64,000 bases of DNA, taken from NCBI RefSeq assembly GCF_041886205.1, contig NZ_CP169029.1; one strand, given 5' to 3'. Positions 1-64,000 of this stretch are shown here, piece after piece. Origin of the DNA: Escherichia coli. GTDB lineage: Bacteria > Pseudomonadota > Gammaproteobacteria > Enterobacterales > Enterobacteriaceae. Numbering within the stretch: the stretch's first letter is position 1; each line of letters opens with the position of its first letter. Made by a program: the position numbers and the translations under genes. Under the pieces are notes generated by a model. The model was not told where the DNA came from, did not search any database, and saw nothing but the letters and a program-made list of their open reading frames with translations.

Positions 1-114
1 GCAAGCCTGACTACAGGGAGCGTCATGACATAATAAACAGCGAGAGGCTTCTTTAATCGCCAGTAAAGGCGTAAAAGCCGGAGTGAGTTCATCCAGATAA
101 TTTTGTTGCGGCAT
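1..114 (-). CDS. preT: NAD-dependent dihydropyrimidine dehydrogenase subunit PreT, 5' end only (gene continues past window start)
   Basis: Reverse-strand ATG at 114 followed by MPQQNYLDELTPAFTPLLAIKEASRCLLCHDAPCSQAC, open to position 1; matches remembered PreT N-terminus and expected neighbour of yeiS. Confidence 0.75.
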   Translation of the reverse strand, partial: MPQQNYLDELTPAFTPLLAIKEASRCLLCHDAPCSQAC

Positions 115-307
115 GTGATCTTCCTTAATGCTATGAGTAATTAAGGCGAACGCTAAATAAATATTGCGTGCTGATATTAAGGCTAAGCGTGTGGGGAAAT
201 TTAAACTGTGAAAGGATTCACAATTAGCTGCGGTTCAGAATGTTATATCCGCAGCTTATTGAGTGAAGTAATAATTATTCTCAATAATTAACAGAAAAGA
301 GAAAATA

Positions 308-2303
<1,996 letters not shown>

Positions 2304-2432
2304 GGCGTTGCCTCATAATCATGTAATGGGATAACAGTTTACGAACCCGTTATGGCTTTATATGTGATCTGAATCTCATTAATTATGCAACGCGTGAAAC
2401 TTACATCAAAAATGCGCGACGCATCGCAAATT

Positions 2433-3559
<1,127 letters not shown>

Positions 3560-3653
3560 TTAATTCGTAAAACGTGCTACCGATCACATTAAGAATTCTC
3601 AGCATAGTTGAATTTTAGGGAAGTAACCTCGGGCGATCGCCCAGTTCAGCACA

Positions 3654-4562
3654 CTAATTCTGCTGTAAAAAGTGCAGAAACTGACTTAAAGCATAAGAAG
3701 GCGTTTCGTTATTGCGCCAGAACACACCGACGCTGCCTTTCTGTTCTATCTTTGGCAGGTTGAGGATCACCAGTTGTCCCTGGCTGGCATAACGTTGCGC
3801 CAGGCGTAATGACAAAATAGAGATCATATCGCTGCTTTGTAACAGGTTGGTACTGACGTTCATCGACGCCGACTCAATCGTGTTTTCTGGCAGCATCACG
3901 CCGTGGTCTACCAGCGCATTATCAATGCTGATGCGGATGGGGGTACCTGTCGGCCAGACTATCCACCGCCAGTTAGCAAGATCATTCCAGCTGAGGGTGG
4001 CGTATTTCGCCAGTGGATGCTCAGGACGGGCGACAAAACACACCGGCTCGGTGTAGAGCACGCGATAATTCAGCGGCAGCTGCAACGCGCGACCGCCAAT
4101 TCGCCCAACCACCACATCGACAGAACCTGCCAACAGATCTTGCAGCAATGGGGTCATCACCTTCTCTTCGATATTCAGGTGTAGAGTTGGCATCTCCTTG
4201 AGCAAATGCAAAATCGCCTGGGATACGCAGTCAGTGGCGACGGGAGAACAGCCAATTTTCAGACTGCCGACCAGACCACCTTGTTTAAAACGGGCCAGTT
4301 CATGTTGCGAGCGCTCCATGTCATTGATTAACCGTTGGGCATGTTGCAATAACAATTTGCCGCCTTCAGTAGGACGAAGTCCTTTGCTGTGCCGCTCAAA
4401 AAGTGTGAGTCCGATCTCATCTTCCAGATGTGACAACCATTTCGAAAGCGCGGGTTGGGTGATATTCATCATCCGTGCGACATGGGTCAGATTACCCTGT
4501 TCACCCAGCGCCACCAGCATTTGCAGGTGATGAAGCTTTAGTTTCTGCGCCCAGTTTGCCAT
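3654..4562 (-). CDS. LysR-family transcriptional regulator of the gentisate cluster (MhbR-like), 302 aa
   Basis: N-terminal HTH (LKLHHLQMLVALGEQGNLTHVARMMNITQPALSKWLSHLE) typical of LTTRs; divergent from catabolic operon. Confidence 0.85.
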   Translation of the reverse strand: MANWAQKLKLHHLQMLVALGEQGNLTHVARMMNITQPALSKWLSHLEDEIGLTLFERHSKGLRPTEGGKLLLQHAQRLINDMERSQHELARFKQGGLVGSLKIGCSPVATDCVSQAILHLLKEMPTLHLNIEEKVMTPLLQDLLAGSVDVVVGRIGGRALQLPLNYRVLYTEPVCFVARPEHPLAKYATLSWNDLANWRWIVWPTGTPIRISIDNALVDHGVMLPENTIESASMNVSTNLLQSSDMISILSLRLAQRYASQGQLVILNLPKIEQKGSVGVFWRNNETPSYALSQFLHFLQQN

Positions 4563-4567
4563 TTGCC

Positions 4568-4583
4568 ATAACCTTCAGGTTAT
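4568..4583. promoter_or_regulatory. perfect 16-bp palindrome ATAACCTTCAGGTTAT, candidate LTTR operator in divergent promoter region
   Basis: Dyad-symmetric sequence read directly in the 126-bp regulator/transporter intergenic region; role inferred. Confidence 0.3.
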
Positions 4584-4688
4584 CTCTCTGCTCGAAATGC
4601 CATTGTACATTTCATCTCTTTAATCACAATATCGCAACATACACAAAACAAAAGAAACATCTACCTTACCTGCACTGAGGCATTTACT

Positions 4689-6047
4689 ATGACTCAACGA
4701 CGTGATCTACAAGCACTGATCGATGCCGCTCCGGTCGGCAAGATGCAGTGGCGCGTTATCATCTGCTGTTTTCTGGTGGTAATGCTCGATGGTTTTGACA
4801 CCGCGGCTATCGGCTTTATCGCCCCTGATATTCGCACTCACTGGCAACTCACCGCAGGCGATCTCGCCCCGCTTTTTGGCGCGGGTCTGCTGGGGTTAAC
4901 CGCAGGCGCACTGCTTTGTGGCCCGTTGTCCGATCGCTTTGGTCGCAAACGGGTGATTGAGCTGTGTGTCTTTTTGTTTGGCGCGTTAAGCCTTGCCTCG
5001 GCTTTCTCACCGGATCTGCAAACGCTGGTATTCCTGCGTTTCCTAACCGGCCTTGGGCTGGGTGGCGCGATGCCAAACACCATCACCATAACCTCGGAAT
5101 ATCTGCCTGCCCGCCGCCGCGGCGCGCTGGTGACGCTGATGTTTTGCGGCTTTACGCTGGGTTCGGCGTTTGGCGGGATTGTTAGCGCGCAGCTGGTGCC
5201 GGTGATTGGCTGGCACGGCATTCTGGTGTTGGGGGGCGTGTTACCGCTGATGCTGTTTGTCGCACTGCTGGTAGTTCTGCCGGAATCGCCACGCTGGCAG
5301 GTGCGCCGCCAGCTACCGCAGGCGGTGATTGCGAAAACCGTCAGCGCCATCACCCGCGAGCGTTATGTCGATACCCACTTTTATCTCATTGAATCAGCCT
5401 CCGTTACAAAAGGCAGCATTCGTCAACTGTTTATGGGACGTCAGTTACCCATCACGTTGATGCTGTGGGTAGTGTTCTTTATGAGCCTGCTGATTATTTA
5501 CCTGCTCTCAAGCTGGATGCCGACGCTACTGAACCATCGCGGCATCGACCTGCAACACGCGTCCTGGGTCACCGCCGCGTTCCAGATTGGTGGTACGTTA
5601 GGCGCGCTGGCGCTGGGTGTGCTGATGGATAAGTTCAATCCTTTCCGCGTACTGGCACTGAGCTATGCCATAGGCGCTGTATGCATCGTGATGATTGGCT
5701 TAAGCCAGGACGGATTATGGCTGATGGCGCTGGCGATTTTCGGCACCGGCATTGGTATTAGCGGATCGCAGGTGGGGCTGAATGCGCTGACCGCCACACT
5801 TTATCCAACACAAAGTCGCGCCACGGGCGTGAGTTGGTCAAACGCCGTGGGTCGCTGCGGTGCGATTGTTGGCTCGCTTTCTGGCGGCGTGATGATGGCG
5901 ATGAATTTCTCTTTCGACACCCTGTTTTTCATTATCGCTGTGCCCGCGGCGATCAGTGCGGTGATGTTAGCCTTGCTGATTACCGTGGTTCGCCAGTCGA
6001 CCTCTGTCCCTGACTCACTGCCTCGCGCAGGCGTTGTGAACGAATAA
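4689..6047 (+). CDS. MFS aromatic-acid:H+ symporter (3-hydroxybenzoate/gentisate transporter, MhbT-like), 452 aa
   Basis: 452-aa 12-TM ORF with MFS signature [11 protein letters not shown]; first gene of catabolic operon. Confidence 0.85.
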
Positions 6048-6058
6048 GGAGCATCCTA

Positions 6059-7087
6059 ATGACTGATAACAATCAAAATAGCCGCGAACAATTTTATCAG
6101 CACATTTCCGGGCAAAACCTGACCCCGCTGTGGGAGTCACTACACCATCTGGTGCCGAAAACGCCCAACGCTAACTGTGTGCCAGCGTACTGGAATTATC
6201 AGGAGATCCGCCCGCTGCTGCTGGAGAGCGGCAGCCTGATTGGCGCGAAAGAGGCGGTGCGCCGCGTGCTGGTGCTGGAAAACCCGGCGCTGCGCGGGCA
6301 GTCTTCCATCACCGCGACTTTATATGCCGGTTTGCAACTGATCATGCCGGGCGAAGTGGCACCGAGTCATCGCCATAACCAGTCGGCGCTGCGTTTTATT
6401 GTTGAAGGCAAAGGGGCATTTACCGCCGTTGACGGCGAACGCACGCCAATGAATGAGGGCGATTTTATCCTCACTCCGCAGTGGCGCTGGCACGATCACG
6501 GTAACCCTGGCGACGAACCAGTTATCTGGCTCGATGGGCTGGATCTGCCATTAGTGAATACTCTGGGCTGCGGTTTTGCCGAAGATTACCCGGAAGAGCA
6601 ACAACCGGTAACGCGTAAAGAGGGCGATTATCTGCCGCGTTACGCTGCCAATATGTTGCCGCTGCGCCATCAGACCGGGAACTCCTCACCCATCTTTAAC
6701 TACCGTTATGACCGCAGCCGCGAAGTGCTGCACGATTTAACCCGCCTGGGCGATGCCGATGAGTGGGATGGCTACAAAATGCGCTACGTCAACCCGGTCA
6801 CCGGTGGCTATCCGATGCCGTCGATGGGCGCTTTCCTGCAACTGCTGCCGAAAGGGTTCGCCTCCCGCGTGGCGCGTACCACTGACAGCACCATCTATCA
6901 CGTGGTGGAAGGCGGCGGGCAGGTCACCATCGGCAATGAAACCTTCAGCTTTAGTGCAAAAGATATCTTCGTGGTGCCGACCTGGCACGGCGTGTCGTTC
7001 CAGACCACGCAAGATACCGTGTTATTCAGTTTTTCGGACAGACCGGTACAAGAAGCCCTGGGACTGTTCCGCGAAGCGCGTTATTAA
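6059..7087 (+). CDS. gentisate 1,2-dioxygenase (bicupin), 342 aa
   Basis: 342-aa ORF with cupin His motif ([16 protein letters not shown] ... WRWHDHGN); size typical of gentisate dioxygenases. Confidence 0.85.
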
Positions 7088-7102
7088 TTTGGGAGAGAAA
7101 AA

Positions 7103-7804
7103 ATGACTCAATACGTATTCGAACCACAAGCGCCCGTTACCGTACCGGTTGTTGGCAGTGATGAACAATTCCCCGTGCGCCGCGTGTACTGCGTCGGACG
7201 TAACTATGCCGCCCACGCCCGCGAAATGGGCTTTGATCCGGATCGTGAACCGCCATTCTTCTTCTGCAAACCGGCGGATGCCGTTGTTCCGGTTGCCGCT
7301 GGCGAAACGCTGGCGCTGCCGTATCCGGCGCAGACCGATAACTACCATTACGAAATTGAACTGGTGGTGGCGATTGGTAAAAAGGGCAGTGATATCCCGC
7401 TGGAAAACGCCCATGAATATGTCTGGGGTTATGCCACGGGTCTTGATATGACTCGTCGTGACCGTCAAATGGAAATGCGCCAGATGGGCCGCCCGTGGGA
7501 AATCGGCAAAGCGTTTGATCTCTCGGCCCCCATCGCGCCGCTGCACAAAGCCAGCGAAACCGGCGGTATTGATAACGCGCCAATCTGGTTACAGGTTAAC
7601 GGCGAAGATCATCAGCGCAGCGATATTCGCCATCTCATCTGGTCAGTGAATGAAACCATCAGCTACCTGTCCGGCTTTTTTGAACTGCAACCGGGCGATC
7701 TGATCTTCACCGGTACGCCGGAAGGGGTTGGCCCGGTAGTGAAAGGTGATGTGATCACGGGCAACGTCGAGGGCTTAACGCCTATCGCGGTGAAAATTGT
7801 CTGA
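7103..7804 (+). CDS. fumarylpyruvate hydrolase (FAH family), 233 aa
   Basis: 233-aa FAH-fold ORF directly downstream of the dioxygenase. Confidence 0.8.
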
Positions 7805-7809
7805 GGTGC

Positions 7810-8457
7810 ATGATGAAGCTGTACAGTTTTTTTAATAGTTCAGCATCGTACCGGGTACGCATTGCGCTGGCGCTGAAAGGCATTGATTACCATACCGAAG
7901 GGGTGAATATCCGCATTGGTCAGCAAAATGAACTGGCCTACCGGCGGATGAATCCGGTCGGGCTGGTGCCGACGCTGCTGACTGACGAGGGCGAATCACT
8001 TGGACAATCGCTGGCGATTATTGACTGGCTGGATCGTCACTACCCCCAAGTTCCGCTGATGCCGCAGGAAGAGCCGGCCCGCAACAAGGTGCTGGAAATT
8101 GTCTATGCCATCGCCTGTGATATTCATCCACTGAATAACCTGCGCGTGCTGCGCTACCTGACCGAAGAGCTGAACGTCAGTGAAGAAGATAAAAAACGCT
8201 GGTATGCGCACTGGATCCAGCAAGGGTTAAGCGCGGTGGAACAGCTGTTGCGCCAGAGCCAGTCGGGGCAATTTTGCGTGGGCGAGACGCCGACGCTGGC
8301 AGATTGCTGCCTTGTCCCGCAGTGGGCGAACGCGCTACGCATGAACTGCGATCTGAGTGGGTATCCGCGCTGCAAAGCGGTGTACGACGCCTGCACGCAG
8401 CTGCCAGCGTTCATTGCCGCAGCGCCAGAAAATCAACAAGATAAAATTTCAGCCTGA
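7810..8457 (+). CDS. maleylpyruvate isomerase (GST zeta-like), 215 aa
   Basis: GST N-terminal thioredoxin-like fold (MKLYSFFNSSASYRVRIALALKGIDY); operon context. Confidence 0.8.
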   Translation: MMKLYSFFNSSASYRVRIALALKGIDYHTEGVNIRIGQQNELAYRRMNPVGLVPTLLTDEGESLGQSLAIIDWLDRHYPQVPLMPQEEPARNKVLEIVYAIACDIHPLNNLRVLRYLTEELNVSEEDKKRWYAHWIQQGLSAVEQLLRQSQSGQFCVGETPTLADCCLVPQWANALRMNCDLSGYPRCKAVYDACTQLPAFIAAAPENQQDKISA

Positions 8458-8468
8458 CCAGGAGAACC

Positions 8469-9665
8469 ATGATGACTAAAGTGACACGCGCAGTAATTGT
8501 GGGAGGCGGGATCGGCGGTGCGGCAACTGCGCTGTCACTGGCCCGCCAGGGGATCAAAGTGGTGCTGCTGGAAAAGGCGCATGAGATTGGTGAGATTGGC
8601 GCGGGCATCCAGTTGGGGCCAAATGCGTTTTCGGCGTTGGATAGCCTCGGCGTCGGCGAAATCGCCCGCCAGCGCGCGGTATTCACCGATCACATCACCA
8701 TGATGGATGCGGTAAACGCCGAAGAAGTGGTGCGCATTGAAACCGGTCAGGCCTTTCGCGACCATTTCGGCGGCCCTTACGCGGTGATCCACCGGGTTGA
8801 TATTCACGCCTCGGTGTGGGAAGCGGTACTGACGCATCCGGACGTGGAATATCACACCTCCACCAACGTCGTGGATATTCGTGAGACGGAAGACGATGTC
8901 ACCGTGTTTGACGATCGCGGCAATAGCTGGAGCGGCGATATTCTGATTGGCTGTGATGGCGTGAAGTCAGTGGTGCGCCAGAGCTTATTAGGCGATGCGC
9001 CGCGCGTCACCGGACATGTGGTCTACCGCGCAGTTATCGATTGTGCGGATATGCCGGAAGATTTGCGCATTAACGCACCAGTACTGTGGGCGGGGCCGCA
9101 CTGTCACCTGGTGCATTACCCTTTGCGCGGCGGCAAGCAGTATAACCTGGTGGTGACATTCCACAGCCGCCAGCAGGAAGAGTGGGGCGTGAAGGATGGC
9201 AGTAAAGAGGAAGTGCTCTCTTACTTTGAAGGGATTCACCCCCGTCCTCGCCAGATGCTGGATAAACCGACCTCCTGGCGACGCTGGTCAACCGCCGACC
9301 GTGAACCGGTAGCGAAGTGGGGAACGAAGCGCATTACGCTGGTTGGCGATGCGGCCCATCCGGTGGCGCAGTATATGGCGCAGGGTGCCTGTATGGCGTT
9401 GGAAGACGCGGTAACGCTCGGCAAGGCGCTGGCGCAGTGTGAGGGGGATGCGGCGCAAGCCTTTGCACTGTATGAGTCGGTACGTATTCCGCGCACCGCG
9501 CGCATCGTCTGGTCGACCCGTGAAATGGGGCGGGTTTATCACGCCGCAGGAGTAGAGCGCCAGGTACGAAACCTGCTGTGGAAAGGTAAATCGCAGGCAG
9601 AGTTTTACCGCGGCATGGAGTGGCTGTACGGCTGGAAAGAAGATAACTGTCTGCAACCACGCTGA
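8469..9665 (+). CDS. 3-hydroxybenzoate 6-hydroxylase (FAD-dependent monooxygenase), 398 aa
   Basis: Rossmann GxGxxG ([20 protein letters not shown]) near N-terminus; salicylate-hydroxylase-like length; last gene of cluster. Confidence 0.8.
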
Positions 9666-9685
9666 GTACTTTAATCCGCTGACCG

Positions 9686-9715
9686 GAGGCGCTAACATAG
9701 CGCCTCATTTTTTTG
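9686..9715 (+). terminator. intrinsic terminator after catabolic operon
   Basis: Hairpin gaggcgct-aacat-agcgcctc followed by atttttttg. Confidence 0.5.
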
Positions 9716-9726
9716 CGGGTGATGAT

Positions 9727-10674
9727 ATGCGTGTGTTACTGGCGCCGATGGAGGGTGTGCTTGACTCTCTGGTGCGTGAATTGCTGACCGAAGTTAACGA
9801 CTACGATCTGTGCATCACCGAGTTTGTCCGCGTGGTGGATCAACTGCTGCCGGTAAAAGTCTTTCATCGCATTTGCCCTGAGCTACAAAACGCCAGCCGG
9901 ACACCATCCGGTACGCGGGTGCGCGTTCAGTTGTTAGGTCAGTTCCCACAATGGCTGGCAGAGAACGCCGCCCGTGCGGTGGAATTAGGTTCCTGGGGCG
10001 TGGATCTCAATTGCGGCTGCCCGTCGAAAACGGTTAACGGCAGCGGCGGCGGGGCGACGTTACTCAAAGATCCTGAACTCATCTACCAGGGTGCAAAAGC
10101 GATGCGTGAAGCTGTACCGGCGCATTTGCCCGTCAGCGTGAAAGTGCGTCTGGGCTGGGACAGCGGTGAGAAGAAATTTGAAATCGCCGATGCGGTTCAA
10201 CAGGCTGGTGCTACGGAGCTGGTGGTGCATGGACGGACAAAAGAGCAGGGTTACCGCGCGGAGCATATTGACTGGCAGGCGATTGGCGAGATTCGCCAGC
10301 GGCTGAATATTCCGGTGATTGCCAACGGTGAAATCTGGGACTGGCAGAGTGCGCAACAATGCATGGCGATCAGCGGCTGCGACGCAGTGATGATTGGTCG
10401 CGGGGCGCTCAATATTCCCAACCTGAGCCGGGTGGTAAAATATAACGAACCGCGAATGCCGTGGCCGGAGGTGGTTGCTTTGCTGCAAAAATATACCCGT
10501 CTGGAAAAGCAGGGCGATACCGGGTTATATCACGTAGCGCGGATTAAACAGTGGTTGAGTTATTTGCGTAAAGAATACGATGAAGCAACAGAATTATTTC
10601 AGCATGTTCGGGTGTTGAATAATCCCCCTGATATTGCAAGGGCTATTCAGGCAATTGATATCGAGAAACTCTAA
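9727..10674 (+). CDS. dusC: tRNA-dihydrouridine(16) synthase DusC, 315 aa
   Basis: 315-aa ORF beginning [22 protein letters not shown]-barrel Dus family; synteny. Confidence 0.92.
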
Positions 10675-10715
10675 TAAACCATAGTGATGTTTTTTGACAA
10701 TGTGTTAGCTCTTTA

Positions 10716-10976
10716 TCAATAGGCCGCACGGTTGTTTGGTGGCGTCAAAATTGCCGAGGCGTTCCCTGAAGGCCGGGGCAGCCCACATGGATGTGGGCTG
10801 AGGGCGCGTTTTACAGGGATGTTACCTCGCGCCCGACCCGGTAGCCGTAAGGGATAAGCCGAGGGCACCGCGCAGCGGCGATTTTGTTCGCCAGAGCCCG
10901 GGGGTGCAGGGGGCGGCGGCGATTGGCCGCCCCCTGCGCGCTCCTTGCGCCAGTGATTATATGAAGCAATGCACAT
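10716..10976. repeat. GC-rich intergenic repetitive element with two perfect palindromes
   Basis: cagcccacat/atgtgggctg (10779-10800) and cagggggcggc/gccgccccctg (10907-10936) read directly; not canonical REP. Confidence 0.4.
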
Positions 10977-11045
10977 GACAGGAGCGCAACAGGATGAGAG
11001 ACTGAAATATTCTCGTTATTTTCGGACCTGATGACATTAATTAAT

Positions 11046-11129
11046 TTTAAAATATCATCTTAAATACGCCAGTCACCACCAGTAGCCCAATCAGGAAAAT
11101 AATCAATACAGCCCAGAGTATAATTTTCA
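11046..11129 (-). CDS. yohP: small membrane protein YohP, 27 aa
   Basis: Reverse-strand ORF MKIILWAVLIIFLIGLLVVTGVFKMIF, below track size cut-off; matches remembered YohP. Confidence 0.7.
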
Positions 11130-11353
11130 TTGGCGTTCCTTTATTTGTGAGTGCTGAATAAGTATAGGAAAAAACGAAGCCCTTTGCCGTTATCCATAAA
11201 CGATTAAGATAAATCGGAAGATATCATTCACTTAGTGTATATTTTTCTGGATATGTCGTTTTATTGCTACTGATGTATTGCCACGCGAAACTAAAAAATA
11301 TATCGCAACACACGGTAATCTCCGCGCACCTTTTCTTACCTGATTATTCCCCC

Positions 11354-12790
11354 ATGAATCGTGATTCCTTTTATCCCGCCATCGCCTGTTTTCCGCTGTT
11401 ACTGATGCTGGCCGGGTGTGCGCCTATGCATGAAACCCGCCAGGCGTTAAGCCAGCAAACGCCCGCTGCACAAGTTGACACCGCATTACCCACGGCGCTG
11501 AAAAATGGTTGGCCAGACAGCCAATGGTGGCTGGAGTATCACGATAATCAGCTCACTTCATTAATTAACAATGCACTACAGAACGCACCGGATATGCAGG
11601 TGGCTGAACAGCGCATTCAGCTAGCTGAAGCCCAGGCGAAGGCAGTTGCCACTCAGGATGGTCCGCAGATCGACTTTTCGGCGGATATGGAGCGGCAAAA
11701 AATGTCGGCAGAAGGCTTAATGGGGCCGTTTGCTCTGAACGATCCGGCCGCAGGTACGACCGGCCCGTGGTACACCAACGGTACTTTTGGCTTAACGGCG
11801 GGCTGGCATCTCGATATCTGGGGAAAGAATCGGGCGGAGGTTACTGCCCGCCTGGGTACGGTTAAAGCACGGGCGGCGGAACGCGAGCAAACCCGCCAAT
11901 TGCTGGCTGGCAGCGTAGCCCGCCTGTACTGGGAGTGGCAAACCCAGGCGGCGTTAAACACGGTCTTGCAGCAAATAGAAAAAGAGCAGAACACCATTAT
12001 CGCGACCGATCGCCAGCTATATCAGAACGGGATTACTTCTTCAGTTGAAGGTGTGGAAACCGATATTAATGCCAGCAAAACCCGGCAGCAGCTCAACGAT
12101 GTCGCGGGGAAAATGAAAATTATTGAGGCACGGTTAAGCGCACTTACAAATCACCAGACAAAGTCATTGAAGCTTAAACCGGTCGCGTTGCCGAAAGTGG
12201 CAAGCCAGCTTCCTGATGAACTGGGGTACTCCTTACTGGCCCGGCGGGCAGATTTGCAGGCGGCGCACTGGTACGTTGAGTCATCGCTAAGCACCATTGA
12301 TGCGGCAAAAGCGGCATTTTATCCTGACATCAACCTGATGGCCTTCCTGCAACAGGATGCGTTGCACTTAAGCGATCTGTTCCGTCATTCCGCGCAGCAA
12401 ATGGGCGTTACGGCAGGCCTGACGCTACCCATTTTCGATAGTGGTCGTCTTAACGCCAATCTCGATATCGCAAAAGCCGAAAGCAACTTGTCTATCGCCA
12501 GCTACAACAAAGCGGTGGTTGAAGCGGTGAATGACGTGGCGCGGGCAGCCAGTCAGGTTCAGACACTTGCGGAGAAAAACCAGCATCAGGCGCAAATTGA
12601 GCGCGATGCCTTGCGTGTGGTAGGTCTTGCGCAGGCGCGCTTTAACGCGGGCATCATTGCTGGTTCCCGCGTCAGCGAAGCCAGAATCCCCGCGCTGCGT
12701 GAGCGGGCCAATGGCCTGTTATTGCAAGGGCAGTGGCTGGATGCCTCCATTCAACTCACTGGTGTGTTGGGCGGGGGTTACAAACGCTGA
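11354..12790 (+). CDS. mdtQ: outer-membrane efflux lipoprotein MdtQ (TolC/OprM family), apparently intact, 478 aa
   Basis: Track ORF 11264..12790 trimmed to MNRDSFYPAIACFPLLLMLAGCA lipobox start; continuous reading frame. Confidence 0.8.
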   Translation: MNRDSFYPAIACFPLLLMLAGCAPMHETRQALSQQTPAAQVDTALPTALKNGWPDSQWWLEYHDNQLTSLINNALQNAPDMQVAEQRIQLAEAQAKAVATQDGPQIDFSADMERQKMSAEGLMGPFALNDPAAGTTGPWYTNGTFGLTAGWHLDIWGKNRAEVTARLGTVKARAAEREQTRQLLAGSVARLYWEWQTQAALNTVLQQIEKEQNTIIATDRQLYQNGITSSVEGVETDINASKTRQQLNDVAGKMKIIEARLSALTNHQTKSLKLKPVALPKVASQLPDELGYSLLARRADLQAAHWYVESSLSTIDAAKAAFYPDINLMAFLQQDALHLSDLFRHSAQQMGVTAGLTLPIFDSGRLNANLDIAKAESNLSIASYNKAVVEAVNDVARAASQVQTLAEKNQHQAQIERDALRVVGLAQARFNAGIIAGSRVSEARIPALRERANGLLLQGQWLDASIQLTGVLGGGYKR

Positions 12791-12842
12791 TGATATGCGC
12801 CTTCTATACTTAACGTTTATTCAGCGTTAAGTGGAGAACTCG

Positions 12843-13604
12843 ATGGCACAGGTTGCGATTATTACCGCCTCCGATTCGGGGATCGGCAAAGAGTGCGCGT
12901 TATTACTGGCGCAGCAGGGGTTTGATATTGGTATTACCTGGCACTCAGATGAAGAAGGGGCAAAAGATACCGCGCGTGAGGTAGTTAGCCACGGCGTACG
13001 TGCGGAGATCGTGCAGCTGGATCTCGGCAATCTACCAGAAGGGGCACTGGCGCTGGAGAAACTCATTCAACGGCTGGGGCGCATTGATGTGCTGGTGAAT
13101 AATGCGGGTGCAATGACCAAAGCGCCGTTTCTTGATATGGCTTTTGATGAGTGGCGCAAGATTTTTACCGTTGATGTCGATGGTGCATTCTTATGCTCGC
13201 AAATTGCGGCTCGTCAGATGGTGAAACAAGGGCAGGGCGGTCGCATCATCAACATTACGTCGGTACATGAACATACGCCGCTGCCGGATGCCAGCGCCTA
13301 CACAGCCGCTAAACATGCGCTCGGTGGGTTAACCAAAGCGATGGCGCTGGAGCTGGTCAGGCATAAGATTTTGGTGAACGCAGTCGCGCCTGGGGCGATC
13401 GCCACGCCAATGAATGGCATGGATGACAGCGACGTGAAGCCCGACGCGGAGCCTTCGATTCCCTTGCGGCGTTTTGGCGCAACGCATGAGATTGCCAGCC
13501 TGGTGGTGTGGCTTTGTTCGGAGGGCGCAAATTACACCACCGGGCAGTCGTTGATAGTGGATGGCGGCTTTATGTTGGCGAATCCACAGTTCAACCCAGA
13601 ATAG
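12843..13604 (+). CDS. yohF: short-chain dehydrogenase/reductase YohF, 253 aa
   Basis: SDR cofactor motif TASDSGIG and catalytic YTAAK; start set at MAQVAIITAS. Confidence 0.88.
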   Translation: MAQVAIITASDSGIGKECALLLAQQGFDIGITWHSDEEGAKDTAREVVSHGVRAEIVQLDLGNLPEGALALEKLIQRLGRIDVLVNNAGAMTKAPFLDMAFDEWRKIFTVDVDGAFLCSQIAARQMVKQGQGGRIINITSVHEHTPLPDASAYTAAKHALGGLTKAMALELVRHKILVNAVAPGAIATPMNGMDDSDVKPDAEPSIPLRRFGATHEIASLVVWLCSEGANYTTGQSLIVDGGFMLANPQFNPE

Positions 13605-13654
13605 CGCAGTGAGGTGCGTGGATATTTCATTGGGTAATATTTTGGTCGGCATGA

Positions 13655-13745
13655 AAAGACGCACAAGCGTCGTATCAGGCATGGTACTCCGGATGTCGGA
13701 TGCGGCGCGAACGCCTTATCCAGGGCAATGGTTTTACGCCTGATG
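13655..13745. repeat. REP/BIME-like repeat cluster
   Basis: gacgcacaagcgtcgtatcaggc and cggatgcggcgcgaacgccttatcc resemble REP units, between yohF and yohD. Confidence 0.45.
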
Positions 13746-14312
13746 ATCCGGCTTTTTCTTCCCGCGTCGTTTCAGCCACCAGCGCACGCCTACCACCAGA
13801 ACCACGACCAGAATCAACCAGACCCAGTGCTTCAAATGCTGGTCGAGATTGTGCAACCACGGCGCAATCACCTGACCACCAGCGTAACCGATAGTGGTAA
13901 AAATCAACGCCCAGGCAAATGCGCCGAGAATATTCAGCGGCAGAAAGATTTTCGGCGGCAGCTGGCTGGCACCAATCAGCGTCGGGCCAATCACCCGAAA
14001 GCCATACATAAAGCGCGTACCAATGACAAACAGATACGGATGGCGTTGGATAAGTTTCTGCGCCCGCTCAATTTTATCCTGATGTTTCGAGAAACGGCGT
14101 AACAGCTTGCCGCCAAACCGCCGCCCGCACAGATAGAGCACCTGGTCGCCAATCATGCCGCCAAGCGCCACAGAAAGTACCACCAGCGGGAACTTTAATA
14201 GCCCCTGATGCGCCGCAACGCCTCCCAGCAACGTCACGGTTTCACCTTCCGCCAGGCTACCGATCACCAGCGCGGCATAACCATATTGTGAGATGAGTGT
14301 ATTGAGATCCAT
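13734..14312 (-). CDS. yohD: DedA-family inner-membrane protein YohD, 192 aa
   Basis: Track ORF trimmed to MDLNTLISQYGYAALVIGSLAEGE; DedA-like; synteny. Confidence 0.85.
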   Translation of the reverse strand: MDLNTLISQYGYAALVIGSLAEGETVTLLGGVAAHQGLLKFPLVVLSVALGGMIGDQVLYLCGRRFGGKLLRRFSKHQDKIERAQKLIQRHPYLFVIGTRFMYGFRVIGPTLIGASQLPPKIFLPLNILGAFAWALIFTTIGYAGGQVIAPWLHNLDQHLKHWVWLILVVVLVVGVRWWLKRRGKKKPDHQA

Positions 14313-14481
14313 AAGCCAGTCTGTCTCCCTTTGGTTGCCTGTAAGCATACACCCTGTAAATCATTCACGCTGAAAAAGGACGTACATCAGACGGTGCAAA
14401 TTACATGAGCGAACAAAAAATAATCACAAGCTGACTTATACTTGAACTGTCAGGTTCATGAACTCACAACAAGGGGGCGGT

Positions 14482-15069
14482 ATGAGCCATGTCTGGGGAC
14501 TGTTTTCCCATCCCGATCGTGAAATGCAGGTGATTAATCGCGAAAACGAAACGATTTCTCACCATTACACCCACCACGTTTTGCTGATGGCGGCGATTCC
14601 GGTGATTTGCGCCTTCATTGGCACTACACAGATTGGCTGGAATTTTGGCGATGGCACTATCCTGAAGTTATCCTGGTTTACCGGACTGGCGCTGGCTGTC
14701 CTGTTTTATGGCGTTATGCTGGCTGGGGTTGCGGTAATGGGGCGGGTCATCTGGTGGATGGCGCGTAATTATCCGCAGCGTCCGTCACTTGCGCACTGCA
14801 TGGTCTTCGCGGGCTACGTTGCAACTCCGCTGTTTTTAAGCGGTCTGGTGGCGCTTTATCCACTGGTCTGGTTGTGTGCGCTGGTCGGCACGGTGGCGCT
14901 GTTTTACACCGGCTACCTGCTTTACCTTGGTATTCCGAGCTTCCTGAATATCAACAAAGAGGAAGGCCTTAGCTTCTCTAGTTCGACGCTGGCGATTGGC
15001 GTGCTGGTACTGGAAGTGCTGCTCGCCCTAACCGTTATACTATGGGGCTACGGTTATCGTTTGTTCTAG
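14482..15069 (+). CDS. yohC: Yip1-family inner-membrane protein YohC, 195 aa
   Basis: Track ORF trimmed to MSHVWGLFSHPDRE; multi-TM; synteny. Confidence 0.85.
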   Translation: MSHVWGLFSHPDREMQVINRENETISHHYTHHVLLMAAIPVICAFIGTTQIGWNFGDGTILKLSWFTGLALAVLFYGVMLAGVAVMGRVIWWMARNYPQRPSLAHCMVFAGYVATPLFLSGLVALYPLVWLCALVGTVALFYTGYLLYLGIPSFLNINKEEGLSFSSSTLAIGVLVLEVLLALTVILWGYGYRLF

Positions 15070-15242
15070 AAAGTTCTTTGACGTTGCATTGCTGGCGTAA
15101 ATGTCAGCAATGCAGCATTTCCTCACGATTCTCCTTTGACGATCGCACTTTTTGCTCGTTATGATGGCGTCGCTAGCCTCAGTAAATCCTTACTCCGGCG
15201 GTGCGCAACCCGTGCGCGTGAACCACTATCTGAATGCTCATC

Positions 15243-16175
15243 ATGCCGAAATTTCGAGTTTCTTTATTTAGCCTGGCCCTGATGCTGGCTGTGCCTTTGG
15301 CACCGCAGGCCGTTGCGAAAACGGCAGCCGCTACCACCGCCTCACAACCGGAAATTGCCTCCGGTAGCGCGATGATTGTTGATCTGAATACCAACAAAGT
15401 GATCTATTCGAACCACCCGGATCTGGTGCGTCCGATTGCGTCTATCAGCAAATTAATGACCGCGATGGTCGTGCTGGATGCACGACTGCCGCTGGATGAA
15501 AAACTAAAAGTGGATATCAGCCAGACGCCGGAGATGAAAGGGGTCTATTCGCGCGTACGACTGAATAGCGAAATCAGCCGTAAAGATATGCTGTTGCTGG
15601 CGCTGATGTCTTCAGAAAACCGCGCGGCGGCAAGCCTTGCGCACCATTATCCCGGTGGTTACAAAGCCTTTATTAAGGCGATGAATGCGAAAGCGAAGTC
15701 GCTCGGAATGAACAACACGCGCTTTGTTGAACCGACCGGATTGTCGGTGCATAACGTTTCAACCGCCCGTGACTTAACCAAACTGCTCATTGCCAGCAAA
15801 CAATATCCGTTGATCGGGCAGTTAAGTACCACCCGGGAAGATATGGCAACCTTCTCTAACCCGACGTATACGCTGCCGTTCCGCAATACTAATCATCTGG
15901 TGTATCGCGATAACTGGAATATCCAGCTAACCAAAACCGGCTTTACCAATGCGGCGGGCCATTGTCTGGTGATGCGTACGGTTATCAATAATAAACCGGT
16001 GGCGCTGGTAGTGATGGATGCGTTTGGCAAATATACCCATTTTGCCGATGCCAGCCGCCTGCGTACCTGGATTGAAACCGGTAAAGTGATGCCTGTTCCG
16101 GCAGCAGCGTTGAGCTATAAAAAACAAAAAGCCGCCCAGATGGCGGCGGCGGGGCAGACGGCACAGAACGATTAA
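15243..16175 (+). CDS. pbpG: D-alanyl-D-alanine endopeptidase PBP7, 310 aa
   Basis: Signal peptide plus SISKLM (SxxK) active-site motif; start set at [11 protein letters not shown]. Confidence 0.9.
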
Positions 16176-16180
16176 GTGAA

Positions 16181-16215
16181 TTACGGATGGCGATACTCTG
16201 CCATCCGTAATTTTT
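16181..16215. terminator. bidirectional intrinsic terminator between convergent pbpG and dld
   Basis: Hairpin ttacggatggc-gatactct-gccatccgtaa followed by ttttt. Confidence 0.6.
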
Positions 16216-17929
16216 ACTCCACTTCCTGCCAGTTTTTCCGTTTACTGGTTTTACCGATCCCCGGATTCATGCTGTTGGTCGGATCGTTCTCGCGATAGAA
16301 CTTCTGCAACGTCTCCGGTGCTTTATACAAATGACCGACGTTATGCTCGGCAGGGTACTGCGCGCCGCGCTGCTGTAGCAGTTCTAGCATCTGTTCTTTT
16401 AACGCATGCACATCCACGCCTTTTTTAACGATGTAATCCTGATGGAAGACATAGCACATAAAATGGCCGTAATAGAGCTTGTGCACCAGCTGGCTGTCGA
16501 TCTCCGGCGGTAAATGCTCATACCACTCGGTGTCGTTACGCCGCAGAGCGATATCCAGCGCCAGAATGTCTTCGACTTCATCGGAATGCACCGCCTGATA
16601 ACGAATTGCTGCGCCCGCAGCGGCGAAACGGTGTAAAAACGCTTTGCTGCCTTCCTCCGGCGTACAGACAAAGAAATCGCCTTCGGCCTGTTTGAAATAA
16701 TCCACCAACCACGATTTGGCTTCGCCCACGCCATCGCCCGCCATTTTTAACAGCAGATGATGCTCGTATTTATCGCGCCAGTTTTTCATGCGCGGCGGTA
16801 AATGGCTGGGGAACAGGTGACCGAATTTTTGCATCGCACGGTCAGTAAAATGCGGACGGAAGAATTTCACTTTCTCCAGCATCGCATCGGTGCGTCCCTT
16901 GAGATTAAAGAAGAACGGCATCTTGTCGGTGCCTAACTTATCAATCATCAGGAAGGTGTCTTTGCCGTATTTTTCCGCAATATCGTAGATATCCCGGTGC
17001 ATATATTCCCCGGCAACCGGCAGATTTTCGAAGTTAGCCAGAATATGACGGCGGATTTCGGTCAGCACTTCCGGCTGGTTGGTGCCGATATAAAACACCT
17101 GCTGATTTTTTTCCGCTTCGAAGGTATCTAGACGTACTGCAAAGACCGCCAGCTTCCCGGCGCAACCAGAAGATTCAAATAACCGATCAGGATCGGCGTT
17201 ATAACGTGCGGGCGTGTCGGCTTCAATATCACGAACGCGGTGGACATAGTCATAATCGTGGGCGTGACGACCATCGTGACGCACATCGTCATCTTTGATG
17301 CGATCATCATCCAGCTTGCTAAGGATCTGCTCCGGCGTTTCGCCCAGATCAATCCCCAGATGGTTCACTAGCGTCAGTTTGCCGTCTTCATTTATACGCG
17401 CGAATAACGACATTTCGGTATACGCCGGGCCACGTTGCACCAGCGAGCCGCCGGAGTTGTTACAAATACCGCCGATGACCGATGCGCCTATACACGATGA
17501 TCCAATCACTGAGTGCGGTTCGCGTCCCAGCGGTTTGAGGGCTTTTTCCAGCGAATAGAGCGTGGTGCCCGGATAGGCCAGCACCTGTTCGCCCTTGCCA
17601 AGAACGTGCAGCTTGTCGAGACGCAGGGTGCTGATGATAACGACATCGCGATCATAATCGTTACCGTTTGGCGTCGATCCTTCGGTCAGGCCTGTATTGG
17701 CGGCCTGCATCAGAATAATTTTGTCGGCGGTGACGCAGGCTTTCAGCACCCGCCACAATTCCAGTAGTGAGCCAGGGAAAACGACAGCCAGCGCGTCGCC
17801 CTGACCAGAACGGAAGCCCTTGCGATAGCGGGCCGTTTTTGCGGGATCGGTGAGCAGGTGTGAAGAACCCACCAGACGAGCAAGTTCATTCAAAAAGGCT
17901 TTATTATCAGTTGTTGTCATGGAAGACAT
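16214..17929 (-). CDS. dld: FAD-dependent D-lactate dehydrogenase, 571 aa
   Basis: Track ORF trimmed to MSSMTTTDNKAFLNELARLVG; length and synteny. Confidence 0.92.
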   Translation of the reverse strand: MSSMTTTDNKAFLNELARLVGSSHLLTDPAKTARYRKGFRSGQGDALAVVFPGSLLELWRVLKACVTADKIILMQAANTGLTEGSTPNGNDYDRDVVIISTLRLDKLHVLGKGEQVLAYPGTTLYSLEKALKPLGREPHSVIGSSCIGASVIGGICNNSGGSLVQRGPAYTEMSLFARINEDGKLTLVNHLGIDLGETPEQILSKLDDDRIKDDDVRHDGRHAHDYDYVHRVRDIEADTPARYNADPDRLFESSGCAGKLAVFAVRLDTFEAEKNQQVFYIGTNQPEVLTEIRRHILANFENLPVAGEYMHRDIYDIAEKYGKDTFLMIDKLGTDKMPFFFNLKGRTDAMLEKVKFFRPHFTDRAMQKFGHLFPSHLPPRMKNWRDKYEHHLLLKMAGDGVGEAKSWLVDYFKQAEGDFFVCTPEEGSKAFLHRFAAAGAAIRYQAVHSDEVEDILALDIALRRNDTEWYEHLPPEIDSQLVHKLYYGHFMCYVFHQDYIVKKGVDVHALKEQMLELLQQRGAQYPAEHNVGHLYKAPETLQKFYRENDPTNSMNPGIGKTSKRKNWQEVE

Positions 17930-18124
17930 TTTCCACTCCTTGTGGTGGCGAAAAAATATCACAAACTAGAATAGCGCCTTGTATGACAATTCAGCGAGTG
18001 AATATTTTGAAAATTCAGACAATAAACTGAGCATTCTTTTTCTCTCTCCATCATGCTTATGGCAAACTACGGTTTTTGCACCATTTTCGCTGCCTCGTCG
18101 GGCAACAGAGGAAGAAAAATCCAT

Positions 18125-20422
18125 ATGAAATGGCTATGTTCAGTAGGAATCGCGGTGAGTCTGGCCCTGCAGCCAGCACTGGCGGATGATTTATTCGGCA
18201 ACCATCCATTAACGCCCGAAGCGCGGGATGCGTTCGTCACCGAACTGCTTAAGAAAATGACAGTTGATGAGAAAATTGGTCAGCTGCGCTTAATCAGCGT
18301 CGGCCCGGATAACCCGAAAGAGGCGATCCGCGAGATGATCAAAGACGGTCAGGTTGGGGCGATTTTCAACACCGTAACCCGTCAGGATATCCGCGCCATG
18401 CAGGATCAGGTGATGGAATTAAGCCGCCTGAAAATTCCTCTTTTCTTTGCTTACGACGTGCTGCACGGTCAGCGCACGGTGTTCCCGATTAGCCTCGGTC
18501 TGGCCTCGTCTTTTAACCTCGATGCAGTAAAAAAGGTCGGACGTGTCTCTGCTTATGAAGCGGCAGATGATGGCCTGAATATGACCTGGGCACCGATGGT
18601 CGATGTCTCGCGCGATCCGCGCTGGGGACGTGCTTCCGAAGGTTTTGGCGAAGATACGTATCTCACCTCAACAATGGGTAAAACCATGGTGGAAGCGATG
18701 CAGGGTAAAAGCCCGGCAGATCGCTACTCGGTGATGACCAGCGTCAAACACTTTGCCGCATACGGCGCGGTAGAAGGCGGTAAAGAGTACAACACCGTCG
18801 ATATGAGTCCGCAGCGCCTGTTTAATGATTATATGCCGCCGTACAAAGCGGGGCTGGACGCAGGCAGCGGCGCGGTGATGGTGGCGCTGAACTCGCTGAA
18901 CGGCACGCCAGCCACCTCCGATACCTGGCTGCTGAAAGATGTTCTGCGCGATCAGTGGGGTTTTAAAGGCATCACCGTTTCCGATCATGGTGCAATCAAA
19001 GAGCTGATTAAACATGGCACGGCGGCAGACCCGGAAGATGCGGTGCGCGTGGCGCTGAAATCCGGAATCAACATGAGCATGAGCGACGAGTACTACTCGA
19101 AGTATCTGCCTGGGTTGATCAAATCTGGCAAAGTGACGATGGCAGAGCTGGACGATGCTGCCCGCCATGTACTGAACGTTAAATATGATATGGGGTTGTT
19201 TAACGACCCATACAGCCATTTGGGGCCGAAAGAGTCTGACCCGGTGGATACCAATGCCGAAAGCCGCCTGCACCGTAAAGAAGCGCGTGAAGTGGCGCGT
19301 GAAAGCCTGGTGTTGCTGAAAAACCGTCTCGAAACGTTACCGCTGAAAAAATCGGCCACCATTGCGGTGGTTGGGCCACTGGCGGACAGTAAACGTGACG
19401 TGATGGGCAGCTGGTCCGCAGCCGGTGTTGCCGATCAATCCGTGACCGTACTGACCGGGATTAAAAATGCCGTCGGTGAAAACGGTAAAGTGCGGTACGC
19501 CAAAGGGGCGAACGTTACCAGTGACAAAGGCATTATCGATTTCCTGAATCAGTATGAAGAAGCGGTCAAAGTCGATCCGCGCTCGCCGCAAGAGATGATT
19601 GATGAAGCGGTGCAGACTGCGAAACAATCTGATGTGGTGGTGGCTGTGGTCGGTGAAGCACAAGGCATGGCGCACGAGGCCTCCAGCCGTACCGATATCA
19701 CTATTCCGCAAAGCCAACGTGACTTGATTGCGGCGCTGAAAGCCACTGGTAAACCGCTGGTGCTGGTGCTGATGAACGGGCGTCCGCTGGCGCTGGTGAA
19801 AGAAGATCAGCAGGCTGATGCGATTCTGGAAACCTGGTTTGCGGGGACTGAAGGCGGTAATGCAATTGCCGATGTATTGTTTGGCGATTACAACCCGTCC
19901 GGCAAGCTGCCAATGTCCTTCCCGCGTTCTGTCGGGCAGATCCCGGTGTACTACAGCCATCTGAATACCGGGCGTCCGTATAATGCCGACAAGCCGAACA
20001 AATACACTTCGCGTTATTTTGATGAGGCTAACGGGGCGCTGTATCCGTTCGGCTATGGTCTGAGCTATACCACTTTCACCGTCTCTGATGTGAAACTTTC
20101 TGCGCCGACCATGAAGCGTGACGGTAAAGTAACTGCCAGCGTGCAGGTGACGAACACCGGTAAGCGCGAAGGGGCGACGGTAGTCCAGATGTACTTGCAG
20201 GATGTGACGGCTTCCATGAGCCGTCCAGTGAAGCAGCTGAAAGGCTTTGAAAAAATCACCCTGAAGCCGGGCGAAACTCAGACCGTCAGCTTCCCGATTG
20301 ATATCGAGGCGCTGAAGTTCTGGAATCAACAGATGAAATATGACGCCGAGCCTGGCAAGTTCAATGTCTTTATCGGCACTGATTCCGCACGCGTTAAGAA
20401 AGGCGAGTTTGAGTTGCTGTAA
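18125..20422 (+). CDS. bglX: periplasmic beta-glucosidase BglX (GH3), 765 aa
   Basis: Track ORF trimmed to signal-peptide start MKWLCSVGIAVSLALQPALA; GH3 family length. Confidence 0.92.
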   Translation: MKWLCSVGIAVSLALQPALADDLFGNHPLTPEARDAFVTELLKKMTVDEKIGQLRLISVGPDNPKEAIREMIKDGQVGAIFNTVTRQDIRAMQDQVMELSRLKIPLFFAYDVLHGQRTVFPISLGLASSFNLDAVKKVGRVSAYEAADDGLNMTWAPMVDVSRDPRWGRASEGFGEDTYLTSTMGKTMVEAMQGKSPADRYSVMTSVKHFAAYGAVEGGKEYNTVDMSPQRLFNDYMPPYKAGLDAGSGAVMVALNSLNGTPATSDTWLLKDVLRDQWGFKGITVSDHGAIKELIKHGTAADPEDAVRVALKSGINMSMSDEYYSKYLPGLIKSGKVTMAELDDAARHVLNVKYDMGLFNDPYSHLGPKESDPVDTNAESRLHRKEAREVARESLVLLKNRLETLPLKKSATIAVVGPLADSKRDVMGSWSAAGVADQSVTVLTGIKNAVGENGKVRYAKGANVTSDKGIIDFLNQYEEAVKVDPRSPQEMIDEAVQTAKQSDVVVAVVGEAQGMAHEASSRTDITIPQSQRDLIAALKATGKPLVLVLMNGRPLALVKEDQQADAILETWFAGTEGGNAIADVLFGDYNPSGKLPMSFPRSVGQIPVYYSHLNTGRPYNADKPNKYTSRYFDEANGALYPFGYGLSYTTFTVSDVKLSAPTMKRDGKVTASVQVTNTGKREGATVVQMYLQDVTASMSRPVKQLKGFEKITLKPGETQTVSFPIDIEALKFWNQQMKYDAEPGKFNVFIGTDSARVKKGEFELL

Positions 20423-20456
20423 TGCTTTAGCAAGGGCGCGACGTTTGCGCCCTTTG

Positions 20457-20493
20457 TAGGCCGGATAAGGCGCTCGCGCCGCATCCGGCAGGA
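20457..20493. repeat. REP element downstream of bglX
   Basis: gtaggccggataaggcgctcgcgccgcatccggcagg matches REP consensus; preceded by hairpin aagggcgc/gcgccctt. Confidence 0.5.
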
Positions 20494-20632
20494 AACGCCG
20501 GACCGAATATGCCTCTTAAGTATTTATCTGATTCTGCAACTGATTCCTTCCGCTCAGGCTAACCCCGCCATTATCAACTATGCTTTTCTCTTAATTCGCT
20601 GAAAACAACAGTAAAAGAATGAGGAAAGCATC

Positions 20633-21550
20633 ATGCCACTCTCAAAGGTCTGGGCAGGTTCACTGGTTTTGTTGGCAGCCGTGAGCCTGCCGCTGCACGC
20701 GGCTTCCCCCGTTAAAGTCGGTTCAAAAATCGATACCGAAGGCGCGCTACTCGGCAACATCATCTTGCAGGTGCTGGAAAGCCACGGCGTACCGACGGTC
20801 AATAAAGTCCAGTTGGGAACTACGCCGGTGGTACGCGGGGCAATTACTTCCGGTGAACTGGATATCTATCCGGAATATACCGGCAATGGCGCTTTCTTCT
20901 TTAAAGATGAAAACGATGCAGCGTGGAAAAATGCCGGGCAGGGCTACGAGAAAGTCAAAAAATTCGATGCAGAGCAAAACAAGTTAATCTGGCTGACGCC
21001 CGCGCCTGCAAATAACACCTGGACCATCGCCGTGCGTCAGGATGTGGCAGAGAAAAATAAACTCACTTCGCTTGCCGACCTGAGTCGTTATCTGAAAGAG
21101 GGCGGCACCTTCAAACTGGCAGCCTCGGCTGAGTTTATCGAACGCGCCGATGCCTTACCCGCTTTTGAAAAAGCCTACGACTTTAAACTCGATCAGGATC
21201 AGTTGCTGTCACTGGCGGGCGGTGACACGGCGGTAACGATTAAAGCCGCTGCCCAGCAAACTTCTGGCGTTAATGCCGCAATGGCTTACGGCACTGACGG
21301 TCCGGTCGCAGCGCTGGGGTTGCAAACCTTAAGCGATCCGCAAGGCGTGCAACCTATCTACGCGCCTGCACCAGTGGTGCGTGAGTCGGTGCTGAAAGAG
21401 TATCCGCAAATGGCACAGTGGCTACAGCCAGTCTTCGCCAGCCTCGATGCAAAAACATTGCAGCAACTGAATGCCAGCATTGCCGTTGAAGGACTGGATG
21501 CCAAAAAAGTGGCTGCCGACTACCTGAAACAAAAAGGGTGGACGAAGTAA
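20633..21550 (+). CDS. osmF: glycine betaine-binding periplasmic protein OsmF (YehZ), 305 aa
   Basis: Signal peptide, substrate-binding-protein length; first gene of osmF-yehYXW block. Confidence 0.9.
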   Translation: MPLSKVWAGSLVLLAAVSLPLHAASPVKVGSKIDTEGALLGNIILQVLESHGVPTVNKVQLGTTPVVRGAITSGELDIYPEYTGNGAFFFKDENDAAWKNAGQGYEKVKKFDAEQNKLIWLTPAPANNTWTIAVRQDVAEKNKLTSLADLSRYLKEGGTFKLAASAEFIERADALPAFEKAYDFKLDQDQLLSLAGGDTAVTIKAAAQQTSGVNAAMAYGTDGPVAALGLQTLSDPQGVQPIYAPAPVVRESVLKEYPQMAQWLQPVFASLDAKTLQQLNASIAVEGLDAKKVAADYLKQKGWTK

Positions 21551-21556
21551 TTTCCC

Positions 21557-22714
21557 GTGACTTATCTACGTATTAATCCTGTTCTGGCGCTGCTGCTGTT
21601 GCTGACGGTAATCGCAGCGGCGCTGCCGTTTATCAGTTACGCGCCTAATCGTTTAGTCTCGGGTGAAGGGCGTCATCTCTGGCAACTGTGGCCGCAAACG
21701 ATCTGGATGCTGGTGGGCGTTGGTTGCGCCTGGCTGACAGCCTGTTTTATCCCCGCTAAAAAAGGCAGCATTTTTGCACTCATTCTGGCGCAATTCGTCT
21801 TCGTGTTACTGATATGGGGCGCAGGAAAGGCAGCGACGCAGCTGGCGCAAAATGGCAGTGCGCTGGCGCGTACCAGCCTCGGCAGTGGTTTCTGGCTGGC
21901 TGCGGCGCTGGCATTGCTGGCCTGTAGTGATGCCATTCGCCGAATCTCCGCGCATCCGCTGTGGCGCTGGTTGTTGCATATGCAGATTGCCATCATTCCG
22001 CTGTGGTTGCTGTACTCCGGCACGCTTAACGATCTCTCGCTAATGAAAGAATACGCCAACCGTCAGGATGTGTTTGACGACGCGCTGGCACAACATCTGA
22101 CGTTGCTGTTTGGTGCGGTGCTGCCTGCGTTAGTGATTGGTGTGCCGTTGGGCATCTGGTGCTACTTTTCCACTGCGCGGCAGGGGGCGATTTTTTCTCT
22201 GCTCAATGTCATTCAGACCGTGCCTTCGGTAGCGCTTTTTGGCCTGTTGATTGCGCCGCTTGCCGCGCTGGTTAAGGCCTTTCCGTGGCTGGGGAAGCTC
22301 GGCATAGCAGGAACAGGAATGACACCCGCACTGATTGCGCTGGTGCTCTATGCATTGCTGCCGCTGGTGCGCGGCGTGGTAGTCGGTTTGAACCAGATCC
22401 CGCGCGATGTGCTGGAGAGCGCCAGAGCGATAGGGATGAGCGGGGCGCAGCGTTTCCTGCATGTTCAGTTACCGCTGGCGTTACCGGTATTTCTGCGCAG
22501 CCTGCGGGTGGTGATGGTGCAAACTGTAGGTATGGCGGTGATTGCGGCGTTAATCGGTGCAGGCGGTTTTGGTGCGCTGGTTTTCCAGGGGCTGCTAAGC
22601 AGTGCCATTGATTTAGTGTTGCTGGGGGTGATCCCGGTAATTGTTCTGGCGGTGCTTACCGACGCGCTGTTCGATTTGCTTATCGCACTGCTGAAGGTGA
22701 AACGTAATGATTGA
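21557..22714 (+). CDS. yehY: ABC transporter permease YehY, 385 aa
   Basis: Polytopic permease; overlaps yehX start. Confidence 0.9.
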
Positions 22715-23633
22715 ATTTAGCCATGTCAGCAAACTGTTCGGCGCACAAAAAGCCGTTAACGATCTCAATCTCAATTTTCAGGAAGGGAGTTTTTCGGTGC
22801 TGATTGGCACATCTGGCTCCGGTAAATCCACCACCCTGAAAATGATTAACCGCCTGGTGGAGCATGACAGCGGCGTGATCCGCTTTGCCGGAGAAGAAAT
22901 TCGCTCGCTGCCAGTACTGGAGTTGCGCCGCCGGATGGGCTATGCCATTCAATCTATTGGCCTGTTCCCCCACTGGAGCGTGGCGCAAAACATCGCTACC
23001 GTGCCGCAATTACAAAAATGGTCGCGGGCACGGATTGACGATCGTATCGACGAATTAATGGCGCTACTGGGGCTGGAGTCAAATTTGCGTGAGCGTTATC
23101 CGCATCAGCTTTCCGGTGGTCAGCAGCAACGTGTGGGAGTGGCGCGCGCACTGGCTGCCGATCCGCAAGTCTTACTGATGGATGAACCTTTTGGCGCACT
23201 GGACCCGGTAACGCGCGGCGCGTTGCAACAAGAGATGACGCGCATTCACCGTTTGCTGGGGCGCACTATTGTGCTGGTCACTCATGATATTGATGAGGCG
23301 CTACGGCTGGCAGAACATTTGGTATTGATGGATCACGGTGAAGTGGTGCAGCAGGGCAATCCGCTGACGATGCTGACTCGTCCGGCGAATGATTTTGTCC
23401 GCCAGTTTTTTGGACGTAGTGAACTGGGTGTGCGCCTGCTTTCGTTACGTAGTGTGGCGGATTACGTGCGTCGCGAAGAACGTGCAGAAGGTGAGGCACT
23501 GGCAGAAGAGATGACGCTACGCGATGCGCTCTCCCTGTTTGTCGCGCGGGGATGCGAGGTGCTGCCGGTGGTGAACATGCTGGGCCAGCCTTGCGGCACG
23601 CTGCATTTTCAGGATCTGCTGGTGGAGGCGTAA
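22707..23633 (+). CDS. yehX: ABC transporter ATP-binding protein YehX, 308 aa
   Basis: Walker [13 protein letters not shown] signature LSGGQQQRV, Walker B LLMDEP. Confidence 0.92.
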
Positions 23634-23637
23634 ACGT

Positions 23638-24369
23638 ATGAAGATGTTGCGCGATCCGCTGTTCTGGCTCATTGCTCTGTTTGTGGCACTGATTTTCTGG
23701 CTGCCTTACAGCCAGCCGCTGTTTGCTGCCTTGTTCCCACAACTGCCACGACCCGTTTATCAGCAAGAAAGTTTTGCAGCTCTGGCACTGGCTCATTTCT
23801 GGCTGGTGGGAATTTCGAGTTTGTTTGCGGTGATCATTGGTACTGGTGCCGGAATTGCAGTCACTCGCCCGTGGGGCGCGGAATTTCGCCCACTGGTGGA
23901 AACTATTGCCGCCGTTGGGCAGACTTTTCCGCCTGTCGCAGTGCTGGCGATTGCTGTTCCGGTGATCGGCTTTGGTCTGCAACCAGCGATTATCGCCTTG
24001 ATCCTGTACGGCGTGCTGCCCGTCCTGCAGGCGACACTTGCCGGGCTGGGAGCGATTGATGCCAGCGTGACAGAAGTTGCGAAGGGTATGGGAATGAGTC
24101 GTGGTCAGCGACTGCGTAAGGTCGAGCTACCGCTGGCGGCTCCGGTGATTCTGGCGGGCGTGCGAACTTCGGTGATTATCAACATTGGTACGGCGACGAT
24201 CGCCTCAACGGTAGGGGCCAGCACGCTGGGTACGCCCATCATCATCGGGCTTAGCGGATTTAATACCGCGTATGTGATCCAGGGGGCGTTACTGGTGGCA
24301 ATGGCGGCGATCATTGCAGACCGCCTGTTTGAAAGGCTGGTGCAGGCGCTTAGCCAGCACGCAAAATAA
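23638..24369 (+). CDS. yehW: ABC transporter permease YehW, 243 aa
   Basis: Polytopic permease, last gene of transporter block. Confidence 0.9.
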
Positions 24370-24457
24370 AGGTATAACCTGCGAGCATGACGCCACCAAT
24401 TCCGCCTAACGCCATAAACAGGAACAGGGCGATGACCCCAATTTTAGCTATGCGCAT
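24350..24457 (-). CDS. yohO: small membrane protein YohO, 35 aa
   Basis: Reverse-strand [38 protein letters not shown], below track cut-off; 3' end overlaps convergent yehW. Confidence 0.65.
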
Positions 24458-24516
24458 AATGCACTCCTTATGTTAACGAAAGGATTGTACAGTAAAGCGC
24501 ATTTGTTAACGAATCA

Positions 24517-25248
24517 TTAAATGCCGAGTGGGAAAATATCATAGCCTTGTTCTTGCCAACTGGTGAGTTGCTGTTGTTGGGCGGAGGTTCGATTTTCACC
24601 GCACCACACCAGCAATGTACGGCCTTCAAACAGTTCAGGGCGTAGTTGATTGAGTGAGTGGGCGAGGACATCAATGCGCCAGCCTTGTTGACTGGCAATC
24701 CAGCCCTCCAGCCACAGACGGGTGGTATCGTGAATATTCCAGCCAACCACCAGCGCATCTTTACCCTGTTTTTTACGTGCCGAAGCCAGACAGATGGCGA
24801 TGTAGTTGATCAGTACGCCGTCGAGGATCGCCAGCAGCGCCTGGAGAGTCGGTTGTTGGCACTGAAGCCGTCGGCGCAGAGGAATAAACAGATGTGTGGT
24901 GAGTGTCTGGGCGGGGTAATCCTGACCACGCTCTTTGATCCACGTTCGCAGGCTATGCAGATTGCCGCTTTGCAGGTAAGTCAGTAATGTTTCTTGCTGA
25001 TCGCGCCAGCCATTCTGCACATCAACATTTTCATTACTGAGCAGCATTTTTACTTTGCTGACCTGCACGCCGTTGTCGATCCAGCGTTTAATCTCGCGGA
25101 TCCGGTCAATATCGGCATCGTTGAACAGCCGATGACCGCCGTCTGTCCGTTGCGGTTTCAGCAATCCGTAACGCCTCTGCCACGCGCGTAACGTGACAGG
25201 GTTAATATCACAAAGCAACGCCACTTCACCAATTGTGTAAAGCGCCAT
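24517..25248 (-). CDS. mlrA: MerR-family regulator MlrA (activator of csgD), 243 aa
   Basis: MerR HTH at N-terminus (MALYTIGEVALLCDINPVTLRAWQRRYGLLKPQRTDGGHRLF); synteny. Confidence 0.9.
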   Translation of the reverse strand: MALYTIGEVALLCDINPVTLRAWQRRYGLLKPQRTDGGHRLFNDADIDRIREIKRWIDNGVQVSKVKMLLSNENVDVQNGWRDQQETLLTYLQSGNLHSLRTWIKERGQDYPAQTLTTHLFIPLRRRLQCQQPTLQALLAILDGVLINYIAICLASARKKQGKDALVVGWNIHDTTRLWLEGWIASQQGWRIDVLAHSLNQLRPELFEGRTLLVWCGENRTSAQQQQLTSWQEQGYDIFPLGI

Positions 25249-25469
25249 CGTCTCACCCTTGCTCGCGAGGTCCCGGTTTAACTTTAGACGCAGTTTTGCG
25301 AACCAGGTAGTTTTGCCCGTTTTTTGTGCATCTATAGGGTGATTTTATTTTTGCCAGGCGATTTTGAGTGATCATACTCACGAATTCTCATTTTTCTGCA
25401 AGAGTTCAAAGAAAGTTAAACGCAGGCAATGTATGTTACGCGTTTTAAAGGGAAGTGTGGTTTGCGGGT

Positions 25470-27155
25470 ATGTACGATTTTAATCTGGTGTTGCTGCTGC
25501 TTCAGCAGATGTGCGTTTTTTTAGTCATTGCATGGTTAATGAGTAAAACGCCATTATTCATACCGTTAATGCAGGTCACGGTTCGTCTGCCGCATAAATT
25601 TCTCTGCTACATCGTCTTTTCCATCTTCTGCATCATGGGCACCTGGTTTGGGTTGCACATTGACGATTCTATTGCCAATACCCGTGCGATAGGCGCGGTA
25701 ATGGGCGGCTTACTCGGCGGTCCGGTCGTCGGTGGGCTGGTTGGTCTGACCGGCGGGTTACATCGATATTCGATGGGGGGCATGACCGCGTTAAGTTGCA
25801 TGATCTCGACCATCGTTGAAGGATTGCTCGGCGGCCTGGTACACAGCATCCTGATCCGCCGCGGGCGCACTGATAAAGTCTTTAACCCCATTACCGCCGG
25901 TGCCGTCACGTTCGTCGCTGAAATGGTGCAAATGCTGATCATCCTGGCGATCGCCCGACCTTATGAAGATGCGGTGCGTCTGGTGAGTAATATTGCTGCG
26001 CCAATGATGGTCACCAATACCGTCGGCGCGGCGCTGTTTATGCGTATATTGCTCGATAAACGCGCGATGTTTGAAAAATACACTTCGGCTTTTTCTGCCA
26101 CTGCGCTGAAAGTGGCGGCCTCGACGGAAGGCATTTTGCGCCAGGGGTTTAACGAAGTGAACAGCATGAAAGTGGCACAGGTGCTGTATCAGGAGCTGGA
26201 TATTGGTGCAGTCGCGATTACCGATCGAGAGAAATTGCTGGCCTTTACCGGAATTGGTGACGACCACCATTTACCCGGCAAACCGATTTCTTCGACTTAC
26301 ACCTTAAAAGCGATTGAAACCGGTGAAGTGGTCTACGCTGATGGCAACGAAGTACCTTATCGTTGCTCTTTGCATCCGCAATGCAAACTGGGGTCGACGC
26401 TGGTAATTCCGTTGCGTGGTGAAAATCAGCGGGTGATGGGCACCATCAAATTGTATGAAGCCAAAAACCGTTTATTCAGTTCAATCAACCGCACGCTGGG
26501 CGAGGGGATTGCGCAACTGCTTTCGGCGCAGATCCTCGCCGGGCAATATGAGCGGCAAAAAGCGATGCTCACCCAGTCAGAGATCAAACTGCTTCACGCC
26601 CAGGTGAACCCCCATTTTTTGTTTAATGCGCTTAACACCATTAAAGCGGTGATTCGCCGCGACAGCGAACAGGCCAGCCAGCTGGTGCAATATCTTTCCA
26701 CTTTTTTCCGCAAAAACTTAAAGCGGCCTTCGGAGTTTGTTACTCTCGCCGACGAAATTGAACATGTGAACGCTTATCTGCAAATTGAAAAGGCGCGCTT
26801 CCAGTCGCGGTTGCAGGTCAACATTGCTATTCCGCAAGAATTATCCCAGCAGCAATTGCCCGCGTTTACCCTGCAACCGATAGTGGAAAACGCCATTAAA
26901 CATGGGACATCACAACTGCTGGATACAGGGCGAGTGGCAATCAGCGCCCGACGTGAGGGGCAACATTTGATGCTGGAGATCGAAGACAATGCCGGTTTGT
27001 ATCAACCGGTAACCAATGCCAGTGGGCTGGGGATGAATCTGGTGGATAAGCGTTTACGTGAACGGTTTGGCGATGACTATGGGATAAGCGTCGCCTGTGA
27101 GCCTGATAGTTACACCCGAATAACGTTACGACTACCATGGAGGGACGAGGCATGA
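25470..27155 (+). CDS. btsS: LytS-type sensor histidine kinase BtsS (YehU), 561 aa
   Basis: 5TM-LYT N-terminus, GAF-like region and His-kinase_3 core; start set at [11 protein letters not shown]. Confidence 0.9.
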
Positions 27156-27871
27156 TTAAAGTCTTAATTGTCGATGATGAACCGTTAGCACGGGAGAATC
27201 TGCGCGTATTTTTGCAGGAGCAGAGCGATATTGAAATCGTTGGTGAGTGTTCAAACGCCGTGGAAGGGATCGGCGCGGTGCATAAACTGCGCCCGGATGT
27301 GCTGTTTCTCGATATCCAGATGCCGCGCATCAGTGGTCTGGAAATGGTGGGGATGCTCGACCCGGAACATCGTCCGTATATTGTTTTTCTCACCGCGTTT
27401 GACGAATACGCTATTAAAGCCTTTGAAGAACATGCCTTTGACTATCTGCTGAAGCCAATTGATGAAGCGCGACTGGAGAAAACGCTGGCGCGTTTGCGTC
27501 AGGAACGCAGCAAGCAGGATGTTTCGCTGTTACCGGAAAATCAACAGGCGCTGAAATTTATCCCTTGTACGGGGCATAGTCGGATTTATTTGCTGCAAAT
27601 GAAAGATGTGGCATTTGTCAGCAGTCGGATGAGCGGTGTCTACGTTACCAGCCACGAAGGGAAAGAGGGCTTTACCGAATTGACATTACGTACCCTGGAA
27701 AGTCGTACACCACTACTGCGCTGCCATCGTCAGTATCTGGTTAACCTCGCGCATTTACAGGAGATTCGTCTGGAAGATAACGGCCAGGCCGAGTTGATTT
27801 TGCGTAATGGCTTAACCGTGCCGGTCAGCCGCCGTTATCTGAAAAGCTTAAAAGAGGCGATTGGCCTGTAA
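27152..27871 (+). CDS. btsR: LytTR-family response regulator BtsR (YehT), 239 aa
   Basis: Receiver domain (IVDDEP ... LFLDIQMP) plus LytTR output; overlaps btsS stop. Confidence 0.9.
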
Positions 27872-27917
27872 AAGACTGCTAAAATGGCTTTTTGCCTCAT
27901 CAACACCTGAAGGCCTC

Positions 27918-28388
27918 ATGCTAAGTAACGATATTCTGCGCAGCGTGCGCTACATTTTGAAAGCCAATAATAATGACCTGGTGCGTATTCTGGCGCTGGG
28001 TAATGTCGAAGCCACCGCGGAACAGATCGCCGTCTGGCTACGTAAAGAAGACGAAGAGGGTTTTCAGCGTTGTCCGGACATTGTTTTGTCGTCATTCCTC
28101 AATGGCCTGATTTATGAAAAACGCGGCAAGGATGAGTCTGCTCCGGCACTGGAGCCGGAACGTCGCATTAATAACAACATCGTGCTGAAAAAATTACGCA
28201 TCGCGTTTTCGCTGAAAACCGATGACATTCTGGCGATCCTCACCGAACAGCAGTTCCGCGTTTCGATGCCGGAAATTACAGCGATGATGCGTGCACCGGA
28301 TCATAAAAACTTCCGCGAATGCGGCGATCAATTTTTACGTTATTTTCTGCGTGGACTGGCAGCGCGCCAGCATGTGAAGAAAAGCTAA
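27918..28388 (+). CDS. yehS: DUF1456 protein YehS, 156 aa
   Basis: Track ORF trimmed to MLSNDILRSVRYILK; synteny. Confidence 0.8.
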   Translation: MLSNDILRSVRYILKANNNDLVRILALGNVEATAEQIAVWLRKEDEEGFQRCPDIVLSSFLNGLIYEKRGKDESAPALEPERRINNNIVLKKLRIAFSLKTDDILAILTEQQFRVSMPEITAMMRAPDHKNFRECGDQFLRYFLRGLAARQHVKKS

Positions 28389-28396
28389 GACGGGTA

Positions 28397-28423
28397 TGGC
28401 GGCCATGCGAAACATGGCCGCCG
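28397..28423. terminator. hairpin between convergent yehS and yehR
   Basis: tggcggccatg-cgaaa-catggccgcc inverted repeat; weak U-tract on either strand. Confidence 0.45.
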
Positions 28424-28428
28424 ACAGA

Positions 28429-28890
28429 TTATTTCACTTCTTTAAAACCAGCGGCTTTCATCACCAGTTCCATTTGCGCCATAGTGATACCTTTTTTGGC
28501 ATCTTCAGCAGAAACGTTGATTCCTGAAATACCCTGCAGGGCTTTAAAATCCACTTTTTCCATATCGATAGTCACGTTTTCCTGCGCGTAGGTATCGGTA
28601 TAGGTTAATTTTTCTTCAACACCCGCGATGTTTTTGTATTTGGCGCTTAACGGCTCAAGTGTCTTGGCAGCATCTTCTTTGGTGGTTGCACCAATGGAGG
28701 CAAATTGAATTTTGGTTTCAGAAGATTGCTTAAGCACCTTGTCACCTTTGTAGACATAGGTAATGGCAATTTCAGTGCCGTTCAGATTGGCGCTGAATTT
28801 CTTCGATTCTTCTTTGTCACCGCAGCCAGCAAGAGAGAAAACCAGAACAGATGCAACAACGAGGGAAAACAGCTTATTGAAAGCCTTCAT
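28429..28890 (-). CDS. yehR: lipoprotein YehR (DUF1307), 153 aa
   Basis: Lipobox LAGCG after signal peptide MKAFNKLFSLVVASVLVFS. Confidence 0.85.
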   Translation of the reverse strand: MKAFNKLFSLVVASVLVFSLAGCGDKEESKKFSANLNGTEIAITYVYKGDKVLKQSSETKIQFASIGATTKEDAAKTLEPLSAKYKNIAGVEEKLTYTDTYAQENVTIDMEKVDFKALQGISGINVSAEDAKKGITMAQMELVMKAAGFKEVK

Positions 28891-29014
28891 GTAAAACTCC
28901 ATTTTATTTAATCAAGAAACTGGTGACTCTCACCAGGGGCTATATAGGATATGCCTAATACCGTGGCGTGAGCAGTCCGGAACTGGAGTAGAACTCTTAG
29001 TAAAAAGCACTATT

Positions 29015-31015
29015 TCATCCTTGTTGCTGAAGCATGGGGAATAATTGTTCGCAAAGCAAAACACCGTTATTCATTGCTTCTACCCGAGCCTCGCTTTCTG
29101 TATTACGAAATTGTGCCAATACATGTGCCAGCCGATAAAAACCCATCGCGGTGAGGTCATTCGCCAGCAACTCTGCCTGACCAATAGCACTCTGTTCCTG
29201 ATAGCGCCAGCCGTTATGGAGCAGTTGAATAAGTAACGCCTGGCAGCGCATCAGCAACTGAGGAGCGGTAGACGGCACAGGCAGAACGCTGGCAGAAGGT
29301 AGCGGTGCCACAGGCGTAGTTTCTGCGTCCAGCGCCCAGGCGCGGGTTTTTGTCATCATCACCCGTGGTTCCAGTGTCAATTGCCCCTCAACAAAACTGA
29401 CAAAGCCAGAAACCAGACTCACGGGGTCCTCTGTTTGTTGTAACAGAGCTGCCATGCGTTCAACAGCAAAGGGCGAACAGGTAGAGGCTGGTAGGGATAA
29501 TGTCAGCACGTTATCTTCACCTTCGCCGCTGATTACCTGCGCATCCAGCGTTTGGCGGCTGCTATCCCAACCGAGTGAAATACACTCAGCGACCGGCAGA
29601 ATAAATAAGTTATCGACCTGATTAAGAGGCCGTATGCAGGCGGGGGGACGCTGGCGTAAATATTCCCGCAAAGCCACAATGCCCGGCTGGCGTAACGGCG
29701 CGCTCAACATTTGCCAGGCATCAGGCGACAGCGGCACAACGCTGCTTAAGCGGTTGCGGGTAGCTAACAGCAGCTCGCCATCGGCACTGCGTTTTGCTGC
29801 TTGTGAAACAATTTGCCCGCCCGCTAGTGCGCCAGCCTGAAAACTAAACAGCCGACGCGTAGCTGCCGGTGAGTTTTCCTGTTCACTTCGCGGCCAACTG
29901 CGCGAAAGGTGCAAAATACTGCCGGTGTCGGGATCGGTAAACCAGATGCGTAAACCATAATGCTCAATATCCTGCCAGCAACGCATACCTAAAGACACCA
30001 GCCGCAGATGATCAAGCTTTGCTTCTCCGGCAATGCCAGAGCCAACGACCGTGCGCCACGGCACAGGAGGAACTTCACCAATACTGTCGCGCCGGGCCAT
30101 CTCTTGTGCGCAATTTAATCGACTGTTTAATGCCGCAAGCTGACGTAAGCATTCTCCGGCATGATAGTGGCTGGCGCGGGCGTGGAAGGCATCAACGCTT
30201 GCCCGTAGCTGTCGTAGTGATTCACTCACCCATCGCCAGTTGCAGCGTTCCGCCGCCTGCTGCGCGCGACTAAAAGCGGCCTCGTAGTGAATAAGCGGCT
30301 GGCTGATGCCGCCCAGCCATAATGCCTGGCTTAATTGCTGAACATATTGACGACACGCGTTACCCTCGTCGTTGGCAAACGGATCGTTAGATGATGTGAC
30401 GTGTTCGCTGCGCATCTGCCAGATTAAATGAGTCAATTCCGCTTGCTGCGCTTTTGCCTGGACAAAGGCCTGTACTGCCAGTACGACATGTTCGCAAAGT
30501 GTGCCTTCAATACAATCACAACGGGCGAAACGAATGCTGCTACGGGAATAAAAACGCACATCGCTCATCGGTAAGCGGGCAGAGGGAATTTCGCCCGGCG
30601 TACAGAACAACTCAATGGTGATGCCTTTAGCGACCAGCGCCTGTGCGCGTTTGCGGGTAGCATCGGGAAGGGTAGCCAGTTCTTCCAGCCAGATTGCCGG
30701 ATCCCACTCTTCTTCTTTTTCCGTAGACTGAGTGGTGGCACAAAGTCGTTGATAACTTAACACCAGCATCACGCGATGACGGCACATACCGTTGGCCCCG
30801 CAACTGCACTGAGCCTCTTTCAGTGCCTGGCCGTTCGCCAGCTGGGTACGGACACCGTCACTGAAGGTGGCGATTAAAGCGTCGTTCTCATGGCTGATCT
30901 CCGGGACGTTGCCATTTTCCAGTTCCTTAAGACTGCGCTTAACAAAACCGGCATTGCTTAACGCCGTCAGGGCCTGCGGTGTCAGTTCTAATAATTCCGG
31001 ACGTAGTGAATTCAT
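29015..31015 (-). CDS. yehQ: SWIM zinc-finger protein YehQ, about 666 aa
   Basis: CSCGANGMCRHR (CxC..CxH SWIM signature) near N-terminus; start set at MNSLRPELL so that ATG overlaps yehP stop (ATGA). Confidence 0.8.
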   Translation of the reverse strand: MNSLRPELLELTPQALTALSNAGFVKRSLKELENGNVPEISHENDALIATFSDGVRTQLANGQALKEAQCSCGANGMCRHRVMLVLSYQRLCATTQSTEKEEEWDPAIWLEELATLPDATRKRAQALVAKGITIELFCTPGEIPSARLPMSDVRFYSRSSIRFARCDCIEGTLCEHVVLAVQAFVQAKAQQAELTHLIWQMRSEHVTSSNDPFANDEGNACRQYVQQLSQALWLGGISQPLIHYEAAFSRAQQAAERCNWRWVSESLRQLRASVDAFHARASHYHAGECLRQLAALNSRLNCAQEMARRDSIGEVPPVPWRTVVGSGIAGEAKLDHLRLVSLGMRCWQDIEHYGLRIWFTDPDTGSILHLSRSWPRSEQENSPAATRRLFSFQAGALAGGQIVSQAAKRSADGELLLATRNRLSSVVPLSPDAWQMLSAPLRQPGIVALREYLRQRPPACIRPLNQVDNLFILPVAECISLGWDSSRQTLDAQVISGEGEDNVLTLSLPASTCSPFAVERMAALLQQTEDPVSLVSGFVSFVEGQLTLEPRVMMTKTRAWALDAETTPVAPLPSASVLPVPSTAPQLLMRCQALLIQLLHNGWRYQEQSAIGQAELLANDLTAMGFYRLAHVLAQFRNTESEARVEAMNNGVLLCEQLFPMLQQQG

Positions 31016-32148
31016 GACTGAAGATTCTCCGCAAGCCATGATGCCAGCTCGCCCGGCGTCATGGCGGCTATTTGTGCGCCGACATTAACCAGCGCCTGGG
31101 CCGTATCGTGGTCATAGCAAGGTGTTGCGTTGCTATCGAGCGCCGCCAGTCCCAGCACTTTGATGCCGCTCTGGACACACTTTTTCACCTGATGCGTGAG
31201 TAATGATGATGAACCCCCTTCGTAAAAATCGCTCACGAGGATAATGACGCTTTTTGCTGGTTGTTCAATAAGTTGCCGACCATATTCCACGGCACTGGCG
31301 ATATTGGTTCCGCCGCCTAATTGCACTTTCATTAATAACTCTACCGGATCGGCAACGTCTGCCGTGAGATCGACGACGCTGGTGTCAAACGCCACCAGAT
31401 GGGTACGAATACCGGGTAACTGCCATAAACAGGCCGCCATCACCGCTGAGTGGATCACCGAGTCCACCATTGATCCGCTTTGATCAACCAGTAAGACCAG
31501 TTGCCATTGTTCACTGTGGCGCTTAATACGGCTGTTAAAGCGGGGGGATTCGATATACAACTTGCCGTGTTGCGGGTGCCAGTGTTGCAGGTTGGCGCGC
31601 AGAGTACTTTTGAAATCAAAGTTTCGCGCCAGTAGAATAAATGAGCGGCGACGGCGATCGCGGACACCAGAAAAAGCCTGACGAACCTCCTTTGCCAGTT
31701 GTGCCATAATTTCTTCCACAACCTGGCGCACTATCCGGCGGGCGGCAGCCAGTACTTCGGGATTCATCAGATGTTTGGTGTGCAAAACGGCGCGTAGCAG
31801 GCTTTCAGAAGGCTGCATACGTTCCAGCACGTCGAGATTCGTCACCACATCTTCAATGCCATAGCGCAGTACGGCATCGCTTTCCAGCCGCTCAATCACC
31901 TGTTGCGGAAACAGCGTGTGAATACTGTTGATCCACTCAGGAGTGGTGAGATTTGAGCCACCTAATCCACCGGAGCGTTCACCACGCTGGAGCCGTTCAG
32001 GATCGCGCCCATACAGCCACTCCAGCGCGTGGTCTATCTGCCGGGCGTTGTCATCCAGCCCACAAAGGGTCGTTTCTGCCGCTTCGCCAAGAATTAATCG
32101 CCAGCGTTGTAGCTCACGGGTGGTCAGAAGATCGTTCAGTTCAGACAT
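31012..32148 (-). CDS. yehP: von Willebrand factor A (VWA) domain protein YehP, 378 aa
   Basis: MIDAS motif DQSGSM in LVLLVDQSGSMVDS; track ORF trimmed to MSELNDLLTT; start overlaps yehM stop. Confidence 0.85.
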   Translation of the reverse strand: MSELNDLLTTRELQRWRLILGEAAETTLCGLDDNARQIDHALEWLYGRDPERLQRGERSGGLGGSNLTTPEWINSIHTLFPQQVIERLESDAVLRYGIEDVVTNLDVLERMQPSESLLRAVLHTKHLMNPEVLAAARRIVRQVVEEIMAQLAKEVRQAFSGVRDRRRRSFILLARNFDFKSTLRANLQHWHPQHGKLYIESPRFNSRIKRHSEQWQLVLLVDQSGSMVDSVIHSAVMAACLWQLPGIRTHLVAFDTSVVDLTADVADPVELLMKVQLGGGTNIASAVEYGRQLIEQPAKSVIILVSDFYEGGSSSLLTHQVKKCVQSGIKVLGLAALDSNATPCYDHDTAQALVNVGAQIAAMTPGELASWLAENLQS

Positions 32149-34420
32149 GGAAAACTCCCCAGTGTTGCAGCGATGCCAGTGCCTGCTGTTCGAGTTGTTG
32201 ATGATGTGCAATGGCTTGCGGTGGACAATGCAACGGTATTTGCAGCGCCGAAACGGGAAGTTGCGCCAGTTGATAATGCTCAAGCACCTGATGCGCCAGC
32301 GTCCCGCGTTCTCGTGGTGGTAGCCAGGCCATCGCCGCGCGTAAATCGGGCAGGGCATTGATAAAATCGGCATCACTCAGTTGATTTAAATGACTGCTGA
32401 AACCGGCGATAAATGCCGGCTGACAAGCCAGTTGATGACGGGCTAATGCCAGCAAACCGTGCAGCGCCTCGCCGGATTGGGCCGGGGATAACTGCGTCAG
32501 CATTGTCAGCGCCGCTTCGGCACTAGCGTTGGGATGTTCCAGACGCATCAGTGCGCCAAGAGTCGCGCCGCGATCCAGCGCCGGGGCATGAATCGCCTGA
32601 CTGCGGCGCTCCAGTAAGGCTACCGCCGCAGAAAGCGAAACGCCGGATAAGTTAACGCCGCTATGTAGATCGCGCAGGATATGGCAAAGCGCTTGCCAGC
32701 TATGCAGGTGAGCGTGAAACTCCTTTTCATCCGGTCTGCCGTTGGATTCACACAGCCACAGCGTGCGATCGATAGCCGCGCATAACGTCGTTTGTAATAT
32801 CTGCGCGCCTTGCATACCGCTAATTTCATCCAGCCGCCATAAGGCATATAGCACTTCCAGCGCCTGGCCCATTTCGGCAAATTGATTTTCCTGGGCGATT
32901 AATAATGTGAGTTGTTCCAGTAATTGCTCACTAAAGCTCGCCAGGCCCGCTAACGCCGCCTGGCTAAGACATGCGGTAATGCTGCCGATTCCACCCGCGT
33001 CCAGCATATCGGCTTCTAATTTATTGCGTGCGGCTTCCTGGAGTGTTGCACCAAAGCAGGCGGCCTCAATCAATGCCGCATGCTGGCTAAGCGGGCGGGT
33101 TAATTTCCAGCGTTCTTCACCGTTGCCTGCAAGTGTCAGTGTACTTCCCTGCTGGCGTAAAATCCCTGGGATCTCCAGTATTGCCAGCCGATGTAACACC
33201 TGACTTTGCGCTAGTCCATTGGGGTTAAAGCGATTTAAGGTAAGCTGCGCCGGAAGAGAGATTCCGGTACGTTCCAGTTCGCAGGTGACATCTTTTGGCA
33301 GAGGCGGTTGTGGCGTGGAGGGGGCAAGTTTACCGAATCCGTCACCCGCTAATGTGTCTATCAACGTTAGCAGAATCGGATCGGTATCGGGATGAATAAC
33401 TCCGCGATAGCTCCACGGCAACGGCGCGTTCAAGGCTTCTTTAATCAGCGAGCCTGCTATGGCATCCAGCCAGTCAGTGCGTAACGGTAGTGTATGACCG
33501 CGCAACTGTGCCAGTGCCATTGCATGCAGATGTGCGGCAGCCATATCAGCGGTAGAAGCGGGCAATTTGTGCTGGCGCAAACGGGTGAGAACCGTTTTTA
33601 GCAGTTGTTCTCCCGCCTGCTGTAAGCCCCACTGCCAGCACCAGTTTTGCCAGACCGGAGCAGGCATTCCGGAAAGGTATCCTGCCAGCACATCAAGGCG
33701 CTTTTCGCTGTATGGCGTGAGATAACAACCTGTAACGGCATCATCCTGTGAGGGCAATTCTGGCTTGTTAATTTCCTGCGGGCATTCGCGCCACATTTTT
33801 GCCAGTGCCGGAGCGTGCCAGCCACCGCAGACGACTAACACGTCGCCATTGTTTTGCAGCATCGCCCATCCAATCCAGCGGGCCATAAAGGCTTCGCGCT
33901 GACGATTGAGAGCATCTCCGGGGGAATCGCCCCGCAGTTGGGCAAAATAGTGCGCCAGCGCAGAGGGTAATGCAGTTTGCTGGCTTTCATCTTCGAATAA
34001 GTGATCCCACAGGGTGTCGCTGTTATCCATGCGGGTGGCACGCAGCAGCAAGGCCTGGCTTTCCTCTTGCGTATCAGGCGAATCGTCCTCTTCTTCACTC
34101 TGCGCCCAGCAAGGCAAATCGATGAAGTAAGTTTGTGCCTGAATACGACGTGCGGCTTGTAGCGCCTGCCACTCCGGCGAAAATTCAGCAAATGGCGTCC
34201 AGGCACCGCGCCCGGGGGCCGTACCGTCCTGATACTGGCAATAACTGTAAATAGCTACCGGAAGCTGGTGGGCTAAAAACAGTTCGTCTACCCGGTCATT
34301 AAAATCAGCCGGGCCTTCAATCAACACGTATCGTGGCCGCTGGCTTTCGATTAACGATTTCACCAGCCGGGCGCTGGCCGGGCTATGATGCCGGATGCCG
34401 ACAATTAACGGCTCGCTCAT
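32141..34420 (-). CDS. yehM: large alpha-helical protein YehM, 759 aa, function unknown
   Basis: Track ORF trimmed to MSEPLIVGIRHHSPA; Ala/Leu-rich, no motif I recognise; RBS GGAAAG upstream. Confidence 0.8.
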   Translation of the reverse strand: MSEPLIVGIRHHSPASARLVKSLIESQRPRYVLIEGPADFNDRVDELFLAHQLPVAIYSYCQYQDGTAPGRGAWTPFAEFSPEWQALQAARRIQAQTYFIDLPCWAQSEEEDDSPDTQEESQALLLRATRMDNSDTLWDHLFEDESQQTALPSALAHYFAQLRGDSPGDALNRQREAFMARWIGWAMLQNNGDVLVVCGGWHAPALAKMWRECPQEINKPELPSQDDAVTGCYLTPYSEKRLDVLAGYLSGMPAPVWQNWCWQWGLQQAGEQLLKTVLTRLRQHKLPASTADMAAAHLHAMALAQLRGHTLPLRTDWLDAIAGSLIKEALNAPLPWSYRGVIHPDTDPILLTLIDTLAGDGFGKLAPSTPQPPLPKDVTCELERTGISLPAQLTLNRFNPNGLAQSQVLHRLAILEIPGILRQQGSTLTLAGNGEERWKLTRPLSQHAALIEAACFGATLQEAARNKLEADMLDAGGIGSITACLSQAALAGLASFSEQLLEQLTLLIAQENQFAEMGQALEVLYALWRLDEISGMQGAQILQTTLCAAIDRTLWLCESNGRPDEKEFHAHLHSWQALCHILRDLHSGVNLSGVSLSAAVALLERRSQAIHAPALDRGATLGALMRLEHPNASAEAALTMLTQLSPAQSGEALHGLLALARHQLACQPAFIAGFSSHLNQLSDADFINALPDLRAAMAWLPPRERGTLAHQVLEHYQLAQLPVSALQIPLHCPPQAIAHHQQLEQQALASLQHWGVFHV

Positions 34421-34430
34421 GCATCTTTCC

Positions 34431-35519
34431 TCACGGCAGGCGGTGGCGGGCTTGATAATAAGCCTGCCAGTGAGCTTCTTTATGTGTGGCGACTCGCTGT
34501 TCGAAGTAACGGCGCAGACGAGCGCGATCTTCTTCGTTATCTTTGACGATGGTTCCGGCAATACAGTCCACCAGATCGGCTGGCTCACCTGCGCGATTCG
34601 CTAAAAACCAGGCGCGGACGCCCACAGCGTGGGCCACGTTCACGGCTTCAGCGGTGGACATAATCGCTGTTAGTGTATCCATTGACGTTTTCTTTTCGCC
34701 GTTGGCACGCAGATCGCGGAAGGTGCGGACCAGTAACTCCAGTACCGCGTCAGGCACTTTATGCGGAATACCGCTATGGGCCAGCAAACGCGCCGAAGCA
34801 CTGGCGACCAGTTCCAGCTCCTGAGCGAAATCCATAATCGGAAAGACAGTTTCAAAATCGAAGCGACGCTTTAGCGCAGCACTCATCTCATTGACGCCGC
34901 GATCGCGCGTATTGGCAGTGGCAATAATATTAAAGCCTTCCCGCGCATAGAGTTGACTGGCTTCACCAGTGAGTTCCGGCACCGTCATCACCCTGTCAGA
35001 AAGCATACCTAACAGACAGTCTTGCACTTCCAGCGGTGTACGCGTTATCTCTTCAAAACGGACGATTTTGCCGTCGCGCATTCCCTGGTAAAGCGGGGCA
35101 GGGACCAGCGCTTCCGTTGATGGACCATGATTGATAAGCAGAGCGTAGTTCCAGCCGTACTTGATTTGATCTTCAGTGGTAAATGCGCCGCCCTGGATGG
35201 TTAACCCGGCATCGCCGCTAATAGCGGTTGCCAGTAATTCAGACAGGAGAGATTTTGCGGTGCCCGGTTCCCCCACCAACATCAAACCGCGCCCGGTGGC
35301 AAGAGTGACTAACATACGTTCGACAGCAGAGGGACTAATCACGACTTTACGGCTAATATTTTGCGCGCTATCGCCAAGGATAAAAGCACGTGCCGCAGGC
35401 AAACTTAACTGCCAACCGGGCGGGCAAGGTGCGTTATCATTTTGTTTTAATTTTGCCAGTTCATCGGCGTATAACACAGCGGCAGGCGGACGCTGCAGAT
35501 GATTATTCTGCGGTGACAT
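34431..35519 (-). CDS. yehL: MoxR-like AAA+ ATPase YehL, 362 aa
   Basis: Walker A GEPGTAKS in LMLVGEPGTAKSLLSELLA; start set at MSPQNNHL. Confidence 0.88.
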   Translation of the reverse strand: MSPQNNHLQRPPAAVLYADELAKLKQNDNAPCPPGWQLSLPAARAFILGDSAQNISRKVVISPSAVERMLVTLATGRGLMLVGEPGTAKSLLSELLATAISGDAGLTIQGGAFTTEDQIKYGWNYALLINHGPSTEALVPAPLYQGMRDGKIVRFEEITRTPLEVQDCLLGMLSDRVMTVPELTGEASQLYAREGFNIIATANTRDRGVNEMSAALKRRFDFETVFPIMDFAQELELVASASARLLAHSGIPHKVPDAVLELLVRTFRDLRANGEKKTSMDTLTAIMSTAEAVNVAHAVGVRAWFLANRAGEPADLVDCIAGTIVKDNEEDRARLRRYFEQRVATHKEAHWQAYYQARHRLP

Positions 35520-35626
35520 ATATTCATCCCTGAAATGTATTAATGAAATAAACGATATTTTACGCGCAATAAATGTTTGGCGCATTAGTTGTTTGAGCGA
35601 AAAATATCTGGAAAGCAGATCACAGT

Positions 35627-35656
35627 AAATAAAAAAACCTGCTGGTGAGGCAGGTT
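35627..35656 (-). terminator. intrinsic terminator downstream of yehK, upstream of yehL
   Basis: Reverse strand reads aacctgc-ctcacca-gcaggtt followed by tttttttatt. Confidence 0.55.
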
Positions 35657-35825
35657 CTTTTATTTACTATTTTCAGGCCTAACACCACAGCCTGTGCAAC
35701 ATCGTGTTCCAACGAACGAATTATAACCACGGCTGGACCCCGTTGCAATTAAGATAATGAGATTTATAATCCAGACCGTTGGGACGTTGCGCCGGATCGG
35801 ACCAATTTGAATTATTTAGAGTATA

Positions 35826-36143
35826 TTATTCTATTTCTTGGTTGAATATATTCTGTAGTTCACGATTAAAAATTGCTATTACAGTTTCAGGTGATTCACC
35901 TCGTAATTTCCGCTCATCAATACACTCATCTCTTATATAAATCAACGCATCATTTATTAGCGGGTCAGCATCTTCTCGATCACGTTGATGAAATGTTGGA
36001 TGTAGCCGGAATCGCTCCAGTCGATAGACGGAACCTGTAAATAATTCAGAGCATTTATGGATCTCAAGTCTGAAGGAAAACGGATCTTCAGGTACAGGGA
36101 CCTCATAATCGTAAATAGCAACCAGCTCTTTTTGCACGATCAT
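35826..36143 (-). CDS. yehK: small uncharacterised protein YehK, 105 aa
   Basis: 105-aa ORF 59 bp downstream of yehI; synteny with K-12 yehK. Confidence 0.75.
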   Translation of the reverse strand: MIVQKELVAIYDYEVPVPEDPFSFRLEIHKCSELFTGSVYRLERFRLHPTFHQRDREDADPLINDALIYIRDECIDERKLRGESPETVIAIFNRELQNIFNQEIE

Positions 36144-36202
36144 CGCTTTCCCGTTGGTAAGTCGTGTTGAAAACGGGCAGTCGCATCACTGCCCGTTGTG
36201 TT

Positions 36203-39200
36203 TTAATGGAAAATGACGTCGGGTGCGCTTAACGCCTCACTCAAATCAAACACATCAAGTGCGGCAAAAGTGACGGATTTATTGTCACGGTACACCCGAA
36301 GAGAACGGAAGCTCATCAGCGCTTTGCTATCAGCACTGTAGTAGTTAAAACCGGGTGAAAACTTAAGGACCAGCCGGTACTCACCTAAGTCATAGACAAA
36401 TGCGTCCTCATAGCCTGACTCCCAGCCTTTGTATCGCATTCCCATAAGCTGCCCAACGGTAGCGGATTTACCTTCCCAGCGAGTCAGGCTGTTACTGGTT
36501 GACTCGTCAGGTGTGAGCAGCACCGTGCGGCGCGACAACTGGCGAAAAGGCGGCATAATTTCGTAATCGGCAAAAAGCTGTGCAAATTCACTGCGCATTT
36601 CTGCTGTCATTTCTAACGGGTGGGCAATGCCAATCAGAGCGTCCGCAGGCAGGTCAATGGGCTCATCTTGTGCATTGCAGAATTCCCCCTCTGCGGCCAC
36701 ACGAAAGGTGTTGAGTAAACGACGTGGTTCATTTGCCGGATAAACCCCCCATATTAATCGCTGGGTAACCAGGCGGGTAAAGGGATGATTAACAAAAAGA
36801 GAATGAAAATCTGCCAGCGACCAGCGTCGGGTGGTGCGTAGGGCAGTTTCAAGACGCGGGAGCAGGTTTTTGCTCACCTGAGTGGCATCTTTTTTTAGCC
36901 CTTTTAGTCGGGCCAGTGCCTCGGGCGCTTTCAGTTGATCGTCATCGGCGCGCAACCGGGGAACACTTTTCTGGCGAACGTTTTGTTGATCGTAGATAAC
37001 CGGGTTGAGGTTTTCATCGAAGCGAACGGTAAACTGCCGGGGACCAAAATCAAAAATCAACGCCTGCGGATCATCAAGACCCAGTGTTGGGACTAATCTG
37101 TCCGCTAACTCTTCCTGGCTTAGCCCGCGATTTTCTGCGACCACCTGAAGAAATTCCGCTGCGTTTTCACGTAATGAAGAGGATTTCGCCCGTTGTGATA
37201 CATGATGCAGCTGTATCAGCGCCATATCATTATTCATCAGGGTGAGTATATTCAGACCACTGACAGCACGGGCAGATTTGCCTTCTTGTGGCCAAGCGAG
37301 GATCTGTGTTGTTAGATCCCGTGCCGTGCTTTCGTCACCAAAGAGACTTAACGCCAGAAATGCCCAGTTGTCTTTTGCGGGGGCACCAGCTTGTTGCCAT
37401 GCGGTGAAGAGATCCCAGGCAAAAGCTGCCAGCGTTTGCGGCTGGCAGAACGTTTTCAGTTGTTCCAGCCCGCTATAAAAACGTCCCCCTTGGGTAAAGC
37501 GCAGCATTTCGCCAATAATTTCCAGAGCGTCATCGGTAACAGGTTGATTATTAGTGATAAGGCGCGGCCTGGACCACATTTGCGGATGCCAGAAATCAGG
37601 GGCTTTTGGAATGCGTGCCGGGTAAATCTCTATTGGACTCTGTTTAAGTAATTGTTCCAGGGCAGGCCATACATCAGCGCGATCCCAGCGGTTTGCCACG
37701 GTTTGTAGTAATACGCCATGTCCCTGTTCGTAAAGTAAACGCAGGGCAAGTAATGCAGCTTCGCTATTATCGCTGGATTTAGTGAAGACAAGAGGGATAA
37801 GTGCAGTAGCCGTATGTTCCGGCCATTGTAAAATCCACTGGCGAGCCAGATCACGCTGCGCCGCGAAACGTCGCCAGACGCGGGCAACAGGCAGCGCCAG
37901 TTCTGTTGCGCCGAAATGAATCAGCAGCGGAAATATCTCTTGTGGATGTCGGGCAAAGGCGGTGTTTAATCCAGGCAAAGCATCGGTAGCCAGCACACTT
38001 AACAGATATTCCACCCCAGTGTAATGAAAATCAGCATCGACAATTTGTTGCCAGCACGATACCGCCATTTCGCGCGGCATCTGCGCGATAAGGTACAGAT
38101 TCCAAATCCCCCAACGCTTTTCATTACCATAGTAAAATTCGTGCTGAAAAGTTCGCCACCCTTCCATCAACGCAATGCAATCTTGTGCCAGTAATGCTTT
38201 GGTGGCTTCTTCACGATACTGTTTAGATTTGGCCTGATGCGCGTGATAAGTACGCAATAGTCCTATTGATGTGTATTCTTGCAGTTGCTGAGCATCAAAG
38301 GCATCCAACTGTCCATTAAGAAGATGCTTATTAAATTCCAGGCTATGAACGTCAAAACCTAATTCCCGCAAGAAGGTATCCGCCCCTCTCTTAGCAATAC
38401 GTTCGTCAAAAGACATGGCGCTAAAATGGTCAATTGCAGTTTGCTGTTCCGGCGTCCAGTGTTTATTCGGCGACCTGTACGTTTGCGGTGCAAGCGTAAG
38501 ATCAGGCAGCGAAAAGTGAGGTATGGAAGTCTTTTTCTTCCTCCCACGCCATGGTGGTGAAACGAGGATTTCAGGCATTTGGCTGTTATCGGTACTATCA
38601 ATAACCGGTTTGGGCGGTGCCAATAAATAACTATTCAGTACTGCCCGGGCTTGAGTACTTAACCACTGCATCACCTCTTCTGCCAGTTGTGGCTGCGATG
38701 CCATCAGCGTTTGTAACAGCGTACGCCAGTATTCATCTCGAGCTTTTTGCTGGGCAGGCAGCTTTTTGTCTTCGATGATTGGATAACCAGGGCGGGCTGG
38801 TGGTTCTTTTAACGCCAACAGTTCTGCCAGTGCCGCGAGCGTCGCGTGGGGGAAGTTTTTACTGTATTTAGCCACACGTTGCAGGCTGGGTTTGTTTTTA
38901 TCAGCCACCAGTAGCAAGGTGCGGATGACCTGCGGATGGTTAATTTGTACCAACAGACTGCCGCAATCTTCTTTATGGGCATACATCGCGAGGCGCGGAA
39001 TGGCTGCCAGTCCTTGTTCGCGCAAAAGGGCGGCGCAGGCCGCGTAGCCGAAGTGGTTTTCATGCGACATGTAGCTGGCTTCGCGATCGCTAAATATATC
39101 CTGACTCCAGTAGTGATCGAGTTTCCTCACCGCTGTGGGGTCATTAGCAACAACTTTTAGCCACTCCTTAGAATGATAATGAGTCCGTGGGCATTCAAGG

Positions 39201-39850
39201 CCTATCAACTCATTGGCGATTTCTGGTTTTTCCGGGAGGATCAGCGCAATAAAAGGGCGGCGAACTTTGGTTATTCCTGGCAGTGCGGCAATGAGTTTGT
39301 CGGCGCAACGCTGCCAGCAGCTTTCCTCTGCCAGAGAGAGATGCTTACGCAGTCGGAGATCGAATTCGTTATAGGTTTCTGATCGATAACCATAGCCATA
39401 GTCCTCGTTCTGATACTGCAATGTCACTACCAGAGGATCACTCTCATAACACCGCGCAATAAACTGGCGTGCAATCACCACCTCAGTCGCATATTCCAGT
39501 CCCTCTTGTTGGACGATTTCGTCGAGCAACTGTTGGCTGTCATTTTGCGCGATACAGGCTAGTGCCGCCATTGTGCGGGCCGGGACTGAGGGTTTGTGTT
39601 CGCCGATCAAGTTGATGGCCTGCGTAATGGCGGACTGCCACTCCAGTGAAAAATTTTCATAACGCCAGACAATGTTTTTTTTCTTCTCAGCTTTTTGTAG
39701 CAATTCATCACCCAGTGTCTGAATGATGCTTTCAGTGATAACAGGCACCGGTTCGCCCGGCCATTTGCGATGACTGAGTGGTGTTTTGCCTTTTTTATAT
39801 TTCAGTTCCAGTTGGGCGTTATCCGCCAGCCACGGTAATTCCTTGTCCAT
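36203..39850 (-). CDS. yehI: giant DUF4132-family protein YehI (MolR paralogue lacking the WGR head), 1215 aa
   Basis: 1215-aa ORF; C-terminal two-thirds alignable by eye to both molR-like genes (e.g. FDFGPRQFTVRFDENLNPV, FAQLFADYEIMPPFRQL). Confidence 0.85.
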   Translation of the reverse strand: MDKELPWLADNAQLELKYKKGKTPLSHRKWPGEPVPVITESIIQTLGDELLQKAEKKKNIVWRYENFSLEWQSAITQAINLIGEHKPSVPARTMAALACIAQNDSQQLLDEIVQQEGLEYATEVVIARQFIARCYESDPLVVTLQYQNEDYGYGYRSETYNEFDLRLRKHLSLAEESCWQRCADKLIAALPGITKVRRPFIALILPEKPEIANELIGLECPRTHYHSKEWLKVVANDPTAVRKLDHYWSQDIFSDREASYMSHENHFGYAACAALLREQGLAAIPRLAMYAHKEDCGSLLVQINHPQVIRTLLLVADKNKPSLQRVAKYSKNFPHATLAALAELLALKEPPARPGYPIIEDKKLPAQQKARDEYWRTLLQTLMASQPQLAEEVMQWLSTQARAVLNSYLLAPPKPVIDSTDNSQMPEILVSPPWRGRKKKTSIPHFSLPDLTLAPQTYRSPNKHWTPEQQTAIDHFSAMSFDERIAKRGADTFLRELGFDVHSLEFNKHLLNGQLDAFDAQQLQEYTSIGLLRTYHAHQAKSKQYREEATKALLAQDCIALMEGWRTFQHEFYYGNEKRWGIWNLYLIAQMPREMAVSCWQQIVDADFHYTGVEYLLSVLATDALPGLNTAFARHPQEIFPLLIHFGATELALPVARVWRRFAAQRDLARQWILQWPEHTATALIPLVFTKSSDNSEAALLALRLLYEQGHGVLLQTVANRWDRADVWPALEQLLKQSPIEIYPARIPKAPDFWHPQMWSRPRLITNNQPVTDDALEIIGEMLRFTQGGRFYSGLEQLKTFCQPQTLAAFAWDLFTAWQQAGAPAKDNWAFLALSLFGDESTARDLTTQILAWPQEGKSARAVSGLNILTLMNNDMALIQLHHVSQRAKSSSLRENAAEFLQVVAENRGLSQEELADRLVPTLGLDDPQALIFDFGPRQFTVRFDENLNPVIYDQQNVRQKSVPRLRADDDQLKAPEALARLKGLKKDATQVSKNLLPRLETALRTTRRWSLADFHSLFVNHPFTRLVTQRLIWGVYPANEPRRLLNTFRVAAEGEFCNAQDEPIDLPADALIGIAHPLEMTAEMRSEFAQLFADYEIMPPFRQLSRRTVLLTPDESTSNSLTRWEGKSATVGQLMGMRYKGWESGYEDAFVYDLGEYRLVLKFSPGFNYYSADSKALMSFRSLRVYRDNKSVTFAALDVFDLSEALSAPDVIFH

Positions 39851-39859
39851 GCTCTTTCC

Positions 39860-42800
39860 TTATTCAAACAGGGCTTCAATATCGTTAATTAGCTCGCTGG
39901 CGGTGATGGCATCGAGTACGGAGAACTGCGCTTCCTGTGTTGAATTACTCCCCCAGCCATAGCTTTCCGCTTTGCCTTCCCATAACCACAGCTTGCTTAA
40001 GAGCTGCTCAGCGCTAAGTTCGGCTGGTGACATACCCACCGCAAAACCTTCGTCGATTTCCATGATTAACGACCAGCGACCCAAAGGTTTGATCATCCAT
40101 CCGATCCAGCCTCCATCCTGTGGTTCGCCCTTTATCCAGCCTTTATTCGCCAGCCCCATGACCCGACCACTCGGGCATTTTCTGCCTGCCCAGCGGGTCA
40201 GTTCACTGGCATTGCGCTCGGCTTCTGTCAGGGCGTAGCTGTTACGGTCGAGCTGGCGGAACGGTGGTAGCAGTTCGTAGTCGGCAAAAAGCTGACCAAA
40301 GGCGGCAGCATCCGTTGGTGATATTTCCAGAACGTGAGGAGTGCCGATAGAGATATCGCCTTCCGGCAGGGTGAAAAGATCATCGTCAGCGGTGCTGTAG
40401 CTGTTATCTTCTGCTACGCGAAAGCAAGCCAGTAGCTGGTTTTCGGCGCTATAAACGCCCCAAATCAGACGGCGGGTTAAGTGACGAACCAGCGGATGCT
40501 CAACCAGGAAGAGCTGGAAGTTTTCCAGCGACCAGCGGCGGCGCAGGCACATGGCGGATTCCAGCCTTGCTACCTGCTGGGCGGCGACGGTACGCGCATC
40601 TTTTTTCAGCAGTTTGTAGCGGTTAACAGCATCGTTCGCCTGTGATTCATCATCGCTTTTGTTTGGTTTGGGCAGGTCTTTCAGACGGCTGCCGGAAGCG
40701 TCACGCACAAACGGTTTTAAGGTTTCATCAAAGCTGACGGTGAACTGGCGTGGGCCGAAATCCAGCAGCAACGAACCGTTATCATCCAGACCGAGATCTG
40801 GTGCTAACCGATCTTCAAGCTCCGCCACCGTGAGTTCGCGGCTCTCGGCAATATCGGCAATTTTCTCTTTTGCCCGCTCCTGTAAAGCTTTGAATTTCAG
40901 TTTCTGAGCAATGCCGTTAAGCTGCATCAGAGCAATATCACTACCGATAGCGGCGAGGATATCAAGCCCGACGGTGGCGCGTTTATGCTGGGATTCGCCA
41001 GGCCAGGCGCGGATTAATGGCGTCAGTTTGCGGGCGGTGTCATCGTTACCGAGAACGCCTAACGCAGTGAACGCCCAACTCTCTTTCGACGGCGCGCCAG
41101 CGGTCTGCCAGGCGGTAAACAGATCCCAGGCAAATTCAGCCAGTGAGTCGGCGGTACAGGCGTCTTTCACCTGTAATATTCCCGGATACAGAACCTCTTC
41201 CTGAGGGAAGCGGAGCATTTCACCGAGGTGGAGGAGGGCTCTATCTGGCAGTGATTGGGCGTTTGCTTTTAATACCGGGCGCGTCCAGAGCGATGGTTGA
41301 TAAAAGGCCGGAAGAGTGGGGATTTTTGTCGGGTGATTATCTAAGGGATCGAGCGCAAGCAGAGCGTTCACCGCATCGGTTACTTCCGGCTGGTTATAAC
41401 GTCGGGCGATTTCTTGCAGTAATGGCTGATGACCGTTTTCGGTAAGCATACGCAAGGCAGCGCGGGCGTTATCCTGTGCTTCACCGGCTTTGCCGAGCGC
41501 CGCAGGCAGCAGGCCGGTAAGGGCATGTTCCGGGTATTTCAACAGCCAGCTACGGGCGTTTTCGCGTAGCGTTTTGAGTTTGTTGAAGGCACGGGCAATC
41601 AGTGGCGCTAATTCGATAGCCGCAAAATATTGTGCTACAGGCAGCGCTTCTTGCGGATAGCGAGATGCTGAGTGGATAAAACCTGTTAAACCAGCAAGTC
41701 GAAGATGCAACATTACTTGTGTTGCACCTGTATGTGGTTCTTTACTAAGGATGTTCCACATCTCGATAGCTTTATTAATGGGTAAAACATGGAGTGAAGA
41801 AAGATTCCATTCGCCCTGATAAGGGGAGTTATAGGACTTAAAAGCATCAATCAGCGCTGAATAATCTTCACGCTGCAAGGCATCCAGTGCTATTTCTGGA
41901 ACATCAATATAGCCTCTATGTTTGTTCCAATCCCAGCGGTTGAATCCCAGGGAGGTCAGAAAAGCTTTTTCTCCCTCAGCTTGCTGATGAGGTTGCCAGT
42001 TATGCTGCACTTGCAGTGTTTTGCTTTTTGTTTCATTTATTGTACAGAAGGATTCTAGGGATAATGGTGCTAAATCCAGCACCGAAATCGTCGATTTTTT
42101 CTTTTTAGCCAGCCAGGGCGGTGAGACTAATACGGCAGGCAGCATATCAGCGTTCGCATAAACTGAAGGTTGTGTCAGTTGTTGCTGGCATGACTTAAGA
42201 ACGGTAACTGCCGGGGCAGATAGCCAGGAGATTACCCGTTCTGCTAATGTTGGTTGTGAGATAAGCATTGTCATTAGCATCATGCGCCAGCGCTTTTCAT
42301 CTTTTTTTGCCAGAAGTTCTGCTAATGCCGCCAGCGCTGCATGTGGAAAGCGAACGAAAGCCTTTGTCATGCGATCGTGGCAACGCTTTCCCTGCTCGCT
42401 TGCATGGATAAGTAGTGTAAGTGCCTGCGGGTGGTTGATATGCATCAACACTTCACCACATGTGTCACCAGCAGCGTAAGGAGCAAAACGGGCCAGCGCA
42501 GCGACACCTTGCTCCTTGAGTATCGTTGCGCACCAGATTTTACCTCCGTAATAATCATCAAATACCTGCCCAGGCTGTCCTGGATAGTATTTTCCCAGTT
42601 CTGCCAATACCTGCTCGTCAGCGGCCGTCAGTTTTAGCCATTCCAGCGCATATAACCCTTTTTGTCCGCAAAGATGTCTGGCAATCTCATGAGCTATTTC
42701 TGGTTTTTCCGGCAACAATAGTGCAACCAGCGGCTGGTGCCAGGTGGGCATGTTTCCGAGAGCGGCAATCAGTTTGTCGGCGCAGCGCTGCCATACATCG

Positions 42801-43618
42801 TCATTTGCAAGTGAGAGATGCTTACGCAGGCGCATTTCAACCGAAGCGAAGCGTAACAGATAGCCAGGCTGCCTGTTATCCGGGGTAACCGTAATGAGAT
42901 GGGCATCATAATCCCAGTCGAAGCGGATGAATTGCAATGCAATGACAACCTCAGTGGCATATTCCAGACCACCTTCCTGGACAATTTGATCCATTAACTC
43001 TTCATGATCGTTACGATTGAAGCCTTGTTCCAGCGCAACCAGTACCGCCAGTACCATCGGAGGTAGCGTGGTGCTAATTGGCGAGTCGATAAGGCCTACT
43101 GCTTGTGTAATTGCCTGCTGCCAGTCGAGTGAACAGGTACTGTAATCGAAGGTGAGCACCTTTTTAAAACGCCGGTGAGTATTCGCGGCAACGGTGCGTA
43201 GCAGGGTTAATTCATCCTCCTGCTGCACCGGATCGCCAGGCCAGCGTCGATGACTGAGTGTGGTTGGCGCAATCTCTGTCGGTAACATGATTTGGGCACC
43301 GTCTGCCAGCCAGGGGAGGAGGTCACCAGCAAATGCTGGTTTGTCTTGTGGCAAAGGGGTAATTTCAGGGCATTCAATAACCTGGCCGGGTGCAAATGTC
43401 GCTGTCATCACGGATACTTCTTCTACGTAGCCCTTTTTTGTTTTCTCCGCAATCAGCTTCAGCTCCGCTTTTTCCGCCGCCGCAGCATCTGCAAAGCTTT
43501 TTACCTGACTTTGCCCGTTACTGCCGACTTTACCCCAGTTAATATGCAGCTCGTTTCCCTGCTGCTCCACCGCCCAGAATTTATGTGATTTTTCGTCCTG
43601 ATAAATATAGGTTTTCAT
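39860..43618 (-). CDS. molR: intact MolR/YehH-family protein, N-terminal WGR domain plus DUF4132, 1252 aa
   Basis: N-terminus MKTYIYQDEKSHKFWAVEQQGNELHINWGKVGSNGQSQVKSF is a WGR-domain signature; uninterrupted 1252-aa frame; 9-bp gap to yehI. Confidence 0.8.
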   Translation of the reverse strand: MKTYIYQDEKSHKFWAVEQQGNELHINWGKVGSNGQSQVKSFADAAAAEKAELKLIAEKTKKGYVEEVSVMTATFAPGQVIECPEITPLPQDKPAFAGDLLPWLADGAQIMLPTEIAPTTLSHRRWPGDPVQQEDELTLLRTVAANTHRRFKKVLTFDYSTCSLDWQQAITQAVGLIDSPISTTLPPMVLAVLVALEQGFNRNDHEELMDQIVQEGGLEYATEVVIALQFIRFDWDYDAHLITVTPDNRQPGYLLRFASVEMRLRKHLSLANDDVWQRCADKLIAALGNMPTWHQPLVALLLPEKPEIAHEIARHLCGQKGLYALEWLKLTAADEQVLAELGKYYPGQPGQVFDDYYGGKIWCATILKEQGVAALARFAPYAAGDTCGEVLMHINHPQALTLLIHASEQGKRCHDRMTKAFVRFPHAALAALAELLAKKDEKRWRMMLMTMLISQPTLAERVISWLSAPAVTVLKSCQQQLTQPSVYANADMLPAVLVSPPWLAKKKKSTISVLDLAPLSLESFCTINETKSKTLQVQHNWQPHQQAEGEKAFLTSLGFNRWDWNKHRGYIDVPEIALDALQREDYSALIDAFKSYNSPYQGEWNLSSLHVLPINKAIEMWNILSKEPHTGATQVMLHLRLAGLTGFIHSASRYPQEALPVAQYFAAIELAPLIARAFNKLKTLRENARSWLLKYPEHALTGLLPAALGKAGEAQDNARAALRMLTENGHQPLLQEIARRYNQPEVTDAVNALLALDPLDNHPTKIPTLPAFYQPSLWTRPVLKANAQSLPDRALLHLGEMLRFPQEEVLYPGILQVKDACTADSLAEFAWDLFTAWQTAGAPSKESWAFTALGVLGNDDTARKLTPLIRAWPGESQHKRATVGLDILAAIGSDIALMQLNGIAQKLKFKALQERAKEKIADIAESRELTVAELEDRLAPDLGLDDNGSLLLDFGPRQFTVSFDETLKPFVRDASGSRLKDLPKPNKSDDESQANDAVNRYKLLKKDARTVAAQQVARLESAMCLRRRWSLENFQLFLVEHPLVRHLTRRLIWGVYSAENQLLACFRVAEDNSYSTADDDLFTLPEGDISIGTPHVLEISPTDAAAFGQLFADYELLPPFRQLDRNSYALTEAERNASELTRWAGRKCPSGRVMGLANKGWIKGEPQDGGWIGWMIKPLGRWSLIMEIDEGFAVGMSPAELSAEQLLSKLWLWEGKAESYGWGSNSTQEAQFSVLDAITASELINDIEALFE

Positions 43619-43630
43619 TGCTAAATCCTT

Positions 43631-46600
43631 TTAATCAAACAGTGATTCAATATCGTTAATCAGCTCGCTGGCGGTGATGTCGTCGAGCACGGAGAAGGGA
43701 TAAACCGATTTGCGCGGCGTCAGTTTGCACAACTGAATGTGCTCAATTTTTTGGCTATCGCTGATTTCGGTGACGGGCAATCCAACGCAGAAGCCTGGTG
43801 TCACACTCAGTTCGACGTAGCCATCATCCACAGATTTATAAAATGAGTAATAGCCGCCACCATCCAGCACATCGCCCCGTTGCCAGCCTTTATTCATCAG
43901 CCCGGCGACGCGCCCACTCGCTGCCTGGCGACCAGCCCAGCGCTGCAAATCGCTGCTGCTTTTTTCTGTCTCAGAGAGCTGAGACCAGGGGCGATCAAGT
44001 TGACTGAATGGTGGCAATAGTTCGTAGTCAGAGAACAGTTGTGCAAATTCAGCAGCCTGCGGGGCCGGGATTTCCAGTACATGCGGGATACCGATACTGC
44101 CCTGCGCAAGGGTTAACGGGTTATCCTGACCGTCGCTAAAACTGCCATCCTCCGCCACGCGGAAACAGGAAATAAGCTGATTATCAGCGTCATAAATGCC
44201 CCACATCAGACGTTGGGTGATATGACGAACCAGGGGATGCTCAACCAGAAACAGGCGGAACTGTTCTGCAGTCCAGCGGCGACGCTGACACATGGCGGCT
44301 TCCAGACGCGAAATCTGTTGTGCAGCTACCGTGCGGACATCTTTTTTCAACAACTTGTAGCGATTTACCGCTTCCTCAGCCAGCGTTTCATCATCGCTTT
44401 TGTTCGGTTTGGGCAGATCTTTCAGACGGTTGCCGGAAGCTTCGCGCACAAACGGTTTTAAGGATTCATCAAAGCTGACGGTGAACAGGCGTGGGCCGAA
44501 ATCCAGCAGTAGTGAGCCGTTATCATCCAGACCGAGATCGGGGGCTAACCGGTCTTCCATCTCTGCGACGGTGAGCTGGCGGCTTTCGGCAATCTGGGCG
44601 ATTTTAGTTCTAGCCTGATCCTGCAAGGCTTTAAATTTTAGCTTTTGCGCAATACCGTTAAGTTGCATCAGGGCGATATCGCTGCCGATAGCAGCAAGAA
44701 TATCCAGCCCGACAGTGGCGCGTTTATGCTGAGATTCCCCCGGCCATGCGCGGATGAGCGGGGTGAGTTTGCGGGCGGTGTCATCGTTACCCAGAATCCC
44801 CAGTGCGGTAAATGCCCAGTTATCTTTGGCTGACCCGCTTGCAATCTCCCAGCTCAAGAAGAGATCCCAGGCGAAATCGGCAAGAGACTGCGGGGTACAG
44901 GCCTCGATTACCTGTGTTATCCCCGGGTAAAGGGTGGCTTCGCGGGGAAAAGAGAGCATGGTGCACAGTTGCAGGATAGCTGAATCCGGAAGTGCCTTGC
45001 CGTTACTGCGCAGAAGCGGGCGGTGCCATACTTCAGGGGTACACCAGGCGGGGAGTTTAGCGATTTTCTGCGGAAAATTATCGAGGGGGTCGCTGTTAAG
45101 AACATCTAACAAACCCGTAAGCACTTCTGCCTGATTATAGCGGTGGGCAATTTCTTCCATTAACGGCTGATGCCCATGATGAGCCAGATAGCGAATTGCC
45201 GTAGCGGCGTCTTCACGCTCACTACCTGCTTTTCCCAGCACGGAAGGCAGCAGGCCCGTAATGGCATGTTCCGGATAGGTTAACAACCAACGTTCAGCAA
45301 CATCACGTACAGATTTAAGCTGACGAAAGGCGCGAGCCATTAAGGGGGCTACTTCGGTTGCGCCAAAACGTGCCGCTAAAGGAATGGCTTCCTGAGGTAC
45401 GACTAAGGCGCGACGCAGCAAGCCGGGCAATGTCGGAAGACCGTAATATTCCACTACTTCACATGCGTTAATCAGATGTAGGTGAGTCAGTGCGTTCCAT
45501 ATTTTCAGTGCTTTATTTTCTGATAACTGAAGCAATACCGACACATTGACAAGGATATGACTTGCCCACCGAGGTTTATCCCAGATCTTTAATAAAGCTT
45601 CGTAATTGTCCTGCTCGAAAAAATCAATGGCAGCCTGAGGTATACCCCAACCAAGCTCTTCGCAATGGAAGTTCAACAAATCCAGGATATCTTTCGCTGA
45701 TGGGGATGGCGCAGATGGCTCAGTCAGATTTTTTGTTGCGGGGATAGATTCAGGGGGGGAAGAGGTAATACCCGGAGAGTGAGGTTGATACCAGCAATCT
45801 TTTTCTTTTTTTCCAACCATGAAGGGGCGATCAATATACTGGGTAATTCATTCTTATGAGCAATTTTTTCGATGGACATAAGCTGAGGAAAATAACTAAA
45901 TAAAATTTGTTGCTGTTTTTCGTCAAGCCAGGGAAGCGTTTTATGTAAGGCTTGCGCATTACCCAAGATGATGCGCTGCAGTAAACGATAATAGTGAGAG
46001 TTATTTGTGTAATTTAAGGCTTTTGTTAATGCATAAAGTGCAGCTTCAGGATGTAAATTTGTTGCGTGTTCCACTTCACTGATACATTCTTCTTTTATTA
46101 ATATATTAATGGCGTCAGGATGATTAACTTGTGTAATTAGATTTTTAACTGAATAACTATCCTTTATCCATGGCTGAAGAAGTGGAAGAGCTTTTACCCC
46201 TCGTTCACGCAGTAATGTCGCAGTGCATTTTTCCGCCGTCTGCCAGTCGTTATAGCGCTTAAGTTGGTTAAGATTCATCAATTCATTGAGTGCCTGCGGA
46301 TCTGTGGCAACGATATCCAACCATTCCATTTCTGGGTAATTAGCACATTGCACTAAGTCAAAGACAATTTGATTAGCAATTTCAGGTTGTTCAGGCAAAA
46401 GAAAACCTATTAAAGGGCGTTTACGTGGAGACAGGGAAGGCAACGCTTGAGTAAGCTTTTTCATGCACCGTTGCCATGTTTTTTCATCAATACGCGAGAG
46501 ATGATTTCGCAAGTGAAAATCTACAGTGCTGAAGCCGAATTCAAAACGTTGTTCTGATATTGTGTTACTTAGAATAAGCGTTGGTACGCAATTTTTTGTA

Positions 46601-47370
46601 AAAAAATTGTATCCCATGCGAACATACAAAAGGCATTTATCTAAAGCTTCACAATTTCCCGGATCTTGATTTTGATCATCTGATATCTGAATTTGCTGTA
46701 ATAGCAAGACTAATTCGGTCGCGTATTCTACCCCATGCTGTTGCGCCAGATAATCAAAAAGATCATTAGCGCTATCGCTATCTTGCATAAGAAACTTGAC
46801 CAGCAAAAAGAATGCATTGGAGAAAATCGAACCGTCTATATTTTTCTGCTGAACGCGCATGATTGCTTCATCCCGGCCTCGTTGCCATTCCGGGCGGCAG
46901 TCACTCACATCAAAATGCTGTAATTGTGCAAGAAAATAGTATTCCTCATATTTGTTTTCCCATAAGAGTGACCATAACGAGATATCTTTAGCAAACGTCC
47001 TGACACTGTCGGCTGGGAATTTCCTACTGCTAAATACTCTCTTTGTTTCGAGAATGATTGGTTCAAGGTCCGCAATCCACGGTGGTGTGTCGACATCAGT
47101 AATAATTGGATGTTGTTCGCTATCATCAGCTGTGGTGGGAACAGTTATCAGCATGTTTATATCGTCAGTCGATTTTACATACCCCTTCTTCACCTTCTCC
47201 GCAATCAACTTCAGCTCCGCTTTTTCCGCCGTTGCAGCATCCGCAAAACTTTTTACCTGGCTTTGCCCTTGGGTGCCAACTTTTCCCCAACTGATATGCA
47301 ACTCGTTTCCCTGTTGCTCCACCGCCCAGAATTTATGTGATTTTTCGTCCTGATAGATAAAGCGTCTCAT
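43631..47370 (-). pseudogene. molR: second MolR-family paralogue split by a frameshift near 45727-45745 (WGR-containing 548-aa N-terminal ORF plus 729-aa C-terminal ORF)
   Basis: ORFs 45724..47370 and 43631..45820 overlap by 97 nt in different frames; joined they parallel the intact paralogue along its whole length; N-terminus MRRFIYQDEKSHKFWAVEQQGNELHISWGKVGTQGQSQVKSF. Confidence 0.7.
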
Positions 47371-47470
47371 TCTGCATCCCTGTAATTTTATCCAGTTGAA
47401 TGCAGATGCTACCAGTATTTATGCGGGTTAGAGAGAGACAAAATCGCAAGAAAACAACTTTAGGAATTTA

Positions 47471-47501
47471 TAAAGAAAAGGCGCTGTCGATGCAGCGCCT
47501 T
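47471..47501 (-). terminator. metG intrinsic terminator
   Basis: Reverse strand reads aaggcgctg-catcga-cagcgcctt followed by ttctttat, just after metG stop. Confidence 0.6.
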
Positions 47502-47510
47502 GAAGGGGGA

Positions 47511-49544
47511 TTATTTCACCTGATGACCCGGTTTAGCACCGGCATCCGGGCTTAGCAGGAAGATATCTTTCCCGCCAGGACCAGCAGCCATTACCATGCC
47601 TTCGGAGATACCAAAGCGCATTTTACGCGGCGCCAGGTTAGCCACCATAATGGTGTGACGACCAATCAGAGCCTGCGGATCCGGGTAAGCAGAACGAATG
47701 CCGGAGAAAACATTACGTTTTTCACCGCCGAGATCCAGTGTCAGTCGCAGCAGTTTGTCAGAACCTTCAACAAACTCTGCATTTTCAATCAGCGCCACGC
47801 GCAGGTCAACTTTAGCGAAGTCGTCAAAGGTGATGGTTTCCTGAATCGGATCGTCTGCCAGCGGGCCAGTAACTGTCGCGGCAGCTGCTTTCACTTCTTC
47901 TTTAGAGGCTTCCACCAGTGCTTCAACCTGCTTCATATCGATGCGGTTATACAGCGCCTTGAACGGATTCACTTTGTGGCCCAGCAGCGGTTGCTGGATA
48001 CCATCCCAGGTCAGTTCCGTATTGAGGAATGCTTCTGCACGCTCGGTCAGTTTCGGCAGTACCGGCTTCAGGTAAGTCATCAGCACGCGGAACAGGTTTA
48101 TGCCCATTGAGCAAATTGCCTGCAGGTCGGCATCGCGGCCTTCCTGTTTCGCCACAACCCACGGAGCCTGTTCATCGACATAGCGGTTAGCCAGATCAGC
48201 CAGCGCCATGATTTCGCGCACGGCTTTACCAAATTCGCGGCTTTCCCACGCTTCACCAATCACTTCAGCGGCATCAGTGAAGGTTTTGTACAACTGCGGG
48301 TCAGCCAGTTCGCTTGCCAGCACACCGTCAAAACGCTTGTTGATAAAGCCCGCATTACGAGAGGCCAGGTTAACCACTTTGTTAACGATATCGGCATTCA
48401 CGCGCTGAACGAAATCTTCCAGGTTGAGATCGATATCATCAATGCGCGAAGAGAGTTTCGCAGTGTAGTAGTAACGCAGGCTGTCAGCGTCAAAATGATT
48501 CAGCCAGGTGCTGGCTTTAATAAAGGTACCGCGAGACTTAGACATCTTCGCGCCGTTCACCGTCACATAGCCATGAACAAACAGGTTGGTCGGCTTGCGG
48601 AAGTTGCTGCCTTCCAGCATTGCTGGCCAGAACAGACTGTGGAAGTAAACAATATCTTTACCGATGAAGTGGTACAGCTCGGCGGTGGAGTCTTTCTTCC
48701 AGTATTCATCGAAGCTTACGCTGTCGCCGCGCTTGTCGCACAGATTCTTGAAAGAACCCATATAGCCAATCGGCGCATCTAGCCAGACGTAGAAATATTT
48801 ACCCGGCGCGTTCGGAATTTCAAAACCGAAGTACGGCGCGTCGCGGGAGATATCCCACTGTTGCAGGCCGGATTCAAACCACTCCTGCATTTTATTTGCC
48901 ACCTGCTCCTGCAACGCACCGCTGCGGGTCCATGCCTGCAACATTTCGCTGAAAGAGGGCAGATCAAAGAAGAAGTGTTCAGAATCACGCATTACCGGCG
49001 TAGCGCCAGAAACCACCGATTTCGGCTCGATCAATTCAGTCGGGCTGTAGGTCGCGCCGCAAACTTCGCAGTTATCGCCGTATTGATCCGGGGATTTACA
49101 TTTCGGGCAGGTGCCTTTCACAAAACGGTCCGGCAGGAACATGCCTTTTTCCGGATCGTACAGCTGAGAGATGGTGCGGTTTTTAATAAAACCGTTTTCT
49201 TTCAAGCGAGTATAGATAAGCTCAGACAACTGGCGGTTCTCTTCGCTGTGCGTCGAGTGATAGTTGTCATAGCTGATGTTAAAGCCTGCGAAATCAGTCT
49301 GATGCTCCTGACTCATTTCGCCAATCATCTGCTCCGGGGTGATACCAAGCTGCTGAGCTTTCAGCATGATTGGCGTACCGTGGGCATCGTCGGCGCAGAT
49401 GAAGTTGACCTCGTGGCCGCGCATTCGCTGGTAACGGACCCAGACATCAGCCTGGATGTGCTCCAGCATATGGCCGAGGTGGATTGAGCCGTTAGCGTAC
49501 GGCAGTGCGCACGTCACCAGAATTTTCTTCGCGACTTGAGTCAT
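47511..49544 (-). CDS. metG: methionyl-tRNA synthetase, 677 aa
   Basis: HIGH motif (NGSIHLGH), KMSKS motif, zinc knuckle CPKC..CEVC; start set at [11 protein letters not shown]. Confidence 0.93.
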
Positions 49545-49675
49545 AGTAGGCATTACTTCTTAATAGTGAAAAGGGGTTAGATAGTACCAAATGGGAAAAT
49601 GTTAAGTAAGTACTTCTCTATATTCTTCAGGTAAACTATCAGCTGATGGTTTATCTATACAAAAAAGGAGTCGGG

Positions 49676-50785
49676 ATGAACGAACAATCCCAGGCCAAAT
49701 CACCAGAAGCCTTGCGCGCAATGGTCGCCGGGACACTGGCCAATTTTCAGCACCCAACCCTGAAGCATAACCTCACCACGCTGAAAGCGTTGCACCATGT
49801 CGCCTGGATGGACGACACGTTGCATGTGGAACTGGTTATGCCATTCGTCTGGCATAGCGCGTTTGAAGAGTTAAAAGAGCAATGTAGCGCCGAACTGCTG
49901 CGTATCACCGGGGCGAAAGCTATCGACTGGAAACTGTCGCACAATATCGCCACCTTAAAACGCGTGAAGAATCAGCCGGGTATTAATGGCGTGAAGAACA
50001 TCATTGCGGTCAGTTCCGGTAAAGGCGGCGTGGGTAAATCCTCCACGGCGGTAAACCTGGCGCTGGCACTGGCGGCGGAAGGGGCGAAAGTCGGCATTCT
50101 GGACGCCGATATCTACGGCCCATCAATTCCCACCATGCTGGGCGCAGAAAATCAGCGTCCAACTTCGCCGGACGGTACCCATATGGCACCGATTATGTCT
50201 CATGGCCTGGCAACCAATTCAATTGGTTATCTGGTCACTGACGACAATGCGATGGTGTGGCGTGGACCGATGGCGAGCAAGGCGTTAATGCAGATGTTGC
50301 AGGAAACCTTGTGGCCGGATCTGGACTATCTGGTACTCGACATGCCGCCAGGAACCGGTGACATTCAGCTGACGCTGGCGCAGAACATTCCGGTGACTGG
50401 TGCGGTAGTGGTCACCACCCCGCAGGACATCGCGCTGATCGATGCGAAAAAAGGCATTGTGATGTTCGAGAAAGTCGAAGTTCCGGTGCTCGGTATTGTC
50501 GAGAACATGAGTGTGCATATTTGCAGTAACTGTGGTCACCATGAACCGATTTTCGGTACCGGTGGTGCAGAGAAACTGGCTGAAAAATACCACACACAGC
50601 TGCTGGGGCAGATGCCGTTACACATCTCCTTACGTGAGGATCTCGATAAAGGCACGCCAACGGTTATCAGCCGTCCGGAGAGCGAATTTACCGCTATCTA
50701 TCGCCAGCTGGCTGACCGCGTTGCAGCTCAGCTCTACTGGCAGGGTGAAGTCATTCCCGGCGAGATTTCCTTCCGCGCGGTCTAA
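49676..50785 (+). CDS. apbC: Fe-S cluster carrier ATPase ApbC (Mrp), 369 aa
   Basis: Deviant Walker A SGKGGVGKSS and C-terminal CSNCGH motif; start set at MNEQSQAKSP. Confidence 0.9.
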   Translation: MNEQSQAKSPEALRAMVAGTLANFQHPTLKHNLTTLKALHHVAWMDDTLHVELVMPFVWHSAFEELKEQCSAELLRITGAKAIDWKLSHNIATLKRVKNQPGINGVKNIIAVSSGKGGVGKSSTAVNLALALAAEGAKVGILDADIYGPSIPTMLGAENQRPTSPDGTHMAPIMSHGLATNSIGYLVTDDNAMVWRGPMASKALMQMLQETLWPDLDYLVLDMPPGTGDIQLTLAQNIPVTGAVVVTTPQDIALIDAKKGIVMFEKVEVPVLGIVENMSVHICSNCGHHEPIFGTGGAEKLAEKYHTQLLGQMPLHISLREDLDKGTPTVISRPESEFTAIYRQLADRVAAQLYWQGEVIPGEISFRAV

Positions 50786-50814
50786 CGCCTATTAACCATT
50801 CTGGTTATTTTTCA

Positions 50815-50856
50815 TACACCGCAGAGATGTTACATTGATGCGGTGTATTTGTTTTT
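50815..50856 (+). terminator. apbC intrinsic terminator
   Basis: Hairpin tacaccgca ... tgcggtgta followed by tttgttttt. Confidence 0.55.
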
Positions 50857-51047
50857 GCCGCATTAATGAACACTTATTTAATACTGCGAATATTCTGCGG
50901 ACCTTCGTCCGAAACTCTACAAAGTCGATTGATCGTACAGGCAATGCTTCATTATCATCCTTCGTGGCTGTGTAGTGGATGTACAGCTATAGTTTGTTAT
51001 GCACTCATTCTATCCAGGCATAACCTTTACTACAGGGATAACGTTCA

Positions 51048-51329
51048 ATGAATAAGTATTGGCTGTCAGGAATTATTTTTCTTGCCTATGGATTGGCTTC
51101 TCCCGCATTCTCTTCACAGACTGCCACATTATCGATTAATGGCAGGATCAGTCCCCTAACATGCAGTATGACTATGGTTAATAGTCAACCTCAACAGCAT
51201 TGTGGTCAGTTAACGTATAATGTCGATACCCGTCATCAGGTTTCTTCGCCCGTCAAAGGTGTAAAGACAGAAGTGGTTGTTGCAGGTAGTGATAGCAAAC
51301 GTCGAATCGTGTTAAATCGATACGATTAA
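51048..51329 (+). CDS. yehE: DUF2574 protein YehE, 93 aa
   Basis: 93-aa ORF with signal peptide; position upstream of the yeh fimbrial genes. Confidence 0.7.
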   Translation: MNKYWLSGIIFLAYGLASPAFSSQTATLSINGRISPLTCSMTMVNSQPQQHCGQLTYNVDTRHQVSSPVKGVKTEVVVAGSDSKRRIVLNRYD

Positions 51330-51359
51330 TTTGGCAACCTGATTTTAATTGCATTTAGA

Positions 51360-51399
51360 AAGCCGAAATCATTTATATAAATGATTTCGGCTTTTTTTA
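51360..51399 (+). terminator. intrinsic terminator after yehE
   Basis: Long hairpin gccgaaatcattta/taaatgatttcggc followed by ttttttt. Confidence 0.55.
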
Positions 51400-51622
51400 T
51401 TGATATCAATAATACCATTTACATAAATCTACATTAATTAATAGATGCGATAAATATTTAATACTCTTAAGTATTTGTTGTATTTATATTGCATTGGTTA
51501 ATTTGTTTTAAATCAATAAAACAATATGTTTACATTGCGGCAACTTTTTTGATGTGAGAAATTTGTTTCCAAGAGATACAGACTCTTAACAACCAAAAAT
51601 AAATTTTATTAAGGAACATATT

Positions 51623-52165
51623 ATGAAACGTTCAATTATTGCTGCCGCTGTCTTTTCTTCTTTTTTTATGAGCGCTGGAGTATTTGCTGCAGACGTTGAT
51701 ACCGGAACATTAACCATTAAAGGAAATATTGCAGAATCTCCGTGTAAATTCGAAGCGGGTGGTGATTCAGTAAGTATTAATATGCCGACTGTACCAACCA
51801 CTGTCTTTGAAGGTAAAGCTAAATATTCTACCTATGATGATGCAGTCGGTGTAACCAGCAGCATGTTAAAAATTAGCTGCCCGAAAGAAGTTGCTGGTGT
51901 AAAACTCTCGTTGATTACCAACGATAAAATAACTGGTAACGATAAGGCGATAGCCAGTAGCAACGATACCGTGGGGTACTATCTCTATTTAGGTGATAAC
52001 AGCGATATCCTGGATATTTCTGCACCTTTTAACATTGAGAGTTATAAAACAGCGGAAGGTCAATATGCTATTCCGTTTAAAGCAAAATACCTGAAACTGA
52101 CAGATAACTCAGTGCAATCAGGTGATGTGTTATCTTCTCTGGTTATGCGTGTGGCGCAGGATTAA
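51623..52165 (+). CDS. yehD: fimbrial major subunit YehD, 180 aa
   Basis: Signal peptide and conserved fimbrial Cys pair; preceded by AT-rich promoter region. Confidence 0.88.
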   Translation: MKRSIIAAAVFSSFFMSAGVFAADVDTGTLTIKGNIAESPCKFEAGGDSVSINMPTVPTTVFEGKAKYSTYDDAVGVTSSMLKISCPKEVAGVKLSLITNDKITGNDKAIASSNDTVGYYLYLGDNSDILDISAPFNIESYKTAEGQYAIPFKAKYLKLTDNSVQSGDVLSSLVMRVAQD

Positions 52166-52246
52166 TAAATAAAAATTGCAAGTTTCTCCAGGTAATAAAC
52201 ATGGCCGCTATCCCCATGGCGGCTTTTTAATTTAAGAGGCATTAAG

Positions 52247-52921
52247 ATGAAAGGATTATTATCTTTACTCATTTTTTCTATGGTCCTTCCTGCGCATGCC
52301 GGAATTGTTATCTACGGGACGCGCATTATTTACCCGGCAGAAAATAAAGAAGTGATGGTGCAGTTGATGAACCAGGGAAACCGTTCTTCGCTGCTGCAGG
52401 CGTGGATTGATGATGGCGATACGTCGTTACCACCAGAAAAAATTCAGGTTCCTTTCATGTTAACGCCACCAGTGGCAAAAATAGGGGCAAATTCCGGGCA
52501 GCAAGTAAAAATCAAAATTATGCCGAATAAACTGCCCACTAATAAAGAAAGCATTTTTTATCTGAATGTTCTGGATATTCCACCAAATAGTCCAGAACAA
52601 GAAGGTAAGAATGCACTGAAGTTTGCGATGCAAAACAAAATCAAATTGTTTTACCGGCCGGCGGGTATTGCTCCGGTAAATAAAGCGACCTTTAAAAAGT
52701 TACTGGTAAATCGCAGTGGCAATGGATTGGTGATAAAAAATGACTCAGCTAATTGGGTGACGATTTCGGATGTCAAAGCTAATAATGTCAAAGTCAATTA
52801 TGAAACTATTATGATTGCCCCCTTAGAAAGTCAGAGTGTTAATGTCAGAAGTAATAATGCAAATAACTGGTATCTGACCATTATCGATGACCACGGTAAC
52901 TATATTAGTGACAAAATTTAA
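52247..52921 (+). CDS. yehC: periplasmic fimbrial chaperone YehC (PapD-like)
   Basis: PapD-family chaperone N-terminal pattern GTRIIYPAENKEVMVQLMNQG. Confidence 0.88.
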   Translation: MKGLLSLLIFSMVLPAHAGIVIYGTRIIYPAENKEVMVQLMNQGNRSSLLQAWIDDGDTSLPPEKIQVPFMLTPPVAKIGANSGQQVKIKIMPNKLPTNKESIFYLNVLDIPPNSPEQEGKNALKFAMQNKIKLFYRPAGIAPVNKATFKKLLVNRSGNGLVIKNDSANWVTISDVKANNVKVNYETIMIAPLESQSVNVRSNNANNWYLTIIDDHGNYISDKI

Positions 52922-54956
52922 TTGCAGGAGCTGCCTATGTTGAGAATGACCCCACTTGCATCAGCAATCGTAGCGTTATTGCTCGGCATTGAAGCTTATG
53001 CAGCTGAAGAAACCTTTGATACCCATTTTATGATAGGTGGAATGAAAGACCAGCAGGTTGCAAATATTCGTCTTGATGATAATCAACCCTTACCTGGGCA
53101 GTATGACATCGATATTTATGTCAATAAGCAATGGCGCGGGAAATATGAGATTATTGTTAAAGACAACCCGCAAGAAACATGTTTATCAAGAGAGGTTATC
53201 AAGCGGTTAGGCATTAATAGCGATAACTTCGCCAGCGGTAAGCAATGTTTAACATTTGAGCAACTTGTTCAGGGTGGGAGCTATACCTGGGATATCGGGG
53301 TTTTTCGTCTCGATTTCAGTGTCCCGCAGGCCTGGGTGGAAGAACTGGAAAGTGGCTATGTTCCACCGGAAAACTGGGAGCGGGGTATTAATGCGTTTTA
53401 TACCTCTTATTATCTGAGTCAGTATTACAGTGACTATAAAGCGTCGGGTAATAGTAAGAGTACATATGTACGTTTTAACAGCGGGTTAAATTTACTGGGG
53501 TGGCAACTGCATTCTGATGCCAGTTTCAGTAAAACAAATAACAATCCAGGGGTGTGGAAAAGTAATACCCTGTATCTGGAACGTGGATTTGCCCAACTTC
53601 TCGGCACGCTTCGCGTGGGTGATATGTACACATCAAGCGATATTTTTGATTCTGTTCGCTTCAGCGGTGTGCGGTTGTTTCGTGATATGCAGATGTTGCC
53701 TAACTCGAAACAAAATTTTACGCCACGGGTGCAGGGGATTGCTCAGAGTAACGCGCTGGTAACTATTGAACAGAACGGTTTTGTCGTTTATCAGAAAGAG
53801 GTTCCTCCTGGCCCGTTCGCGATTACAGATTTGCAGTTGGCCGGTGGTGGAGCAGATCTTGATGTCAGCGTGAAAGAGGCGGACGGCTCGGTAACCACCT
53901 ATCTGGTGCCTTATGCAGCGGTGCCAAATATGCTGCAACCCGGCGTGTCGAAATATGATTTTGCGGCGGGTCGTAGCCATATTGAAGGGGCGAGCAAACA
54001 AAGTGATTTTGTCCAGGCGGGTTATCAGTATGGTTTTAATAATTTATTGACGCTGTATGGTGGCTCGATGGTCGCGAATAATTATTACGCGTTTACTTTG
54101 GGGACTGGCTGGAATACACGCATTGGTGCCATTTCCGTCGATGCCACGAAGTCGCATAGTAAACAAGACAACGACGATGTGTTTGACGGGCAAAGTTATC
54201 AAATTGCCTACAACAAATTTGTGAGCCAAACGTCGACGCGTTTTGGTCTGGCGGCCTGGCGTTATTCATCGCGTGATTACCGGACATTTAATGATCACGT
54301 TTGGGCAAACAATAAAGATAATTATCGCCGTGATGAAAACGATGTCTATGACATTGCCGATTATTACCAGAACGATTTTGGCCGTAAAAATAGCTTCTCT
54401 GCCAATATGAGCCAGTCATTGCCAGAAGGCTGGGGGTCTGTGTCCTTAAGTACGTTATGGCGAGATTACTGGGGGCGTAGCGGCAGCAGTAAGGATTATC
54501 AGTTGAGTTATTCCAATAACTGGCGGCGGATAAGCTATATCCTCGCGGCAAGCCAGGCGTATGACGAGAATCATCATGAAGAGAAACGTTTTAATATTTT
54601 TATATCGATTCCCTTTGATTGGGGTGATGACGTTACGACGCCTCGTCGGCAAATATATATGTCTAACTCAACGACGTTTGATGATCAGGGGTTTGCCTCA
54701 AATAATACGGGATTATCAGGAACCGTTGGAAGCCGGGATCAGTTTAACTATGGGGTCAACCTGAGTTATCAGAATCAGGGAAATGAAACGACAGCTGGGG
54801 CGAATTTGACCTGGAACGCGCCGGTTGCGACAGTGAATGGCAGTTATAGTCAGTCGAGTACTTATCGACAGGCTGGAGCCAGTGTTTCAGGGGGCATTGT
54901 CGCCTGGTCGGGGGGCGTTAATCTGGCGAACCGTCTTTCCGGGTAATGACTCCAAC

Positions 54957-55460
54957 TTATTGATAGTGTTTTATGTTCAGATAATGCCCGATAACTTTGT
55001 CATGCAGCTCCACCGATTTTGAGAACGACAGTGACTTCCTGCCCAGCCTTGCCAGATGCTGCCTCAGATTCAGGTTATGCCGCTCAATGCGCTGCGTATA
55101 TCGCTTGCTGATAACGTGCAGTTCTCCCTTCAGGCGTGATTCATAAAGCGGCCAGCCATCCGTCATCCATACCACGACCTCAAAGGCCGACAGCAGGCCC
55201 AGAAGACGCTCCAGCGTCGCCATAGTGCGTTCACCGAATACGTGCGCAACAACCGTCTTCCGGAGCCTGTCATACGCGTAAAACAGCCAGCGCTGGCGCG
55301 ATTTAGCCCCGACATAGCCCCACTGTTCGTCCATTTCCGCGCAGACGATGACGTCACTGCCCGGCTGTATGCGCGAGGTTACCGACTGCGGCCTGAGTTT
55401 TTTAAGTGACGTAAAATCGTGTTGAGGCCAACGCCCATAATGCGGGCAGTTGCCCGGCAT
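54957..55460 (-). CDS. insB: IS1 transposase InsB, 167 aa
   Basis: 167-aa ORF with IS1 InsB sequence ([24 protein letters not shown]). Confidence 0.88.
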
Positions 55461-55654
55461 CCAACGCCATTCATGGCCATATCAATGATTTTCTGGTGCG
55501 TACCGGGTTGAGAAGCGGTGTAAGTGAACTGCAGTTGCCATGTTTTACGGCAGTGAGAGCAGAGATAGCGCTGATGTCCGGCGGTGCTTTTGCCGTTACG
55601 TACCACCCCGTCAGTAGCTGAACAGGAGGGACAGCTGATAGAAACAGAAGCCAC
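55379..55654 (-). CDS. insA: IS1 InsA, 91 aa
   Basis: 91-aa [43 protein letters not shown] with zinc-finger Cys pairs. Confidence 0.88.

Positions 55655-64000: not shown

Follow-up and report, generated by a model that had tools for sequence, protein, structure and literature searches.

The window (64,000 nucleotides of Escherichia coli contig NZ_CP169029.1, assembly GCF_041886205.1) carries, between yohJ and dusC, a LysR-type regulator gene and a divergently oriented five-gene operon; all six mhb reading frames are intact in the ORF map of the window (Table 1). These are the genes that the initial annotation had described, found at the places it gave, and the interval it delimited (3560-9726) is the whole intergenic stretch, from the first base beyond a TTG-extended yohJ ORF to the base before dusC. 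The operon mhbT-mhbD-mhbH-mhbI-mhbM (4689-9665) is tightly packed. Because the intergenic gaps are 8-15 bp and the only strong plus-strand terminator that the terminator scan gave in the operon follows mhbM, the five genes are probably read as one transcript ending at this terminator.

Table 1. Features of the yohJ-dusC region (positions in the window)
Feature	Position	Strand	Basis or remark
yohJ	3125-3523	-	left flank; ORF map
Presence/absence segment of E. coli, 6,073 bp	3596-9668		aligned with the empty HS and K-12 sites
mhbR, LysR-type transcriptional regulator, 302 aa	3654-4562	-	divergent from the operon; ORF map and family scan
Divergent control region, 126 bp	4563-4688		between mhbR and mhbT
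mhbT, predicted MFS aromatic acid:H+ symporter, 452 aa	4689-6047	+	ORF map and family scan
mhbD (gtdA), gentisate 1,2-dioxygenase, 342 aa	6059-7087	+	ORF map, equivalog model and PDB
mhbH, FAH-family putative fumarylpyruvate hydrolase, 233 aa	7103-7804	+	ORF map and PDB; NCBIfam at family level
mhbI (maiA), zeta-class GST-type maleylpyruvate isomerase, glutathione-dependent, 214 aa	7813-8457	+	ORF map and TIGR01262
mhbM, FAD-dependent 3-hydroxybenzoate 6-monooxygenase, 397 aa	8472-9665	+	ORF map and NF006021
Intrinsic terminator of the mhb operon	9686-9714	+	terminator scan and fold
dusC	9727-10674	+	right flank; ORF map

Gene families were assigned by an NCBIfam profile scan with curated cut-offs, and structures by sequence match to the PDB. 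Three of the enzymes pass curated models. MhbD passes the TIGR02272 equivalog (600 bits versus a cut-off of 442), is near-identical over its full length to PDB 2D40, the gentisate 1,2-dioxygenase of E. coli O157:H7 (790 bits over residues 1-342), and keeps the iron ligands His104, His106 and His145, as these are identified in PMC4585797, which cites Adams 2006. MhbI passes TIGR01262 (308 bits versus 171), matches PDB 6JWK with 235 bits and the NagL maleylpyruvate isomerase (2V6K/2JL4) with 165 bits, and contains the N-terminal motif SSASYRVRIAL; the gene context suggests that its substrate is maleylpyruvate rather than maleylacetoacetate. MhbM passes the NF006021 equivalog over residues 2-397 (760 bits versus 459) and has the GGGIGG FAD motif and Arg169. 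Its nearest structure, 4BJY (269 bits), was deposited as a "probable salicylate monooxygenase" and is the Rhodococcus jostii 3HB6H. By these matches MhbM is a 3-hydroxybenzoate 6-monooxygenase, a group A flavoprotein hydroxylase, predicted to act at the C6 position.

MhbR, MhbT and MhbH fall under the equivalog cut-offs because dedicated models are absent, and their specificities therefore rest on context. The top NCBIfam match of MhbR is PcaQ (187 bits, under the equivalog cut-off, thus a family-level assignment); syntenic orthologues of mhbR are present in all genera examined. MhbT stays under the curated cut-offs both for the AAHS subfamily model TIGR00895 (379 bits versus 418.55) and for PcaK (426 bits). 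It carries the two AAHS motifs defined in PMC5566891 as DGXD and GXXXD(R/K)XGR(R/K), the former as DGFD at residues 33-36 and the latter at residues 78-87; its name comes from the RefSeq annotation, and its probable role is the uptake of 3-hydroxybenzoate. MhbH, whose NCBIfam matches are at the family level only (the top one 154 bits versus a cut-off of 201), aligns over its full length with PDB 6J5Y (381 bits) and also with 4MAQ, a "putative fumarylpyruvate hydrolase" (251 bits); by these matches its membership in the FAH fold family is clear. The initial gene identities and gene order thus hold in the family scan, in the PDB matches and in the loci of other genera.

The control region was compared in 22 sequences from about 15 genera, plasmid and pathogenicity island copies included. 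A dyad ATAACC-N4-GGTTAT (4568-4583) is invariant in this alignment, and so are CCATTGTAC at 4600-4608, which contains the predicted -10 element TACAAT of the minus-strand mhbR promoter, and the Shine-Dalgarno sequence GAGG ahead of mhbT (4678-4681); AACATA at 4636-4641 is conserved. The promoter scan puts the predicted -35 element of mhbR, TTGTGA, at 4629-4624. Neither the scan nor the alignment gave a confident placement of a plus-strand mhbT promoter. The operon terminator (a GC-rich stem of 9 bp, a 3-nt loop and T7; -24.4 kcal/mol, z = -3.0) ends 12 nt before the dusC ATG and is conserved 3' of mhbM in other genera. It also persists as a relic before dusC in cluster-less E. coli of the K-12 type.

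In the pathway that we propose, MhbT would import 3-hydroxybenzoate, MhbM would hydroxylate it at C6 to gentisate (with FAD, NAD(P)H and O2), and MhbD, an Fe2+ bicupin dioxygenase, would open the gentisate ring to give maleylpyruvate. The latter would be converted to fumarylpyruvate by the glutathione-dependent zeta-GST MhbI and hydrolysed by MhbH to fumarate and pyruvate. MhbR, the LysR regulator encoded divergently, would bind the dyad in the control region and, with an aromatic or ring-cleavage inducer, activate the operon and repress its own gene. What we infer in this scheme is the compounds on which MhbT, MhbH and MhbI act, the nature of the inducer, and growth on 3-hydroxybenzoate.

The gene set was initially likened to the mhb-type pathway of Klebsiella and Salmonella, and syntenic orthologues in the yohJ-dusC slot of both bear this out. 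The mhbRTDHIM cluster of Klebsiella pneumoniae M5a1, as described in the works cited in PMC3572157 and PMC5566891 (Jones and Cooper 1990, Robson et al. 1996, Lin et al. 2010, Xu et al. 2012), has the same six genes in the same order and orientation, with R divergent from T-D-H-I-M. Loci of the K. oxytoca group, compared in place of the M5a1 sequences, occupy the same slot as syntenic orthologues with 84-92% amino-acid identity; the M5a1 cluster would differ from the present one by species-level sequence divergence only. Strain M5a1 is now placed in the K. oxytoca/michiganensis group. In Salmonella Typhimurium the gentisate pathway (Goetz and Harmuth 1992, as cited in PMC3572157) corresponds to the same six genes between yohJ and dusC, with 78-83% nucleotide identity, which matches the flanks and amounts to genus-level divergence only. 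E. coli O157:H7 has the same locus at the same site: its dioxygenase, crystallised in 2006 (PDB 2D40; Adams et al. 2006, Mol Microbiol 61:1469), aligns over all 342 residues with the same iron ligands, and the cluster shows 95-97% nucleotide identity to ours (dS 0.11-0.21); O157 additionally has about 97 bp of GC-rich sequence inserted after mhbM, ahead of the terminator. The Betaproteobacteria (Ralstonia sp. U2 nagI/K/L and Cupriavidus necator gtdR-gtdA-maiA-gtdT) use the same chemistry (dioxygenase, GSH-dependent isomerase, FAH hydrolase) and a LysR regulator; however, the gene order is unlike that of mhb, the dioxygenase of Variovorax-type loci has about 60% identity to MhbD, and the Ralstonia module, unlike mhb, is linked to naphthalene/salicylate upper pathways. 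The biochemistry and the gene cluster are already known and the locus is an ordinary one; the curated models and known structures matched here agree with the first assessment that nothing biochemically novel was present. The locus raises no new question in biochemistry or regulation.

One may ask whether E. coli carries the cluster intact but in a cryptic or re-purposed state, perhaps serving gentisate or other dietary phenolic acids only, or expressed too poorly for growth on 3-hydroxybenzoate. Growth data for E. coli carriers were not found in the searchable literature, and in the homologous LysR system of C. necator the inducer was shown to be maleylpyruvate and not the aromatic acid (PMC11603403), which makes the inducer and the entry substrate proposed here tentative. 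We nevertheless consider this quite improbable. Strong purifying selection acts on all six genes: dN/dS is 0.03-0.12 across them (0.03-0.07 for mhbR), and such values, the transporter and mhbM included, argue for continued use of the whole pathway; the control region is likewise invariant. Moreover, Klebsiella M5a1 and Salmonella Typhimurium grow on 3-hydroxybenzoate by means of orthologous clusters (Jones and Cooper 1990; Goetz and Harmuth 1992), and the Klebsiella genes gave such growth to K-12 (Robson et al. 1996), all as cited in PMC3572157.

Among 5,426 complete E. coli genomes, 611 (about 11%) contain at least 80% of the cluster, 503 of these at the native yohJ-dusC junction; the sampled O157:H7 and O55:H7 genomes are carriers. 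The remaining genomes, about 89%, are without it, K-12 too. Alignment to the empty sites of K-12 MG1655 and HS confirmed that yohJ and dusC adjoin in K-12 (a 238-bp spacer in MG1655), and neither the presence of these six genes in K-12 or most E. coli nor a match to a different aromatic pathway was found. The epithet "strain-specific" was overstated, considering the share of carriers and the O157:H7 enzyme crystallised in 2006.

The words "island" and "accessory content" in the initial annotation stand as to the absence of the cluster from K-12 and most E. coli, but not in the sense of insertion. An island acquired horizontally in the lineage of this strain would agree with that absence, with the modest GC excess of the cluster (55.7%, versus 49.6% and 52.7% in the flanks and 51.1% in the whole window), with the clear mobility of the cluster elsewhere (a pathogenicity island and conjugative IncF plasmids carry copies flanked by IS elements) and with its occurrence in Serratia without these flanks. 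Such an origin is, however, largely refuted. The order sanA-cdd-yohK-yohJ-mhb-dusC-mdtQ is common to E. albertii, a divergent Escherichia (E69) and Salmonella, and recurs in at least 8 Citrobacter, 4 Klebsiella (K. oxytoca group), Raoultella, Kluyvera, Pseudocitrobacter, Pluralibacter, Shimwellia and others. More than 15 genera have the cluster in the same position and orientation, and all the enterobacterial loci retrieved (more than 40) agree in gene order. Whenever two genera are compared, the mhb genes equal the flanks in nucleotide identity per gene, in identity at third codon positions and in dS. The E. coli alleles are at least 94% identical to each other, at most 90% to E. albertii and at most 83% to other genera, so that none represents a recent import. 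Finally, the ORF list and annotation contain no integrase, tRNA or IS at the cluster borders, and no direct repeats were found at 3596 and 9668.

From the synteny, the flank-like divergence and the absent mobility signatures, the locus is therefore an ancestral enterobacterial one, which a minority of E. coli retain and the others have lost: given the same slot across the Enterobacteriaceae and a divergence equal to that of the flanks, the cluster-less E. coli lost it. On this reading it descended vertically, at an unchanged chromosomal position, from the ancestor shared by Escherichia, Salmonella, Citrobacter and Klebsiella; K-12 and most other E. coli lineages lost it, and there was no insertion in the present strain. 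We are highly confident that the interval is an intact mhbR-mhbTDHIM locus for the use of 3-hydroxybenzoate (and gentisate) as a carbon source, vertically inherited and not inserted.

Within E. coli, vertical descent needs an addition. The cluster of the window differs from that of O157 with dS 0.11-0.21, versus 0.03-0.06 in the adjoining genes (2-5 times); either an old polymorphism or exchange between lineages is therefore needed on top of it. A distinct possibility, though one about which we are doubtful, is that E. coli lost the cluster early and that some lineages took it back from other E. coli or Escherichia carriers, through homologous recombination spanning the entire yohJ-dusC region; the patchiness would owe as much to re-acquisition as to retention. 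Besides the dS excess, it is favored by the presence of at least five cluster allele classes in E. coli (100-98.6%, 96.8%, 95.9%, 95.3% and 93.8% identity), by O157:H7 strain TR01, whose left junction is visibly recombinant, its cdd and yohK being of the HS type, and by the flanks of the window, which are as near to cluster-less strains (98.0-98.8%) as to O157 (about 98.4%); yet no donor lineage was found, and the proposal is compatible with ancestral presence, to which it only adds recombination.

The other addition, that presence and absence at this site form an old polymorphism which E. coli actively maintains, we put forward as rather unlikely but worth stating. It is suggested by the synonymous divergence of the cluster alleles, by the regain of the cluster on the efa1/lifA pathogenicity island or IncF plasmids in empty-site lineages, and by the empty allele, which is not a clean deletion and has a structured 108-nt sequence and the orphaned mhb terminator before dusC. 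In K-12-type strains this unrelated 108-bp spacer takes the place of 3596-9668 and has no similarity to, or trace of, the mhb cluster, so a simple deletion does not explain the empty site. The orphaned terminator may affect dusC expression now, and the regain suggests that the use of hydroxybenzoate has been selected for recurrently in strains associated with livestock and in those producing Shiga toxin.

The main practical value of the result is correct annotation. 3-Hydroxybenzoate and gentisate are breakdown products of gut and plant phenolics; judging by its genes, the present strain, similarly to O157:H7, should use both, whereas K-12 cannot. For comparative genomics, "absent from K-12" is not equal to "acquired": mhb is ancestral to the family and was repeatedly lost. 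Secondary IS-flanked mhb copies occur in the efa1/lifA pathogenicity island and on IncF plasmids; such copies on virulence islands and plasmids could mark niche adaptation, which is a minor point.

The interval between yohJ and dusC holds mhbR and the divergent operon mhbTDHIM. The initial annotation described a divergent LysR regulator and a five-gene operon here; judging by the ORF map (six intact open reading frames), the gaps (8-15 bp throughout mhbT-mhbD-mhbH-mhbI-mhbM) and the terminator, both this description and its coordinates are therefore correct. The terminator, found 3' of mhbM, is the sole strong plus-strand terminator of the cluster in a terminator scan and has a 9-bp GC-rich stem followed by T7 (fold -24.4 kcal/mol, z = -3.0). 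An Rfam scan returned no structured RNAs in 3300-9900. The window is chromosomal sequence of E. coli, and strain wlxctx60 (bear faeces, Japan) is 100% identical to it over the interval and its flanks. Further to the right, mdtQ (11354-12790) is an intact 478-aa ORF in the window and also in RefSeq for the identical strain; it is a pseudogene in K-12 MG1655.

Features of the yohJ-dusC interval, in window positions
Feature	Position	Strand	Description
yohJ	3125-3523	minus	left flank
mhbR	3654-4562	minus	LysR regulator; 302 aa, intact ORF
Perfect dyad ATAACC-N4-GGTTAT	4568-4583		6 bp from mhbR start codon
CCATTGTAC	4600-4608	minus	-10 TACAAT of predicted mhbR promoter, -35 TTGTGA
AACATA	4636-4641		conserved control-region block
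Shine-Dalgarno GAGG of mhbT			conserved control-region block
mhbT	4689-6047	plus	MFS transporter; 452 aa, intact ORF
mhbD	6059-7087	plus	gentisate 1,2-dioxygenase; 342 aa, intact ORF
mhbH	7103-7804	plus	FAH-family hydrolase; 233 aa, intact ORF
mhbI	7813-8457	plus	zeta-class GST; 214 aa, intact ORF
mhbM	8472-9665	plus	FAD monooxygenase; 397 aa, intact ORF
mhb terminator	9686-9714	plus	GAGGCGCTA-ACA-TAGCGCCTC + T7
dusC	9727-10674	plus	right flank

Three of the enzymes exceed the equivalog thresholds of NCBI curated models: MhbD for TIGR02272 (gentisate 1,2-dioxygenase; 600 bits, cut-off 442), MhbM for NF006021 (3-hydroxybenzoate 6-monooxygenase; 760 bits, cut-off 459) and MhbI for TIGR01262 (maiA-type isomerase; 308 bits, cut-off 171). 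MhbD matches the enzyme of E. coli O157:H7 (PDB 2D40, 790 bits) along its full 342 residues and keeps His104, His106 and His145, the iron ligands of 2D40 according to PMC4585797, citing Adams et al. 2006. MhbH matches PDB 6J5Y (381 bits) and 4MAQ, titled “putative fumarylpyruvate hydrolase”; MhbI matches PDB 6JWK and NagL, a maleylpyruvate isomerase from Ralstonia (2V6K/2JL4). The structure nearest to MhbM is 4BJY, which we take to be the Rhodococcus jostii 3-hydroxybenzoate 6-hydroxylase. Arg169 of MhbM and Asp82, Val311 and Asp314 of MhbT, reported as essential in the proteins of Klebsiella, are all present in the window proteins. The transporter, named MhbT in RefSeq, also carries the aromatic-acid:H+ symporter motifs as defined in PMC5566891 (DGFD and a second motif of 10 residues). 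MhbR, MhbT and MhbH score below the cut-offs of the nearest curated models and have no dedicated model; we infer their specificities from genomic context. No named M5a1 reference protein was among the matches of a large protein search.

In the proposed pathway, MhbT would import 3-hydroxybenzoate, MhbM would hydroxylate it to gentisate, and MhbD would cleave gentisate to maleylpyruvate, which MhbI would isomerise to fumarylpyruvate using glutathione; MhbH would then hydrolyse fumarylpyruvate to fumarate and pyruvate. PMC3572157 summarises the same pathway in Klebsiella M5a1 and Salmonella Typhimurium. The locus belongs to the mhbRTDHIM family, which was originally defined in Klebsiella M5a1, and is the same locus as the gentisate cluster of E. 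coli O157:H7, the dioxygenase of which was crystallised in 2006. Only allele-level divergence separates it from the published examples. Neither the biochemistry nor the gene organisation nor the type of regulator is new, and the initial interpretation (an mhb-type pathway of known biochemistry) is supported overall; its words “island” and “strain-specific” need correction, as discussed below. In the literature searched, no study of E. coli populations or of growth dealt specifically with the cluster.

The mhbR-mhbT control region was aligned over 126 bp in 22 sequences, representing about 15 genera together with plasmid and pathogenicity-island copies, and contains four nearly invariant blocks. 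The perfect dyad is an obvious candidate for the LysR recognition site; lying downstream of the predicted mhbR promoter, it would fit autorepression of mhbR and activation of the divergent operon. The plus-strand mhbT promoter was not located by consensus scanning. The inducer of the homologous regulator in Cupriavidus necator is maleylpyruvate, not gentisate (PMC11603403). In Kluyvera (L011) and Pseudenterobacter (L008), the 5' leader of mhbT is lengthened by a hairpin-forming insertion of ~44 bp, immediately 5' of the Shine-Dalgarno sequence; this insertion is absent in the other genera.

One genome per species was searched with the mhbD product, and the loci found were then compared by tblastn with all twelve proteins of the neighbourhood. 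The order sanA-cdd-yohK-yohJ-mhbR-mhbTDHIM-dusC(-mdtQ) is identical in E. albertii, in a divergent Escherichia labelled E. coli E69, in Salmonella enterica, in many Citrobacter species, in Klebsiella oxytoca, K. michiganensis, K. grimontii and K. spallanzanii, and in Raoultella, Kluyvera, Pseudocitrobacter, Pluralibacter, Pseudenterobacter, Shimwellia, Entomohabitans and others. The mhb genes and their flanking genes are equal in nucleotide identity, third-codon-position identity and dS in every inter-genus comparison; for instance, dS between the window and Salmonella is ~1.0-1.9 for cluster and flanks alike. Against E. albertii, dS is 0.35-0.58 in the cluster and 0.33-0.74 in the flanks. No integrase, tRNA, IS or bordering repeat was found at the native cluster. 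The terminator 3' of mhbM is a conserved feature of other genera too, and cluster-less E. coli keep it 12 nt 5' of the dusC start codon (at ~2222-2250 of the HS locus, and in the K-12 locus, L089); there it is an orphan, because no plus-strand gene precedes it at the empty site, and it might influence dusC expression. Synteny, flank-like divergence, the lack of mobility signs and the relic terminator together indicate that, in this part of the Enterobacteriaceae, presence of the cluster is the ancestral state and the K-12 state a derived one. We believe, hence, that the “island”, understood as an insertion, is instead a retained ancestral locus at a conserved yohJ-dusC site. Purifying selection acts strongly on each of the six genes (dN/dS 0.03-0.12), also within E. 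coli.

Serratia marcescens, S. bockelmannii and S. ureilytica (L031, L033, L035, L041) carry the same six genes, which are 80-82% identical in nucleotide sequence to those of E. coli; the yohJ/dusC flanks are missing, which suggests lateral transfer from Enterobacteriaceae to Serratia.

The distribution within E. coli was surveyed in 5,426 complete genomes, a carrier being defined by at least 80% of the cluster. There are 611 carriers; the native yohJ-side junction occurs in 503 genomes and the alternative spacer of the empty allele in 4,918, and about 108 genomes (611 vs 503) have the cluster at a secondary site only. O157:H7 and O55:H7 genomes are among the carriers in a spread-sampled match list, from which their share of all carriers is estimated as roughly half. 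Rather than “strain-specific”, the cluster is a minority allele common to hundreds of sequenced strains.

In K-12 MG1655 and HS, yohJ adjoins dusC with 238 bp between them, and the segment subject to presence or absence is 3596-9668 of the window (6,073 bp). A clean deletion would not produce the empty allele, which has a 108-bp spacer of its own that simple loss does not explain. This spacer (HS L002:2097-2204; the same in K-12) is single-copy, was found in E. coli only and has a perfect hairpin of 12 bp (fold z = -4.45). Its local alignment with the whole cluster on both strands, the cluster ends or the O157 insert was no better than with shuffles; blastn-short against all fetched loci gave no match, Rfam no credible match, and the plasmid and phage collections only mislabelled E. 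coli chromosome records. A 186-bp mhbM remnant in NCTC9100 (L085) was considered as a deletion scar at the native site; it is really an IS30-truncated pathogenicity-island copy.

The cluster alleles of E. coli are much more diverged than their own flanks, which is also beyond simple loss: between the window and O157, the cluster has dS values of 0.11-0.21, compared with 0.03-0.06 for yohK, yohJ and dusC. This excess, together with at least five allele classes, points either to an old polymorphism whose flanks were homogenised by recombination or to regain from other carriers. Evidence of recombination between carrier and non-carrier alleles is the left junction of O157:H7 strain TR01 (L086:4001-4044), where an equal length of the cluster's left end has given way to the first 38 nt of the spacer of the empty allele, and where the upstream cdd and yohK are HS-type; such a partial spacer was found in only 3 genomes. 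In O157 strain FORC_044 (L084:7666-7790), a GC-rich, palindrome-containing insert of ~97 bp separates the mhbM stop codon from the terminator; similar to a small intergenic repeat element, it is absent from the window allele.

As to the secondary copies, strain 99-3311 (L003:8001-14070) carries the whole cluster at 95.3% identity in a chromosomal pathogenicity island beside efa1/lifA, surrounded by IS3, IS66 and ISEc60 fragments. Its right flank extends into the O157-type insert, so this copy derives from an O157-like allele. The apparent end of the island copy equals an end of the E. coli indel, and a discrete mobile cassette with fixed ends was considered on this ground. The left ends of the two indeed coincide at about 3595-3603, where no repeats or recombinase sites were found; a fixed right end is ruled out, as the island copy runs ~55 bp into the insert 3' of mhbM. 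IncF conjugative plasmids carry the cluster at 93.8% identity, with 26 plasmid copies in complete E. coli genomes. In the one plasmid examined, pHNSHP24-2 (L088, IncFIA/FIC; 6928-12953), the cluster has transposases (IS66, IS3 and IS2) and a fragment of an EspK/GogB effector as its neighbours, and the DNA match to the window ends ~55 bp before the mhbR 3' end. The plasmid and pathogenicity-island copies are likewise under purifying selection.

Locus L048 (“MAG: Collinsella sp.”) has lost the mhbD 3' end, mhbH and mhbI; its identity of 98-99% to the pathogenicity-island copy of E. coli makes it almost certain that the contig is a binning contaminant. The Salmonella PLSDB “plasmid” L087/H84 (H84-H87 are 300-500 kb) has sanA, cdd, yohJK, dusC and mdtQ arranged as on the chromosome and is thus a chromosome fragment mislabelled as a plasmid. 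A few multi-Mb E. coli “plasmid” records (e.g., NZ_CP134663.1) look alike, judging by their size.

Follow-up and report, generated by a model that had tools for sequence, protein, structure and literature searches.

The divergent gap between a LysR-type regulator gene and a transporter gene in Escherichia coli contains a short inverted repeat beside the regulator's start codon, and the question raised by this locus is whether the repeat is a binding site of the neighbouring regulator or owes its symmetry to something else. We examined it within a 64,000-nucleotide stretch of E. coli DNA, referred to here as the window. A sequence-only reading had described a 16-bp dyad with 6-bp arms and a 4-bp spacer, 6-21 bp upstream of the LysR start codon and inside a 126-bp region separating the regulator from the transporter. 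The gap indeed spans the 126 bp from 4563 to 4688, with a G+C content of 37% versus 51% for the window, and the dyad lies at 4568-4583. From the comparison of orthologous sequences, we consider it very probable that this dyad is a high-affinity recognition site of the adjacent regulator, a member of the PcaQ-like subfamily and the E. coli counterpart of MhbR. The genes and the site concerned are as follows.

3654..4562, minus strand: LysR-type regulator gene, 302 aa, in the mhbR position of an mhbRTDHIM cluster, PcaQ-like (Pfam, NCBIfam, RefSeq)
4568..4583, no strand assigned: putative recognition site of the LysR regulator, ATAACCTTCAGGTTAT (ATAACC-TTCA-GGTTAT; orthologue-invariant arms, PcaQ motif match)
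4689..6047, plus strand: mhbT, aromatic acid/H+ symporter (3-hydroxybenzoate transporter), 452 aa, first gene of the operon (NCBIfam symporter models)
6059-7087, plus strand: gentisate 1,2-dioxygenase (NCBIfam equivalog, 599.9 bits versus a cutoff of 442.1)
7103-7804, plus strand: FAH-family (fumarylpyruvate-hydrolase-like) hydrolase, assigned at the family level only (NF007967, 154.5 bits versus a cutoff of 201)
7810-8457, plus strand: maleylpyruvate/maleylacetoacetate isomerase (NCBIfam equivalog, 308.4 bits versus a cutoff of 171.05)
8469-9665, plus strand: 3-hydroxybenzoate 6-monooxygenase (NCBIfam equivalog, 760.4 bits versus a cutoff of 459)

The regulator is a LysR-type protein by both of its domains, with Pfam HTH_1 (PF00126; 63.6 bits, residues 10-68) and LysR_substrate (PF03466; 123.8 bits, residues 95-301) each scoring above the gathering cutoff. 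Its best NCBIfam model is TIGR02424 (PcaQ), for which its 187.2 bits fall under the equivalog cutoff of 303.8, and its identity to Sinorhizobium PcaQ is 29% over the whole protein and roughly one third within the HTH region. The neighbours likewise differ from those of a PcaQ equivalog, being mhbT and gentisate-pathway genes instead of divergent protocatechuate pca genes. RefSeq names the product "LysR family transcriptional regulator" and the gene at 4689..6047 "mhbT: 3-hydroxybenzoate transporter MhbT", while the name MhbR for the regulator protein is absent from the database sources queried. By family assignment, the genes downstream of mhbT make up a complete 3-hydroxybenzoate-to-gentisate pathway, and together with mhbT they span 4689-9665. 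The order observed, a regulator divergent from transporter, dioxygenase, hydrolase, isomerase, and hydroxylase genes, is that of an MhbR-type locus. The mhbRTDHIM arrangement is known from Klebsiella pneumoniae M5a1 (PMC3572157 and PMC5343071), where mhbR likewise diverges from mhbTDHIM with the same gene order, and K. pneumoniae MhbR is reported to activate mhbTDHI as a LysR-type regulator (PMC3572157). The gene order is also shared by Klebsiella species with regulators of 84-86% identity.

The window is chromosomal E. coli DNA and matches several complete genomes at 100% identity. Of 5426 complete E. coli genomes, 613 (~11%) carry the regulator-transporter segment, and the mhb cluster is thus an accessory trait of the species. 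It is also plasmid-borne, at 26 plasmid locations among the E. coli genomes, and E. coli and Salmonella plasmids carry regulators that are 90-95% identical; several plasmid-collection records of 3.9-4.9 Mb (E. coli, A. baumannii) are evidently misfiled chromosomes. A contig labelled "MAG: Collinsella sp.", nominally actinobacterial (L001), encodes a regulator 98% identical to that of E. coli with the same gap, and it is probably a mis-binned Escherichia contig.

The site itself, ATAACCTTCAGGTTAT, occupies positions 6-21 bp upstream of the regulator's ATG (start codon 4562-4560), leaving 5 bp between box and start. It had been called a perfect palindrome, which holds for the arms of the 6-N4-6 reading, the form used in the literature for this motif; over the full 16 bp, the symmetry extends to 14 of 16 positions, and an equally valid description is of 7-bp arms, ATAACCT and AGGTTAT, flanking a non-symmetric TC. 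Inverted repeats whose arms are 7 bp or longer and whose spacer does not exceed 6 bp number 44 in the window, which corresponds to an expectation of 0.087 in 126 bp. The exact pattern ATAACC-N4-GGTTAT occurs a single time in the 64 kb, at ATAACCTTCAGGTTAT. With up to two mismatches allowed, there are 5 matches compared to 1.64 expected in the window, a modest excess over chance; the four non-exact ones are at 9142, 42158, 47935, and 55999, the first of which falls inside the 3-hydroxybenzoate monooxygenase reading frame.

Conservation was assessed using one genome per species in 44 loci with close relatives of the regulator (76-98% identity). These loci represent more than 15 enterobacterial genera, including Escherichia, Citrobacter, Trabulsiella, Klebsiella, Raoultella, Serratia, Kluyvera, Pseudocitrobacter, Pluralibacter, Cedecea, and Entomohabitans, as well as Salmonella arizonae. 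The pattern ATAAC(C/T)-N4-GGTTAT is present in all 44, beginning 5-6 bp from the regulator start codon. Within an alignment of 36 sequences, the mean column entropy is 0.03 bits for the left arm and 0.00 bits for the right arm, versus 0.49 bits for the four central bases. The 5 bp that separate the box from the ATG average 1.23 bits, the 9 bp flanking it on the side away from the ATG 0.85 bits, and the entire gap 0.61 bits. The gap is 125-128 bp long in most loci and 168-170 bp in the Kluyvera group, which carries a 43-bp insertion near mhbT. In K. oxytoca, K. michiganensis, and K. grimontii, whose regulators are 84-86% identical to that of the window (85% for the first two), the box reads ATAACCTCCAGGTTAT at the same place, the spacer being TCCA in those Klebsiella species versus TTCA in the window.

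The half-sites are also retained in all of five further orthologues with 65-74% protein identity, in which an MFS transporter gene adjoins the regulator (5/5) and a cupin dioxygenase gene comes next (4/5). Within this more divergent set, the box is ATAACTCCCAGGTTAT in Xenorhabdus, ATAACCTCCGGGTTAT in Shimwellia, ATAACCTCCAGGTTAT in both Serratia proteamaculans and a Pectobacteriaceae strain, and ATAACTCCAGGTTAT, shorter by one base, in Leminorella. The Leminorella sequence (L064, ~2480-2495) is one of two natural versions with a 3-bp spacer, and hence T-N11-A spacing, the other being ATAACCAGTGGTTAT from an A. baumannii homologue (L058, 2438-2452). Such N3 boxes suggest that the regulator tolerates a 1-bp shift in the spacing of its half-sites. 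At 28-42% identity, the box is absent from the homologues compared (Pseudomonas XWY-1, Burkholderia arboris, Leisingera, a Comamonadaceae strain, Azospirillum, C. necator N-1, Niveispirillum, Methylobacterium, and Caballeronia), which have other dyads or none. As judged from these sequences, the box marks a sub-lineage and not every PcaQ-like match, and because regulators in this identity range use different dyads, specificity is not transferable by homology alone. One of them, a LysR regulator on plasmid pXWY of Pseudomonas sp. XWY-1 (42% identical), diverges from gtdA without the box; the locus (L045, 2925-2960) instead has the dyad ATTATTCGC-N14-GCGAATAAT, which argues that more than one type of LysR operator controls gentisate operons.

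When the box is compared to operators of studied regulators, the closest correspondence is with that of PcaQ. ATAACC-N4-GGTTAT is the motif that PMC3557286 cites for the Sinorhizobium meliloti LysR regulator PcaQ, and the E. coli box agrees with the quoted motif at 12 of its 12 specified bases. In the mutagenised PcaQ site described in PMC5002191, ATAaccgggggatTAT, whose centre is 65.5 bp upstream of the target, changes to the outer ATA/TAT lower activation; on the basis of the same paper, the box layout of the PcaQ subfamily is ATA-N10-TAT, which exceeds the usual LysR box by one base. This layout accounts for a departure that had already been remarked on in the sequence-only reading: T4569 and its symmetric partner A4582 are separated by 12 bases and not by the exactly 11 of the textbook T-N11-A arrangement.

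We also observe boxes of this kind directly in rhizobial pcaQ-pcaD gaps. Read toward pcaD, the S. meliloti pSymB gap contains ATAACC-CCCT-GGTTAA, 7 bp from the pcaQ start, which matches the E. coli box at 11 of 12 specified bases. The corresponding sequence is ATAACT-N4-GGTTAT in Sinorhizobium sp. B11 and in Rhizobium leguminosarum, and it is ATAACC-N4-AGTTAA in Ensifer adhaerens and in Phyllobacterium. The box lies 7-8 bp from the pcaQ ATG in the four rhizobial loci with an annotated start (the E. adhaerens record is unannotated), and in the window it similarly sits in the divergent gap adjoining the regulator start. The likeness to the PcaQ operator of the S. meliloti pcaD and pcaM promoters (MacLean et al. 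2008 and 2011, as cited in PMC3557286 and PMC5002191) includes the half-sites, the N4 spacing, and a place in the divergent gap 5-8 bp from the start, as well as a GAAAnGCC element that follows the box in both systems. The two differ in that PcaQ targets pcaDCHGB, whereas the operon here is a transporter-headed one for gentisate/3-hydroxybenzoate, and in that the PcaQ gap is ~94 bp versus 126 bp here, with GAAAnGCC 9 bp farther from the box in the window. In light of the rhizobial gaps, the E. coli box shares half-sites, spacing, and position with the studied operator of the nearest characterised regulator family, and this match, taken with the invariance of the half-sites, leads us to regard it as the putative primary recognition site of the regulator. 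The proposal of an autoregulatory or activation box is thereby strengthened by a genuine LysR neighbour, invariant half-sites, and agreement with the PcaQ motif.

Textbook LysR boxes, such as those of BenM, CatM, CbnR, and CatR, have the form ATAC-N7-GTAT with T-N11-A spacing. The resemblance of the box to these systems is one of design: the dyad is interrupted, its half-sites are centred roughly a helical turn apart, it precedes a weak promoter in a divergent gap, and a dual role in activation and autorepression is expected (see also PMC5002191). The textbook box is 15 bp long (T-N11-A), whereas the one here is 16 bp (T-N12-A), and the half-site sequences differ. The PcaQ-type LysR regulator PA2206 of Pseudomonas aeruginosa binds ATTGCCTGGGGTTAT, as shown by EMSA (PMC3557286). 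Although that regulator is of the same type and its box is related in sequence, PA2206 is not divergently paired with its target, and its box is N3-spaced with a degenerate left half, unlike that in the window.

The box further overlaps a translation signal of the regulator, which is read from the opposite strand:

4572..4576, minus strand: Shine-Dalgarno GAAGG of the regulator mRNA, 9 nt before the ATG, inside the spacer and right arm of the box

On the mRNA strand, the box of most species reads ATAACC-TGGA-GGTTAT, with GGAGG lying 9 nt ahead of the ATG. In 36/36 orthologues the spacer on this strand is rich in purines and Shine-Dalgarno-like, with the variants GGAGGG, TGGGGG, TGAGGG, and AGGAGG, and part of the conservation of the box, that of the spacer and the GG, could stem from a ribosome-binding role. 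The window has T at 4575, a position that is C in nearly every other genus and in the closest E. coli genomes (TTCA versus TCCA); this rare C-to-T change converts the Shine-Dalgarno from GGAGG to GAAGG, so that the mRNA of the window reads TGAAGG. It is the sole difference from the closest E. coli allele across a 73-bp query (4548-4620), with one further difference downstream in the gap and outside that interval, and 12 of the 215 E. coli records matched by the query are identical to the window. A dual use of the same 16 nt, as the operator of the regulator at the DNA level and as a Shine-Dalgarno hairpin of the regulator leader at the RNA level, seems to us rather unlikely. If true, it would mean that the N4 spacer is constrained by translation and not by the protein, that synthesis of the regulator is tuned at both transcription and translation, and that the C-to-T allele would lower regulator translation while leaving the operator arms untouched.

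The same overlap underlies a different explanation, in which the element is mainly an RNA one: a 6-bp leader hairpin, AUAACC-UGAA-GGUUAU, that would limit regulator translation by sequestering part of the Shine-Dalgarno. The Shine-Dalgarno does fall within the spacer and right arm, and the centroid fold of the leader is this hairpin (-4.9 kcal/mol), but the leader folds no better than its shuffles (z = 0.43), and there are zero Rfam matches at E-values up to 1. The invariance of the arms leaves them without compensatory change, and those substitutions that do occur break the pairing (ATAACT in Serratia UMH3 and Xenorhabdus, AGTTAT in rhizobia). The same half-sites are moreover found with N3 spacing, and an A/U-rich stem of 6 bp would be readily melted by the ribosome. 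We consider a mainly RNA-based role quite improbable on these grounds; a function at the RNA level could be a minor add-on to the main one. A terminator scan of the gap found no terminator-like sites.

We consider it highly improbable that the dyad is the operator of some DNA-binding protein other than the adjacent LysR regulator, for example a global repressor or one that responds to xenobiotics. Palindromes of this size suit many dimeric regulators, yet in enterics, rhizobia, and Acinetobacter, which differ in both their target operons and their backgrounds, the box stays with the regulator gene, always 5-8 bp from its ATG. It is moreover identical to the motif reported for homologous PcaQ, and inspection by eye showed no likeness to the CRP or FNR consensus. 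As for a functionless palindrome arising by chance in AT-rich intergenic DNA, short inverted repeats are common enough in the window, but with the low expectation calculated above for a gap of this length and with arms that stay invariant across more than 15 genera while the neighbouring bases vary, this explanation is effectively refuted and retains next to no probability.

How recognition of the box by the LysR regulator might control both genes depends on where it lies relative to their promoters. The elements of the gap that bear on this are:

4602..4607, minus strand: predicted -10 TACAAT of the regulator promoter (promoter scan; invariant in 36/36 orthologues)
4624..4629, minus strand: predicted -35 TTGTGA of the regulator promoter, 16-bp spacer (promoter scan; TTGT invariant in 36/36)
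4603..4632, plus strand: candidate weak activator-dependent mhbT promoter, -35 TTGTAC at 4603-4608 and -10 CAATAT at 4627-4632 (proposed)
4594..4601, no strand assigned: candidate secondary (activation) site GAAATGCC (proposed from conservation)
4677..4680, plus strand: Shine-Dalgarno GAGG of mhbT (GAGGC invariant in the alignment)

The promoter scan of the gap returned one promoter-like site, on the minus strand (TTGTGA-16-TACAAT), and made no call for mhbT. In divergent orthologues, TACAAT becomes GATAAT or TATAAT, keeping a -10. The predicted transcription start of the regulator is at ~4593-4598, which would place the box at ~+12 to +27 of the leader. The candidate mhbT hexamers each match the consensus at 3/6 positions, with A2 and T6 of the -10 invariant in the alignment, and an alternative -10 is CAACAT at 4635-4640. 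We infer that such weak plus-strand hexamers are as expected of an activator-dependent mhbT promoter. The predicted mhbT start is ~4639 with CAATAT or ~4647 with CAACAT, and the box centre, 4575.5, would then be at about -64 to -72, where LysR recognition sites classically lie. With respect to these predicted promoters, the position of the box fits both mhbT activation and autorepression of the regulator.

The candidate secondary site derives from a conserved element on the mhbT side of the box: GAAA(T/A)(G/A)CC at 4594-4601 is nearly invariant in enteric orthologues, and GAAAnGCC is found downstream of the box in the rhizobial pcaQ-pcaD gaps (L060, L062, L046, L049, L061). E. adhaerens even shares an 11-mer, TGAAATGCCAT, with window positions 4593-4603, located 9 bp closer to the box. 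The shared GAAAnGCC may be a common secondary LysR site or a remnant of the shared ancestry of the control region. Other repeats around this element did not hold up as binding sites. The second dyad, GAAATG-N8-CATTTC (4594-4613), is not kept, its right arm being CAACTC in Kluyvera and Pseudocitrobacter, and within this segment only GAAA..CC and CCATTGTACA are conserved. A direct repeat of ATCTCT (4582-4587 and 4614-4619) falls in poorly conserved columns and is probably due to chance. The TGTACA palindrome in the invariant block becomes CCATTATC in divergent orthologues, and because this change retains the minus-strand -10, we read the block as a promoter element and not as a binding dyad.

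Taken together with the proposed recognition of the box by the regulator, these elements suggest a mechanism. The winged-helix domains of one dimer would read the half-sites ATAAC(C) and (G)GTTAT, centred ~11 bp from each other, and the second dimer of the tetramer would contact a weaker downstream site, for which GAAATGCC at 4594-4601, beside the poor mhbT -35, is the candidate. Once bound to its effector, the tetramer would reposition and recruit RNA polymerase, leading to transcription of mhbT and the gentisate genes. The same complex would lie over ~+12 to +27 of the regulator transcript and, via the secondary site, would cover the regulator -10 and start, giving autorepression. Candidate effectors are 3-hydroxybenzoate, gentisate, and the ring-cleavage product maleylpyruvate. 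In Cupriavidus necator, the LysR regulator of a gentisate operon responds to maleylpyruvate and not to gentisate (PMC11603403), which raises the possibility that the effector here is neither 3-hydroxybenzoate nor gentisate.

The box is an ordinary control site of a well-understood kind, and it leaves the understanding of LysR regulators unchanged. What it adds is the occurrence of the PcaQ-type box in enterobacterial gentisate operons, beyond the protocatechuate operons of alpha-proteobacteria, and a testable putative operator for an unannotated regulator of accessory 3-hydroxybenzoate/gentisate catabolism in E. coli. It could be used in annotation, in regulon prediction via ATAAC(C/T)-N3-4-GGTTAT, and in hydroxybenzoate or gentisate biosensors. 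Full-text searches of the MhbR/mhbT literature gave secondary mentions only; as far as these show, the site is not known to have been documented for E. coli before, and the Klebsiella MhbR study (Lin et al. 2010, Microbiol Res 165:66; PMID 18801651) may describe an orthologous site.

Finally, we observe several features in the presumed mhbT leader. The 43-bp insertion of the Kluyvera/Pseudenterobacter loci (L023-L028, L036, L039) is located ~25-70 bp upstream of mhbT and falls downstream of ~4664, a placement that is consistent with all control elements being upstream of ~4664. It holds a 6-7-bp inverted repeat, GCCGTTC...GAACGGC, with G-U-compatible variants (alignment A1, columns 118-160), and terminates in GGATAACCTGCAC, which repeats the left half of the box exactly. 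A conserved leader segment, CTTACCTGCAC at 4664-4675, lies shortly before the mhbT Shine-Dalgarno and resembles the box left half ATAACCTTCA, and its equivalent in Kluyvera is an exact ATAACCTGCA.

Follow-up and report, generated by a model that had tools for sequence, protein, structure and literature searches.

How is dusC transcribed when a structure resembling an intrinsic terminator stands directly before its start codon? In the 64,000-nt stretch of Escherichia coli DNA that we analyzed (hereafter, the window), dusC (9727 to 10674, plus strand) encodes tRNA-dihydrouridine(16) synthase (NCBIfam NF007838 equivalog, 693 bits, residues 1 to 311) and has the same start, 9727, as K-12 b2140, in agreement with an earlier sequence-only reading of this DNA. 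Upstream lies mhbM (8469 to 9665, plus strand; NCBIfam NF006021 equivalog, 760 bits), the last gene of mhbTDHIM, which encodes 3-hydroxybenzoate 6-monooxygenase and has the same annotation in the 100%-identical strain AMSCJX02. Its stop codon (TGA) occupies 9663 to 9665, and the hairpin begins 20 nt beyond. The sequence-only reading saw rightly that a promoter would not fit into the few bases separating the T-tract from the ATG, and supposed that dusC is expressed by read-through, from a promoter inside the hydroxylase gene, or through an attenuator. None of these is needed: the promoter hexamers delimited in K-12 by Reg-Seq overlap the hairpin. The explanation that we favor on balance is that positions 9669 to 9726 (58 bp) are a conserved dusC control region, within which the hairpin and T-tract probably form a dual-use promoter/terminator element.

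The hairpin itself (9686 to 9706, plus strand) is seen in the sequence, in a terminator scan, by folding, and in cross-species pairing. Its perfect stem pairs GAGGCGCTA (9686 to 9694) with TAGCGCCTC (9698 to 9706) across an ACA loop (9695 to 9697) and is followed by A9707, a run of seven Ts at 9708 to 9714, and G9715, so that 12 nt separate the end of the T-run from the dusC ATG (9727 to 9729). The hairpin and T-tract of the sequence-only reading are therefore real, with a stem of 9 rather than 8 bp and a T-run ending at 9714 rather than 9715. The terminator scan reported 9 pairs, 6 of them G-C, and a 3-nt loop; the folding energy of the 21-nt core is -14.5 kcal/mol, and the 76-nt context gives z = -3.1. 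We counted 5 equally strict sites (4 distinct; perfect stem of at least 9 bp, loop of 3 to 8, at least 6 T among the 9 nt that follow) in the window versus 0.055 in 200 dinucleotide shuffles; such sites are about 100 times rarer in the shuffles, and the hairpin is thus not due to chance. A REP/BIME-like repeated element was rejected, since the palindrome is unique, with no second copy within the 64-kb window. A permissive Rfam search of 9400 to 10000 returned two chance-level matches only, with no leader and no riboswitch. An outer helix (9674 to 9679 with 9715 to 9720), which might sequester the Shine-Dalgarno sequence in read-through RNA, was paired in 66% of cases, and slid controls gave as many double changes.

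The hairpin had been placed at the edge of a genomic island, and neither the position nor the island withstands comparison with other genomes. Megablast and a side-by-side reading of the K-12 intergenic region set the right boundary of the cluster at 9668/9669; matches to cluster-less genomes start at query position 110, corresponding to 9669, and the hairpin is thus 17 nt inside DNA common to E. coli lacking the cluster. Homology on the dusC side, from 9669, is present in 5,424 of 5,426 E. coli genomes, K-12 included, which makes the hairpin core DNA, while the mhbM-dusC junction is found in only 154. K-12, where the upstream neighbor of dusC is the divergent yohJ, is identical over 9669 to 9729 except at 9685 and 9686 (GG here, AT in K-12), so the hairpin is not island specific. 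The exact 61-nt K-12 form was counted in 1,985 genomes and the window form in 64, counts that are limited by the E-value cutoff on 61-nt queries.

The cluster extends leftward to a boundary at about 3594/3595. Besides mhbM it covers 3654 to 8457: mhbR (about 3654 to 4562, minus strand), of the LysR type according to profile matches and annotation, mhbT (4689 to 6047), and the genes for gentisate 1,2-dioxygenase (6059 to 7087), fumarylpyruvate hydrolase (7103 to 7804), and maleylpyruvate isomerase (7810 to 8457). The gene names are those of Klebsiella M5a1 (PMC3572157), whose mhbRTDHIM has identical gene order and content; the window proteins are 84 to 92% identical to orthologs of the Klebsiella oxytoca group, which occupy the same yohJ-dusC locus, and nothing in the cluster itself is unusual beside them, apart from its retention in only about 3% of complete E. 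coli genomes (about 97% lack it). Even there it is partly decaying, mhbM being frameshifted in E24377A. The order yohJ-mhbRTDHIM-dusC is common to Citrobacter, Salmonella diarizonae, the Klebsiella oxytoca group, Raoultella terrigena, and Pseudocitrobacter, and the identities to Citrobacter are alike for MhbM (91 to 94%), DusC (89 to 92%), and YohJ (89 to 95%). A horizontally acquired island, with a locus-specific insertion and a divergence unlike that of its flanks, was rejected, because the order is shared with relatives and the identities match the flanks. Deletion remnants of the cluster are found in S. arizonae and Citrobacter Cu233. These comparisons indicate that mhbRTDHIM (3-hydroxybenzoate/gentisate pathway) is an old resident of the yohJ-dusC locus that was lost repeatedly. 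Cluster remnants in K-12 were also considered and rejected: the 108-bp segment that replaces the cluster there is Escherichia specific and has no homology to mhb. Nor is the hairpin a terminator that travels with mhbM, since in Kluyvera another gene lies between mhbM and dusC and the hairpin motif remains beside dusC, and a plasmid-borne mhbM pseudogene has no hairpin 3' of it.

If the hairpin belongs with dusC, a promoter may be sought within it. Reg-Seq showed that a 160-bp K-12 fragment drives a reporter in dependence on two hexamers that overlap the hairpin (PMC7567609). Its supplementary file 3 gives, in nearly all conditions, expression-lowering blocks at -48 to -42 and -30/-26 to -18 relative to 2230395, which we converted to window positions as 9727 - (x - 2230385), K-12 dusC being on the minus strand. 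The blocks fall at 9669 to 9675 and 9687/9691 to 9699, that is, on TTTAAT and TAACAT. All elements of the promoter lie on the plus strand. The -35 element, TTTAAT (9670 to 9675; 3/6 to TTGACA), is supported by its Reg-Seq block and by conservation and abuts the cluster boundary. A 17-bp spacer (9676 to 9692), delimited by sequence and Reg-Seq, supplies, with its 3' part (9686 to 9692), the greater portion of the hairpin's left arm. The -10 element, TAACAT (9693 to 9698), for which conservation and a Reg-Seq block agree, lies across the stem top and loop, and the GC-rich discriminator AGCGCCTC (9699 to 9706), recognized by its near-invariance, makes up most of the right arm. Among 48 Enterobacteriaceae sequences, the T-A-n-n-A-T of the -10 element (T9693, A9694, A9697, and T9698) is invariant, with AC, CC, CT, TG, or AG at 9695 and 9696; so are C9701, G9702, C9703, T9705, and C9706 of the discriminator. 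In the -35 region, kept as cTTTcAAcc, T9670 is invariant and CTTT is well conserved.

The arrangement has the features of a sigma-70 promoter, with a -10 element carrying A and T at positions 2 and 6, respectively, and a -35 element at 17-bp spacing, although the match to consensus is poor (7/12; -35 3/6, -10 4/6). A consensus promoter scan of 8800 to 10800 and of the K-12 intergenic region gave no matches, because its threshold of 9/12 exceeds 7/12. An RpoD-holoenzyme SELEX peak lies within the dusC/yohJ spacer (PMC3946193). The dusC promoter that Shimada 2014 picked there by sequence, TCAACA-18-CATCAT by yohJ, was rejected, as it would lie 6 kb off and antisense to mhbR in mhb-positive strains, and as the Reg-Seq sensitive blocks are elsewhere. 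Reg-Seq also describes a "repressor-like" region at -43 to -16 (manually called at -35 to -20), where mutations raise expression (PMC7567609), corresponding to 9674 to 9701 (manual call, 9682 to 9697). Its automatic labels are inconsistent, the block at -30 to -19 being named "-35" in two conditions (PMC7567609). A conventional sigma-70 promoter of dusC overlapping the hairpin is thus experimentally supported in K-12, and we infer it for the window strain, in which two spacer bases differ. The locus is an ordinary, compact promoter-in-terminator, and dusC is independent of the mhb operon. Gain or loss of the cluster had been expected to alter dusC regulation; the core promoter from the -35 element on is kept with or without it, and upstream of -48 Reg-Seq detected no block that was consistently sensitive to mutation in K-12 (PMC7567609), so that such changes should affect the basal promoter little.

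Transcription would start at about 9704 to 9707 (plus strand), most likely at A9707, which follows C9706 and an 8-nt discriminator; this placement rests on the position of the -10 element and on the displacement of the Reg-Seq RNA polymerase blocks, 12 nt upstream relative to the presumed start. That presumed start, K-12 position 2230395 (minus strand), is the sole mapped start quoted in Reg-Seq supplementary file 1, where it is attributed to Raghavan 2011 (PMC7567609), and is equivalent to 9717. It is 19 nt downstream of TAACAT, compared with the 6 to 9 nt expected of a promoter, and the quoted coordinate is probably imprecise, by 10 to 12 nt. A start mapped downstream of 9715 was what the sequence-only reading had said would count against it; nominally 9717 is such a start. 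The Cappable-seq, ROSE, and reiterative-initiation supplementary tables that we examined have no dusC rows. Position 9707 is T in 36 of the 48 sequences, and T9709 to T9711 are invariant. Beyond the T-run, a CGGG(T/A) block (9716 to 9722, plus strand), 5 to 10 nt 5' of the ATG, is probably a weak Shine-Dalgarno sequence, as suggested by its conservation (G9718 never varies; C9716 and G9717 are conserved to 90% or more).

The second role of the hairpin concerns transcription arriving from mhbM. Intrinsic terminators are defined by a G-C-rich hairpin and an immediately following U-rich tract of about 7 to 9 nt (PMC3993855). The window has such a hairpin, an adjacent U-tract, and a co-oriented unit upstream, with the mhbM stop 20 nt before the stem; in K-12 and the majority of E. 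coli the co-oriented unit is missing, the neighbor being the divergent yohJ. K-12 Term-seq (PMC7815308) has no 3' end at 22303xx to 22304xx, which is uninformative because K-12, lacking a co-oriented gene immediately upstream, should have little or no transcription entering the site. In 17 of 17 other species in which mhbM adjoins dusC, all nine pairs of the hairpin are kept (one with a G-U pair), while at loci with a divergent neighbor the median stem energy is -7.3 kcal/mol and the stem is often decayed. Among the best 80 of 411 dusC loci, stem integrity was associated with the type of neighbor (Fisher test; P = 0.01, not corrected for phylogeny, by which the association is confounded). In Leclercia and Enterobacter asburiae the stem is decayed even though the gene upstream is co-oriented. 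The stem showed no covariation signal: 87% of cells were paired, with 0 compensatory changes, no better than in shuffles, and the right arm is invariant while the left arm drifts. The hairpin probably stops transcription arriving from the mhb operon.

The dual-use element would then work as follows. Sigma-70 transcription initiated within the hairpin would yield a dusC mRNA without the left arm, hence without the hairpin, its 5' end being the U-run, some 20 nt upstream of the ATG. Polymerase coming from the co-oriented mhbTDHIM would copy both arms and the U-run and terminate at about 9712 to 9715, thereby closing the catabolic operon 50 nt past mhbM and shielding dusC from 3-hydroxybenzoate-induced read-through. 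The T7 tract (9708 to 9714, plus strand), which is conserved, would be at once the terminator U-tract of the incoming RNA and the first transcribed bases of dusC. Occlusion of the dusC promoter by incoming polymerase during mhb induction is possible. As to origin, Rahnella, Serratia, Hafnia, Pectobacterium, Dickeya, and Brenneria have TAnnnT, a GC-rich segment, and a T-run, on which for the most part no hairpin closes; a related tGCGCgTC motif occurs without a hairpin in Rahnella, Serratia, and Hafnia, and hairpin-less families have T-runs of 4 to 8 at the corresponding position. The -10 element, discriminator, and T-run may thus predate the hairpin, the spacer having become complementary to the discriminator in Enterobacteriaceae and so placed a terminator atop a promoter. 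The complementarity would have stayed perfect with mhbM upstream and drifted after loss of the cluster.

Three other explanations have to be weighed against this one. The site could be a promoter only, its palindrome being an operator for a dimeric repressor or a historical accident arising from the constrained discriminator arm. This is rather unlikely, even though the left arm and spacer count in Reg-Seq as a "repressor" site without an assigned factor, the stem has no compensatory changes, about 5,270 E. coli genomes keep the hairpin without an abutting co-oriented gene, and Term-seq lists no 3' end in K-12. By the terminator rules cited above (PMC3993855), a 9-bp G-C-rich stem with U7 terminates incoming polymerase whatever its "purpose"; the stem is intact wherever mhbM abuts and decays at many loci without incoming transcription; and the repressor-like signal may reflect the GC-rich spacer, or mutations that create near-consensus sequence and lift a weak promoter.

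It is distinctly less probable that the main start is 9717 itself, driven by a weak -10-like CATTTT (9706 to 9711), with the upstream hexamers as a secondary promoter or activator-dependent element. The coordinate from EcoCyc/Raghavan 2011, as quoted by Reg-Seq, speaks for such a start, as do the A and T at positions 2 and 6 of CATTTT and the pyrimidine-purine dinucleotide C9716-G9717. However, Reg-Seq has no sensitive block at the corresponding -12 to -7, save for a broad call at -24 to -6 in one condition, and most genera have T in place of the A (CTTTTT) and so lack the crucial -11 A; trimming or nontemplated U addition might also shift an RNA-seq 5' end that directly follows a U-run. Very improbable, finally, is the model of the sequence-only reading, a pure terminator or attenuator without a local promoter, through which the cluster rewires dusC by read-through or a promoter inside mhbM. 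The lack of promoter space between 9715 and 9727 and the empty scan over 8800 to 10800 fit it, but the scan was stricter than the promoter it would have had to find. The hairpin precedes dusC in nearly all E. coli genomes, most without mhbM, so that expression of dusC cannot require the cluster; for K-12 the model is contradicted by the dependence of the reporter fragment on the two hexamers.

Compared with known systems, the dual-use element resembles canonical E. coli Rho-independent terminators in its G-C-rich 9-bp stem, short loop, U7, and position after the last gene of an operon. Unlike them, it holds the -10 element of the next gene in its stem-loop, and transcription of that gene would open with the U-tract; it is inherited with the downstream gene and persists in most E. 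coli without a co-oriented gene immediately upstream. Housekeeping sigma-70 promoters of the rrnB P1 and tRNA type have a GC-rich discriminator layout, which in rrnB P1 is TATAAT-GCGCCACC-A. That layout is similar to the dusC succession of -35 element, 17 bp, -10 element, and 8-nt discriminator containing GCGCC, and dusC serves tRNA maturation; unlike in the rrnB P1 type, both hexamers are weak and the discriminator is at the same time one arm of the hairpin. A literature search for a link of dusC to ppGpp/DksA or growth rate found nothing.

A further likeness concerns the T-run. The UTP-sensitive promoters upp-uraA, codBA, and pyrBI are regulated by reiterative transcription and start-site switching (10.1101/2024.12.23.630015); the text and the examined supplementary file of that source do not include dusC. 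In K-12, upp reads TATAAT-ccgtc-GATTTTTTTTG and codBA TAGAAT-gcggcg-GATTTTTTG, and dusC in the window reads TAACAT-agcgcctc-ATTTTTTTG; all three have a -10 element, a short GC-rich segment, A, 6 to 8 T, and then G. If dusC starts at A9707, its T7 would be +2 to +8, as in the upp/codBA layout. Unlike codBA and upp, it has C-A rather than the G-A pair needed for a G/A start switch, and unlike upp, codBA, and pyrBI it is not a gene of pyrimidine salvage or biosynthesis. Retention of the T-run in Rahnella, Serratia, Hafnia, Pectobacterium, and Dickeya without a hairpin closing on it argues for a function besides termination. By analogy, the T-run might be a regulatory initially transcribed sequence rather than primarily a U-tract, with transcripts from A9707 (AUUUUUUUG...) slipping at high UTP and tuning dusC to the UTP pool, an idea that we regard as doubtful. 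Were it true, nontemplated 5' U additions would explain the RNA-seq-derived start at 9717, just past the T-run.

For annotation, this locus means that a textbook-looking terminator before a start codon does not imply an absent promoter, which may lie inside it and be missed by consensus scanners. For evolution, it offers a simple, clear case of a terminator that apparently arose from complementarity between spacer and discriminator, together with a reused T-run, and that relaxes after loss of the upstream operon. The dusC locus is also a cheap test case for upp/codBA-like UTP sensing in a tRNA modification gene; if that reading is true, an enzyme that reduces tRNA uridine would be expressed according to the UTP pool.

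In the window, the minus-strand genes mhbR (LysR-type) and yohJ come first, followed on the plus strand by mhbT (4689-6047), the genes for gentisate 1,2-dioxygenase (6059-7087), a fumarylpyruvate-hydrolase-type protein (7103-7804) and maleylpyruvate isomerase (7810-8457), mhbM for 3-hydroxybenzoate 6-monooxygenase (8469-9665; stop TGA 9663-9665), and dusC (9727-10674). The mhb names are those of the Klebsiella M5a1 cluster (PMC3572157). The arms of the hairpin before dusC, GAGGCGCTA (9686-9694) and TAGCGCCTC (9698-9706), enclose the loop ACA and are followed by A9707 and seven T residues (9708-9714), with 12 nt from the T-run to the dusC ATG. The sequence-only reading had placed this hairpin correctly to within one base, and had given it a stem of 8 bp where 9 bp were found. 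The hairpin was picked up by a terminator scan, and its 21-nt core folds at -14.5 kcal/mol. The window has 5 equally strict sites with a hairpin and a T-run, whereas 200 dinucleotide shuffles gave an expectation of 0.055; the hairpin is real, and chance is excluded as its source. Under strict criteria, the 64-kb window has only the dusC site and three further perfect hairpins of at least 9 bp with T-rich tails, presumably ordinary terminators, at 36173-36196 (+), 51364-51389 (+) and ~47477-47500 (minus strand; position 16500 on the reverse complement). A hairpin within yohJ, ATGCCTGCCTGTATGCAGGCAT and then TTTTCATT (3447-3468, minus strand), lies ~80 nt into the coding sequence; at the corresponding K-12 position (2230706, plus strand), Term-seq detected a 3' end internal to the ORF (PMC7815308), and the hairpin is a possible site of premature termination or attenuation in yohJK. 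The gene mdtQ (11264-12790, +), described as a pseudogene in K-12 (PMC12719787), appears intact (NCBIfam MdtQ equivalog, 1023 bits, full profile), and is annotated as a 479-aa gene in AMSCJX02.

A 301-bp junction probe, along which the E. coli strain AMSCJX02 is 100% identical to the window, gave matches in 5424 of the 5426 complete E. coli genomes. Its mhbM part was matched in only 154 of them, and in the remaining genomes the match starts at probe position 110 (window 9669). The neighbor of dusC in K-12 is the divergent yohJ, 238 bp off, and 108 unrelated, Escherichia-specific bases stand in place of the window's 6.1-kb cluster. K-12 and the window share an identical sequence from 9669 to the ATG apart from 9685-9686, where K-12 has AT and the window GG, leaving K-12 a stem of 8 bp. 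Since this identity starts at 9669 and the K-12 replacement bases are unrelated, the boundary of the cluster is 9668/9669, and the hairpin begins 17 nt inside DNA common to cluster-less E. coli. The hairpin had been taken as part of the island, which does not hold, because the same element is present in K-12 and in the 5424 matching genomes. The 108-bp K-12 segment (1645-1752 of the K-12 locus; missing from the window) has no homology to the mhb cluster and holds a perfect 11-12-bp hairpin, AGAGGGATTGC-agtttgca-GCAATCCCTCT; a 273-bp variant of this dusC-yohJ spacer was found in other Escherichia. The reference ETEC strain E24377A (locus L086, 305-1497) carries the cluster and, before dusC, a 61-mer exactly of the window type, and its mhbM is annotated as frameshifted, suggesting that decay of the cluster is ongoing within E. 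coli.

The DNA on the dusC side of this boundary probably contains a promoter. The arrangement cTTTcAAcc, 17 bp, TAnnAT, AGCGCCTC and T6-8 is found at a constant distance before dusC, whether mhbM, yohJ or another gene lies upstream. In an alignment of 48 sequences, the invariant columns are T9693, A9694, A9697, T9698, most of 9701-9706, T9709-9711 and G9718, while 9695-9696 are free to vary (AC, CC, CT, TG, AG). Judged from this alignment, conservation of T-A-n-n-A-T with variation confined to positions 3 and 4 is characteristic of a sigma-70 -10 hexamer rather than a hairpin loop, and TTTAAT (9670-9675) lies exactly 17 bp 5' of TAACAT. The Reg-Seq study (Ireland et al. 2020; PMC7567609) subjected a 160-bp K-12 region spanning the dusC promoter to mutagenesis, with 2230395 (reverse strand), a coordinate from Raghavan et al. 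2011, as its zero point; the K-12 dusC ATG is at 2230385, and Reg-Seq position p corresponds to window 9717 + p. In nearly all growth conditions, mutations lowered expression in a block at -48 to -42 (window 9669-9675) and in a second one from -30 or -26 to -18 (window 9687/9691-9699) (PMC7567609, supplementary file 3). These two blocks coincide with TTTAAT and TAACAT, and further upstream of the -35 block there was no consistent mutation-sensitive block. The position of the dusC promoter is already implicit in published supplementary data. Mutations in a "repressor-like" block at -43 to -16 (manually -35 to -20), for which no factor was identified, raise expression (PMC7567609); this block corresponds to the spacer and the left arm of the hairpin. 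An RpoD-holoenzyme SELEX peak was reported in the dusC/yohJ spacer by Shimada et al. 2014 (PMC3946193), where the hexamers picked by eye adjoin yohJ and differ from the Reg-Seq-sensitive ones. It had rightly been argued that no promoter fits into the 12 bases between the T-run and the ATG. The conclusion drawn from this, that dusC depends on read-through, on attenuation or on a promoter within mhbM, is not supported, since its own promoter hexamers, supported by the K-12 Reg-Seq data, overlap the hairpin. Likewise, gain or loss of the cluster is not expected to rewire dusC, as the boundary leaves the region from -35 to the start wholly with dusC and Reg-Seq has no consistent block upstream of that region.

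The Reg-Seq blocks lie ~12 nt too far upstream for the presumed start at 2230395, so the dusC start is expected near 9704-9707, most plausibly at A9707 after C9706. The curated start (window 9717) lies 10-13 nt from the one that mutational and phylogenetic data point to (9704-9707). One explanation would be that the T-run works like those of upp, codBA and pyrBI, which cause UTP-dependent reiterative transcription and start-site switching (10.1101/2024.12.23.630015). The layouts read directly from K-12 are TATAAT-ccgtc-GATTTTTTTTG for upp and TAGAAT-gcggcg-GATTTTTTG for codBA, and that of dusC is TAACAT-agcgcctc-ATTTTTTTG. If true, such a start region would account for the RNA-seq-derived 5' end just past the U-run. 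Unlike the upp/codBA type, however, dusC has no G-A start pair, and 9707 is T, not A, in most genera; we consider this analogy unlikely.

The terminator-like nature of the structure, also proposed from sequence, stands: polymerase arriving from upstream transcribes both arms and the U-run, so that all the defining features of an intrinsic terminator, as given in PMC3993855, are present. It is the only structure of this kind after mhbM in the window. The stem is paired at 9/9 positions in 17/17 other loci with mhbM directly upstream (-12.1 to -14.5 kcal/mol; one with a G-U pair), whereas loci with a divergent neighbor are often degraded (median, -7.3 kcal/mol). Cluster-less Citrobacter species have an A-C mismatch, Kluyvera pairs 7/9 positions, and Enterobacter, Trabulsiella and relatives pair 4-6/9. 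Stem and neighbor orientation are associated (Fisher, P = 0.01; Mann-Whitney, P = 0.02, both ignoring shared ancestry), with exceptions: the stem is decayed in Leclercia and E. asburiae despite a co-oriented neighbor, and perfect in Raoultella ornithinolytica despite a divergent one. Pair counting found 87% of cells paired, an essentially invariant right arm, a drifting left arm and no compensatory changes, hence no covariation support for pairing as such. In K-12, Term-seq records no 3' end here (PMC7815308); this is uninformative, as K-12 lacks a directly adjoining co-oriented gene 5' of the site, and transcription into it should be slight or absent. A plasmid-borne mhbM pseudogene has no hairpin after it. 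From these comparisons, mhb transcripts likely terminate at the hairpin before dusC.

We searched 80 dusC loci of species-representative genomes with the window proteins. The order yohJ-mhbR-mhbTDHIM-dusC was found in seven Citrobacter species, Salmonella enterica subsp. diarizonae, four species of the Klebsiella oxytoca group, Raoultella terrigena, Pseudocitrobacter and others, with one additional gene between the cluster and dusC in Kluyvera. Identities to Citrobacter are similar for the three proteins: 91-94% for MhbM, 89-92% for DusC and 89-95% for YohJ. S. arizonae retains mhbR and a truncated mhbT, and Citrobacter sp. Cu233 apparently the final mhbM bases. Judged from gene order and identity, this distribution fits a cluster that was inherited vertically and lost repeatedly, and not one gained recently at a site peculiar to E. 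coli. The subsp. arizonae locus (L051, 4884-8000) carries mhbR and the first 162 mhbT codons, then ~1 kb of other DNA and, directly before dusC, an AT-rich stretch without the TAnnAT/GC/T-run motif; it is a decayed cluster whose dusC promoter has been replaced. Plasmid NZ_CP133870.1 (E. coli ES5, 95 kb; locus L085, across the record start) carries a frameshifted mhbM copy, 89% identical. The junction probe matched 26 plasmid places in all, and parts of the cluster are therefore also mobile.

Beyond Enterobacteriaceae (Rahnella, Serratia, Hafnia, Winslowiella, Brenneria, Dickeya, Pectobacterium), the DNA before dusC retains TAnnnT, a GC-rich segment of 7-11 nt (often tGCGCgTC) and a T-run of 4-8, putative promoters located by pattern. 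The T-run starts 18-21 nt from the ATG in most of these taxa, and farther off in Hafnia (46 nt), Pectobacterium (54-74 nt) and Samsonia (60 nt). Since these parts are kept there, mostly without a hairpin closing on the T-run, the T-run and discriminator are older than the left arm. The simplest history would be that a few spacer substitutions turned an existing promoter into a terminator fold once a co-oriented operon lay upstream. In Escherichia albertii (L008, ~60-141), promoter and hairpin are swapped upstream of an unchanged ...TTTGCGGGTGATGATATG for another terminator-like hairpin, CCTCCGGC-tat-GCCGGAGG plus ATATTTATTT, with the breakpoint within the T-run; the contig ends 141 nt upstream. 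In Kluyvera and relatives (L034, L036, L039, L041, L053, L060), a divergent gene of ~461 aa, ~110 nt upstream of dusC, separates dusC from the mhb cluster or from yohJ; these loci have GTGGAAAGC in place of the -35-region motif and a decayed left arm, and retain TACCAT-AGCGCCTC-T8.

In the papers searchable, we found no description of the terminator-like fold, its overlap with the promoter, the cluster boundary at the -35 edge or the comparative pattern. The dusC element is a compact case of two well-known element types, and an induced cluster could push polymerases across the dusC promoter (occlusion) before they stop in its U-run.

Follow-up and report, generated by a model that had tools for sequence, protein, structure and literature searches.

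Introduction

The TRIP1 repeat of Escherichia coli was named by Rudd in 1999 and re-described by Li et al. in 2024, who recognised five discrete TRIP1 loci with presence/absence polymorphism. In that description, TRIP1a lies between aqpZ and ybjE (lysO), TRIP1b follows putP, and TRIP1c starts approximately 43-44 bp past the stop codon of yohI (dusC), between dusC and yohP/mdtQ (yohG), with both forward and reverse copies counted at the dusC as well as the lysO locus. Under a second name, replication risk sequence RRS-dusC, the element was studied by Pham et al. (2023/2024), who equate RRS with TRIP1, and it is also treated in Kusi-Appauh et al. (2026). RRS-dusC and RRS-lysO are the two full-length ‘replication risk sequences’ flanking the terminus region, paired symmetrically at about 650 kb from dif, with a G-quadruplex (G4) placed on the lagging-strand template (Pham et al.). 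In K-12, the element has been reported to block polymerases and to trigger post-replication single-stranded DNA (ssDNA) gaps, with loading of RecA and SSB; the gaps appear wherever the element is transplanted, and the peaks are lost on its deletion. The pair was further found to be conditionally essential, changes in supercoiling were described, and single-molecule experiments provided confirmation. According to the same authors, the only other bacterial G4 that triggers gaps is the one associated with pilE of Neisseria gonorrhoeae.

A family of a different kind, TwoAYGGAY (Rfam RF01731), was described by Weinberg et al. (2010) as a pair of hairpins bearing AYGGAY loops, which a long P1 helix encloses; published members from Psychromonas also display AGGGAY variants, and the family has been proposed in the literature to bind CsrA. 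Here, we analysed a G+C-rich, palindromic segment located between dusC and yohP in a 64-kb stretch of E. coli DNA (contig NZ_CP169029.1; hereafter, the window). The segment is the known repeat TRIP1c, that is, RRS-dusC, and neither a gene nor a new element. At its core, this finding is nothing new, the element having been named since 1999 and studied functionally since 2023; the residual interest lies in a link to TwoAYGGAY and in naturally flipped alleles.

Results

The segment between dusC and yohP is TRIP1c

Window positions 10680-11000 (321 nt) are 100% identical to E. coli K-12 MG1655, in the same place between dusC and yohP, and a TRIP1-derived model, R1, matches at the equivalent place in the K-12 chromosome (NC_000913.3). 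The placement is that of TRIP1c: the dusC stop codon is at 10674, similarity to TRIP1 starts at about 10712-10718, and the neighbours are yohP and mdtQ. The G+C content of the P1 domain is 0.63, within the range that, together with a very stable fold, has been published for TRIP1/RRS (62-65%). Because the complete identity to K-12, the synteny, the copy number, the other loci and the G4 motif all agree, we identify the segment as TRIP1c, and nothing in the analysis contradicts this identity. The first-pass annotation, which had offered a member of another repeat family among its possibilities, was correct on this point, TRIP1c being one of the 2-5 TRIP1 copies per E. coli genome, and missed that the element is the named and experimentally studied RRS-dusC. 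The identification has value for annotation: the segment is blank in RefSeq, yet it has been reported to be conditionally essential for chromosome topology.

Composition, boundaries and parts

Throughout, the sense (+) strand of TRIP1c is the G-rich strand bearing the G4 motif. The features of the element, of its surroundings and of related copies are collected in Table 1, where L numbers are our handles for sequences used in the comparisons.

Table 1. Coordinates of TRIP1c, its parts, its neighbours and related copies (window positions unless an L number is given)
Feature	Position	Strand	Remarks
Whole TRIP1c	10712..10990	+	Span over which TRIP1 copies of separate loci resemble each other; starts ~40 nt past the dusC stop
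Core	10736..10958	+	Near-perfectly common to the lysO-aqpZ copy; the ‘222-bp’ RRS of Pham et al.
P1 domain	10740..10892	+	Long helix, 10740-10756 with 10875-10892, enclosing a branched structure; from the inverted repeat, MFE folds and consensus fold
Hairpin 1	10779..10800	+	9-bp stem; loop context ACAUGGAUGU
Hairpin 2	10802..10834	+	Lower stem GGGCGCG/CGCGCCC, internal loop, apical ACAGGGAUGU
G-quadruplex-forming motif GGGGGTGCAGGGGGCGGCGG	10900..10919	+	Exact match to the published RRS motif; single occurrence in the window
G/C hairpin	10906..10937	+	12-bp arms, 8-nt loop; overlaps the G4 motif
3′ tail	10938..10990	+	Stem GCGCTCCT (10938-10945) with AGGAGCGC (10980-10987); conserved AGGAGCGCAAC (10980-10990)
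dusC	9727..10674	+	Left neighbour; body lies in the stretch expected to stay single-stranded
yohP	11047..11130	-	Right neighbour, convergent with dusC
Spurious 86-codon ORF	10716..10976	-	ATG start; Pro/Gly/Ala-rich
Flipped O157-type copies	L002 3001-3260; L136 695-854; L137 ~25062		Inverted relative to K-12 and the window
Element X and a relative	L033 2177-2337; L120 5629-5789; L127 2998-3155	+	Diverged TRIP1 paralogue (Pseudocitrobacter) and a relative in Klebsiella variicola

Much of what the first-pass annotation had read from the letters holds. Both perfect inverted repeats are present as described, namely, CAGCCCACAT/ATGTGGGCTG, with arms at 10779-10788 and 10791-10800, and GCAGGGGGCGGC/GCCGCCCCCTGC, at 10906-10917 and 10926-10937, the latter with arms of 12 nt, one base longer than noted, around the 8-nt loop. 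The G+C content, described there as unusually high, is 0.56-0.74 in 100-nt intervals across 10700-10999, against 0.34-0.39 in either flank; within the element proper, it reaches 0.65-0.74. The segment of about 260 bp is real as well, whereas its extent had been set slightly too small, given that the conserved element measures about 275 bp (approximately 10712-10990). Finally, a match to the canonical REP sequence had been denied, and the naRNA4 model, which does find REPs in other loci, yielded none at E<=1 in 10000-12000.

In the 3′ tail, GGAGCGCAAC is invariant in a 6-copy alignment and is kept in 14 of 15 copies. We also observed that, within window positions 10980-11006, the invariant AGGAGCGCAAC resembles a ribosome-binding site and is followed, 4 nt later, by an ATG. 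The ORF that starts there has 3 codons (ATGAGAGACTGA) in the window, 9 codons in TRIP1a and more in the O157 allele, without conservation of the peptide.

Distribution of TRIP1 and empty sites

TRIP1 matches were found in 5425 of the 5426 complete E. coli genomes, at a median of 3 places per genome, with both halves of the element repeated. The other copies in K-12 are located between lysO and aqpZ (94% identical) and, in truncated form, between putP and efeU, downstream of putP; no second copy was detected within the 64-kb window by BLAST or with a covariance model. On the two points that the first-pass annotation had proposed to check, copy number and comparison across strains, the element is multi-copy, and its presence/absence and orientation vary among strains. 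In K-12 coordinates, RRS-dusC occupies 2,229.1-2,229.4 kb and the lysO copy 915.0-915.3 kb. With dif near 1.589 Mb in K-12, a position that agrees with the published RecA/SSB-enriched intervals, the distances to these two copies are about 640 and 674 kb, respectively.

A scan of a genome collection with the conserved 18-mer TTGGTGGCGTYAAAATYG returned at least 120 loci, the majority being fortuitous hits outside the phylum; among the matches listed, there are about 13 true copies, from Escherichia species and Pseudocitrobacter, and two tiny contaminant-like contigs. The Pseudocitrobacter copy occupies a different locus, smdB-glnK. The tiny, low-coverage contigs with TRIP1 in assemblies of Pseudobutyrivibrio (L030) and Bacillus (L106) look like contamination.

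Orthologous loci were fetched via the DusC and AqpZ proteins and, being empty, added no sequences to the covariation analysis described below. No TRIP1 copy is present in the 43-nt dusC-yohP spacer of E. fergusonii (L130 3940-3982), at the dusC locus of Citrobacter braakii and C. amalonaticus (L131, L132 3952-4135), or between aqpZ and lysO in C. freundii, Klebsiella pneumoniae and Atlantibacter (L133 3197-3464; L134; L135). The dusC-yohP spacers of E. fergusonii and Citrobacter hold a simple terminator hairpin only, and the aqpZ-lysO spacer of C. freundii contains what we take to be an ERIC-like sequence. As judged from these sequences, the TRIP1 family has a history of gain, loss or replacement.

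Deletion derivatives of the element were observed as well (L003 2931-3012; L105 5695-5830; L006 1856-1994; L004 3990-4121; L042 1068-1217). In the lysO copy of ST131, a 77-nt deletion removes exactly both AYGGAY-type hairpins; one Escherichia copy lacks only hairpin 1 (25 nt); and about 125 nt of the P1 interior is missing from TRIP1b and two other copies. Two TRIP1 copies in inverted orientation, 1-128 (-) and 432-592 (+), were observed some 300 bp apart on a 2.8-kb contig (L032) that is filed as a proteobacterial MAG; one of them has the dusC-side flank of the window. The contig probably represents E. coli DNA that underwent a rearrangement mediated by TRIP1, or else a misassembly.

Flipped alleles of the O157 type

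At the dusC-yohP locus, 3317 genomes display the K-12-type arrangement, whereas about 2100 of the 5426 match in the flanks only, with a span of 719 bp. O157:H7 carries a different spacer allele at this locus; its copy of the element shows 89% identity and runs in the reverse direction with respect to dusC and yohP. In an O157-like strain, the lysO-aqpZ copy is inverted too. In the O157 strain examined, the G-run of the element falls on the strand with negative GC skew, i.e., on the leading-strand template. We considered a clean in-place flip between the K-12 and O157 types and rejected it: the whole spacer differs, such that no inversion boundaries are definable.

The element differs by about 11% between the two alleles (window 10736-10990 versus L002), the dusC and yohP flanks being 98-99% identical, and the two full-length copies of K-12 itself differ by only 6%. 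The sequences suggest that the divergence between the alleles may reflect gene conversion between copies or allele replacement. Two further matches, H113 and H137, come from individual E. coli strains: one carries an IS1 insertion between dusC and yohP, and in the other, similarity sets in halfway through the element and covers only the yohP side, the pattern that the TRIP1a/TRIP1c inversions of Li et al. would produce.

The flipped alleles, along with the empty orthologous sites, imply that position and orientation are not universally strict. Natural flips and empty loci in sister genera test the claims of conserved RRS orientation and of a position conserved across enterobacteria: at least at the dusC and lysO loci, both are less conserved than the published summaries indicate.

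Selection on the fold

Folded as RNA, the + strand reaches -143.8 kcal/mol, with z = -5.4, and the - strand has z = -4.6; folded as DNA, positions 10736-10958 give z = -6.6 (+) and -5.6 (-). The z-scores were computed against 200 shuffles of the same dinucleotide content, none of which folded as well in any of the four tests. The covariation analysis used an alignment of 15 full-length copies, originating from E. coli, E. albertii, E. whittamii, cryptic Escherichia and two Pseudocitrobacter species. Their consensus structure comprises 76 pairs, with 99% of the cells paired, and 8 pairs show compensatory double changes, a number reached by 0 of 500 shuffles, with slid controls giving 0-2. These pairs are spread over hairpin 1 (three stem pairs, in copies L104 and L106), the base of the hairpin 2 stem (G-C to A-U in the same two copies), the G/C hairpin overlapping the G4 motif (two C-G to A-U changes in O157-type copies), the P1 inner helix and the 3′ tail (one pair). 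The loops ACAUGGAUGU and ACAGGGAUGU, in the meantime, hardly vary among copies while the stems covary.

By this pattern, the fold is subject to strong selection, both purifying and compensatory. That every hairpin is kept through compensatory evolution and the GGA loops stay fixed points to selection on the entire fold rather than on the G-quadruplex alone. The near-invariance of the GGA loops further suggests that something may recognise them specifically; a model centred on the G4 leaves the loops unexplained. One-sided changes give G-U on the + strand in 6 pairs and suit the - strand in 3, a bias that agrees with + being the functional strand and is not significant; the raw G-U count of 56 versus 3 was discarded as a measure of strand asymmetry, being biased by the prediction of the structure on the + strand. 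The first-pass annotation had also thought of a structured RNA: the z-scores and compensatory changes bear out the structure, whereas no evidence of an RNA was found, and the published function is at the DNA level.

Relationship to TwoAYGGAY

No known RNA family was detected in the region of the element at curated Rfam thresholds. The sole Rfam match to the element itself, at 10732-10883, is to TwoAYGGAY and covers the full model (1-168) with 30.9 bits (E 0.025), below the gathering threshold of RF01731 of 43 bits; other TRIP1 copies score 25.9-31.4 bits. The Rfam/Infernal scan that had been proposed as a check accordingly gave nothing above threshold and, for the element itself, this one sub-threshold match. 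Hairpins 1 and 2 of TRIP1c align to the first and second TwoAYGGAY hairpins, the loop of hairpin 1, AUGGAU, conforming to AYGGAY and that of hairpin 2, AGGGAU, having G in place of Y; the long P1 helix is present, too (Table 1).

A bridge between the two families is provided by Pseudocitrobacter, where a second G+C-rich element (element X) and the TRIP1 copy face each other head-to-head in the interval from smdB to glnK-amtB. The core of element X scores 49.2 bits against RF01731, above the threshold, and element X also matches a TRIP1-only covariance model over its full length, with 38.1 and 36.7 bits (E ~1e-6). It aligns collinearly with TRIP1 and, as an intermediate, links TRIP1 to accepted TwoAYGGAY members. 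A relative from Klebsiella variicola scores 31.3 bits against the TRIP1-only model, with loops that depart from AYGGAY. Element X is essentially absent from E. coli, with one partial match in 5426 genomes. Our literature search found no paper linking TRIP1/RRS with TwoAYGGAY or CsrA, or CsrA with dusC, and 0 of 6 enterobacterial accession numbers occur in the available portion of the TwoAYGGAY alignment of Weinberg et al.

Strand placement

The GC skew of the window is +0.034 on the motif-bearing + strand, a composition typical of the leading strand; therefore, + is the lagging-strand template. By GC skew, the G4 motif accordingly falls on the lagging-strand template in the window and, likewise, in K-12, and not in the O157-type strains. 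The published RecA/SSB-enriched interval of K-12, 2229192-2231691, maps from window position ~10920, next to the G4 motif, toward lower coordinates over dusC. Such a placement would be expected from a halt, at the fold, of the polymerase that copies the + strand into Okazaki fragments.

Other features of the window

An Rfam match to AgvB at 10964-11024 (-), in the yohP 3′ region, scores 22.9 bits (E 0.18), the cut-off being 56, and is probably due to chance. Directly upstream of dusC lies a gene for 3-hydroxybenzoate 6-monooxygenase (8469-9665; named from the annotation of the O157 homologue), which in O157 and Citrobacter is part of a gentisate-pathway cluster; K-12 lacks the cluster and has yohJ next to dusC. 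The TRIP1c allele of the window is of the K-12 type despite the gentisate cluster upstream. Above-threshold Rfam matches elsewhere in the window include the Peptidase-S11 RNA motif at 15158-15238 (+), a TPP riboswitch at 59212-59308 (+) and the OrzO-P antitoxin RNA at 35631-35706 (-), which presumably belongs to a zor-orz type I toxin-antitoxin locus.

Discussion

The segment between dusC and yohP is very probably best explained as TRIP1c/RRS-dusC acting through a fold that triggers a gap on the lagging strand. Under this mechanism, the fork would travel from low to high window coordinates, with the + strand as the lagging-strand template. Once unwound, the + strand would fold quickly into the P1 helix, three G+C-rich hairpins and a G-quadruplex at 10900-10919, and the Okazaki-fragment polymerase, meeting the fold from its 3′ side, would stop. 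A single-stranded gap of up to about 2 kb would be left, from ~10920 back over dusC, onto which SSB and RecA would load; as proposed by the authors of the RRS studies, such a transient gap may serve as a swivel that relieves topological stress near the Ter macrodomain. To the identity, copy number, conserved fold and strand placement observed in this analysis, the literature on the identical K-12 sequence, and that literature only, adds the polymerase block, the gaps, the conditional essentiality and the effects on supercoiling. By analogy with K-12, the same gap behaviour would be expected in this strain. Against the mechanism count the O157-type allele of about 2100 genomes, which, in the one O157 strain that was examined, places the G-run on the template of the leading strand; the lack of a copy at the orthologous loci of E. 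fergusonii, Citrobacter, Klebsiella and Atlantibacter; and the invariant hairpin loops, which a ‘G4 only’ model does not explain.

Other readings of the same segment have to be weighed. The reverse-strand ORF, with its 86 codons and ATG start, could be imagined to encode a small proline- and glycine-rich protein, but there is virtually no chance of this: in 14 of the 15 homologous copies, a stop codon closes the frame by the sixth codon, 4 contain a frameshift, no Pfam family matched the 86-codon ORF, none of the natural deletions (about 77, 25 and 125 nt) has a length divisible by three, and G+C-rich DNA gives long ORFs by chance in several frames. A protein-coding gene is rejected because the frame is not conserved among copies and finds no Pfam match, in line with the first-pass annotation, which had considered the ORF probably not to be a gene. 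Very unlikely, too, is a role in the manner of REP/BIME, as a bidirectional transcript-end or mRNA-stabilising structure for dusC and yohP. The element does sit between these convergent genes, where E. fergusonii and Citrobacter have just a terminator hairpin, and both of its strands fold very stably; however, no T-run follows any hairpin and a terminator scan found none, a 275-bp multi-domain structure with sequence-invariant loops far exceeds the needs of a terminator, and other TRIP1 copies are not located between convergent genes. The view that TRIP1 is mainly a relic of a non-autonomous, MITE-like mobile element, any function having been acquired secondarily, is unlikely on balance. Much of the distribution fits it, namely, the five discrete, polymorphic loci, the sites that are empty in E. 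fergusonii, Citrobacter, Klebsiella and Atlantibacter, the different locus in Pseudocitrobacter, the reversal of orientation at one and the same locus between E. coli lineages and the internal deletion derivatives, as does a weak 7-nt similarity of the termini (TTGCGCT... versus ...AGGAGCGCAA). Yet these terminal repeats are short and imperfect, no transposase partner was found, no target-site duplication is evident on comparison of filled with empty sites, the flanks of which are not alignable, and the difference between the intergenic regions of the K-12 and O157 types extends over their whole length, unlike that left by a clean insertion or flip. The strong purifying and compensatory selection on the fold and the reported conditional essentiality of the RRS pair also speak against a mere relic.

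TRIP1 or its P1 domain might, in addition, be a structured RNA, the 3′ end of the dusC mRNA, with two GGA-loop hairpins that bind a CsrA dimer. We regard this as distinctly unlikely, although several observations point in its direction. The TwoAYGGAY match extends over the full model of a family with a proposed link to CsrA, but its score is under the Rfam gathering threshold. The loops ACAUGGAUGU and ACAGGGAUGU, 28 nt apart, fit the CsrA SELEX consensus ruACArGGAugu, with GGA in the hairpin loop, and are invariant in the midst of covarying stems; still, the loop pattern occurs 2 times in the window against 0.55 expected, which is weakly above chance, 10 of 100 shuffles having reached 2, and the loops of the Klebsiella relative depart from AYGGAY. 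The terminator scan detected no terminator between dusC and the element, but the orientation is inconsistent among copies (sense with dusC, antisense to aqpZ/lysO, putP and smdB), and no promoter-like site adjoins the element, the only one, at 11031-11058, being well outside. The tendency of one-sided changes toward G-U on the + strand, 6 versus 3, would suit an RNA and is not significant. In the gene table of the E. coli CsrA CLIP-seq paper, the entries for dusC and ybjE read ‘No’ in all four yes/no columns, although reads from repeats may have been lost in mapping.

For these reasons, we retain the reading as TRIP1c/RRS-dusC with a fold-triggered gap, to which we add, tentatively and as a possibility that is less probable than its opposite, that the P1 domain of TRIP1/RRS might be a diverged member of TwoAYGGAY. 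Were this the case, the TwoAYGGAY sequences of Psychromonas, Clostridiales and gut metagenomes could be RRS-like DNA fold-backs, and gap-triggering elements acting at the DNA level would be widespread; alternatively, RRS elements could have a second life as CsrA-binding transcripts. The link, both structural and in sequence, between TRIP1 and an orphan Rfam family may be useful to those who work on RRS.

How the element compares with known systems can be stated for each of them. Like REP/BIME and naRNA4 transcripts, TRIP1 is G+C-rich, palindromic, intergenic and repeated, but it is about 275 bp long and present in 2-5 copies, whereas REP consists of ~35-bp units in hundreds of copies, and there is no match in sequence or model between the two. 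With the CsrA-sequestering RNAs of the CsrB/CsrC type it shares GGA in hairpin loops matching the SELEX consensus; unlike these, it has only two such sites, no transcript evidence and no match to the CsrB/CsrC models. The pilE G4 of N. gonorrhoeae has a different sequence and serves pilin antigenic variation, and, to our knowledge, no multi-hairpin domain surrounds it. TwoAYGGAY and TRIP1 have in common the adjacent hairpins with (C)AUGGAU(G)- and AGGGAY-type loops and the long P1 helix; by contrast, TRIP1 is much more G+C-rich and has an extra G4 hairpin and a tail, and TwoAYGGAY is filed as RNA, whereas the evidence on TRIP1/RRS is at the DNA level. TRIP1a, or RRS-lysO, the partner at lysO-aqpZ, shows 94% identity over 270 nt and has the fold and G4 motif in common with TRIP1c; its locus is outside the window, its flanks and 3′ tail differ from those of TRIP1c, and in some lineages it has undergone the 77-nt deletion described above. 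With TRIP1c/RRS-dusC of K-12, finally, locus, sequence, length, G+C content, G4 motif, strand and family copy number are all the same, the element itself showing no difference, and the strain departs from K-12 upstream of dusC, where it carries the gentisate-pathway cluster.

What the first reader, a model, noticed from the sequence alone, without database searches (positions are those of the whole stretch)
11354..12790. mdtQ appears intact here
The reading frame from the lipoprotein signal peptide (MNRDSFYPAIACFPLLLMLAGCA) to the stop is uninterrupted and encodes a 478-aa TolC/OprM-family outer-membrane factor. My recollection is that the K-12 reference carries mdtQ as a disrupted pseudogene, so this strain may keep a functional efflux channel.
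Basis: partly seen in the sequence, partly recalled or inferred. Interest (0 to 1): 0.3.

Follow-up and report, generated by a model that had tools for sequence, protein, structure and literature searches.

The report
Intact mdtQ outer-membrane channel gene
This E. coli strain carries the normal, uninterrupted version of mdtQ, a TolC-like outer-membrane channel gene; the lab strain K-12 is the odd one out with a one-base deletion, and this is already known, so the finding is correct but ordinary.

Summary
Window 11354-12790 (+) is an uninterrupted 478-codon ORF. It matches the NCBIfam MdtQ equivalog end to end (1023 bits, cutoff 650). It has a lipoprotein signal peptide (lipobox L19-A20-G21-C22), two OEP repeats and a predicted fold that matches only outer-membrane-factor channels, best VceC.

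K-12 MG1655 (b2139) and W3110 annotate mdtQ as a frameshifted pseudogene. The only lesion is loss of one A from the A5 run at window 11501-11505, giving a stop at codon 70.

The intact state is the rule. The A5 probe matches exactly in 4585 of 5407 complete E. coli genomes that hold the locus. The K-12 A4 probe matches in 355; the 60 listed are lab K-12 derivatives or strains of uninformative name with K-12-sized genomes. Across nine alleles dN/dS is about 0.03-0.12. Full-length orthologues sit at the same position in Salmonella and Citrobacter.

No pump genes are adjacent. The nearest non-orthologous relatives lie in MFS- or FUSC/PET-type tripartite operons, so MdtQ probably serves such a pump encoded elsewhere. 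That is inference; function was not tested.

A 2025 review already notes that mdtQ is core-conserved despite its pseudogene annotation. Verdict: already known, low interest.

The parts
11354..12790 (+). mdtQ (formerly yohG) coding sequence, 478 aa plus TGA; intact outer-membrane factor lipoprotein of the NodT subfamily
   Evidence: ORF. NCBIfam NF008524 MdtQ equivalog 1023.5 bits against a cutoff of 650, aligned 1-478/478; TIGR01845 NodT 270 bits against 210. Pfam OEP, 2 stretches. Annotated mdtQ in 5400+ genomes.
11354..11416 (+). Lipoprotein signal peptide (residues 1-21); the lipobox L19-A20-G21-C22 is encoded at 11408-11419, with the lipidated Cys22 codon at 11417-11419 and Ala at +2
   Evidence: Read directly from the sequence. 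C22 is invariant in a 60-sequence alignment of homologues down to 26% identity. LAGC or MAGC is conserved in E. albertii, Salmonella and Citrobacter.
11501..11505 (+). A5 homopolymer (codons K50-N51, CTG AAA AAT). K-12 has A4 here, and this is the sole disabling lesion of the K-12 pseudogene
   Evidence: Global alignment with NC_000913.3 b2139. The A5 probe is exact in 4585 genomes and the A4 probe in 355.
11558..12151 (+). First OEP repeat (residues 69-266): helices H79-102, H158-224 and H230-265 and beta-strands E105-116 and E139-153 of the model
   Evidence: Pfam PF02321 best stretch 69-266; AlphaFold2 secondary structure.
12227..12766 (+). Second OEP repeat (about residues 292-471): beta-strands E325-336 and E348-357 and long helices H363-431 and H437-471
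   Evidence: Pfam reports 2 stretches. Boundaries are taken from the AlphaFold2 model. The fold matches VceC, OprJ, CusC and OprN over about 430-460 columns.
11272..11342 (+). Conserved upstream blocks (11272-11298 GATGTATTGCCACGCGWAACTAAAAAA; 11315-11342 GTAATCTCYGCRCAYCTTTTYTTAYC.G) in the yohP-mdtQ divergent intergenic region. Probably a promoter/operator or 5' leader; function unknown. No Shine-Dalgarno precedes the ATG
   Evidence: Alignment of E. coli, Salmonella and Citrobacter. No marbox, no stable RNA fold (z = 0.46) and no Rfam family.
12843..13604 (+). yohF (SDR oxidoreductase), 52 nt downstream on the same strand; possibly co-transcribed with mdtQ
   Evidence: Annotation transferred from wlxctx60 and K-12. 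No terminator-like hairpin in 12791-12842. An SDR gene also follows the Salmonella orthologue and a 59%-identity orthologue but not the Citrobacter one.
11047..11130 (-). yohP (27-aa small membrane protein), the divergent upstream neighbour
   Evidence: Annotation in wlxctx60, K-12 and other genomes; Pfam YohP in Salmonella.

Best explanation
Window 11354-12790 is the ordinary, intact allele of mdtQ (yohG), one of the four TolC-superfamily outer-membrane factors of E. coli. The inferred pathway is as follows. The 478-aa precursor is exported. It is lipidated on Cys22 and cleaved by signal peptidase II. Because residue +2 is Ala, the Lol system sends it to the outer membrane. There it should trimerise into a 12-stranded beta-barrel with a long periplasmic alpha-helical tunnel. 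That tunnel would serve as the exit duct for an inner-membrane transporter plus periplasmic adaptor encoded elsewhere in the genome. The partner is most likely of the MFS (EmrAB/VceAB-like) or FUSC/PET (AaeAB/MdtNO-like) type rather than RND. K-12 is a natural null mutant because one A was lost from the A5 run at codons 50-51. What is shown here: ORF integrity, family membership, fold, the exact K-12 lesion, the population frequency of each allele, purifying selection, synteny and orphan status. What is inferred: expression, lipidation and sorting, trimerisation, channel activity, partner type and substrates.
For: The ORF is intact and begins with a lipobox signal peptide. It matches the MdtQ equivalog full length at 1023.5 bits against a cutoff of 650, and passes the NodT subfamily cutoff. 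Pfam finds two OEP repeats. The AF2 model (pLDDT 84.7, pTM 0.80) has 4 beta-strands and long helical hairpins. Every significant PDB fold match (44 at E <= 0.001) is an OMF channel, with VceC 1yc9 on top (TM 0.86 normalised to the target) and then OprJ, TOprJ1, CusC, SilC and OprN. VceC is also the best sequence match (E = 4e-39, against about 1e-22 for OprM and CusC).

K-12 differs by a 1-nt deletion plus only 7 substitutions and is annotated as pseudogene/frameshifted. The A5 allele is exact in 4585 of 5407 genomes and the A4 allele in 355; the 60 listed are lab K-12 derivatives or strains of uninformative name with K-12-sized genomes. All seven phylogenetically spread alleles are intact 1437-nt CDSs. 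dN/dS is 0.03-0.12 for all but one of the 36 allele pairs (0.20 for the closest pair), and 64 of 84 variable sites are at third codon positions.

Orthologues of 478-479 aa at 81% identity sit in the same dusC-(yohP)-mdtQ-(yohF)-yohD-yohC-pbpG-dld context in Salmonella and Citrobacter, with no pump genes nearby. The nearest non-orthologous relatives (37-42% identity) sit in YtcA-MFP-FUSC-OMF, FUSC-OMF, MFS-OMF-MFP(EmrA-like) and MFS-OMF-HlyD operons. The literature says mdtQ is core-genome conserved despite its pseudogene annotation and that its function is not elucidated (PMC11762307).
Against: There is no expression or activity evidence for this allele. No Shine-Dalgarno precedes the ATG in any of the three genera, and only a weak, distant sigma-70-like match was found, so expression may be low or conditional. 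No cognate adaptor or pump is adjacent, so the partner assignment rests on only four informative neighbourhoods of distant relatives. Sporadic natural lesions show the gene is dispensable in some niches: in-frame deletions of 24, 31, 43 and 58 aa, other frameshifts, an IS5-associated deletion, and truncations in S. Typhi and Paratyphi A.
Confidence: 0.82

Rival explanations
1. The ORF is intact but the gene is effectively silent or cryptic: an orphan channel without a working promoter, ribosome-binding site or partner. On this view intactness here has no phenotypic consequence and the K-12 frameshift is simply the first visible step of neutral decay.
For: There is no Shine-Dalgarno sequence and no convincing promoter. 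The gene is an orphan. Independent lesions recur in E. coli isolates and in Salmonella Typhi and Paratyphi A. The review states that the function is not elucidated and the promoter is unconfirmed.
Against: dN/dS is 0.03-0.12 over dS up to 0.12 within E. coli. Length is preserved and identity is 81% in Salmonella and Citrobacter. The upstream non-coding block is itself conserved across genera. The 61-nt A5 probe is exact in about 85% of genomes, and all 7 sampled diverse alleles are intact. Neutral decay would not preserve a 1.4-kb frame across genera.
Confidence: 0.13
2. The difference from K-12 is a homopolymer sequencing or assembly error in this window or in the K-12 reference, not a real biological difference.
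For: The lesion is a 1-nt length change in a homopolymer (A5 versus A4), which is the classic error type for some sequencing platforms.
Against: A4 is reproduced exactly in 355 independent complete assemblies, including the MG1655 and W3110 references. A5 is reproduced in 4585. A run of five bases is short for systematic homopolymer error.
Confidence: 0.01
3. MdtQ is a functional channel, but not for drugs. It would be the exit duct for endogenous or dietary aromatic carboxylic acids, working with the AaeAB-type PET-family 'relief valve', and would be linked functionally to the neighbouring 3-hydroxybenzoate/gentisate catabolic cluster.
For: Two of the four informative relatives are fused into FUSC/PET operons with AaeA-like adaptors. 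E. coli's paralogue MdtP is reported in an operon with the adaptor MdtN and the pump MdtO. The ancestral arrangement in Salmonella, Citrobacter and this strain places the gentisate cluster about 1.7 kb upstream.
Against: dusC and yohP separate the cluster from mdtQ. About 89% of E. coli genomes lack the cluster but keep mdtQ. The other two informative relatives are in MFS-type operons. There is no experimental link.
Confidence: 0.12

Closest known systems
MdtQ (YohG) of E. coli non-K-12 strains, e.g. O157:H7 UniProt Q8X659 / RefSeq WP_001078131.1; NCBIfam NF008524
   Same: It is the same gene. The position (dusC-yohP-mdtQ-yohF), the length (478 aa) and the lipobox are the same. Nucleotide identity over window 11200-12900 to other E. 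coli strains is 97-100%. The protein here is WP_001078134.1.
   Different: Nothing of substance. There are 3-7 amino-acid substitutions relative to other phylogroups.
K-12 mdtQ pseudogene (b2139; historically split as yohG/yohH)
   Same: Same locus. Excluding the indel, the 1437-nt gene differs at only 7 positions: 5 synonymous and 2 non-synonymous (H267N, V471A).
   Different: K-12 lacks one A of the A5 run at window 11501-11505. Its reading frame ends at codon 70, after the signal peptide and 48 mature residues, so no channel can be made.
VceC of Vibrio cholerae (PDB 1YC9), the outer-membrane factor of the MFS-type VceAB pump
   Same: It is the best solved relative by sequence (E = 4e-39) and by fold (TM 0.86 normalised to the target, 25% identity). 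It has the same protomer architecture.
   Different: Identity is only about 25%. By my own knowledge, VceC is encoded next to its pump genes, whereas mdtQ is an orphan.
MdtP (YjcP) of the E. coli mdtNOP operon (NCBIfam NF007390)
   Same: It is the closest E. coli paralogue, scoring 354 bits on the MdtP model. It is also a NodT-type lipoprotein OMF.
   Different: The score is below the MdtP cutoff of 597, so this protein is not MdtP. mdtP is reported to be co-operonic with an adaptor (MdtN) and a pump (MdtO), while mdtQ stands alone.
TolC (PDB 1EK9; TIGR01844)
   Same: Same superfamily and overall fold (Foldseek E about 1e-13 to 1e-15). Both are encoded away from their pump genes.
   Different: Identity is about 13%. 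The score is 54.7 bits against a TIGR01844 cutoff of 225. TolC is not lipidated, whereas MdtQ has a lipobox.

Membership tests
MdtQ equivalog (NCBIfam NF008524) | Full-length HMM score above the curated cutoff (650 bits) | tested here: met
   1023.5 bits, aligned 1-478 of 478
MdtQ equivalog (NCBIfam NF008524) | Orthologous chromosomal position (dusC-yohP-mdtQ-yohF-yohD-yohC-pbpG-dld) | tested here: met
   Same gene order as K-12, wlxctx60 and Salmonella, and as Citrobacter except that yohP and yohF are missing there
Outer-membrane factor family (Pfam PF02321 OEP; TC 1.B.17), NodT lipoprotein subfamily (TIGR01845) | Two tandem OEP repeats | tested here: met
   PF02321, E = 1.5e-30, 2 stretches
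Outer-membrane factor family (Pfam PF02321 OEP; TC 1.B.17), NodT lipoprotein subfamily (TIGR01845) | NodT subfamily HMM score above cutoff (210 bits) | tested here: met
   270 bits
Outer-membrane factor family (Pfam PF02321 OEP; TC 1.B.17), NodT lipoprotein subfamily (TIGR01845) | N-terminal lipoprotein signal peptide with a lipobox Cys | tested here: met
   L19-A20-G21-C22 read from the sequence. C22 is invariant in 60 homologues. Actual lipidation was not tested.
Outer-membrane factor family (Pfam PF02321 OEP; TC 1.B.17), NodT lipoprotein subfamily (TIGR01845) | Protomer fold: 4 beta-strands plus long antiparallel alpha-helical hairpins | tested here: met
   The AF2 model has E105-116, E139-153, E325-336 and E348-357 plus helices of 36-69 residues. 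All 44 significant PDB matches (E <= 0.001) are OMF channels.
Outer-membrane factor family (Pfam PF02321 OEP; TC 1.B.17), NodT lipoprotein subfamily (TIGR01845) | Homotrimer forming a 12-stranded barrel and periplasmic tunnel; conducts substrates when docked to an adaptor and pump | not testable with these tools
   Only a monomer was modelled. There are no biochemical data.
Outer-membrane factor family (Pfam PF02321 OEP; TC 1.B.17), NodT lipoprotein subfamily (TIGR01845) | Adjacent cognate adaptor and pump genes (typical of NodT-type OMFs, but not defining) | tested here: not met
   No MFP or pump genes are annotated anywhere in window 1-32000, or within 6 kb in Salmonella and Citrobacter. Relatives at 37-42% identity do have them.
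TolC subfamily (TIGR01844) | HMM score above cutoff (225 bits) | tested here: not met
   54.7 bits. Same superfamily, but not a TolC orthologue.
MdtP family (NF007390) | HMM score above cutoff (597 bits) | tested here: not met
   354.4 bits. A paralogue, not MdtP.

The most novel reading that the evidence does not exclude
All K-12 strains are natural mdtQ nulls, so decades of K-12 efflux genetics could not have seen MdtQ's contribution. In wild E. coli, MdtQ may be the dedicated or alternative exit duct for an adaptor-dependent non-RND exporter that has no outer-membrane gene of its own, of the AaeAB/PET or EmrAB-like MFS type. The puromycin, acriflavine and tetraphenylarsonium phenotype that gave the gene its 'Mdt' name was, as I recall, obtained by deleting yohG in W3110. 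W3110 is itself frameshifted. If my recollection is right, that phenotype cannot reflect loss of the channel and may instead be a polar effect on yohF.
Probability: 0.2. Interest if true: 0.4.

Novelty: already known. Interest (0 to 1): 0.08.

Why it matters
It matters little as a discovery. The intact allele is the species norm. The K-12 pseudogene status is in the reference annotation, and the conservation of mdtQ despite that annotation has been published. It is useful as a reminder in three ways. K-12 is a natural null for one of E. coli's four TolC-family channels. Functional claims for MdtQ drawn from K-12 backgrounds need re-examination. And any real test of MdtQ function must use an A5 strain like this one, or a repaired K-12.

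Tried and rejected
1. The longer TTG-initiated ORF from 11264 (508 aa) was rejected as the real start. The equivalog HMM and the Salmonella and Citrobacter orthologues start at the ATG at 11354.

2. The homopolymer sequencing-error explanation was rejected. Both alleles are reproduced in hundreds to thousands of assemblies.

3. A MarA/SoxS/Rob marbox in the conserved upstream block: there is no match with up to 2 mismatches in 11131-11353, and the window-wide count equals chance (16 against 16.9 expected).

4. A structured 5' leader or known RNA family: the fold z-score is 0.46 and there is no Rfam hit in the mdtQ 5' region.

5. Promoter scan: only one sigma-70-like match, about 300 nt upstream and overlapping the yohP 3' end, and the number of matches is no higher than in shuffles. 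Not informative.

6. Sulavik et al. 2001, the source of the mdtQ phenotype, could not be read; it is not held. The strain background (W3110) is therefore from my memory only.

7. Programmed frameshifting to rescue the K-12 allele was considered. The site (G CTG AAA ATG) is not a classical X XXY YYZ slippery heptamer and A4 is too short for efficient transcriptional slippage. Rejected by reasoning, not tested.

8. Exact intact and pseudogene counts could not be obtained for all 5426 genomes, because the search output does not expose pseudogene flags. 467 genomes match neither 60/61-nt probe exactly and are unresolved.

Full report
**Observation.** Window 11354-12790 (+) is an uninterrupted ATG-to-TGA frame of 1437 nt, i.e. 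478 codons plus stop. An open frame of this length has a chance probability of about 1e-10. The ORF lister's longer TTG-initiated version (from 11264, 508 aa) is not the gene. The MdtQ equivalog model aligns residues 1-478 to profile positions 1-478, and the ATG with its MNR start is conserved in Salmonella and Citrobacter.

**Identity.**
- NCBIfam NF008524 (MdtQ, equivalog) scores 1023.5 bits against a cutoff of 650.
- The NodT lipoprotein subfamily model TIGR01845 scores 270 bits against 210.
- The paralogue model MdtP (354 against 597) and the TolC subfamily model (54.7 against 225) both fail their cutoffs.
- Pfam finds two OEP repeats.
- The N-terminus has a lipobox, L19-A20-G21-C22, with Ala at +2. 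Cys22 is one of only ten invariant columns in a 60-sequence alignment reaching down to 26% identity.
- An AlphaFold2 model built on that alignment (mean pLDDT 84.7, pTM 0.80) has four beta-strands and four very long helices per protomer.
- All 44 significant PDB fold matches (E <= 0.001) are outer-membrane-factor channels. VceC (1YC9) is first, followed by OprJ, TOprJ1, CusC, SilC, OprN, CmeC, OprM and MtrE. TolC scores markedly lower.
- VceC is also the best sequence match, at E = 4e-39 against about 1e-22 for OprM and CusC.

**Comparison with K-12.**
- NC_000913.3 annotates mdtQ (b2139) as a pseudogene of 1436 nt.
- PGAP flags it 'frameshifted' in another MG1655 assembly and in W3110.
- A global alignment shows one disabling difference: K-12 has A4 where this window has A5, at 11501-11505 (codons K50-N51; CTG AAA AAT becomes CTG AAA ATG). 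The K-12 frame then stops at codon 70.
- There are 7 further substitutions, 5 synonymous and 2 non-synonymous (H267N, V471A).
- An earlier notebook entry gave the run as 11497-11501. That was a miscount and is corrected here and in the notebook.
- The K-12 allele carries no second lesion, so the frameshift is evolutionarily recent.

**Which allele is unusual?**
- The locus is present in 5421 of 5426 complete E. coli genomes, and 5407 of them cover at least 80% of the 1701-nt query.
- A 61-nt probe spanning the A5 run matches exactly in 4585 genomes.
- The corresponding K-12 A4 probe matches exactly in 355. All 60 listed are lab K-12 derivatives (MG1655, W3110-type, DH5alpha, DH1, C600, J53, RR1, NCM3722 and laboratory-evolution lines) or strains of uninformative name with K-12-sized genomes.
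- The remaining 467 genomes carry some other difference within the probe and were not resolved.
- Seven alleles chosen across the identity range are all annotated as intact 1437-nt CDSs. They are O157:H7, O25:H4, O104:H4, UPEC132, LWY24, MLI108K3 and E300010.
- The intact state is therefore the species norm, and K-12 is the exception.

**Is the intact gene maintained by selection?**
- Across nine alleles, Nei-Gojobori dN/dS is 0.03-0.12 for all but one of the 36 pairs (0.20 for the closest pair), with dS up to 0.12. 64 of 84 variable sites fall at third codon positions.
- Full-length orthologues exist in E. albertii (94% identity) and in Salmonella and Citrobacter (81%).
- In Salmonella and Citrobacter they occupy the same position: gentisate cluster, dusC, (yohP), mdtQ, (yohF), yohD, yohC, pbpG, dld.
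- This is strong evidence for function.
- The gene is nonetheless dispensable in some lineages. One E. coli genome has lost yohP and mdtQ next to an IS5-like element. Protein databases hold E. coli variants with in-frame deletions of 24, 31, 43 and 58 aa and frameshifts at other positions. Independent truncations are reported in S. Typhi and Paratyphi A (PMC9241588).

**How it probably works.**
- No adaptor or pump gene is annotated anywhere in window 1-32000, or within 6 kb in Salmonella and Citrobacter. MdtQ is therefore an orphan channel, as TolC is.
- To infer the kind of partner, I examined the neighbourhoods of the nearest representatives outside the orthologue group.
- A 59%-identity orthologue is also an orphan and is followed by an SDR gene, as here.
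- The four informative relatives at 38-42% identity all sit in non-RND tripartite operons: YtcA, AaeA/EmrA-like MFP, FUSC, OMF; FUSC, OMF; MFS, OMF, EmrA-like MFP; and MFS, OMF, HlyD-type MFP.
- The best solved relative is VceC, which by my own knowledge is the duct of the MFS pump VceAB. Together these favour an MFS- or PET/FUSC-type partner encoded elsewhere. Candidates in E. coli, from general knowledge, are AaeAB, EmrAB, EmrKY and MdtNO. This step is inference from a small sample.
- Lipidation, Lol sorting and trimerisation follow from established knowledge of the family and were not tested.

**Regulation.**
- The 223-nt yohP-mdtQ divergent intergenic region contains two blocks that are invariant or nearly so across the three genera (11272-11298 and 11315-11342). 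They are better conserved than the signal-peptide codons.
- No Shine-Dalgarno sequence precedes the ATG in any genus.
- I found no marbox, no stable RNA structure (z = 0.46) and no Rfam family there. The promoter scan was uninformative.
- There is no terminator-like hairpin in the 52 nt between mdtQ and yohF, so the two may be co-transcribed.

**What is already known.**
- A 2025 review (PMC11762307) lists MdtQ (formerly YohG) as one of four E. coli outer-membrane factors and notes that it is encoded independently.
[quoted passage not shown] It uses the O157:H7 protein (Q8X659) for a structural superposition on TolC and says the function is not elucidated.
- Another paper notes that MdtQ carries N-terminal acylation, like MdtP and CusC.
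- The finding therefore adds nothing new.

**A loose end.**
[quoted passage not shown] 2001.
- I could not read that paper. My recollection is that the work was done in W3110.
- W3110 carries the same frameshift. If the recollection is right, the phenotype cannot be due to loss of a functional channel, and a polar effect on yohF is a plausible alternative. This is flagged, not established.

**Verdict.** Interest is low.

Noticed in passing
window 3596-9668: A 6.07-kb 3-hydroxybenzoate/gentisate catabolic cluster (LysR regulator, mhbT, gtdA, FAH-family hydrolase, maiA, 3-hydroxybenzoate 6-monooxygenase) lies between yohJ and dusC. K-12 lacks it at this site. It is present in only 611 of 5426 complete E. 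coli genomes (many O157:H7; 26 of the matching places are on plasmids), yet it is syntenic in Salmonella and Citrobacter. It therefore looks ancestral and widely lost in E. coli, and it is a rarer trait of this strain than the intact mdtQ.
   Followed up: partly
window 11272-11342: Two upstream blocks are invariant or nearly so across E. coli, Salmonella and Citrobacter (GATGTATTGCCACGCGWAACTAAAAAA and GTAATCTCYGCRCAYCTTTTYTTAYC.G), and the mdtQ ATG lacks any Shine-Dalgarno sequence. The blocks are not a marbox, not a stable RNA fold and not an Rfam family. They remain unexplained.
   Followed up: partly
L023 (W3110) 2658-4093; literature: W3110 carries the same mdtQ frameshift as MG1655. The drug-susceptibility phenotype that underlies the name MdtQ is cited to Sulavik 2001. 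As I recall, that study used W3110, but the paper is not held. If so, the phenotype came from deleting an already dead gene, and a polar effect on yohF (52 nt downstream, no terminator) is possible.
   Followed up: partly
L012 (CFSAN061769) 2953-3932: One E. coli genome, from raw-milk cheese, lacks yohP and mdtQ entirely. A frameshifted IS5-like ISKpn26 transposase gene sits in their place between dusC and yohF.
   Followed up: no
window 11846-11854 and 11918-11926: A 9-nt direct repeat, GCCCGCCTG, occurs twice, 72 nt apart, inside mdtQ. An E. coli MdtQ variant (P0004, 454 aa) lacks exactly the 24 residues between the two copies, consistent with slipped-strand deletion. Other isolates carry in-frame deletions of 31, 43 (seen on 43 contigs) and 58 aa.
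   Followed up: partly
window 10732-10883: There is a sub-threshold Rfam match to TwoAYGGAY RNA (30.9 bits against a gathering score of 43, E = 0.029) in the G+C-rich dusC-yohP intergenic region. There is also a weak AgvB-like match at 10964-11024 on the minus strand. Both are probably chance or repeat-element sequence.
   Followed up: no
L015 586-2265: A metagenomic MdtQ orthologue at 59% identity is also an orphan and is followed by an SDR (yohF-like) gene. The mdtQ-SDR pairing therefore extends beyond Escherichia and Salmonella, although Citrobacter lacks it.
   Followed up: partly
window 1-32000: The first half of the window is 99.991% identical (3 mismatches, no gaps) to E. coli strain wlxctx60 from Asian black bear faeces in Japan. 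The second half of the window was not examined.
   Followed up: partly

Follow-up and report, generated by a model that had tools for sequence, protein, structure and literature searches.

The annotated small membrane-protein gene yohO of Escherichia coli, its conserved overlap with yehW and a putative ArcA-repressed promoter

Two short membrane-protein genes and their surroundings

The window analysed here, a 64-kb stretch of Escherichia coli DNA, contains two very short genes for hydrophobic proteins, yohO and yohP (Table 1). The first of these lies between mlrA and yehW, and its 3' end overlaps that of yehW on the opposite strand. The YohO sequence matches the NCBIfam equivalog model NF010225 ('protein YohO') with 80.1 bits, residues 1-35 falling on positions 1-35 of a model that is 35 positions long and has a curated cut-off of 57 bits, and it is identical to the UniRef entry YOHO_ECOLI, which is found on at least 1000 contigs. 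RefSeq annotates yehX, yehW, yohO, mlrA and btsS in the same arrangement, overlap included, on the 100%-identical chromosome of E. coli strain wlxctx60. Set against the YohO/UPF0387 family (NF010225, E. coli b4542), the gene shows a full-length match and the same mlrA-yohO-yehW synteny and overlap, and we see no difference. The first-pass annotation, made from the sequence alone, had taken this 35-codon frame for YohO, an identification that is borne out by the NF010225 match, the UniRef name and the RefSeq annotation; yohO is thus an already annotated E. coli small membrane-protein gene and not a new one.

Table 1. Features of the window discussed in the text, with positions counted from its first nucleotide.
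Feature	Position	Strand	Description	Basis
dusC	9727..10674	+	borders the spacer with yohP	
Intergenic element	~10715-10965		~250 bp, GC-rich, unannotated; between dusC and yohP	
yohP CDS	11047..11130	-	27 aa plus stop, MKIILWAVLIIFLIGLLVVTGVFKMIF	ORF list, Pfam, NCBIfam, RefSeq
Putative yohP Shine-Dalgarno	11137-11141	-	AAGGA	sequence only
Putative yohP -10-like element	11161-11166	-	TATACT	sequence only
mdtQ	11354-12790	+	intact, 478 aa	
Peptidase-S11 RNA motif	15158-15238	+	immediately 5' of the ORF at 15234-16175, with a slight overlap	
yehW	23638..24369	+	convergent with yohO; 'glycine betaine ABC transporter permease YehW'	ORF list, RefSeq
yohO/yehW CDS overlap	24350..24369	both	tail to tail, 20 nt	
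yohO CDS	24350..24457	-	35 aa plus stop, ATG start	ORF list, NCBIfam, RefSeq
yohO Shine-Dalgarno	24464..24469	-	AAGGAG, 6 nt 5' of the ATG	sequence and conservation
Putative yohO -10 hexamer	24484..24489	-	TACAAT, 26 nt before the ATG	cross-species alignment
ArcA box	24503..24520	+	TTGTTAACGAATCATTAA; overlaps the mlrA stop codon; only exact match in the window	
mlrA	24517..25248	-	MerR-family regulator; 59 nt 5' of yohO, same strand	ORF list, RefSeq
OrzO-P antitoxin sRNA (Rfam RF02083)	35631-35706	-	full-length match, 99.9 bits; yehK-yehL intergenic	
TPP riboswitch	59212-59308	+	upstream of the ORF at 59343	

Within the species the locus is nearly constant, a 1.7-kb segment carrying yohO between mlrA and yehW being found in 5423 of 5426 complete E. 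coli genomes. The family as a whole is narrow: among 1.84 billion cluster representatives only 17 were YohO-like at E<=1e-3, and several of these are chimeras produced by frameshifts or by assembly. With each species represented by a single genome, a scan recovered a relative in 159 species, and the best 80 of these 159 (loci L002-L081) served as the comparative set. It includes Escherichia, Salmonella, Citrobacter, Klebsiella, Raoultella, Enterobacter and Kosakonia, as well as Phytobacter, Trabulsiella, Pluralibacter, Leclercia, Shimwellia, Superficieibacter, Erwinia and others.

The window holds 178 ATG-initiated ORFs of 25-40 aa, and a short ORF alone is therefore not beyond chance. YohP and YohO nevertheless rank first and second in hydrophobicity among these 178 (GRAVY 2.47 and 1.58, respectively), and they are the only two that combine a GRAVY above 1.5 with a Shine-Dalgarno-like sequence. 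All yohO homologues in the best 80 of 159 species start with ATG and are 34-37 aa in length, and nearly all non-Erwinia loci of this set carry (A)AGGAG 6-7 nt 5' of the start codon. Over all codons of the 78 distinct nucleotide sequences that these 80 species provide, the in-frame pN/pS is 0.22; one antisense frame gives 0.42 and the remaining four give 1.2-3.0. In the same 78 sequences the variable sites include 30 of 33 third codon positions and 11 of 33 second positions. The loci had been located through a peptide pattern spanning nine core codons; pN/pS without those codons is 0.28, and the purifying signal persists. We conclude that yohO is under in-frame purifying selection and is a genuine gene. 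The first-pass annotation had proposed ORF conservation and ribosome occupancy as checks on this point, and both speak for the gene: to the conservation across the best 80 of 159 species can be added the Ribo-seq coverage of YohO shown in a preprint. YohO is also called 'membrane-bound' in a passage of a preprint that cites Hemm 2008, and was detected by top-down mass spectrometry in a 2025 proteomics paper.

The predicted layout of YohO is simple, with a short basic N-terminus (MRIAK), one transmembrane helix and a short C-terminal tail. Residues G19, I20, G22, V23, M24, L25, G27 and Y28 do not vary across the family sample, the core reading (G/S)GI(G/S)GVML(A/V)GY, and one face of the helix presents a small-xxx-small pattern, G18xxxG22xxxA26. 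The PDB contains no entry for either YohO or YohP.

The second gene, yohP, lies between dusC and the annotated start of mdtQ. YohP gives full-length matches to Pfam PF25659 (50.6 bits; cut-off 27) and to NCBIfam NF011345 (67.3 bits; cut-off 58), and the RefSeq annotation of strain 120899, which is identical, has the gene in the same place. The first-pass annotation was right about the protein, its 27 residues and its place in the dusC-mdtQ spacer, but its coordinates, 11046-11129, were one base low. In comparison with the known YohP (PF25659, NF011345), length and dusC-yohP-mdtQ position are the same and no difference is seen. Published work describes post-translational, SRP-dependent insertion of YohP and targeting of its mRNA to SecY/YidC, induction in stationary phase and on starvation, a lowering of the membrane potential, triggering of the stringent response and promotion of nucleoid condensation. 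The gene is therefore a known, already annotated gene for a stress-induced membrane protein.

Several other features of the window were recorded alongside. The GC-rich element between dusC and yohP is repeated within E. coli, with a median of 3 copies per genome (17,781 places across 5,425 genomes), and contains the perfect hairpins GCAGGGGGCGGC/GCCGCCCCCTGC and CAGCCCACAT/ATGTGGGCTG; a search of Rfam gave no match for it. The gene mdtQ, a pseudogene in K-12, is intact here and likewise in strain 120899. The OrzO-P match may be an orphan antitoxin or the remains of a decayed zor-orz locus, no ZorO/ZorP-like toxin ORF of ~29 aa being present among the ORFs of at least 20 aa nearby. The Peptidase-S11 motif and the TPP riboswitch look like ordinary, known cis-regulatory elements.

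The overlap with yehW and the neighbourhood of yohO

The gene yehW belongs to the osmF-yehYXW operon, which encodes the glycine betaine ABC transporter YehZYXW. Sequence and RefSeq agree with the earlier statement that yohO overlaps the final 20 nt of yehW on the opposite strand, and the yehW stop codon faces yohO codons Phe30-Ile31. One study that applied genomic SELEX to minor sigma factors reported a type-D (intragenic) peak at K-12 coordinate 2214150, inside yehW, between yohO and yehX.

The arrangement is well kept in other genera. A convergent yehW homologue adjoins yohO in 76 of the best 80 of 159 species, and in 75 of these best 80 the two coding sequences overlap, by 17-26 nt. The size of the overlap tracks the length of YohO: it is 20 nt with proteins of 35 aa and 17 nt in one case with a protein of 34 aa, and it reaches 26 nt with proteins of 37 aa (ending ...RGGVG) because the yohO stop codon lies two codons further on. 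Across the overlapping loci the yehW stop codon keeps its place facing the conserved Phe-Ile codons of yohO.

The gene on the other side is less constant. In the best 80 of 159 species mlrA is absent 5' of yohO at 13 loci, four of them in Erwinia and nine elsewhere, and the nine non-Erwinia loci retain yohO, its upstream signals and the overlap with yehW. At eight of these nine, btsS directly adjoins yohO (L035, L039, L043, L053, L058, L060, L062 and L063); at the ninth, from Shimwellia (L069), an ORF of 742 aa sits 5' of yohO instead. The linkage of yohO to yehW is thus tighter than that to mlrA, and mlrA is dispensable for the arrangement.

The Erwinia loci (L029, L042, L046 and L081) stand apart, with no mlrA, yehW, yehX or btsS in the fetched flanks. 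Their YohO homologues have 34 aa and end in ...IVRS, and the genes are preceded by neither an AGGAG Shine-Dalgarno sequence nor an ArcA-like box. In one of them (L029) yohO occupies positions 2989-3105, with a lipoprotein-like ORF on one side and an MFS transporter gene on the other, and an in-frame upstream ATG would lengthen the N-terminus of the protein by MDEV.

The putative yohO promoter and its ArcA box

Alignment of the yohO upstream regions from the best 80 of 159 species points to a promoter just ahead of the gene. The candidate -10 hexamer lies mostly 26 nt before the ATG, and 14 nt upstream of it the same alignment has a near-palindrome, TTAATGnTTCATTAACA, which stands at a fixed position with at least 12 of 16 matches in 72 of the 80 loci; 11 of its 17 positions are conserved at 96% or more. 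At these 72 box-carrying loci the hexamer reads TATAAT in 48 and TACAAT in seven, namely E. coli and six others. The box is kept where mlrA is missing and btsS adjoins yohO and also where extra DNA separates mlrA from yohO (e.g., L030). By consensus and conservation, yohO has a predicted conserved promoter of its own, from which the transcription start is placed; with a start ~7 nt downstream of the -10 hexamer, the box would span about -26 to -43.

Departures from this layout were also recorded. In Citrobacter and related loci (L012-L014, L016-L020 and L023-L026) the ArcA-like box stands at -55 or -56 from the ATG, as against -63, and the -10 hexamer differs from TATAAT. Salmonella enterica arizonae (L008) combines a degenerate box (TTAAACAGCAGCTAACA) with a retained TATACT -10. 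These variants mean that the architecture of the yohO promoter is not uniform.

The reverse complement of the near-palindrome is similar to the direct-repeat box of ArcA. Park et al. (2013) list 'yohO' as an ArcA ChIP-chip/ChIP-seq region with the box ttgttaacgaatcattaa, scored at 14.2 bits (their Tables S1, S3 and S4), and this 18-mer is identical to the one box that we find in the window. It is among the 128 boxes behind their ArcA logo, and it is a weak one: of its 14.2 bits the second repeat contributes 1.6, and the ChIP peak values are low, at 2.5 and 1.9. The same authors count yohO as one of 31 operons that have an ArcA site upstream and are expressed at a low level. In RNA-seq data from Shigella flexneri, yohO falls ~8-fold without O2 (log2FC -2.96; one dataset, in which the anaerobic yohO counts are low), and the effect of fnr on it is not significant. 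In common with the ArcA-repressed promoters of Park et al. (2013), yohO thus has a direct-repeat box over its predicted promoter, a ChIP peak in vivo and a lower mRNA level without O2, and it differs from them in that its site is weak and its operon lowly expressed under their conditions. Most likely, phosphorylated ArcA represses yohO at low oxygen by occluding the promoter, a mechanism that we infer from the position of the box, though we acknowledge that the drop in Shigella was seen in a single dataset from a related species and does not directly implicate ArcA.

Readings of the palindrome as a Fur, FNR, CRP or MerR-type site were dropped on spacing or position. The -10 region of E. coli (TGTACAAT) half-resembles an MlrA box, and this resemblance is not conserved in other genera.

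Could yohO instead lack its own promoter and simply be the downstream member of an operon with mlrA? Both genes lie on the same strand with a short gap between them, and our terminator scan found no terminator-like site in that gap, which makes it likely that read-through from mlrA contributes to yohO. Transcription from mlrA alone is nonetheless highly improbable as the whole account, given that the -10 hexamer and the ArcA box keep their fixed spacing even in the nine species that lack mlrA and at loci with inserts between mlrA and yohO, and that the ArcA ChIP peak is centred on the mlrA-yohO spacer.

Convergent transcription, possible membrane partners and a probably autonomous yohO

A terminator scan and single-sequence folds revealed no convincing intrinsic terminator near the overlap on either strand, and alignment folds revealed no conserved hairpin 3' of yohO inside yehW (consensus -7.6 kcal/mol, covariation term ~0) or 3' of yehW through yohO (-0.4 kcal/mol). 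With a coding overlap of 20 nt and no terminator nearby, the yohO and yehW transcripts must overlap when both are made, probably by more than 20 nt. The suggestion of the first-pass annotation that this geometry could couple the two genes by transcriptional interference is not new, for yohO-yehW is one of the 165 convergent pairs that ExcludonFinder (NAR 2025) has catalogued as overlapping in transcription in 50% or more of 58 RNA-seq sets from MG1655. The pair shares its convergent orientation and overlapping transcription with the convergent excludons of that MG1655 catalogue. The defining consequence of such excludons is mutually exclusive expression, and here the Shigella data show no reciprocity for yohO and yehW: no yeh change is listed beside the anaerobic fall in yohO, and in an fnr mutant yehZYXW rises by log2 1.8-3.0 (4-8-fold) with no yohO change listed, again in one dataset of limited power. 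These data argue, if weakly, against strong coupling of the two genes.

A functional excludon, in which colliding polymerases or duplex RNA cleaved by RNase III would let yohO and osmF-yehYXW lower each other, accordingly seems to us unlikely. It could draw on the coding overlap, on the want of a terminator between or near the two genes in our scan, on the catalogue entry and on the retention of the overlap in 75 of the best 80 of 159 species. Each partner, however, shifts 4-8-fold in Shigella without a listed change in the other; conservation of an overlap can follow from simple synteny and dual coding constraint; and the coverage criterion flags any pair with overlapping coding sequences almost by construction, so that the excludon call is close to automatic here. 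The predicted promoter and the ArcA site would, moreover, explain the regulation of yohO without yehW. We regard as quite unlikely, too, the broader proposal that the overlap and ArcA control together form an oxygen-responsive switch on YehZYXW, acting either through aerobic yohO transcription that runs antisense into yehW or through YohO as an aerobic accessory helix of YehW/YehY.

The same neighbourhood raises the question of a protein partner. KdpF, AcrZ, MgtS, CydX and PmrR are small proteins that modulate larger complexes in the membrane, and YohO shares with them its size, a single transmembrane helix, a conserved face of small residues and condition-specific expression; KdpF and CydX are co-transcribed with their neighbour, whereas the gene for YohO is convergent to its own. 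By synteny YehW/YehY is the obvious candidate partner, and YohO might then be an accessory or regulatory subunit of YehZYXW, as KdpF is to KdpABC, AcrZ to AcrB and MgtS to MgtA. Its place beside yehW in 76 of the best 80 of 159 species, including the nine without mlrA, would fit such a role, and the invariant glycine-rich face of the helix suits packing against another helix. Against a strict partnership stand the four Erwinia loci, where yohO occurs with neither yehW nor yehX in the fetched flanks, and the differing responses in Shigella, where yohO follows oxygen and the yeh genes follow fnr. We therefore hold this role to be very unlikely. More generally, the most likely mode of action that we infer from the sequence pattern is that YohO packs its glycine-rich helix against itself or against a larger membrane protein.

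Type I toxin-antitoxin systems with a 3' overlap are known in Bacillus, and a small hydrophobic peptide whose transcript meets a convergent one invites the comparison, with the 3' end of yehW as antisense partner. Such systems are characterised by a dedicated antisense sRNA together with toxicity, and an Rfam search returned no RNA, antitoxin or other, at the yohO locus. The yohO leader is short and exposes a strong Shine-Dalgarno sequence, the protein was seen by mass spectrometry in a proteomics study that gave no sign of toxicity, and an IPTG-induced ASKA clone of yohO grew in a screen based on growth, where it was among those picked. The chance that yohO is a toxin-like gene of this kind is, in our judgement, negligible.

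Taken as a whole, the locus is probably best explained by yohO being an autonomous, ArcA-repressed unit that encodes a helix-packing protein and whose overlap with yehW is incidental. On this explanation yohO would form a separate transcription unit with a strong, conserved ribosome-binding site and a sigma-70-type -10 element ~26 nt before the ATG. At low oxygen, ArcA-P bound to the box over the -35 region would block this promoter, and yohO would be expressed mainly under aerobic conditions. The overlap would be a compact, evolutionarily locked arrangement with a minor regulatory effect at most, and YohO would act as a single-pass inner-membrane protein with its helix packed on itself or on a larger membrane protein. 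For this explanation the gene identity, the overlap, the coding selection and the conservation of promoter and box come from the present analysis, and the literature supplies the evidence for translation, for a membrane location, for ArcA binding by ChIP and for the fall in mRNA without oxygen. Against an incidental overlap it can be said that so tight and conserved a link to yehW (75 of the best 80 of 159 species) could reflect a functional tie.

Much of this was already known: both genes carry annotations and have been on record for years as coding for small membrane proteins, YohP has been studied in detail, the overlap is present in RefSeq, and the overlapping transcription has been catalogued. 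What is added here is that the overlap is locked in 75 of the best 80 of 159 species, that mlrA is dispensable, and that yohO has a conserved predicted promoter with an ArcA box that fits its anaerobic drop. In combination, these facts sketch a small membrane protein that is expressed under aerobic conditions and linked to the yeh locus, a picture that can be tested.
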